Assembly: GCA_024626585.2 (NCBI GenBank)
Contig: JANKJI020000004.1
Location: forward strand, 167,013,270 to 167,049,335
DNA from: Ginkgo biloba
Lineage: Eukaryota; Plantae; Ginkgophyta
DNA length: 36,066 nt
Direction of reading: 5' to 3'
Below are positions 1 through 36,066 of this stretch, in pieces. A program made the position numbers and the translations under genes. The notes below the pieces were generated by a model. That model was not told the origin of the DNA, did no database searches, and was given only the letters and a program-made list of their open reading frames with translations. The first letter of the stretch is position 1. Each line of letters starts with the position of its first letter.

Positions 1-540
1 GCTCATGGTAAGCTCCATCACTGACGAGCGCAACAAAAATTTCCATTACCTAACCACCGAGTGCACTAACAACGATCAAGGGATGTTGAGCTAATGATCA
101 TGTCAAAAATTACCATTACCTAGCCACCAAGCGCACCGATGGAGGTTGGAACTGTTGGATTTAGCAAGCGCATCAATAAAGGTAGGAGCGGTGGTTCCCT
201 TTAATATTTTTTTTTTGTTTCTGCGTCGATCGGGTGTGTTCGGTAGACCATGCGTGCGTCATTGTGCATTCCATTGACGACATTGGTTGGCCGCACGAAT
301 GAAGTTTGCCTATTGAGAATTTGGAGACAGTCGGTGTCCTCATCGATCTACCGACAAGCGACAAGCGAAGTTTGTAACATCATTTGGGAGTTGTTGCCGA
401 CGAGCGATGACAAATCCCATGAGTGTATTTGTCAACTCTCGTCATTGCCAAGCGGCAGAGTGGAGGAGTTTTTCTTCGACAAGAGATGGTTTGAGAGTTT
501 TTCGCCAACGAGCGACAAACGAACCGACCAACTGCACTAG
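1..540. mobile_element. CpG-rich putative DNA-transposon terminal region (hAT-like subterminal repeats or Helitron 3' end)
   Basis: Much more CpG-rich than neighbouring TE DNA. Repeated short motif (g/a)acgagcg / cgacaagcga and a ~70-bp-spaced repeat aaaaatt(t/a)ccattaccta(a/g)ccacc(g/a)ag (~36-68, ~105-137). Ends abruptly at ...gcaCTAG|t (540), exactly where the adjacent Gypsy pol is cut. No transposase seen. Confidence 0.35.
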
Positions 541-2172
541 TTATCCTTAATGAGACCAAACTCTCTGACAAAAGCAACTAATTATTGAGTGGCTTCTTCA
601 ATGGGCTTGTTTGACCATTTCACGATATACTCTTTAATATCTCTATTATGTAGCCTTCTTGTCCTCTCATCCAACATAGCTTTTGGATCATGCACCTCAT
701 GCTCCAACTTCCTATGCATCAACAAAAGTTGGCAAGACATTATCATATCTCGGCAAAGCTTTCTTCATAAAACTTACATGAAAAACAAGGTGCATCTTCA
801 CATGAGCCGTAACTGCAATCTAGAGGTTGCTTCATTAATCTTTTCCAAAATTGTAGAATGGTCTACAATATCGAGGTGAGAGTTTAGCTTACTATATTGT
901 AGATAAGGAACTATTAGATTTTCCTCTGAGATATACCATATGCCCAACCTCAAATAATCTTGGTGATATATGTTGATCTACATACAACCTAGCACGTGAC
1001 AGTCCTCTCTCAATATTCTTTCAGCACTCCCTTAGCTCCTCTTGCATCTACTCAAGCATCTCTAGGAAGACTTGGGTCTTCCCCTTAAAATTCTTCAGGG
1101 CCAACTGCAAGTAAATCAAAGGATCGTATCAATACATAACTCTAAAAGCAGTCCTATTTGTAGCTGAATGTTTACTGTTGTTGTATGCGAGTTCCATAAT
1201 TGGAAGTTTCTCTCCCTATCTAGTCTCTATAGTTGCCACACGAGAACTCAACATGTCCGCCATGATCAAATTGACCCTCTAAGTTTGGTCATCTGCTTGA
1301 GAGTGCTTGTCACTATTGAAATCTAACTTAGTGCTCAATGCACAAAAGAGGTCTATCCATACGTGACTGGTGAATTTAGTATCTCGATTACCCATAGCGC
1401 TCTTTGGTACCCCATATTTGATGAGGACTTAAACTATCAATATTTCAATTATATCTTCCCTAAGGGATAAATCTTGCCATTTTAGTGAGTTGATCTACCA
1501 ACACCACTAGTTGATCATGTTATTACTATGTTCTTGGTAAGGAAGTCACAAAATCCATGGAAATGCTCTCCCATATGCCTTCAAGAATAGGCAAAGGCAT
1601 CAACAAACCAATAAGATGATCTCTCTTTGCCTTATTCACTTGACATTGTTCACATGCCTTCACATAATCAATTATTTCTTTCATCATGTTCTTCCAATAC
1701 ACATCTTTTGGCAGCTTGATAGATCTTATCCCTACCCACATGGATAGCAAAAGGACTATCATGCAACTTATATAGAATCTTATACTTGAGTTTAACAACA
1801 TTTGGGATAACAACTCTATCCCTAAACCATAATAATCCACCAAGATATGACATAATCTACATAAACTCACCATTAAGCAAAGCTTGATTTATCTCTTGAC
1901 ACTATTTGTCTTGATCCTATGCATCCTAGATTTCCTTTCTAAAAGAACCTTATATAACTAAAATATTATGAACTTATGGAAATTGGAATAGTGCATCAAC
2001 AAACATATTCTTCTTTCTTATTTCGTAGGTCATCTCGAGCTTGAATTCCTTAAATACCATAGACCACCTATATTGATTAGACCCTAACTTAGTATTAGGT
2101 AAAAAGGACAATAAAGACTTCTAAATTGACACAATTTTAAACTTGTTATTCTTCAAATAATGCTTCCAAATT
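541..2172 (-). mobile_element. Ty3/Gypsy chromovirus pol remnant: RNase H C-terminus, integrase (H2C2 + rve + GPY/F), chromodomain; pseudogenised
   Basis: Minus-strand translations give IWKHYLKNNKFKIV..SLLSFL..QYRWSMVFKEFKLEMTY..KKNMFVDAL (RNase H). Then LHDSPFAIHVG..YWKNMMKEIIDYVKACEQCQ..GLLMPLPILEGIWESISMDFVTSLP (integrase), KLSPRYCRPF..KMHLVFHVS (GPY/F), and LDERTRRLHNRDIKEYIVKWSNKPIEEAT at ~590-680 (chromodomain). Many stops and frameshifts. Confidence 0.95.
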
Positions 2173-2272
2173 NNNNNNNNNNNNNNNNNNNNNNNNNNNN
2201 NNNNNNNNNNNNNNNNNNNNNNNNNNNNNNNNNNNNNNNNNNNNNNNNNNNNNNNNNNNNNNNNNNNNNNNN

Positions 2273-2659
2273 TGGCATCCTTTCCTAACATGGGCATTCA
2301 GAGGTGGACTCTAGCGGATCGATAATAGTTGCTAGGGGCTGGCAATGGCATTTATGTGCCAGAGGTTTGGTTTCCCATGTAGGAGAGCTCCATGGCGGTC
2401 CCCATGGCCAACCGATAGGTGTTGGAGCACATATTGCAAAGACTTTCCTTAACAGACCTTCCCTACTAACGACTAATATACTGACCACTGACTTACTAAC
2501 ATTAATATGGTTAATTAATTGTTAGTTGAAGTGGTAGATGTTTCTATTGTTTACTTATGTATTTATTACTGTTGTTGTTTTTTAGGGAAGCAGAGTATTA
2601 CACTGGGATTGCCCAAACCTATGAGAGTCTATTGTTGGAGTGATTGCTTCCTCACAACA
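2273..2659 (+). repeat. 5' LTR (partial) of a Ty1/Copia element
   Basis: Ends ...cctcacAACA directly before a tRNA-Met PBS. The last ~56 bp match the end of the LTR at 3956-4346. The start is lost in an N gap. Confidence 0.75.
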
Positions 2660-2670
2660 TGGTATCAGAG
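2660..2670 (+). promoter_or_regulatory. Primer-binding site complementary to tRNA-iMet
   Basis: TGGTATCAGAG immediately after the LTR-terminal CA. Confidence 0.9.
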
Positions 2671-3383
2671 TAGAGTATGTTGAAGTGTTGCTAAGTTGTT
2701 AAGCATTATTGAGTTTTGCTCCATTGTTGAATGTTGTTATGTCAAAGTTGAGTTGTTGTTGCTATAATGTTGTTGTGTCAAGTTGAGTTGTTGTTGTTGA
2801 AAAGTTCCAAAGTTGTTTGAAACTGTTACAATTGATGCGTGTTGTTGGGTGTTGTTGAGTATTGCTTAAGTGTTGTTGTGTTGTTGCTATTGTGGTCATT
2901 ATTGTTGGATTCCCAAGCGCATTTAAAGTTGTCAGAGACATTACAGAAGGAGGAGGTCAGAGTTTTGGAAGCTCCCAATGAAGAAAAACGATTGCAGAGA
3001 AGATGAGGCAGTAGGGTGTGCTCTAGAAGGAATGATGGACGTGGAACGAACAAGATTAAGCTGAAGGAATGCCAAGACATCAAATGGGAGGCAGTGAATG
3101 GACAAAGGAATGTCAAAGAAGTGTTGCGAAAGAAGTTGGCTCGTGGATGAGTTGCTGCCAAATCGAACAACAAACGAAATTCAGACAATAGACCAAACTA
3201 CAAAAAAATCTAGAATGCAAAGAAATTCGGAACGCAAGTGCAAGCGGGAAAACAAGTTCGCTGATTTTTTTTTTTAATTTTCTNNNNNNNNNNNNNNNNN
3301 NNNNNNNNNNNNNNNNNNNNNNNNNNNNNNNNNNNNNNNNNNNNNNNNNNNNNNNNNNNNNNNNNNNNNNNNNNNNNNNNNNN

Positions 3384-3935
3384 ACACATGATGGCAGCCA
3401 AAGGATTCTCAAATACATAAAAGAAAAAGTGGATTATGGTGTTTGGTATTCAAGTACAAGGACACAAATTTTCAGTTAATAGGATAGTCAGATGTAGATT
3501 GGACTGGCTCCTTAGAAGCTAGAAAATCAACCACAAGTTACATGTTTCATTTGGGTTGAAGCACAATTTCATGGTGCAACAAGAAACAACACACAATAGC
3601 ACTTTCTTCTACAGAGACCAAGTATAGAGTGATAATGACAACAGTACGAGAAACAGTCTAGCTACATAGAGTTTTGGAGGACCTTCATTGCAAACAAATA
3701 GTTCCTACAATTTTATGGTGTGACAATCAAAGTGTTTTGAAGATGGAAAAGAACCCAATTTTTCACAAGAGAACCAAACATATTGAGATTGATTGCCACT
3801 ACATCAGGGAATGGGTTTTAGTGGAGCAGATCAAGTTGAGTACTGTTCTTCAAATGACCAATCAACAAATATCCTCACCAAACCATTGGTGAAAGACAAG
3901 TTTGAAAAACACAGATTGTCTCTAGGTGTATTAAA
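3384..3935 (+). pseudogene. Ty1/Copia RT C-terminus / RNase H remnant
   Basis: SDVDWTGSLEARKSTTSYMFHLG..ISWCNKKQHTIALSSTETKY..LWCDNQSVLKMEKNPIFHKRTKHIEIDCHYIRE..ILTKPL, the canonical Copia RNase H motif series, with stops and a frameshift. Confidence 0.95.
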
Positions 3936-3955
3936 GGGAAAACATCAAGGGGGGT

Positions 3956-4346
3956 TGTTAGAGTGTTGACGTTTATCCCCTTTAATTAATCAAGTTGTAT
4001 TACTATGTAAATATCTCACTCAAGTTAGAGAAGGCAAATTATTAAAATAGAAGAATGCTTTAGAGAGAAATAAATGTGGTAGATAGGAGCGCCATTTTCT
4101 TTGATTTGAATCCATGAAGTTTGATTGGCTGTAAACTTCTATATATACATGCATGAATCGAATAAAGATTGAGTTGGTTTTTTGGCATTCTACTCCTCCT
4201 GTCATGTTGTGAGTTTGTCCTTCATGTCTGAATCTTGTTAGTCTGATTCTCTATGTTTATTGCTGTAATTTCATGCTGTCAGTGTGTTCTTGGGATTGCC
4301 CAAACCTGTGAGAGTCCGTTGTTGGAGTGATTGCTTCCTCACAACA
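3956..4346 (+). repeat. 3' LTR of Ty1/Copia element (391 bp)
   Basis: Preceded by polypurine tract aagggggg (3947-3954). TGTT...AACA termini. Internal TATA-like ctatatata (~4138). 3' end matches the end of the 5' LTR. Confidence 0.9.
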
Positions 4347-4493
4347 GTAAGAAGACCATTATTTCCCCCAAAACAATAGCTTACATGGCTGAGTTCATAA
4401 CAGAAAAATAAATAGTATATTTATGGTTAGAATGCACTGTAAAATATAAGTTATTGTGGTTGATGAAGCATCCTTCACAAGCAACAAACCTCT

Positions 4494-4580
4494 TCAGAAC
4501 ATAGTTTCCCATTGGAACCCTTTTGGGTGTGTTTCCAGTCCAACAACCTCCTTAGGAACAACTTGGCCCCCCTGTAGCAA
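4494..4580 (-). CDS. Candidate terminal coding exon of an unidentified host gene (LLQGGQVVPKEVVGLETHPKGFQWETMF*)
   Basis: Strong acceptor ctctttcattttcAG on the minus strand. 28 codons of protein-like sequence to TGA, then U-rich 3'UTR-like sequence. Protein family not recognised. Confidence 0.45.
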   Translation of the reverse strand: MLQGGQVVPKEVVGLETHPKGFQWETMF

Positions 4581-6117
4581 CTGAAAATGAAAGAGGACAG
4601 CAAATAGAGAAGGGGGAAGTCTTCTCTAATNNNNNNNNNNNNNNNNNNNNNNNNNNNNNNNNNNNNNNNNNNNNNNNNNNNNNNNNNNNNNNNNNNNNNN
4701 NNNNNNNNNNNNNNNNNNNNNNNNNNNNNNNNNNNNNNNNNNNNNNNNNNNNNNNNNNNNNNNNNNNNNNNNNNNNNNNNNNNNNNNNNNNNNNNNNNNN
4801 NNNNNNNNNNNNNNNNNNNNNNNNNNNNNNNNNNNNNNNNNNNNNNNNNNNNNNNNNNNNNNNNNNNNNNNNNNNNNNNNNNTGCATGTTGTCATTAAGG
4901 CTACCATTCCTTGTGGTTTATACAAATTAAGGCATGGTAATTCCTTATTAATTAACAAAAATTTAATTTGATCTTTGTATAGATAAAATCTTATCTCTAA
5001 TAAATCTTATACAAGATTCTAACTACATATTTTCATGTTAATACCATTGGGATGAAGCGTGTGGGGTGCAAATCCCTTCTAACCCTAGAGGGCATCCATC
5101 TACTACTGGAAAATGTACTCTAATACCCTAATTACATTTGAGAGGAGATTTAAACCTATCTATTTCCACATATAGTGGGTTAGTTGGTGCATCAACATCT
5201 TTTTTTGTTTGTTTTGCATCACATCCCAAGAAATAAATTAAATCACTCACATGTGTTGCACACATTTGTTTAGGTCTAGTATATGACCTCACCTCAATAT
5301 TTTGAAAGATTCATTCCTTTTGGTTTATTGAGATGTTTCTATTTGCTAAGTAGGAGTTCTTTGTGATTGTACAATAGTCTGTTTCATTGTGGACAGTGAT
5401 AAATGTGTCAAAAAATTTGTTTGGCAGTTGGGTTTATTAATCATCCTGAGTTCCATCTTTAGCTCTCAATGAGCAGTTTGAGTGTTCTAACAAAGCGTCC
5501 ATCCTCACTTTACTATTGGATCTCAGTTTTGAATGAACTGAATATTAATCAGCAATGCCCTAGTAAAATTTGAGAATATCAGAAGATAGTCAAATTACTG
5601 GCCCTTAACCCTCATAACAACTTCACAATTTCCTTCCATCATGTTTCAGTCACTTAGCATCCCTGGTAAACTTGTAACTTGGATCTACAATGATCCAGTC
5701 AGAATCAAGTAGCATCATAGAAGAAAGTGATCAGAAGCTTCTGATCTATTCAATGTGTCCATGAAATCTCCACACCATTAACTTTACATCTTGGTCTTAA
5801 TGTTCACTCCACCCTAGTTCTATCACCTTCAATATCCGTTGTCAGTTTGCTGTTTTAGTATTATGACTGATTAATTTTAGAAATAGATTTTCAGTGCTTT
5901 AGTTTGTGGATTTTATGTTATTGTCAAGGACATCTGTCTAAGATCAGTTCGTTTCTAGTTACATTCTGTCAAAGAGAATTGATAGGGAGATCCTTGTGAT
6001 GAAAGGCCTTATAGATAAATTATAATTAATATGTTATGCTCAAATATTTTCTATGCAGAATGGCCAAAACTTACCAGTGTTGGTTTGTAATTAGTTGTGG
6101 AGCTTAGTCTCACCTAC

Positions 6118-6283
6118 CTTTTATCAGATGAATCCAAACAACCGTGCAGAATTTGTTAAAACTTAATGTTCTTCTTGACTGGGCCTTCACTTTATTCTTC
6201 TTTCCCAAAGACAGTGACTTCATGTTTCCATTTACGTCCATATGCTCAGGAAGAGACTTTCTTCCAAAGATAGGTTAAACGTA
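6118..6283 (-). other. Candidate exon (acceptor tatttgcAG, donor AAG|GTAGGT)
   Basis: Consensus splice sites on both sides. Contains an ATG-initiated frame MDVNGNMKSLSLGKKNKVKAQSRRTLSFNKFCTVVWIHLIK. No recognisable domain, and all three frames have a stop near the acceptor. Confidence 0.2.
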
Positions 6284-6409
6284 CTGCAAATAGCACTCAA
6301 AATGTGTTGGCTTCTGTTGGCAAACTTTATTACTTGTGAGTAAACAAACTTGTTTTTTAGCCTTTGCGGGACATTAATCTATCAGTAGATTGTTTGTCAG
6401 TGGTTTAAA

Positions 6410-7280
6410 ATGTTGGATCATTGTTTCTAATGGATCAGAGCAACCTAGGGAATTGAATTCAACCACTAAATTTGATCTAAGGGATATACACCCATACATG
6501 TGCCTAGATACACAAAGATCTATTTCTACCCAATGAGGGGGGATAACTGATCTAATAAGAAGAAATTGCTTCAATCACCCCATTTTTTCTTCCTATTAAT
6601 ATTAATAAGGGGGAAAAGAAAAAAACATGATCGAAGAGAAAGCTTAGGCTAGACCCGGGGGGCTGCTACGGGATGTTTGATGAATTATCGCTCCTACTTC
6701 AAGGATCAATTTGGCTACTGGACACTGGGCATTTGGGAGACCTAAAACCCTCGTTAGTTTGAGATGGGATTTCTCTGGGTCGAGTTGATCTTTGAAGGTT
6801 TCGATGGAAGAGAAAGGATTTTTGGATGAGCTGCTTAGTAAGAGGGATATCTCTTTGTTCGGTCATTTTTTGATCTTGACCTGAGGATAGCAATGTGTGT
6901 TAGGTGAGGTCACGAAAGTTTCTTCACAAGGCCGAAGGTAAAAGGAATATCCAAGGCTTCTTTTTGTGGTATAACGAATAGACGAGGAAGAAGTTATAGG
7001 TCGTCTATTTGGTCATACTAAATCGCCCTTGAATGGGAGAAATAANNNNNNNNNNNNNNNNNNNNNNNNNNNNNNNNNNNNNNNNNNNNNNNNNNNNNNN
7101 NNNNNNNNNNNNNNNNNNNNNNNNNNNNNNNNNNNNNNNNNNNNNAAATATTGGTGGAATCATTCTTTTTCTTCGTTGATTTCTTGAAGAACTTTAAAGG
7201 CATTTGCAATCTCGTTGAGTAATTTGTATAATCACTATAAACACTTTTTGTCAAAGTCCGTTCCAGAGAATCCAATTTCT
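6410..7280 (-). other. CpG-retaining foreign-looking insert (possible organellar or viral-derived DNA); boundaries approximate
   Basis: Many CpGs compared with the flanks. AT-rich hairpins at ~6581-6625 and ~6977-7009. Minus frame 7045-6644 (134 codons) is interrupted only by two TGA. Confidence 0.3.
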
Positions 7281-7435
7281 TTTGCTTCCCTTTTTAAAAC
7301 ATGTTTTGCATATTGCTGCTTTTCATGGCAGAATACTCAATTTGTACATAGTTAATCTGACAATCTTATACTTAATGGAAAGGCGTAAGTGCACAAGGAT
7401 TATTCACTGTCTCACACAATTTCTGCTTTATGCAG

Positions 7436-7464
7436 GTGAAACTCGTAATACAATTATTGGCTGA
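7436..7464 (+). CDS. Candidate short terminal exon (..GETRNTIIG*; alternative phase VKLVIQLLADSGPFKEGVIST* to 7501)
   Basis: Acceptor ttctgctttatgcAG|G with branch-like ctcac upstream. U/G-rich intron-like sequence upstream and 3'UTR-like sequence downstream. Confidence 0.3.
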
Positions 7465-8894
7465 TTCGGGTCCTTTTAAGGAGGGGGTGATCTCAACTTA
7501 ACTCTGAATGGGATATTAGTAAACTATTGGCTGAACATTTTGTTTTGATCCTTTGTATATTAGTAAACTAGTTCCTTTAAATGAACTGTATATTATTGTT
7601 GCGTATGGAATACTTGTGTATGCATTCCCCAAGTGCAGTCCAATACGAGACCAAGCACTTATACGAGGTCGGCAAGAGTCGATATGTCTAAGAGACATAC
7701 TAAACCTATGGCTTCAAGTGTAATGAGAAGGGCCAATATAGGCTATGGCCTACTGACATTGATCATTCTTTACAATTGTAAAGTATGGGGAAAAAGCATT
7801 CCATTTGAAACATAGAAGAATATAGAACAAATTCAGAAGGAAGGGGTGATAGCAAGATCACTTGACCATGCTCCTTTTGTATTTTGAAAAGGCGTGTTAT
7901 TAACAATGGCATGTTTATCTCTTTGATAGTCCATAACACTTGTTTCCTTTCAGAATTTTAACTTGGTGTTAAAAACAAAGCTTTATACTTGTTAAGAGGT
8001 TTTTGAATGTGTAATTTAAAAATAAATAAATTATTATTTGTTCAATATTTTATGGTGTAGAAATTCAAAATAAAGGTGTCAGATTTCCTTGTAAAATATA
8101 CCCCTCGAATATTGCCATTATTTATTCCACTAAATATTGTTATTTTTAGTTAAATTTTTTATCATTTTTCACTTGGCTCTCAAATAATGTGCCTATGATT
8201 TTTTGTAATTTTTTTCTAAATATTTTTTTCATAATTATTTTAGTGGAAATTAAGAAAATATATATACTAAGATGTGAATTGAAAATTGTATGTAAATGTT
8301 ATTATTAAGTAACCGATCTTATATATTTAAAAACTACAAACATTATAAAATGTGAGGGAAAAAANNNNNNNNNNNNNNNNNNNNNNNNNNNNNNNNNNNN
8401 NNNNNNNNNNNNNNNNNNNNNNNNNNNNNNNTTTTTAGTCACATATTATGGCTTCTTTATGAAATTATCGGCTCCCTTCCACAATGAAGATTGAAACTAA
8501 TAATTATCCTTCTTCATTAGATCCAACTTAGATAAAAAATTTATTCATTTGATTATATTCATAAGGACTATAATAAGGTATATTAATTACTTTATTAAAT
8601 TTGCATGCATGAGGGATTCGATTTGGTAATATCAAAACAAATCAAGTTTGGAATGGCTTTTCGTACTAATTTTGAGTCAAGTTTGAACGTAAAACCAAAC
8701 CTTTATGTAAGGTGTTTTGGAATATATAAGTGGTAAAAGTCCAAATACTTTGACTAACATGTGGATGATGTAATTAATCTAGTATATGTATAAGATAATA
8801 GAGTGTATGGTTAGCTATCACTTTGGATCAATACAACTTCATTGCATGCCACCTTGTATATAACTTGGTTGCCATGTTGGATATACGTGTAATT

Positions 8895-10315
8895 ACTATT
8901 ACCATGTCATAATTCCACATCATAATTAGTGGATTTGCATGCAGTGCTAAATCAATAATCATACACTATGTTGCATTGTCTTATATATATCAAGTCATAT
9001 TATCACATCACGTACCACATCAACATATGCAAAAGTCACATTTTTAAATGTTCTTGACCAAAAAATAATAATATTTTAGTAAGTTAGACAATATGATATT
9101 TGCACTCAATATGAGGATCTCTCAAGCATGCATTGGCATAGTGGTGTATTAGAAAATTAATTAGGTAAATTCTTCAAGCATGCCATCATTTCCAGGTTTA
9201 ACTATATAAGCTCTTCATTTTTTTCGTGTATTTTATTATTCACTAGAATTAAATTAATTTTANNNNNNNNNNNNNNNNNNNNNNNNNNNNNNNNNNNNNN
9301 NNNNNNNATGAAGAATCATTTTATCATCTAATTGCACATCATTGTGGATTCTAAGAGTCATTGTGCTAGAAAATATGATTAGAGAAATGCTAACCACATT
9401 CAATGACCAAGAAAGCATAGGGAAAGTGGCAATAGAGAGTATATAGGAAAGTGGCAATAGAGAGTATATAGGAAAGTAATAAGAAAGGGTTGAATAAGCA
9501 ATATTAGCATTAAATGTAGTGGTGGAGGAAGTGGGTGTATACTCAAGAGGTAGATCAATTTTAGTTTGATTTACAATGAGTTCAATAATCTGCATGATGC
9601 AATATTAGAGGTTGATATCTTAGACCTAGATATACATATTGAGGACTTGTAGGTTGAGGCTACAATAGTGGGTCCAACATCAAATATAATTGACTCACTA
9701 CTTGATTTTGAGGTTGAAAAGAGAGTACAATTAGACGCCTTGGATGCATATGATACTTCATCTATGGGCAATCCATCTAATGGAGTAGCACCAATGGCAG
9801 TGGGCAAAGACAGGGCAAAGTAAGAGGATATAATCTGAGATGTATATATAGTACTAATAGTTTTATTAAATTTTATTTCTAAATNNNNNNNNNNNNNNNN
9901 NNNNNNNNNNNNNNNNNNNNNNNNNNNNNNNNNNNNNNNNNNNNNNNNNNNNNNNNNNNNNNNNNNNNNNNNNNNNNNNNNNNNTGGTCCAAATTGCAAG
10001 TCTTCAACTAATTTGTGTAAAGTAGTCTTAACTAAGTAAATTTTCTTCAAAAAGTTACAAGAGAAGTTAGCTAAAAATTTTGTTGTAGGTAACTTACCTT
10101 TAACTTTACTTGAAGGGAATTATTAGGAAATTATATAACATATAAAGAAAGTCATATCTTTTGCAAAGATTAAGAATTTAATTGACCATTGATTGGACAC
10201 AACAATTTTCAAGCCTCGTGTATAAATTTTCAAATATTAATATGAAGTAGGAGGTAATTTTTTAATTCTCCAAGAAATTATTTCTTTGTATTGTAGAGGT
10301 ATCTTGTCTACCTCT
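8895..10315 (+). mobile_element. Internally deleted hAT (Ac-like) DNA transposon derivative, copy 1
   Basis: Colinear, clearly homologous to 16602-17590 and 19385-19718. Degenerate frame KLQEKLAKNFVVGNLPLTLLEG resembles the Ac-family LA.MII.H.LP...VE motif, and a later ..(I/F)LYW/CKG motif resembles the start of the hAT dimerisation domain. TIRs not identified. Confidence 0.55.
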
Positions 10316-10319
10316 TAAA

Positions 10320-11662
10320 TAGTGGTAGATTGTTTCTTTCCTTTTCTTTCTTGTTTCTTTGAATAAGTTAGTAAGATAATTGTTTTTCTTTCTGTATATC
10401 TTTCATTACAAGATTAGTGGTAGAAGAAATTCCATCTTTCATTATGTTGTTTAAATTCTTTCCTGAGTTGACAATTTAATGGTGACTTGATTCCGAGAAG
10501 AGTAAACTATCATTTTTGACATAGTTGTCGGGGATGTTGAACTTCCATTTGATAGGAAAAAAGGAGTGAAGAATAATTACTTGAAAAGAGACCATTAATA
10601 AAAAAAACATTAGACCTAAGTTGAAAAGCATAGTTATCCAACATATAGAAGAAGAAGTTAACAGAGAGACGAAAAAGACATGGTATGAAAAGTCAACCAC
10701 AGGATAATATGCTCCAATTTATCTCCACTAAAGTTTATATTTTGATGAAGTGAAGCTAGTCAATTAAAGACTTCACAATTGTCAAAGAAGAGCTCCAAAA
10801 AAGAGAGATCAATGATGTTGAGCCCAACACAACCATTTTTCCTATTGTTATTACAATAGAGGTGTAAAATAATGCCATGAAATATATTTTGCCTATAATA
10901 TTACCATAATTCTAGGGAAGGAGTCAAGAAGATCCAAATGCCTTTTTATTAGAATTTGATGTCCTTTGGAAAACCTATGATTATTTCAATGATGCTCAGA
11001 ATTTGGAACTTTTCCCATCCACCTTGAAGGGAGTTGCATTATTATGGTTCATGAGCTTGGAAGGTGGATCTATCCAGAGTTGGGAACAAATGTGCTAAAT
11101 CTTCTTGAAAAAATATCAAGGATATTGTCAAGATGTAGGTTTTCGGGAGAAATCCTTAAGCTAAAATAAGAGGAGGATGAATCCCTTAAAGATTACGTTG
11201 AATGATTGGAGTGTTTGACCAGATGTTGTCCTCAACACTGTCATGAGGAATCCACTTTGAAAATATTGTTCCTAGCAAGAATGAACCCAAGTGTTCAAAA
11301 CATATAGGAATTATGTCTATAGGCTTGATCACTATAGGGGAAGTTTCATCACTATCTATTCAAAACATATAGGAATTATGTCTATAATATTCATGACCAT
11401 CCAAGAAATGGGGTGGAAGGAAATTGATAGACACNNNNNNNNNNNNTGATATTTCCACCCTTTAATATGGATAGGGGAGGAAACATTTCTAGAGCCATAA
11501 ACAAAGATAAATTAAGCAATCTATTTATGGCTTTGAAGGAGGAAATCGTTTCATCAGTGGTAGCACAATTGACTAATTTAGAATTGAAGAACAAGAAAAA
11601 TGATGTGCAACGTTGGCTATCTACTATCCAAAATGTAGATAGAAGCATTCAACAAATGAATA
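10320..11662 (+). mobile_element. Athila-like Ty3/Gypsy 5' part: LTR end, tRNA-Asp-type PBS, gag remnant
   Basis: LTR end ..aactatCA (10512). PBS tgacatagttgtcgggga (10517-10534) is a decayed TGGCGCCGTTGCCGGGGA. Gag from 10877: MKYILPIILP*F*GRSQEDPNAFLLEFDVLWKTYDY..LELFPSTLKGVALLWFMSLEGGSIQSWEQM..FLKKYQ (Retrotrans_gag). Confidence 0.9.
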
Positions 11663-12088
11663 TGTATCATACCTAATTAATATGTTAATAGGCCTAATTA
11701 TTGTGTTAATCATTAGGATGATGGTTAGTATTAATGATTAATTAATTAATATTAATGATAGGTCACTAGTGACAAGGTGCCTATTTATAGTAACCCTAGA
11801 GTGTACATCTATATAAGTTAGTCATTATTTGTTGTATAACATAACATTCAAGATTATTCCATTCAATTCATATTTAATTCTTCAAATATATTATTCTTTC
11901 ATGAGTACATTGTTGACAATAAATAAGGACTGCCTTATATAGACGTCAATCTTAAGGTTATTATGAATATGCACATTTTCACTAGTGACCTTTAATTAAT
12001 ATTAATTAATTATTCATTAATACTAACCATCATCCTAATGACTAACACGATAATTAAGCCTATTAACATATTAATTAGGTACGTTACA
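11663..12088 (-). repeat. Long inverted repeat (~180-bp arms, ~70-nt loop) at the 3' LTR position of the minus-strand Gypsy derivative
   Basis: 11663-11841 is the imperfect reverse complement of 11911-12088. The minus strand starts TGTAAC right after the chromodomain-FEDK terminus and ends ..ATACA. Confidence 0.9.
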
Positions 12089-12612
12089 TGCCATACTTGC
12101 TTAACTACTTTGTCCTCGAAGAATTGTTGTCGAAGTTGAGGAAATTGCTGTAAAATTACTTTGGACTTCCAAGAAGCTACTTTTGTGCATACATCATACA
12201 ATTTAATTAGAAATTCTCGAATTGTGATGGAGGATAGATTCAAGAATCAACACTAGTTTTCCTTTTTTATTGGGCATGGAAATTCTAATTTTATGCTTGA
12301 TCTAGTATGGGTTATAAAAATGAGGGCTGCAACTTTTATTATGAGATCTTTTTTGTGACGTTTTGTTATTTAGTGGATGTCGTTTATCTTGGTATTTAGT
12401 GAATTCCTTTTGGAATTTGGGATCCTCAATTGTGTCTAGTTGTAATTTTTTCTTGCATAGAGAAGAGTTGAACTGCTATGTTGGATTGCCTTTGTATTTC
12501 TTTCTGTTTTCTCAACTCCTCCATTTTGTGTGACGATGTAAAGTGTGTTATAGGGGTTGTAAGGCCTTGTAAAGTGATTATAACACAAAATGGTTTCGTA
12601 TGTTCATTTCAA
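12089..12612 (-). mobile_element. Non-autonomous chromovirus derivative, piece A: post-protease linker, GPY/F remnant, chromodomain
   Basis: IITLQGLT..EDPKFQKEFTKYQD-KRHP..KSCSPHFYNPY*IKHKI-..MPNKKGKLVLILESIL..TIREFLIK..ASWKSK..QQFPQL..FEDK. Confidence 0.85.
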
Positions 12613-12713
12613 ANNNNNNNNNNNNNNNNNNNNNNNNNNNNNNNNNNNNNNNNNNNNNNNNNNNNNNNNNNNNNNNNNNNNNNNNNNNNNNNNNNNNNNN
12701 NNNNNNNNNNNNN

Positions 12714-13971
12714 CTTAAGATGCTTTGTCCTCAAAGCATTGTTGTCGAAGTTGAGGACTTTTTTGGAAAATTACTTTGGACTCCAAGAACCATCTTCTAA
12801 GAGTAAACCTTGCCATTTAATTAAAAACTCTCAAATTGTGATGGAGTGTAATTGCTTTTCTCGTATCTATAGGATATATTCTAGAATCACCACTAATCTT
12901 CCTTCTTTGTTGGGTATGAAAATTCTAATTATGTGCTTGCTCAGATATCGGTTATAAAAATGAGGGTTGTGTCTTTTGTTATGAGATCTTTTTTACATTA
13001 TTGTCTTATTTAATGGACATCATTTATCTTGGAATTCATCAAATACATCTTTTAATTTGGGGTCCTCCGATGTATCTGCTGTAATTTTTACTTGCATAGA
13101 AAAGAGTTGAATTGCCATCTCTAATTGTCTTCATAATTCCTTCTACTTTCACAACTCCTTCATTTTGTGTGAAGATAACAAGTGTGTTGCAGGGGGGGGT
13201 AAGGCCTTGTAATATGATGTTTTGTCCCTCGTGACTATAACACCGTGCTAAGTGTACTTAACCATTGTCTCTCGAGAACCACATCTACATCGACTTTCAT
13301 CACAAAGAAATCTTCTTGTAGTCTCTAGTCTTACGAGGCATGTTATTGCTAAAATGGACATTTGTGAAGTTTCTTCTTCCATGATAAGAAGTTCTCCTAT
13401 AGGAGGTTCAATATTGGATGTATATGTGCCATGATGATCTTATGGTTCTAATACTAAGGAATACAACTAACTTGGTTTGCATGTGTGACCATCTCCTAAT
13501 TTATCCTTGAACCAATAACATAACCCTTTTTCCTAAGTTTTAATTGTTCTTGGCATGATAATATTACTTTTGTACCTTGGGCATTATTTATTTCCTTTAG
13601 AGTAAGAGACCTTGCCTCGCTTCTTTTATACTTGTTATCTTTTGATGCTCTCGGAGGATATAGTGTTCCTGGGTATTCAGAAGACCTATACCTAGACATT
13701 CTTTTCCCAAAATGAATATATTTTCCTAGCCTTAGATTGTAAGGCTTGATATTTTACTTCAAAAGATTGTGCTAGTTCTATGGCTATTGTGAGATCGATT
13801 GGTCATTGTGCCATAACATCCACCTTTATTTCAATTTGTAACCCACCAATAAACAATTCAACTTGTTGCTCGTGTGAAAGGATGGGCACCTTATAAGCTA
13901 ATTGTGTGAAGGTGTTACGATACTCAACAACACTTCCTATCAGTGGTAATTTACATAGTTAAGCAAAGTAA
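12714..13971 (-). mobile_element. Non-autonomous chromovirus derivative, piece B: gag C-half, partly deleted protease, linker, GPY/F, chromodomain
   Basis: GSVVEYRNTFTQLAY..QVELFIGGLQIEIKVDV..PIDLTIAIELAQSFE (gag); LKLRKKG knuckle region; DFFVMKVDVDVVLERQWLSTL (protease C-terminus); GQNIILQGL; ..EFLIKWQGLLLEDGSW (chromodomain). Homologous to pieces A and C. Confidence 0.9.
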
Positions 13972-14092
13972 TNNNNNNNNNNNNNNNNNNNNNNNNNNNN
14001 NNNNNNNNNNNNNNNNNNNNNNNNNNNNNNNNNNNNNNNNNNNNNNNNNNNNNNNNNNNNNNNNNNNNNNNNGAAACCTTACAACGTGATGG

Positions 14093-15674
14093 TTTGACCT
14101 TCATGAGTGTAACTAATAAAATGGTCTTTCAAATTCATGTGGAATGTTCTTAATGTACTCAAACATTGGCTTCCACGAATCACTTAAACTTTGACTTTCA
14201 TCACAAAAAAATCCTCTTTCAAAGTGACTTATTTAAATTTTAGTTTTAATTTTCTTAGGATACCTTAGCCTCTTATTTGTTGATCTCCATTATTTTTTAC
14301 ATGAAATTATAGAGTCTCTATTGGTTGCAAATGTAACATTTTTACTATTATTTGATTGATAAAATTAGGCATACTTCCTTGGCCAATTAATACAATTACT
14401 AGTTCTTTTTTTATGAATCCTCAAATTTTTAGTGTCTTTTGTCTTATGAGGCCTTCCATTACTAAAAACAACATTCATGGAGATTATGCTTCTATTTCAA
14501 GTGGTTATTCTATTAGAGAATTAATATCTATTGTGATTGGGTTACATTGTTCTTATGGTTCTATGATTCACAAGTATACCTAGCTTGGTTTGCATTTGTG
14601 GCCTTCTCCCCATTTATCCTTACATCAATAACACAATCATTTTTTTTCTAAGTTCTAACTGTTCTTGGCACAATAATATTATTTGTTTATTATGTGTATT
14701 TTTCGCTTCCTATGACATAAAAAAATTTCGTTCACTTATTTTATCTTTTGATACTGTTGGCGGTTATGATGTTCCTTAGTATTTAGAAGACCTATACCCT
14801 GACATTTTATCCCCTAGGTGTATATATTTTCGTCGCTTATATCATAAGGATTGATTTTTTTCTTTAAAGGAGCATGCTAATTCCATGGCTATCATGAGAT
14901 CGGGTGGTTAGTGTGCCATTACGTCTGCCTTTATTTTAATTTATAAACCACCAATAAGCAATTTAACTCATTGCTTGTGTGAAATGTTGGGCACCTTATA
15001 TGCCAATTTCATGAAGGCGTCACAAAACTTAACAACTCTTCCTATTTGTTGTAATTTATATAGTTGAGCAAAGTAATTATTATCCCAAGTTTCACCAAAG
15101 TTTCTTAGGAAGGTTGTAATGAATCTCGATCATGTGAGTGAATTGTCTAAATCTTCCTCCTCATGTGCCCACATCATCCACCATTTTCATGACTTTCATT
15201 TCATATGTAGTACTGCCAAAATTATCATATTCTCTTCTTGGTTTGTTAGATGCATTACCAAATATAATTTAAGCTTTTATTCCACTCTTTTGCTCTTAAG
15301 CCATTAGGAGTGGAATCAAATTTATGTATCTCAATTTTCTTTGTATGACATCGTTGTTGAGTGATATGTAAACATAATCATATGTATCCCTCTTTAGTCA
15401 TATCTTTTTTCTCTTCTAGACTTAAGTGACCCCATTCTTTAGCTATTTGTGTATATAATTGAAATCCATCCTCTTTAATCAAAGATATTTTTGACATTAA
15501 TTTATTGATCGTAGAACTTGCATGAATTATGGTATAGGTTGAATTTTTATTTAGCCCTAGAATCTTGATGATTTTTTCCATTGATTCCTTAAAAAATTTT
15601 GTGATTTCCATCTTCATTTTAGACTCCATCACTTTGGATTTTCCCAAGTCGTTCTTATCTGTAGATGATGACAT
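14093..15674 (-). mobile_element. Non-autonomous chromovirus derivative, piece C: gag plus aspartic protease
   Basis: ORF start MSSSTDKNDLG..; KWWMMW..SRFITTFLRNFG..YFAQLYKLQQIGRV..LLIGGL (Retrotrans_gag); KTLKI*GFIKKELVIVLIGQGSMPNFI (decayed VLIDSGSTHNFI); EDFFVMKV..GQTITL. Confidence 0.9.
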
Positions 15675-18112
15675 TATCTATATTTCTAGTATTTTTAGTA
15701 AAAATCCTATGCATAAACTCCTCTCCTCATGCTTCTTCTTACTCTAGAAAAATAAAAACTTATACTTCACCAAGTCTTTTTACTTAAATTAAGAATATTC
15801 ATTTAAAATATTCTAAATTTAATTTTTATCAATATCTTTGCAATAAAAATAAACCTACCAATGCTTGACGGTATGTGGATGTGCCAATGAAGATGTGATT
15901 TGTATTATTATTATATTTTTACTATTTCATATCCAGTGATCTTTGCGTGAGTCTTTGAGTTAGAGCTTCAAAAGATTGTTCTTTTTATTAACGTTAGATT
16001 TAGTTATGGAATCAACTTTTTGGTGGAACCAATCAAGTTACAAAACAAAATTGGGTCTTGTTGGTTTAGTCAAAGTATCTCAAAAGAGAACCATGAAAGT
16101 TTTTGGTATCAAATCGAGTTGCCAAATAGGGGCATTTTCAACCATGGGTTCATTTGAAATAGTTAGCCGGAGGTTTCTATCTAGGTAAGTTTGTAGAATG
16201 GTAAGTATTTATAAAGCCCTTGTTTCATATTTGTTAGAATTCATGCACAGAGAAGAGAGCACAATAAATACGTGGAAACCAATTCATATTCAAGTGAGTA
16301 ATGTCATTATAATACATCAATANNNNNNNNNNNNNNNNNNNNNNNNNNNNNNNNNNNNNNNNNNNNNNNNNNNNNNNNNNNNNNNNNNNNNNNNNNNNNN
16401 NNNNNNNNNNNNNNNNNNNNNNNNNNNNNNNNNNNNNNNNNNNNNNNNNNNNNNNNNNNNNNNNNNNNNNNNNNNNNNNNNNNNNNNNNNNNNNNNNNNN
16501 NNNNNNNNNNNNNNNNNNNNNNNNNNNNNNNNNNNNNNNNNNNNNNNNNNNNNNNNNNNNNNNNNNNNNNNNNNNNNNNNNNNNNNNNNNNNNNNNNNNN
16601 NCATTGCCATGTCATAATTCCACATCATAATTTGTGGATTCACACGCAATGCTACATCAATAGTCATATGCTATGTTGCATTGTCCTATATATCAAGTCA
16701 TATTATCACATCACGTATAATTGACACGTCACCTACCACATCAACATATGCAAAAGTCACATTTTAAAATGTTCTTGACTAAAAATAATAATATTTTAGA
16801 AAGTTGGACAATATGATATTTACATTCAATATGAGTATCTCTCAAGCATGCATTGACATGGTGGTGTATTAGAATATTTTAGGTAGATTCTTCAAGCATT
16901 TCATCATTTCTAGGTTTAACTATATAAGCTCTTCATTTTTTTCATGTCTTTTATTATTCACTACAATAAAATTAATTTTATACTTCAACTCTCCTCTAAA
17001 TAGTAATATTAAATATTAACCTACAGTCACATAATGAATAATCATTTTATCATCGAATTGCACATCATCATGGGTTATAAGTGTCATCACACTAGAAAAT
17101 ACAATAGAGAGATGCTAACCACATTTAACAAGCAAGGAACCATAGGGAAAGTGATAGAGAGTATATAAGAAAGTAATAAGAAAGAAAGAGGACTTAACAA
17201 GAAATATTAACATTAAATATAGTGGTGGAGGAAGTGGATGTGTACTGAAGACGTAGATCGATTTTAGTTCAATTTATAATGCTTTTAATAATCTACATGA
17301 TGCAATATTAGAGGTTGATATCCTAGACCTAGATATGTATACTAAGGACTTGTAGGCTGAGGTTACATCGATGGGTCTAAGATCGCATACAATTAACTCA
17401 CCACTCTATTTAGAGGTTGAAAAGAGAGTACAATTNNNNNNNNNNNNNNNNNNNNNNNNNNNNNNNNNNNNNNNNNNNNNNNNNNNNNNNGGAATGACAC
17501 GAATGGAAGTCGAGAAAGATGAGGCAAAGTAAGAGGATATAATATGAGGTGTATATAAAACTAATAATTTTATTAAATTTTAATGCTAAATTTAAATCTA
17601 TTATTTATTTAATTTTTATTTTTTATTCATATAATAGTGATTATATTTTACTACTTATTGATGATTAATTGATTACTAATAATAATAATTATATATTTAT
17701 TTAATAATTANNNNNNNNNNNNNNNNNNNNNNNNNNNNNNNNNNNNNNNNNNNNNNNNNNNNNNNNNNNNNNNNNNNNNNNNNNNNNNNNNNNNNNNNNN
17801 NNNNNNNNNNNNNNNNNNNNNNNNNNNNNNNNNNNNNNNNNNNNNNNNNNNNNNNNNNNNNNNNNNNNNNNNNNNNNNNNNNNNNNNNNNNNNNNNNNNN
17901 NNNNNNNNNNNNNNNNNNNNNNNNNNNNNNNNNNNNNNNNNNNNNNNNNNNNNNNNNNNNNNNNNNNNNNNNNNNNNNNNNNNNNNNNNNNNNNNNNNNN
18001 NNNNNNNNNNNNNNNNNNNNNNNNNNNNNNNNNNNNNNNNNNNNNNNNNNNNNNNNNNNNNNNNNNNNNNNNNNNNNNNNNNNNNNNNNNNNNNNNNNNN
18101 NNNNNNNNNNNN

Positions 18113-18830
18113 GAATACATTCGAACCAATATAAGAGATAAACATAAATAATGGATAAAATGGTTACATCTTGCAGAATACTAGTTTCATATAATGCCCC
18201 ATATATCAACAAAGATAACACCATTTCTAGAGTTATATGGAAATAGCCTACCATTAATGAGGGACTGTATTCTATAAGAGTCCAATTAGCGTAAGATAAC
18301 CTAAAGCAAGCTCAAGAGTTATTGGCAATTCTAAAAGATAAGAAATGAGGCCTGAAACAAGTAGATAAGCACTACATTGAGATATCATTCAATACTAGTC
18401 ACATGATCTTTGTAGGACTTCAATCATATATATAATTATCTCTAAAATCAAAGGAAAAAAATAAGTTCATACCAAAATTCTATGGACCCTATAATATACG
18501 TGCAAAAATTGTAGTAGTAGTCTATGTAGTAAACCTCCTTAACAAAGAACATATCCACAATATATTCATCCCATGCCTTAAGAAGCAAGTTAGTGGTCAA
18601 ATAATTCACCAAACAAATACTGATATTAAATGAAGAAGGTAAAATGGTCATTGAACTAGAAGGAATCACAAAAATTTGAGCAAAACAACTTTGATTAAAA
18701 TAAATTTGTGAGTATCATATAAAGTGGAAGAACATATTAGAGAAAGATACAACTTGGGAGTTAGAGTCCTTTAAATAGGGTCATCTAGGCTTGGAAATAC
18801 TTTAAGGGAAAAGCATTCCAAGAGAGGGGG
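18113..18830 (+). pseudogene. Ty3/Gypsy chromovirus integrase C-terminus, GPY/F and chromodomain remnant, ending in PPT
   Basis: EYIRTNIRDKHK*WIKWLHLAEY..STKITPFLELYG; KFIPKFYGPYNI; NEEGKMVIELEGI..CEYHIKWKNILEKDTTWE; PPT agagaggggg at 18821-18830. Confidence 0.92.
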
Positions 18831-18832
18831 CA

Positions 18833-19285
18833 TGTTATGTTCATAAACACAACAATGGTTTGGTAAGTGAAAATGCAAGAAGCATACACATTAAGAAAAA
18901 AAGGACCCTTAATCAACTAAGTTAAGCCTTCTCAATAACTCCAAGCTAGAGTAAGGATGCTTGAGTTCTAATCATTAAGGTGCATTTGGGGCTTAAGCAA
19001 TGACCTCAAATGACACAACAATGGCCTAATGGAAGTTGCATAACTTTAAGCTATTAAATGTACTCAACTTCCTCTCATTTCTCATAATCCATTTTTAACA
19101 TTTTCTACTTGTCTTCTACTTAGAAGAAGAGCCCTTAGGAAGCAATAGTTTTTCTTCCTTTCTCTAAGTCATCCCTATCACTCTTTTTATACCTTCTCTC
19201 TCTTAGATATTGGGTGTTTTCTCTTTCTCTTTCTCTTGCTCGTTGTAATTTATGACCTTTAAATTGATTAGTATGACTAGAAACA
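18833..19285 (+). repeat. 3' LTR of the nested chromovirus (~453 bp)
   Basis: Starts TGTT two bases after the PPT. Ends ..tatgactagaAACA, an imperfect terminal inverted match to tgttatgttcata. hAT-like sequence resumes afterwards. Confidence 0.7.
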
Positions 19286-19819
19286 TTAAAATATTATTGA
19301 TGAGTTATATTGTATTCCATATATTTTGGTGTAAACCATAAACATGTCTTCTAATGCCATATTATTATAATAATATGTCAAAAAATGGTCTAAATTGTGG
19401 GTCATCGGTTGATTTGTGTAATGTAGTCATTCCTAGATAAATTTTCTTCAAAAAAGTTGTAAGAGAAGTTACCTACAATTTTTTTTGTAGGTAACTTACC
19501 TTCAAATTTTCTAGAAGGGAATTATTAGGAAATTATATAATGTATAAAGAAAATCATATCTTTTGCAAAGATTAACAAGTTGATTGATTGTTGATTAGAC
19601 ATAATGGTTTTTAAGGCTCATGAATAAATTTGTAAATATTAATACAAAGTAGGAGGAAATTTTTTTATTATCCAAGAAAATATTTTTTTGTATTGGAAAG
19701 GCACCTCGGTAGACTCTAANNNNNNNNNNNNNNNNNNNNNNNNNNNNNNNNNNNNNNNNNNNNNNNNNNNNNNNNNNNNNNNNNNNNNNNNNNNNNNNNN
19801 NNNNNNNNNNNNNNNNNNN

Positions 19820-20502
19820 GCCAGAGATAGATTATTGGTGGAAGTGGTGGCTTTGGTATCAGAGCCACATATGTGGCTCGTGGAGGAAGTGGTTGAAGAA
19901 AGTTAAGGAAATATTGAAAAGTTGTTGGTGGCATTGAAGAGGAATTGAATATGGCAAGGAGAGTTGCCAAAGGTGGGTTAGAAACAACTAACAAATAGTA
20001 GGAAACCTTGAAGAGACAAATGACAGAATTAGAGGAGGAAGAATGGAGGTATAGACAGAAGAAAAGGTGCCAAAATATGTTGAAGAAATTATACAAGCAT
20101 GAAGGAAAAGAAGGAATAAAAATGCTTATGAAAAGGGTGAAAATGTGAATGGAGTAGGATGAGGCACTAAGCGAAGAGATAACATATGATTATGAGGACC
20201 CAGTTGGGGATGATGATGAAACAAGTGATATGGATAGCCAATGGATACTCCGTGAAAAGGAGGTGTTGAATGTAACCATGCTTGAGGATAAGCATGAGAG
20301 AGATGTGGAAATTCATCAAGCGAATGACATTGGTGTACTAATGGAGGGGATGAGTGTAGTCACCATAGATGAGCATATGTAAGGATATAACAGAGAAAAG
20401 TTACAAAAAGTTATGAATGGAGAAGGAAAAAATTATTTAGATGCAACAAGTAGAGCAATAGAAAATTTATTACAGGTACAAGAGAATGAGGGGTTGACAA
20501 AT
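19820..20502 (+). mobile_element. LTR-element internal region: tRNA-Met PBS plus decayed acidic coiled-coil ORF (homologue of the 29594 ORF)
   Basis: TGGTATCAGAGCC at 19854-19866. From 19951, MARRVAKGGLETTNK**ETLKRQMTELEEEEWRYRQKKRCQNMLKKL aligns ungapped with MVRLVTRERVVARMRELEALRRKVEALEEEERRIRQEERIQSILRKL. Confidence 0.75.
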
Positions 20503-23290
20503 TGACGTAGGTTGAAGGGGTGGATAGGCGACTGGAAGCTTGCTTCAATGAACTCTCTTCGAATGTTCCACTCTAAGTTTCCAACCCCCACCTACCTTCT
20601 AAGACCTTTTATACACAAATGTACCCTTGTCTACGATGTCAATGAGCACCCAATCTTATCATGCTAGCAACAATGCTACTGACAACCCACAGGAATAAAG
20701 TAGTCACAAATAAAACTATTTGATTTTTTTCTACATAGAAAAACAATTTAAACCAATAGTGATACAACAACATGATTTTTTTCAACTGGAGAAACCCTCT
20801 CAAGGAATAAAACTCCACCATCGCATTAACAAGTAATCATTTTCACACATTACAACCAATTTTATAGCCTCTAAGGCCACCCTCACTAATGGAGGTGAGG
20901 GTGGCCTTAGAGGCTAGGTAATTACAGTTTATCAACAGAATTCTAGAATGGGCCACTGCTCATAATTCCCTTGAGCTGCCACCCTCGGGATGTCTTCTCG
21001 GCACTTCTTTGCTACAGTGGCTTCGATGGACTCTTCAGTGCCTCCACTTCATCAAACATTGGACGAAATCACGTCACCCACTCTTAAGCTTCCTCCCTTT
21101 GCGTTCTGCTCACTTTCTCAACCTCTATTAGATGTTATGTTTTCCTCTGGCTCGCTCTCTCAACTCTCCTTCAAATAGTTAACCACTTCAACACTTTTGG
21201 AAGCCAACCCACTGGCAAACCTTCAACTAGAAAACTCAACACTCCAACCATCCAACCAACTAGTGAACCCCTTCTCCAACTACGCCTTGGCTTTTATGCT
21301 TAAGCCTCAATGCTTCAAACGACTAGGGTTCAATGCTCATCTTTAAATCTAATGGATCAATTAGGTGACCATTTACTACTTTCAATGAATCTTATCCCTT
21401 AATGCCCTACAATGGCCTTCTGCAACTTCTTATGGTCTAGGTTCATTCTCCATAACTACTTGGTAGATGTAATACTAATGGTGCCACCTCCATCAATAAT
21501 CACCCATGTGTGTGTTAATAATGGTCCTCAATGGATGTGCCCCAAAACCCTATTTTATTATTTGTTAGGTCTATAGAGTCAAAATTTTGAATGGGCATGA
21601 CTCATAAGGGAAACCTAACTCCCTGATCTCCTGATATATTACTTTGTCATCGGGTCTGCCAACTCAGATGTCCATAGGGAAGTTGGATTCAATTCACTCT
21701 AGAAACTTTGATACCCTAATCTCTTGATATTTAAAGCCTACCTCCATTTTCATCACTTATCTTTCTTTATTTTTATTTTTATTTTTTTCCTTTTGGTCCA
21801 CAACTGGGTTATACAAATTATTGGGTCCATGGTTTTATGATCCTACCTTCTAATGTCTCAAGTTCCACCCCTAATCCTTTGATTCCCTGATAGCTAATTA
21901 AACATAGTTTATAACTCATTGAGTTTTTAGGTTTATATAAGGTGTAACCTAGTTGGTTAAGAGGCCCAAACCCTTGATCACCTAAAAGTCCAATGCCCGA
22001 TCATCTGACTTGTTGCTTCACTGTTACGCGTAGTCTTCAAAGACTCTCAGAACTGGATTTCATAAGAAGTTAGGTCTATAGGATTTTTAAGTGGTGTAAC
22101 TTCAATTCTAGTGACATGGGGCCTAATTCATCGATGATGTCAATTCTCTTCCTTTTTTAACTTACTAACGATGTTGGCCTCCANNNNNNNNNNNNNNNNN
22201 NNNNNNNNNNNNNNNNNNNNNNNNNNNNNNNNNNNNNNNNNNNNNNNNNNNNNNNNNNNNNNNNNNNNNNNNNNNNNNNNNNNAGGTGTCTAGTCAAGGG
22301 TGTTGAACCTCTGCCTCTATGAATTTTCTCAACCAATAACCTCTACAGTCAGCTACGACACTTGTCAACTCCTTCCTCAATCCCTCTAGGTAGGCACTCA
22401 CCCCAAACTCTATAATTTCTTTTTTTTTGGTTTGCTTCCAATGCTTCTACAGACACCTCAGTCCTAGGTGACTGATTCACCTTGTAATCTAGCTCAAGGG
22501 GTTTGAATCACTCATCTCACCTTCGAACCTCACAACTAAATCTCATAAAATCACACTTTAACTGGCTAGCAACCCTTTAACAATATGAATCAACACTTCC
22601 ACCAGCCAATAACCCACTAAATTTCCCTTCTATACTCAATTTATCTCCTCTTCTCTCTTCACCCTGAATATCATTCTTGGACTATGTCACTCCCTACTCT
22701 TTTGCGCATGGGTTTTTTTATGCTTGAGATTCAATGTACACCAATGACTAGGTTTCAACATCCCCTTTATCTCCAATGAATTTATTAGGTGATAATTTAC
22801 TTCGCTTAATAATGTTTAGACCTTAATGTCCTATAATGGACTTCTATGACTTCTCTTGTTCCAAGTTCATTCTTCACAGCCACTTGGTAGGTGCAATACT
22901 AAATGGTGCCACCTCTAGCAATAATCGACCATGCATGTATTAATAACAACTCTCGAAGGCTATGCCCAAAACTTTGTTTCAATCCTTGTCGAGTCCACGT
23001 AGTGAGAGTTTTAAAAAGGTGTAGGTGCAACTTACAACCACAACCTTGACTCCTTGATCTCCCGATCCTTCAATCCTTGATTAAACTCAATTTAATATCT
23101 TTGTCGGGTCTACAGGATTTATAAGCCTACCTTCCCATGTCTCGAGTTCCACCTTTGACCTTTCGATCCTCGATAGCCCAATTACCTTGGTAATTAATCC
23201 TTTTGACTTTGCTAGCACCTGACAACTTTGACCTGTGGCCAACTCCACGACGTCACACTTTAGACACACCATAGATTTGACCACTATACA
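20503..23290 (-). mobile_element. Long LTR-like repeat (possible solo LTR or two LTR pieces joined across a gap)
   Basis: TG..CA termini (tgacgtagg..accactataca). Near-matching 5-bp flanks caaat/taaat. ~21296-21560 recurs at ~22720-22990 and ~27265-27540. Non-coding. Confidence 0.55.
20865..20916. repeat. Perfect 22-bp inverted repeat with 8-nt loop
   Basis: tagcctctaaggccaccctcac-taatggag-gtgagggtggccttagaggcta. Confidence 0.97.
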
Positions 23291-26050
23291 TAAATATATA
23301 TAATCATACTTCTCGCTATATACATACTATTCCACCATCTACAGCCAAAAGTGGGCACACTATCAGGGTGCCACCGTGATGCTCCTGCATCATCCTCTCT
23401 TGGTCATGGACCACTTCCTCTCTTTGGATCTAGATCTCAACTAAAGTCTTCTTCCATGAAATCGAGTGCCATAACCACATGCTTTAGCTGACTTGGTCTC
23501 CCTTTGCTTCATACCTTGGAAATTCTTCTTTTCTCTGACCTCTTATTGGTCGCTCTCTTCTTGTCGTTCTTCCACCCATTGGCAAATTCTCTACTTAGGC
23601 TTTCACTTGCCACTATTTCATATGGATTTTTTGCATTTTACCCATGTGCCCCTCATTTCTCCTAACATGGCTCTTCTCCAACATCCTTTGCCTAGTACCT
23701 ATCATTGGCTCTTTCCTAAGCATTTCCACTATTTATGCCATCAAGGCATAGCGTGTTCCTATCGGATACACACTCCTCATAAGATGACTCATTGCCTAAG
23801 ATGCTTCCCCCTTATTATCAATCACCTTTTCCTTCCCTTTACTCGGTTGGTGCTCATCTTATCTCATGTCAGCTATCGACTTCTCTTTTGATTCAAATAA
23901 TACTTTCTATGCCAACAATCCTCTTGCCATGTTGACCTCCTTGGGTTTTGACTCTTCTGTCACATATCAGGGTAAATTTGCACGGCCTTCTCATGTCTGT
24001 TGTCGATCATCATTCCTCTTAGGGTATTCAATGGACATGTGACCTTCCTTGCCACATGCAAAATATCTAAGCGATCTTCTCTCATGTGGTGCTCTGTCCA
24101 ACCTCCTCTTATGGATGAATCCTTCTTAGCTTCTAGTTTGATCAACATTAGATTCTCCACGCGGTTGGGTAGCCCTATCGGAACCAAAATTTCAAAAATA
24201 CTCACACCTTCTATTATTTTCATCCCTTCGATTATTTCCATCTTCCCATGGTTGTTCATCTCTTCTCTATCACCAAAANNNNNNNNNNNNNNNNNNNNNN
24301 NNNNNNNNNNNNNNNNNNNNNNNNNNNNNNNNNNNNNNNNNNNNNNNNNNNNNNNNNNNNNNNNNNNNNNNNNNNNNNNNNNNNNNNNNNNNNNNNNNNN
24401 NNNNNNNNNNNNNNNNNNNNNNNNNNNNNNNNNNNNNNNNNNNNNNNNNNNNNNNNNNNNNNNNNNNNNNNNNNNNNNNNNNNNNNNNNNNNNNNNNNNN
24501 NNNNNNNNNNNNNNNNNNNNNNNNNNNNNNNNNNNNNNNNNNNNNNNNNNNNNNNNNNNNNNNNNNNNNNNNNNNNNNNNNNNNNNNNNNNNNNNNNNNN
24601 NNNNNNNNNNNNNNNNNNNNNNNNNNNNNNNNNNNNNNNNNNNNNNNNNNNNNNNNNNNNNNNNNNNNNNNNNNNNNNNNNNNNNNNNNNNNNNNNNNNN
24701 NNNNNNNNNNNNNNNNNNNNNNNNNNNNNNNNNNNNNNNNNNNNNNNNNNNNNNNNNNNNNNNNNNNNNNNNNNNNNNNNNNNNNNNNNNNNNNNNNNNN
24801 NNNNNNNNNNNNNNNNNNNNNNNNNNNNNNNNNNNNNNNNNNNNNNNNNNNNNNNNNNNNNNNNNNNNNNNNNNNNNNCTCTTGTTATTCGCTCTCTTCT
24901 TGTCAGTCTGTCGCCCATTAGTGATTTCTCCACTTGGGATTTCACTCGCCACTATTTCATATGAATTTTTGGGATTCTACCCCTATGCCCCTCATTTCTC
25001 CTGACATGTCTCTTCTCCAACATTCTTTTCTTATTCCCTGTCGTTGGCTCTTTCTTGAGATTTTCTACTACTCCTGCCATAAAGGCATAACATGTCCTCA
25101 TTGGATGCATACTCCTCATAGGCTGACTTATTGCCTAAGATGTTCCCCCCTTATCATCAATCACCTTTTCCTTCCCTTTACTCGATCGGTGCTCATCTTG
25201 GCTCACATCAGTTGTTGACTTCTCTTCTGATGCCAATAACACTTTTTATGCTAACAATCCTCTTGCCATGCCGACCTCCTTGGGTTTTGACTCTTCTATC
25301 ATATATCAGGCTAAATTTGCATCGCCTTCTCATGTATGTTGTTAATCATAATTCCTCTTAGGGTATTCAAATGACATATGACCTTCCTTGCCACATGTAA
25401 AACATCTAGGAAATATTCTCTCATATGGTTCTCTGTCCAACCTCCTCTCATGGATGAATCCTTCTTGGCTTCTAGTGTGATCAACATTAGATTCTCCACA
25501 TGGTCGGGTAGCCCTGTCAAAAACAAAATTTCAAAAATTCTCATGCCTTCTATTATTTTCATCCCTCTAGTTATTTCCATCTTCCTATGGTTGGTCATCT
25601 CTTCTCTATTGCCAAAATGATATCGATGCACTTCTAATGAAGGGTCTTTTTCTTGCATGTTGAGATAATTTTTCNNNNNNNNNNNNNNNNNNNNNNNNNN
25701 NNNNNNNNNNNNNNNNNNNNNNNNNNNNNNNNNNNNNNNNNNNNNNNNNNNNNNNNNNNNNNNNNNNNNNNNNNNNNNNNNNNNNNNNNNNNNNNNNNNN
25801 NNNNNNTTATGAATGGACAATCTATAAAATTCATCAATGTACTCGGGTATATTCTTTTCCCTTTGCCTTAAATTTTGAAATTCTTTAAATAGTCTTTGGT
25901 TGTAGTTTGACTATAAGAATTTTCCCTTAAATTTCTCGACCATCCTCTGCCATGATTGCATTTTCTCCTTGTATCTCTAGACTCTATCTTTCTGTAGATG
26001 TTCCTACCAAATTGCAGCATGTCCCTTCAATCTTGTGTAGGTGAACCTTA
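23291..26050 (-). mobile_element. CRM-like Gypsy non-autonomous (TR-GAG-like) element: gag, duplicated zinc-knuckle block, PPT and LTR start; no RT/RH/INT seen
   Basis: 25810-26050 reads RFTYTRLKGHAAIW..SWQRMVEKFKGKFL..LFKEFQNLRQ..EYIDEFYRLSI (Retrotrans_gag). Knuckles CFTCGKEGHMSFEYP (25361-25404) and YFACGKEGHMSIEYP (24022-24065). PPT-like gatggtggaatag then TG at ~23324. Confidence 0.8.
23540..25616. repeat. Direct duplication of a ~740-bp block (23540-24278 vs 24880-25616) separated by an N gap
   Basis: Colinear alignment by eye with scattered transitions. Confidence 0.9.
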
Positions 26051-26245
26051 NNNNNNNNNNNNNNNNNNNNNNNNNNNNNNNNNNNNNNNNNNNNNNNNNN
26101 NNNNNNNNNNNNNNNNNNNNNNNNNNNNNNNNNNNNNNNNNNNNNNNNNNNNNNNNNNNNNNNNNNNNNNNNNNNNNNNNNNNNNNNNNNNNNNNNNNNN
26201 NNNNNNNNNNNNNNNNNNNNNNNNNNNNNNNNNNNNNNNNNNNNN

Positions 26246-26296
26246 TAAATATATATGTATGTATGTATATATGTATGTATGTATGTATATAAATGT
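26246..26296. repeat. (TATG)n/(TA)n microsatellite
   Basis: atatatgtatgtatgtatatatgtatgtatgtatgtatata. Confidence 0.95.
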
Positions 26297-27700
26297 GATG
26301 TAGGAGGGGTTGACGACAAATTCTCTTGGCGCTATGCGCTAACCTCCACCCGTGTCGCCACATGATCTGCCTTCTAGGATCTCTGCAAATGGACTCACTG
26401 ACATAGTCGGTGCACTCCCAACAATGAGCCTTTAGTCTGTCCTGTCAGCGATGATTTCATGGACAACTCATAGGAAGTTCAAAACACAAAATAAAATTAT
26501 TATTTTCACCATAGAAAATAAAATGATTAATACACCAGTGAATAGTAGANNNNNNNNNNNNNNNNNNNNNNNNNNNNNNNNNACTAAAAAAACCCTCTCG
26601 GGGAATAAAACTCTAAATGCATTAGTAATCAATAATTCTCTAATACCTTAGTCTCTAAGGCTCTTCCTTACTGTCAGAGGGCCAATACAAATAATGTCAC
26701 ACAAATTAACTCAATGGGCCATTGGCCCTATTCCTCTGAGTTGCCTCCCTCAGTGTTCTGCTCGATTTTCCTCTGTTAATGTGGCTCTGGCAGACTCTTC
26801 AAAGCCTGCACTTCATCAAACACTATATGAAATATCCTTCGTCCTCCTGAGTTGCATCCCTTGATGTTTTGCTCAATTTTTCTCTGTTAATGTGGCTTCA
26901 ACAAACTCTTCAATGCCTCCCTTTCATCAAACACTAGACAGAACCTCCTTCGTCCCCTTGAGTTGTTTCCCTTAGCATTCTGCTTAGTTTTCCTCTATCA
27001 ATATGGCTTTGGTGAACTCTTCAATGCCTCCACTTCATTAAACACTAGACATAATCATGCTGCCCACTCTTGAGCTGCCTCCCTCAACATTTTGTTCATT
27101 CTCTCAACCTCTGTTGGTTGCTATGTTGCCCCTTGGCTCATTCTCTCAACTCTCCTTTAACCAGTTAACCACTGTAAGGCTTCTAGTAGCCAACCCACTA
27201 GCAAACTCAACACTCCAAACAACCAACCAACTAGTGAACACCTTCTCCAACTACATCCTAGATTTTATTCTTGAGCTTCAACACTTCAAACGGATAGGGT
27301 TCAACGTTCATCTTTGATTCCAATGACTTTGTTAGGTGACCATTTACTGCTTTCAATGACTCTTGGCCCTTAATGCTATGCAATGGCCTTTTGCAACTTC
27401 TTCTAGTCTAGGTTCATTCTCCATAGTCGTCTAGTAGGTGAAAAGCTAATGGTGGCACTACCTGCAATAATCGCCTATGCATTTGTTAATAATGGTTCTC
27501 GAATATTGTGCCCAAAACTCTATTTCAATCCTTGTTGGGTCTATGTAGTTAGACTTGTGGAAAGGTGTAGGCATGACTTATAATNNNNNNNNNNNNNNNN
27601 NNNNNNNNNNNNNNNNNNNNNNNNNNNNNNNNNNNNNTATTGGGTCTATGGGGTTTATAAGCCTACCTTCCCATGTCTTGAGTGCCACCTCTGACCTTCC
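26297..27700 (-). mobile_element. Further copy of the long LTR-like repeat
   Basis: Begins tgatgtagg (cf. tgacgtagg at 20503). aaaccctctc..gaataaaactc and the following ~900 bp align to 20790-21600. 27637-27700 aligns to ~23100-23165. Confidence 0.65.
26737..27100. repeat. Tandem repeat, ~111-bp unit, ~3.3 copies
   Basis: Unit starts tgag(t/c)tg..tccc at 26737, 26848, 26959 and 27071. Each full unit carries ctcttcaa(a/t)gcct..cttcat(c/t)aaacacta. Confidence 0.9.
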
Positions 27701-27704
27701 AAGT

Positions 27705-30650
27705 GAATTAAAGGCATTGGGTGAATGAAAATAGAGAGAGATGGAAAGGGCATGAGAATGGGCTCATGCATATTTTTGTTAGAAGGGGAGGATGATGCAA
27801 GAGTATCTCTCATTTTGGCATCTTGGACAAGTGAGTTTGGTGGTAGTGATTTTAGTGAGCTGGCAGGTCATTTTAGATGAGTAGGTCAAAGATGGTTTGA
27901 TTTTGGACAAATGGGTTGAGGGCCATGGAAGAATTCCCTAAATAAAGTATTATATGGAGTGACAAAAGAGATGGTGAAAGGTACCCAACTAACGGGCATG
28001 AAAATATGAACGAGAATGCGAAATCGTTTTGGTGAACAAGATTGGGAAGACCAATGAGTGGCTAAAGAAGTCTAGTGAATAGCCTAAAGGAGGCCTAGTG
28101 AACGACCTAAATGTTCTATNNNNNNNNNNNNNNNNNNNNNNNNNNNNNNNNNNNNNNNNNNNNNNNNNNNNNNNNNNNNNNNNNNNNNNNNNNNNNNNNN
28201 NNNNNNNNNNNNNNNNNNNTTCATAGAGAAGGTACAGATCAACATCAGTCTTTGTGCGAAGGCACATAAGAGATCAAGTCAAGTTTTCTTATTCTTGGCT
28301 AAGTTACAAAGCACACTATTGAAGTACATGCATTTCCATGGTACCGTGGATCCGCACATCCTAGGAGCACATATTTATGTGGTATCCGATTGATATGCAC
28401 GCGTTTACATAGTATTGGAGAAAATTGATAGATAATAAGTTGTACATACTATACAAGTTGACTGGACAACCTTATTCCAAAATATAGAGAATACATAAGA
28501 AGGGGAAAGAGTATTAGCCCCTTGGATTTGATCAAATCATTTTTTTGCATATTGACATCAAATCCTCCAACACTAAGCGGGTACATCGGTAAGCCAATGA
28601 GGTCCAAAGAAAAATAAGACATATTTGAGAAGAATACAGGTCTGTAGGAAAAAGAAGAGAGATCAAGGAAAAGAAGAGGAGGTCCAAAGAGGGATGCAAT
28701 AATAGCAAGTTGAGAGGGAGAAGGCTTGTAGATAGCAACAAACAAGTAGCAGGGTTGTGTGGAGGCCAAGGAGAAAAGAGAAGAGAAGGTCTGAGTAGTG
28801 GACCATAGAAAAAGAGAAGAAGAGTTAGGGTCCAAGAGGTGACCTTGCAGGGATTTGAGAAGCTAAATCATGGAGAATATAAGAAGGGTGTAGACTGTCG
28901 ACCGTGAGGCAACACCAAGGAACAGAGAAGAAGATTGTGGAAGTGGCATGGATTCCAAGTTGTGAAGACTATGTAACTCTTCAAGAAGGGAGCACTGGTA
29001 TATTATAACTGAAAACCCAACAAGGTATGAATGTATGTATTTCTTTTTTTTTTTTTTTGGGCTAGATGTAATGAATTGGTTTAGATTTAATGAAACGAAG
29101 TTGTTTATGATTTATGGATAATGCTTGTTTGTGGTGTTGCATAAATGGCCTGCATGGTAGTGAATGTATGTGTTGTGAATGGTTTGAAGTTCCATGTGGA
29201 ATGGTTGTTAAAAAGTGGACAAATGGCCTAAGGGTGTGAGCGAGCAGTCTAAAGACCAGTGGGAAAGCGGTGAAGACCTGTGAGCAAGATGGCTAAGGAA
29301 GAAAAGATCCTGGTAGGGATGAAAAATTAAGGATTAGAGGAGTCAGTTACATCATCATGGTATCAAAGTTGAGGAAGGGTGCATTGGTGAAGAAAGTCTA
29401 ATACCATCATCATGGTATCAGAGCCTAGGGTGGCTCATAGAGAAATTATTAGAGAGTTGCACCATGGAAGGGTGTTGCAGAGCCATGGAAGTCTTTTGAA
29501 TGAATTGGTGGAAGTGTGCAGTTGGTGAGTAGATCCTAGAGTGGTTGTGGAAGAATTATTATAGAAGGGAAGAAAATTCATAAGACCATAGAGATGGTGA
29601 GGCTAGTAACTAGAGAGAGAGTGGTTGCAAGGATGAGAGAGTTGGAAGCCTTGAGACGCAAGGTAGAAGCATTGGAAGAAGAAGAGAGGAGGATTAGACA
29701 AGAGGAAAGGATACAAAGCATATTGAGGAAATTATGCACATGGATGGAAGTAAGAAGAGAGAAAGAAGTAGAGGAAAGAGTAGAGGAATTTGTGGAGAAG
29801 ACTCTGAAAGAGCCTAAAGAAAGGGTTTTAGCTATTGAGCAACAATTGAGGAGTGAGGAGGAGCTCATGAGGAGTGTGCAAGTGGTGAGAGCATATGATG
29901 CTCAAGTGACTTGGGATGTGACAAGAGAAGTTGAGGAGATTCTGGAAGAGCCCGTACAAGGGCAAGGTGAGTAGGCACAAGGTGAGGTGCCAAGCAAAGT
30001 GGAGGAGCAATATGAAGCTCTGTATGAGGAGAGGAGTGAGGGCCTACATAAGGGGCATGAAAAATAAGTTTCTTGTGAGTAATTAGAGGAAGTGCAGTGC
30101 AAAGAATTGGGTGAGGAACCCATGGTGTAAGAACCCCAGCTGAAACTAAAATTCATGGTTGGCATGATGGAAGTTGAAGTGAGCAGACCAAGGGTGGTTT
30201 GAGAATTGGGTGCACATGTTGAGGATGGCGTCATGGAGGATAATGATGATAATGTGGAGGATGTTGTAGCAGATGGTGATATTAGAGATGACTGTGAACA
30301 AGCCAATGGAGCTTAAAATAAAAAATATGAGGTGGTTCTTAAAGAGGTTGGTGAAGTGAGCAAAGAGTCTAAGGAAGGGGCAACAAATGACTAAGAGGGG
30401 GCCGATGAGAATGTGCATGACAAGTTAGAGGCATTGGTGGAGAATTGAGAACATATGCAGGTAGAAGTGGAACATCAAATGGAAAGAAGTCACAGGAAGT
30501 ATGTGGCAAAGTGGAAGGATAATATTGCCATGAGAAAGCATTGGGATCATGGAAGGCAAATTAAAGGCATTAGGTGAATGAAAATATAGAGAGATGGAGA
30601 AGGACATGAGTAGGGGCTCATGCATAATTTTTGTAAGAAGGGGAATGCTA
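27705..30650 (+). mobile_element. Non-autonomous LTR element in tandem arrangement: end of internal region + PPT, LTR (27793-29357/29412), double PBS, ~1.25-kb internal region, PPT
   Basis: PPT agaaggggagga (27781-27792); LTR TGATG...CATCA; PBS TGGTATCAAAG (29358) and TGGTATCAGAGCC (29413). 27705-27790 is homologous to 30560-30645, which ends in PPT aagaagggga. Confidence 0.8.
29594..30650 (+). pseudogene. Decayed ORF: Glu/Arg-rich coiled coil, acidic linker, C-terminal chromodomain-like motif
   Basis: Open 29594-29974 (126 aa). The same frame continues, E/D-rich, through 8 in-frame stops to KLEALVEN*E..RKYVAKWKD (~30422-30520). After one frameshift it reads ESIGIMEGKLKALGE. Confidence 0.7.
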
Positions 30651-31729
30651 GTGACATAAATCCCCATTACATACTCGCTAACACGTGGTAGGAGAGAATT
30701 GTGCCAACAACTTTGATTTTTAAATTTAGTTTGACCCTTCAATTTAAAAGGAGGAAAAAAATGACCTCGATCCCTTCTACAATTAAGGGTCATGGTCGTA
30801 ATGTTGGGGTGGATTTGAGGTTAAAATTGGGAATGGAATTTAGGGTCAAAGTGGGTGGAAGGTGTCTTACAATGTTAAAATTTATGAGCTAGTCCAAGGG
30901 TCAAAATTTGGTAACGTTTCCTCTATTCTCCACCTTTATTACAAGCCTTGTATTGAGCACGATGATTTGGTTTGGCGAGTTACTAAAAAGATAAGTTAAT
31001 TTTTAAGGTGTGCAATTGTGAATTCTTAATCTCAACCATGAGTAAGGCNNNNNNNNNNNNNNNNNNNNNNNNNNNNNNNNNNNNNNNNNNNNNNNNNNNN
31101 NNNNNNNNNNNNNNNNNNNNNNNNNNNNNNNNNNNNNNNNNNNNNNNNATTCTCAACATACATTAGGGCATAGCTAGAACTAAGTGTCAAGAAAACTTTC
31201 TCCCTTTTAATTACGCAAAAGAACTTCCCACTATCGGGGTGATTACAAAAGCCATTGCTCCAACTCTAGCTTATCTTTTATGCAAAACTTTCCTCCAGAT
31301 ACAATAGGTTCCAACAACCCCCTTATTCTTTCAAAGTTATCATGTAAAGAAGAGCACCATCATCTAGTTCCATCTTATGGTCTCCATGAAAACCTAATAT
31401 GTTTTTAGCAACTTTCAACTTCATTTCTACCACTAATTCTATATCTTCTTCAAGAAGACTTTCCAAGGGCCATGAATCAATCTTGTTATAGAAAATAATA
31501 AGAGTATTTTTTATAAATATTGGTTTTATTCTATGAAATAAATTAGCCTATTGGGCAATACTATAACCACAATAACTAGATACATCCAAAAAGAATAAAA
31601 TCATTACTTTCAAATGGGAAAGGGAAGTAATGCTAAGCATTTTGATGGTATATGATCCAAAATACCAGGCGTATTAATGACCTGGTATCTTAAATACTTA
31701 TAATCAACGTGACTAATAAACAAATATTT

Positions 31730-32990
31730 AGTAGTGAAAGAATAGGGCTAAACATCCTGGGTAAGGAGAAAACATGGCCTTGATTCGTGCCATATTCTTT
31801 CATTCACACTTGTTCCCTACCTAGTGACATGACCTCCTTAATTTATTAAACATGTTCCCTAGTTAGGGTTGTTAAAGTCCTAACCTTTCCTCATGACGTG
31901 TCTTCCTGGTCCCTCCAAGACCTAAGTCTATGCTATCTCCTGATAGAAAATTAACTTCTTGATCTATCTAGGGGACGAGTCTACCCATCATGGAGTCCTT
32001 TCAAAGATATTAGGAATAATCTTCTTTATTTTACCTTTGGTGCATATGTTTATTTGTTGGAAACATCATGGGACCTTAAAGGGATGTGCACTCTCCTGGC
32101 CCCTTTAAATCTTCCTTATCAGCCAAGGACCATGTAAAGACACCAGGACCATCTCCTTCCTAGGTACCTTTTCCTCCCTTATCGACTAAGGGAGTGATTT
32201 CTTGCCTAGGGAATGAGAGTAGATGGGTCTTACCTTTGTTATGTAATGTCATGGGCCCTTTGAACCATCTTGATAACACAAGGGTTGTGAAAAGCTACCA
32301 AGAGAATCCTTCTTGGGTCTTTGCCCATCCTTGTTGAACATGATTTAAATCCTCTTTAGCCTCATCAGGGCCCCCCTTAAGGACTACACCCTCCTGGATC
32401 ACTTTGAGTCTCCTTGATTACACTAGGAATGCGAAAGGCTACTAGGATTGTAAAAACTATGCACCCTCTTGGGCACTTTGAGTCTTCCTAACCACACAAG
32501 GATCAAAAAGAGATACAAGGAGATGTGGGCCCCCCTATCCCTCCTGCATCCTCCTAGGCCTTTTAAATCTTCCCTAATGAGTAAAGGAGTGTCCTTCACC
32601 CAAGGAAAGGCACAACTTAATCTTCTCTTATTTTCCCACATTGTATGATATTTTTTTCCAGGTCTGTAGAGTTTACTTCCTCCCTTAGTTCCTTGCCTTC
32701 CTAGATTATTTTTCCTTCCTTATTCACTAAGGGAGCATTTTATTACCTAAGATATAAGAGTGGTTTGGTCTTGCCTTTATGAAACATCATCCTAGGTCCT
32801 TCGAGCCCTCCTAGTAGAAAAATGACTGCATAAGACTTCTAGGAGCAACTCCTTTTTTTCTTATTTAATATACATGCTTTAAAATAAACTTTAGTGACAT
32901 TGTGGACCCCTCAAGAGTAGGGTCTCCTATATAATTACACATCTTCCTTAAAACATGTATCTTTTTGGATTTTGGTCATTTCTTCCCTAT
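31730..32990. repeat. Internally repetitive non-coding TE-derived (probably LTR) sequence
   Basis: ~32177-32245 recurs at ~32717-32790, and ~32345-32480 recurs at ~34480-34620. Confidence 0.6.
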
Positions 32991-33952
32991 CTCNNNNNNN
33001 NNNNNNNNNNNNNNNNNNNNNNNNNNNNNNNNNNNNNNNNNNNNNNNNNNNNNNNNNNNNNNNNNNNNNNNNNNNNNNNNNNNNNNNNNNNNNNNNNNNN
33101 NNNNNNNNNNNNNNNNNNNNNNNNNNNNNNNNNNNNNNNNNNNNNNNNNNNNNNNNNNNNNNNNNNNNNNNNNNNNNNNNNNNNNNNNNNNNNNNNNNNN
33201 NNNNNNNNNNNNNNNNNNNNNNNNNNNNNNNNNNNNNNNNNNNNNNNNNNNNNNNNNNNNNNNNNNNNNNNNNNNNNNNNNNNNNNNNNNNNNNNNNNNN
33301 NNNNNNNNNNNNNNNNNNNNNNNNNNNNNNNNNNNNNNNNNNNNNNNNNNNNNNNNNNNNNNNNNNNNNNNNNNNNNNNNNNNNNNNNNNNNNNNNNNNN
33401 NNNNNNNNNNNNNNNNNNNNNNNNNNNNNNNNNNNNNNNNNNNNNNNNAGGAAGTTTTCTGGGTCAAGGGAGAGTTGAACATGACATGGCTACCTAGGAA
33501 GGCTTTAGAAAGATCATGGATATAGTGAAAATTCCAAGAAGAAATAAGGGCTTGTTGGATAAAAGAACACGAAGAAGATGGCAATTAAGTTTAACATACA
33601 ATGATGGGGCTGAGCAAAGTGCACTATGGATGATTATAGGCATTCCATAGTCTTTAGCACACTTTGGTGAAATTGAATCTTAATAAATAAAATACATGAG
33701 GTACCCTTTACTCAGGATTTAACAAATCCTCATGTTCTTACATATTCTTAGATTTAACATTTTATCTATTGCATTCTTTATTTGACCAACTTAGAAAGAG
33801 GTGTCAACAAGTGGCCTCCTTAGTTTGCATTACCCCTAGTGGGTTGTGCAAAATAAAAATAATTAGCCTATTACTTAAATAAGAAAATAACTTAAAAAAA
33901 ATTGAAATACACTATATACAATATTGACATAAGCTATTAGAGTTACAAATTG

Positions 33953-34470
33953 ATCTTGTTAAAGGCCTCCTTAACATATTTGAACTTCAGCCTCTTTCTA
34001 AGCCACTTATAAATTGGCAAGGTGACTCATGCAAAGTCAGGGATGAATCTCCTCAAGAAATTGATCTTTCTACAGAAATATTTCACTCCTTTTCTTCTTT
34101 GTGAAAAAGGGGGTTCCTTGATATCTTTCATCCTACCTGGATTAATATAAGTTGCATCTTCAGAGACTATATGGCCCAGTAATTTTCCCTCTGTCACCCA
34201 AGTACTAACTTCTTCGGGTTTAAGGAGATACCCCACTCTATGAACTTTTAGAAGACATGCTTTAGGTATGTCACATGGTCATGTTGGTATTTTGAAAGTA
34301 TGTTGAGATCATCCAAGTAGACCACCTCTATCTTTTCAACCAATTCTTTAAATTCAAAGTCCATAGCCTTGTGAAATGTGGCACCCATATTGATTAATCA
34401 AAATGTCATTCATTTGTGTGCAAAGGTACCCCAAAAGGTTGAGAAGGTAATTTTGTGTCTATCTCCTTAG
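33953..34470 (-). pseudogene. Ty3/Gypsy (Tat/Athila-type) reverse transcriptase fragment
   Basis: DRHKITFSTFWGTFAHK*MTF*LINMGATFHKAMDFEF..VVYLDDL..WGISLNPKK..VTEGKLLGHIVSE..KINFLRRFIPDFA. Confidence 0.95.
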
Positions 34471-34479
34471 CGCACGTTA

Positions 34480-34622
34480 TTTAAATCATCTTTATTTGCA
34501 TCATGGTCCCCCTTATGGACTACACCCTCCTGGATCACTTTGAGTCTCCTTGATTACACTAAGAATATGAAAGGCTACTAGGAATACAAAAATTATACAC
34601 CCTTCTAGGCACTTTAATTCTT
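34480..34622. repeat. Second copy of the 32345-32480 repeat
   Basis: Shares ggactacaccctcctggatcactttgagtctccttgattacacta exactly, plus flanking similarity. Confidence 0.9.
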
Positions 34623-36066
34623 NNNNNNNNNNNNNNNNNNNNNNNNNNNNNNNNNNNNNNNNNNNNNNNNNNNNNNNNNNNNNNNNNNNNNNNNNNNNNN
34701 NNNNNNNNNNNNNNNNNNNNNNATGAAATGTGAAATGATTTCCCACTAAATAAGTTAGTATGATTCTCCTCTTGAAGTTGGGATCACTTGAAGCTCCCTC
34801 ATAGCTATGTTTAAATTATTTTTGGAAGCCTTAATTCCCCCTAAAATAACTATTTTAGATAATTCCCTCAAAAATTTTTTTATATTGCTTCTTAAATTTA
34901 TCCAAAACTTAGAATTTGTATAACGGAAGAAAATTAGAATTAAAAGGAAATCATATTCATAGGAAGCAACCATATTTATAATAGATTACTTGAATTGATT
35001 AAAGCACTAATAAATTGCTCTATGTATAAAATAAAAAGGGTGGAATCTCAATGCACAAATTATAGAGCTATTTATCTCATGAAATAGGACTTAAAAATTA
35101 AAGTACACAAGAATGATTCCTAATACAAGGATCATCTTACATTTGTACATGGATTCACAAACTATTACTTAGTATAGTTTCAAGCTATCGCTCGAAACAT
35201 AAAAATTAGAATCACAAGCTTTCACTTAGTGAAGAAGAACATAAGAAGCCTTTGCTTCTAAAATCTCAACTCCAAAGTATGGAGCCTTTATTTTGAGCTC
35301 TCGAGGTATTTTATTATCTCCAATGGTAACTACTAACTTAGTTATATAAATAATTATTTCAACTTCTTTAAGTTGGCTAACATGGAATTTTTCCATGTGG
35401 CAATTGAGCTGATGTGGTGACTAAAATGGGTTAAAGTTTCTATGGCATGTATTATAACCTTTTTCTAATTTTAGGCACTTATCATATTTTGGGATATTTA
35501 CATAATATTACATTTAAACCTACACCATTGATCTTGCCAAAGCCAATCTCATCTTTATATTGTCTTTGCCACTTTGCATCCTTTTTTCTGTGTCACATCT
35601 TTTTGGTATTTCCTTGTAACTTGAGAAATCTTAATAATAATGTGAATTTGGTGCTACCTAGTGCTTGTCGTGTCACATTAACCATATTAAATCATTTTTC
35701 TATTTTTTCTAAAATTATAACATTCTTTCAATTTGCGAACTTCTTCCCAACTTGGGCACTTTCTTGCGATGGCGAACCTTTAAAATCACTTGGTGCTTAT
35801 CGCTCACTTTGATCATATCACATTGTTTTGCTACTTTTTGAAAATTGGCACATTCTTGTGATTTTAGTAACTTTTTCATGACTTATGCAGAGTCTTCTAA
35901 CCAATACTTTTCTTAGCCAAAATCATAGAAATTCAAGATTATAATTTAAATATAGGTCTTATAGTCAATCTTAGGTAACTATACTTAAACATCTGCTAGG
36001 AGCACTACCCCAAGGACCCCGAAAGTGAACCCTACTTTTTTTTTTTATCTCAAACCTCACCATCAA

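Follow-up and report, generated by a model that had tools for sequence, protein, structure and literature searches.

A probable non-autonomous LTR retrotransposon relic of Ginkgo biloba with an orphan reading frame and an unsupported chromodomain

An LTR element whose short interior holds the relic of a reading frame is found in a stretch of 36,066 nt of Ginkgo biloba DNA, referred to here at its full length as the window. The element is probably a dead copy, truncated at its 3′ end, of a non-autonomous LTR family of LARD-like size and moderate repetition, which carries an orphan open reading frame and would have been moved in trans by a partner. The frame that begins with the ATG at 29594 is a coding relic, and the well-kept part of it is the N-terminal helix only. 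An initial annotation of this DNA had read the end of the frame as a chromodomain. A C-terminal chromodomain is not supported by the analyses described below, and the letters read as one most likely form a motif by chance within a charged helical tail. Elements of a similar kind are known from wheat and sugar beet, and Ginkgo biloba provides one more case.

The features of the element and of its relative in the same window are listed in Table 1. The TG of the 5′ LTR is at 27704–27705, and the boundary between the LTR and a flanking repeat is at about 27699–27703. The flanking repeat is unrelated, has other copies at 23106 and 21822, and stops matching exactly at the start of the 5′ LTR. At the other end of the LTR, immediately 3′ of the terminal ...CATCATCA (CA), is the primer binding site (PBS) TGGTATCAGAGC, a 12-mer that pairs with the 3′ end of the plant initiator tRNA-Met (tRNA-iMet). 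The degenerate copy of this LTR-end/PBS junction lies 55 nt upstream of the perfect one, and about 60 nt are absent at the duplication in some other copies of the family (joint 29393>29454). The interior extends from 29413 to 30556 and is free of N, as is the whole of 28220–31048. The interval between the PBS and the polypurine tract had been described as having no gap and a length of about 1.25 kb; the absence of a gap is borne out, but the length measured from the PBS to the 3′ LTR is about 1.13 kb.

Table 1. Coordinates of the element and of related features in the window
Feature	Position	Strand	Remarks
Diverged relative	19854..20505	+	PBS 19854, ATG 19951, 185-codon decayed frame; 6 stops vs 20 and 20 in the other frames
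5′ LTR (TG...CA)	27704..29412	+	~1.6–1.7 kb; contains assembly gap 28120–28219
Tandem duplication, LTR end + PBS	29358..29424	+	Pattern search; one degenerate copy (29358) and one perfect copy, TGGTATCAGAGC (29413–29424)
Intact N-terminal 126 codons	29594..29971	+	0 stops; the two alternative frames have 17 and 8
Decayed continuation (acidic tract, then basic/aromatic tail)	29972..30577	+	8 internal stops
Chromodomain-like letter motif	30500..30547	+	Y-V-A-K-W, second W ten residues on; read in the frame tail
Weak polypurine tract	30551..30556	+	GGAAGG, read from the sequence; too short to be diagnostic
3′ LTR stub	30557..30644	+	Cut at 30644/30645; 86-nt direct repeat 27706–27789 / 30559–30644, identity 90.7% (blastn, element vs window)

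A pairing of the LTRs is suggested by the match between the 86-nt 3′ stub and the start of the 5′ LTR, the remainder of the 3′ end having been lost; blastn detects no further LTR sequence downstream of 30644 in the window. In the same search the LTR has no second copy, and the element shows no similarity to the chromoviruses that are present in the window. The divergence of the 86-nt LTR pair (K ~0.10), at a rate of 1.3e-8 per site per year, translates into a very rough age of roughly 4 Myr.

The surrounding sequence is gap-rich, AT-rich plant DNA, and nearly all of it consists of nested repeat relics. Scans of the whole window with Rfam at the gathering threshold and with ARAGORN returned no Cassandra-type 5S, no retrozyme ribozyme and no tRNA, and these empty scans exclude Cassandra-type 5S, retrozyme and tRNA identities.

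The assembly gap falls inside the 5′ LTR and outside the reading frame. An error-free read contig of 732 nt from run X1 carries 28220–28542 in its letters 410–732, and its start matches the LTR-start repeat to about the equivalent of 27744; by simple arithmetic, the length of this contig implies that the gap contains approximately zero real letters. Error-free X1 contigs tile 28220–31045 except for two holes (16 nt and 5 nt) that lie away from the junctions of the element, and one contig of 583 nt crosses the break at 30645. As X1 is possibly the assembly's own sample, this tiling represents consistency with the reads and not independent confirmation.

The element belongs to a repeated family. 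Of the Logan contigs of two DNA runs from the same organism, 2333 and 3981 align to 28220–31048 at an identity of at least 85% (range 85–99%, with most contigs at 85–95%), and the summed word depth in bins of the reading frame is about 4–50 times the single-copy depth of ~80. Diverged contigs (85–87%) run unbroken over 29456–29781, which leads from the 5′ UTR to the N-terminus, and over 30354–30596, from the tail of the frame into the start of the LTR. No bin of the interior is left uncovered by diverged contigs, although no single contig spans the whole of it, and their tiling indicates that the short architecture is probably a family-wide property. Membership in a family had been proposed from the relative in the window, and it is confirmed by the repeated contigs together with that relative.

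The orphan frame runs from the ATG at 29594 to 30577, a length of 328 codons or 984 nt, with zero frameshifts. Internal stops are present at eight positions (29972, 30065, 30080, 30128, 30200, 30314, 30392 and 30446), and a terminal stop is at 30575. The chosen frame thus has 9 stops over the 328 codons, vs 27 and 37 in the two other frames. First-order Markov simulations predict 24 ± 4.7 stops, and the probability that the best frame would have 9 or fewer is 4e-4. In control frames of the LTR the counts are 23, 23 and 25, with no preference for any frame.

The two parts of the frame differ in how well they are kept. None of the first 126 codons is a stop, vs 8 of 201 in the remainder, a contrast of modest significance (one-sided P = 0.014–0.019) that persists when the count is restricted to codons that a single transition would turn into a stop. 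Over the 202 codons that follow codon 126, the chosen frame has 9 stops and the next frame has 10. Codon periodicity is nevertheless evident after 29972, with G at position 1 at 0.45–0.62 and A at position 2 at 0.46–0.55, and the chosen frame is preferred beyond codon 126 because of this periodicity only, the stop counts being nearly the same. The earlier description of a frame from 29594 that runs for ~309 codons without a frameshift and has 8 stops is borne out, but past codon 126 the stops do not separate the frames. A tblastn search of the X-masked frame against the window finds the frame itself only.

No known protein family was recognized in the frame. Pfam scans of six pieces of it gave no gag, protease, RT, integrase, Chromo or other family, the power of these scans being reduced as the pieces were the short segments between stops. 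There are no matches to Retrotrans_gag or zf-CCHC, and the CX2CX4HX4C motif is absent from the frame. The initial annotation was correct in reporting no recognisable gag, PR, RT, RH or INT: the Pfam scans reveal no such signature, and an interior of 1.13 kb is too short for pol. When the 126-aa N-terminus was compared by phmmer with 1.84 billion representative proteins, no relative was found; a word search was empty, and a search of the ESM Atlas by features gave no usable match. AlphaFold2 predicts the N-terminus to be one long charged helix that comprises residues 7–118 (pLDDT 92), and this model fits a coiled coil as well as it fits an isolated charged helix. RNA reads from run X21 map to a hyper-abundant 83-nt LTR repeat only and none map to the frame, which constitutes a weak test of expression. 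A polyA RNA run gave 0 reads, in a run that had no positive control.

The relative is interrupted at about 20530 by unrelated sequence. A diverged homologue of the N-terminus that follows a PBS and aligns without gaps had been noticed previously, and the homology is well founded. With the ATG at 19951 placed against that at 29594, the ungapped alignment has a BLOSUM local score of 87, vs 40 ± 6 for shuffles. The nucleotide identity of the two sequences is 56.7% in register vs 27–38% in shifted registers, and a local alignment of the DNA (29640–29757 with 19997–20113) has a z of ~10. Three pieces of the relative have no Pfam matches and show no gag signature over 650 nt, and a word search with its 74-aa piece is empty. 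A Nei–Gojobori comparison of the two, which is limited to 33–58 usable codons with saturated synonymous sites, gives a nominal pN of 0.29 vs a pS of 0.70 for codons 16–50 (33 codons used).

The read contigs also bear on the question of when the frame decayed. Among the majority differences listed between this copy and the others, one of the eight internal stops appears (30446–30448) and is private to this copy. The codon at 30128–30130 is a stop in both variants seen, and the other seven internal stops do not figure in the listed majority differences. As far as the listed differences go, they lean towards most stops being common to the copies of the family, and the visible stop pattern leans against an intact frame of ~340 aa during the period of amplification. 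The 17 in-frame differences that are listed fall at codon positions 1, 2 and 3 in the numbers 6, 2 and 9 (P = 0.075), a distribution that does not settle the matter of selection.

The proposed chromodomain was based on the letters YVAKWKD...HWD near the end of the frame. The letters are there, and the Y-V-A-K-W with a W at +10 has the canonical spacing of a chromodomain, but the positions of G and T/S are not kept. In the 72,128 residues of the six-frame translation of the window, a loose form of the motif is found only here and in a genuine chromovirus chromodomain (12827, minus strand). The motif arises in ~1e-5 of residue shuffles, a figure to be read as a post hoc test, and the motif was picked by a reader that was seeking it across very many windows. 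A check against the profile had been recommended along with the proposal, and its outcome is unfavourable: the 42-aa tail gives nothing against Pfam Chromo (PF00385) even at E ≤ 10, whereas a decayed and truncated 45-aa piece of the true chromovirus chromodomain in the same window, taken as a control, is detected with E = 0.013 and 15.9 bits. A phmmer search of the PDB with the tail gives 0 matches, and a BLASTP comparison with the chromodomain of the window, a weak test, extends over 12 residues only. AlphaFold2 models the tail as one helix (residues 2–41, pLDDT 85), where beta strands are expected of a chromodomain, although with a single sequence this is a weak test. No trace of GPY/F or of an integrase is found upstream of the motif. 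The chromodomain is accordingly regarded as unsupported.

The position of the motif raises the question of whether the element is a chromovirus derivative formed by internal deletion, in which the first codons of gag were fused to the last codons of the integrase and a worn chromodomain. Under such a scheme, the two ends would have been retained for no reason other than their overlap with packaging signals and with the polypurine tract. The ATG lies soon after the PBS and the motif just before the 3′ LTR, where chromoviruses have theirs, and the canonical spacing, together with the fact that the one other occurrence of the motif in the window is a true chromodomain, also points in this direction; furthermore, sugar-beet families with CHD remnants exist (PMC13570524). 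Such a derivation is unlikely, however, given that the Chromo profile does not detect the tail and does detect a true chromodomain of equal size that is also decayed, that the tail is predicted to be helical and that integrase or GPY/F traces are absent upstream. At the other end of the frame, the N-terminus matches no gag among the 1.84 billion proteins, and at the DNA level the element has no similarity to the chromoviruses of the window.

A fragment of a host gene might instead have been captured by, or template-switched into, a non-autonomous LTR element. The frame is similar to no TE protein, as would be expected of such an insert, and the capture of a foreign CDS is reported for RLG_Sabrina_NA5/6 (PMC9744471). 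But similarity to a host-like protein is equally lacking, both among the 1.84 billion representatives and in the word searches, and the frame of the relative starts at the same distance class from its PBS, which implies that the frame is old within the lineage. Capture from the host is quite improbable.

The initial annotation had favoured another explanation, namely that the ancestor encoded a stand-alone protein of ~340 aa, with coiled-coil, acidic and chromodomain parts, that perhaps tethered to chromatin or competed for the integration complex of a helper element. Three-periodic composition through all 984 nt without an indel is consistent with this, as are the one internal stop of eight that is private to this copy and the nominal excess of pS over pN (0.70 vs 0.29 in codons 16–50, from 33 codons with pS saturated). 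Against it, Pfam, the PDB search by phmmer, the control and the AlphaFold2 model all leave the chromodomain unsupported, and past codon 126 the stops do not distinguish the frame from the next one. Seven of the eight stops fall outside the majority differences listed and the stop at 30128 is in both variants, so that they are probably widely common; in addition the frame has no RNA reads, by a weak test. The stand-alone protein is therefore very unlikely, and is conceivable in a remote ancestor only. A slighter chance still is given to a lineage that once encoded a stand-alone protein unrelated to gag, in which a long coiled coil and an acidic tract accompanied a chromodomain-like reader of high divergence, and which steered the integration complex of a helper or competed with it. 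Finally, the assembly is rich in gaps and only one copy with this LTR is present in the window, yet an isolated deletion in a full-length element of the ordinary sort, or an artefact of assembly, is highly improbable in view of the error-free read contigs that tile 28220–31045, the many diverged contigs that cover all interior bins and cross the junction of tail and LTR, and the similar lack of gag signatures over 650 nt in the relative at 19854.

The preferred reading remains that of a truncated copy from a non-autonomous family moved in trans, with LTRs of ~1.6–1.7 kb and an interior of ~1.1 kb. Members of the family would be transcribed from the 5′ LTR, and the particles of an autonomous partner would take up the transcripts. 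Reverse transcription is presumed to be primed at the tRNA-iMet primer binding site, and the integrase of the partner would then insert the copies via the TG...CA ends. The orphan frame occupies the position where gag usually starts. By analogy with RLG_Sabrina_NA, it might specify a small helical accessory protein or one that replaces gag, or it may be a leftover with no role. The present copy can no longer move, given the truncation of its 3′ LTR and the breaks in its frame. Neither a second complete copy nor an autonomous partner with the same LTR ends and PBS is found within the 36-kb window.

The interiors of LARDs are described as non-coding. The Ginkgo biloba element resembles LARDs and TR-GAGs in its long LTRs, its short interior without pol and its presumed mobilization in trans, but differs from both in that its interior is a coding relic unrelated to gag. 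TR-GAG elements carry gag (PMC13570524); the lack of a gag profile, of CCHC and of relatives of the N-terminus speaks against a TR-GAG identity for the Ginkgo biloba element. The statement made earlier that known non-autonomous types are either non-coding or gag-bearing is out of date, as shown by the orphan CDSs of RLG_Sabrina_NA and the POL/CHD remnants of sugar beet.

In wheat, RLG_Sabrina_NA elements are non-autonomous, of the Ty3/gypsy type, present in high copy number and mobilized by partners (Wicker et al., 2021; PMC9744471). Seven variants have been described in which gag-protease is replaced by unique sequence for short proteins, four of these being without a homologue, and the capture of foreign CDSs has been reported for RLG_Sabrina_NA5/6 (PMC9744471). 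Both these and the Ginkgo biloba element are non-autonomous LTR elements with an orphan frame in the place of gag, a likeness of architecture and not a demonstrated relationship of sequence. They differ in that the wheat elements number hundreds to thousands of copies, whereas the Ginkgo biloba element has tens at an identity of at least 85% and is decayed.

RLG_Quinta, with RLG_Cereba as its partner, consists of GAG plus DUF1 and has an ORF that is partly of unknown function (PMC11302176). It is likewise a non-autonomous LTR element, and shares its PBS and LTR ends with a partner of the chromovirus type; Quinta has a clear GAG, however, whereas Pfam detects none in the Ginkgo biloba frame. 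In sugar beet, coding remnants were found in 43 of 115 non-autonomous families, 15 of which have pieces of POL that include chromodomains, and the authors stress that the size class of 1.5–4 kb has no name (PMC13570524). The Ginkgo biloba element is comparable to these families, which at 1.5–4 kb and above lie outside the definitions of TRIM and LARD and some of which keep POL/CHD without gag. The sugar-beet remnants can be recognized by domain profiles, in contrast to the Ginkgo biloba frame, where nothing is recognizable.

The result is mainly one of clean-up, in that the element proves to be an ordinary decayed non-autonomous LTR retrotransposon, and it also illustrates that a motif of six residues is insufficient for calling a chromodomain. 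Nonetheless, orphan frames that replace gag are a recurrent and unexplained feature of the non-autonomous retroelements of plants. If the 126-aa helix were found to be conserved and expressed in intact copies of the family, it would represent a further case for the contribution of small proteins to mobilization in trans.

In the 5′ LTR of the decayed element, the 100-N assembly gap at 28120–28219 appears to contain roughly no real nucleotides, a judgement based on an error-free 732-nt contig from DNA run X1. At 29340–29450, about 55 nt comprising the end of the LTR together with the primer binding site are duplicated in tandem; in some family copies (contigs of at least 85% identity) about 60 nt are missing at this place (joint 29393>29454). 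In place of the remaining 3′ LTR, 30645–30790 is itself a repeat, at about 26 times single-copy depth; it could represent a further element that inserted here, or else a partner in recombination.

Other retroelement remains are also present in the window (see table). The chromovirus remains are genuine; they include an integrase zinc-binding domain (E = 4e-8), a decayed chromodomain (E = 0.013) and, at 12827, a second chromodomain motif. Upstream of the Ty1/copia-like remains, an 11-mer at 2660 resembles a primer binding site. A repeat block rich in pyrimidines in the minus-strand sense (20540–27700) lies between the two related frames (ATG 19951 and ATG 29594); its two mutually related ORF pieces have no match in Pfam.

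Retroelement remains and repeat-block features in the window
Feature	Position	Strand	Remark
Chromovirus remains	585–719 and 1529–1873; 12827	minus	
Ty1/copia-like RNase H-end remains	3384–3900	plus	seen in translation
Internal duplication	21018–21525 ~ 27004–27496		block
Internal duplication	23540–23839 ~ 24879–25178		block
Tandem array, 111-nt	26736–27068		block
Two ORF pieces	23963–24277 and 25314–25673	minus	

An 83-nt stretch of the 5′ LTR, 28505–28587, is hyper-abundant, and its summed word depth reaches about 166,000 vs about 80 for single copy. Contigs depart from the window sequence by the hundreds at both of its flanks, and within the element RNA reads of run X21 fall on this stretch only. 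It contains a small hairpin (GGATTTGAT ... ATCAAATCC). The stretch may be an insert resembling a MITE or SINE, or it may be a motif that is shared widely.
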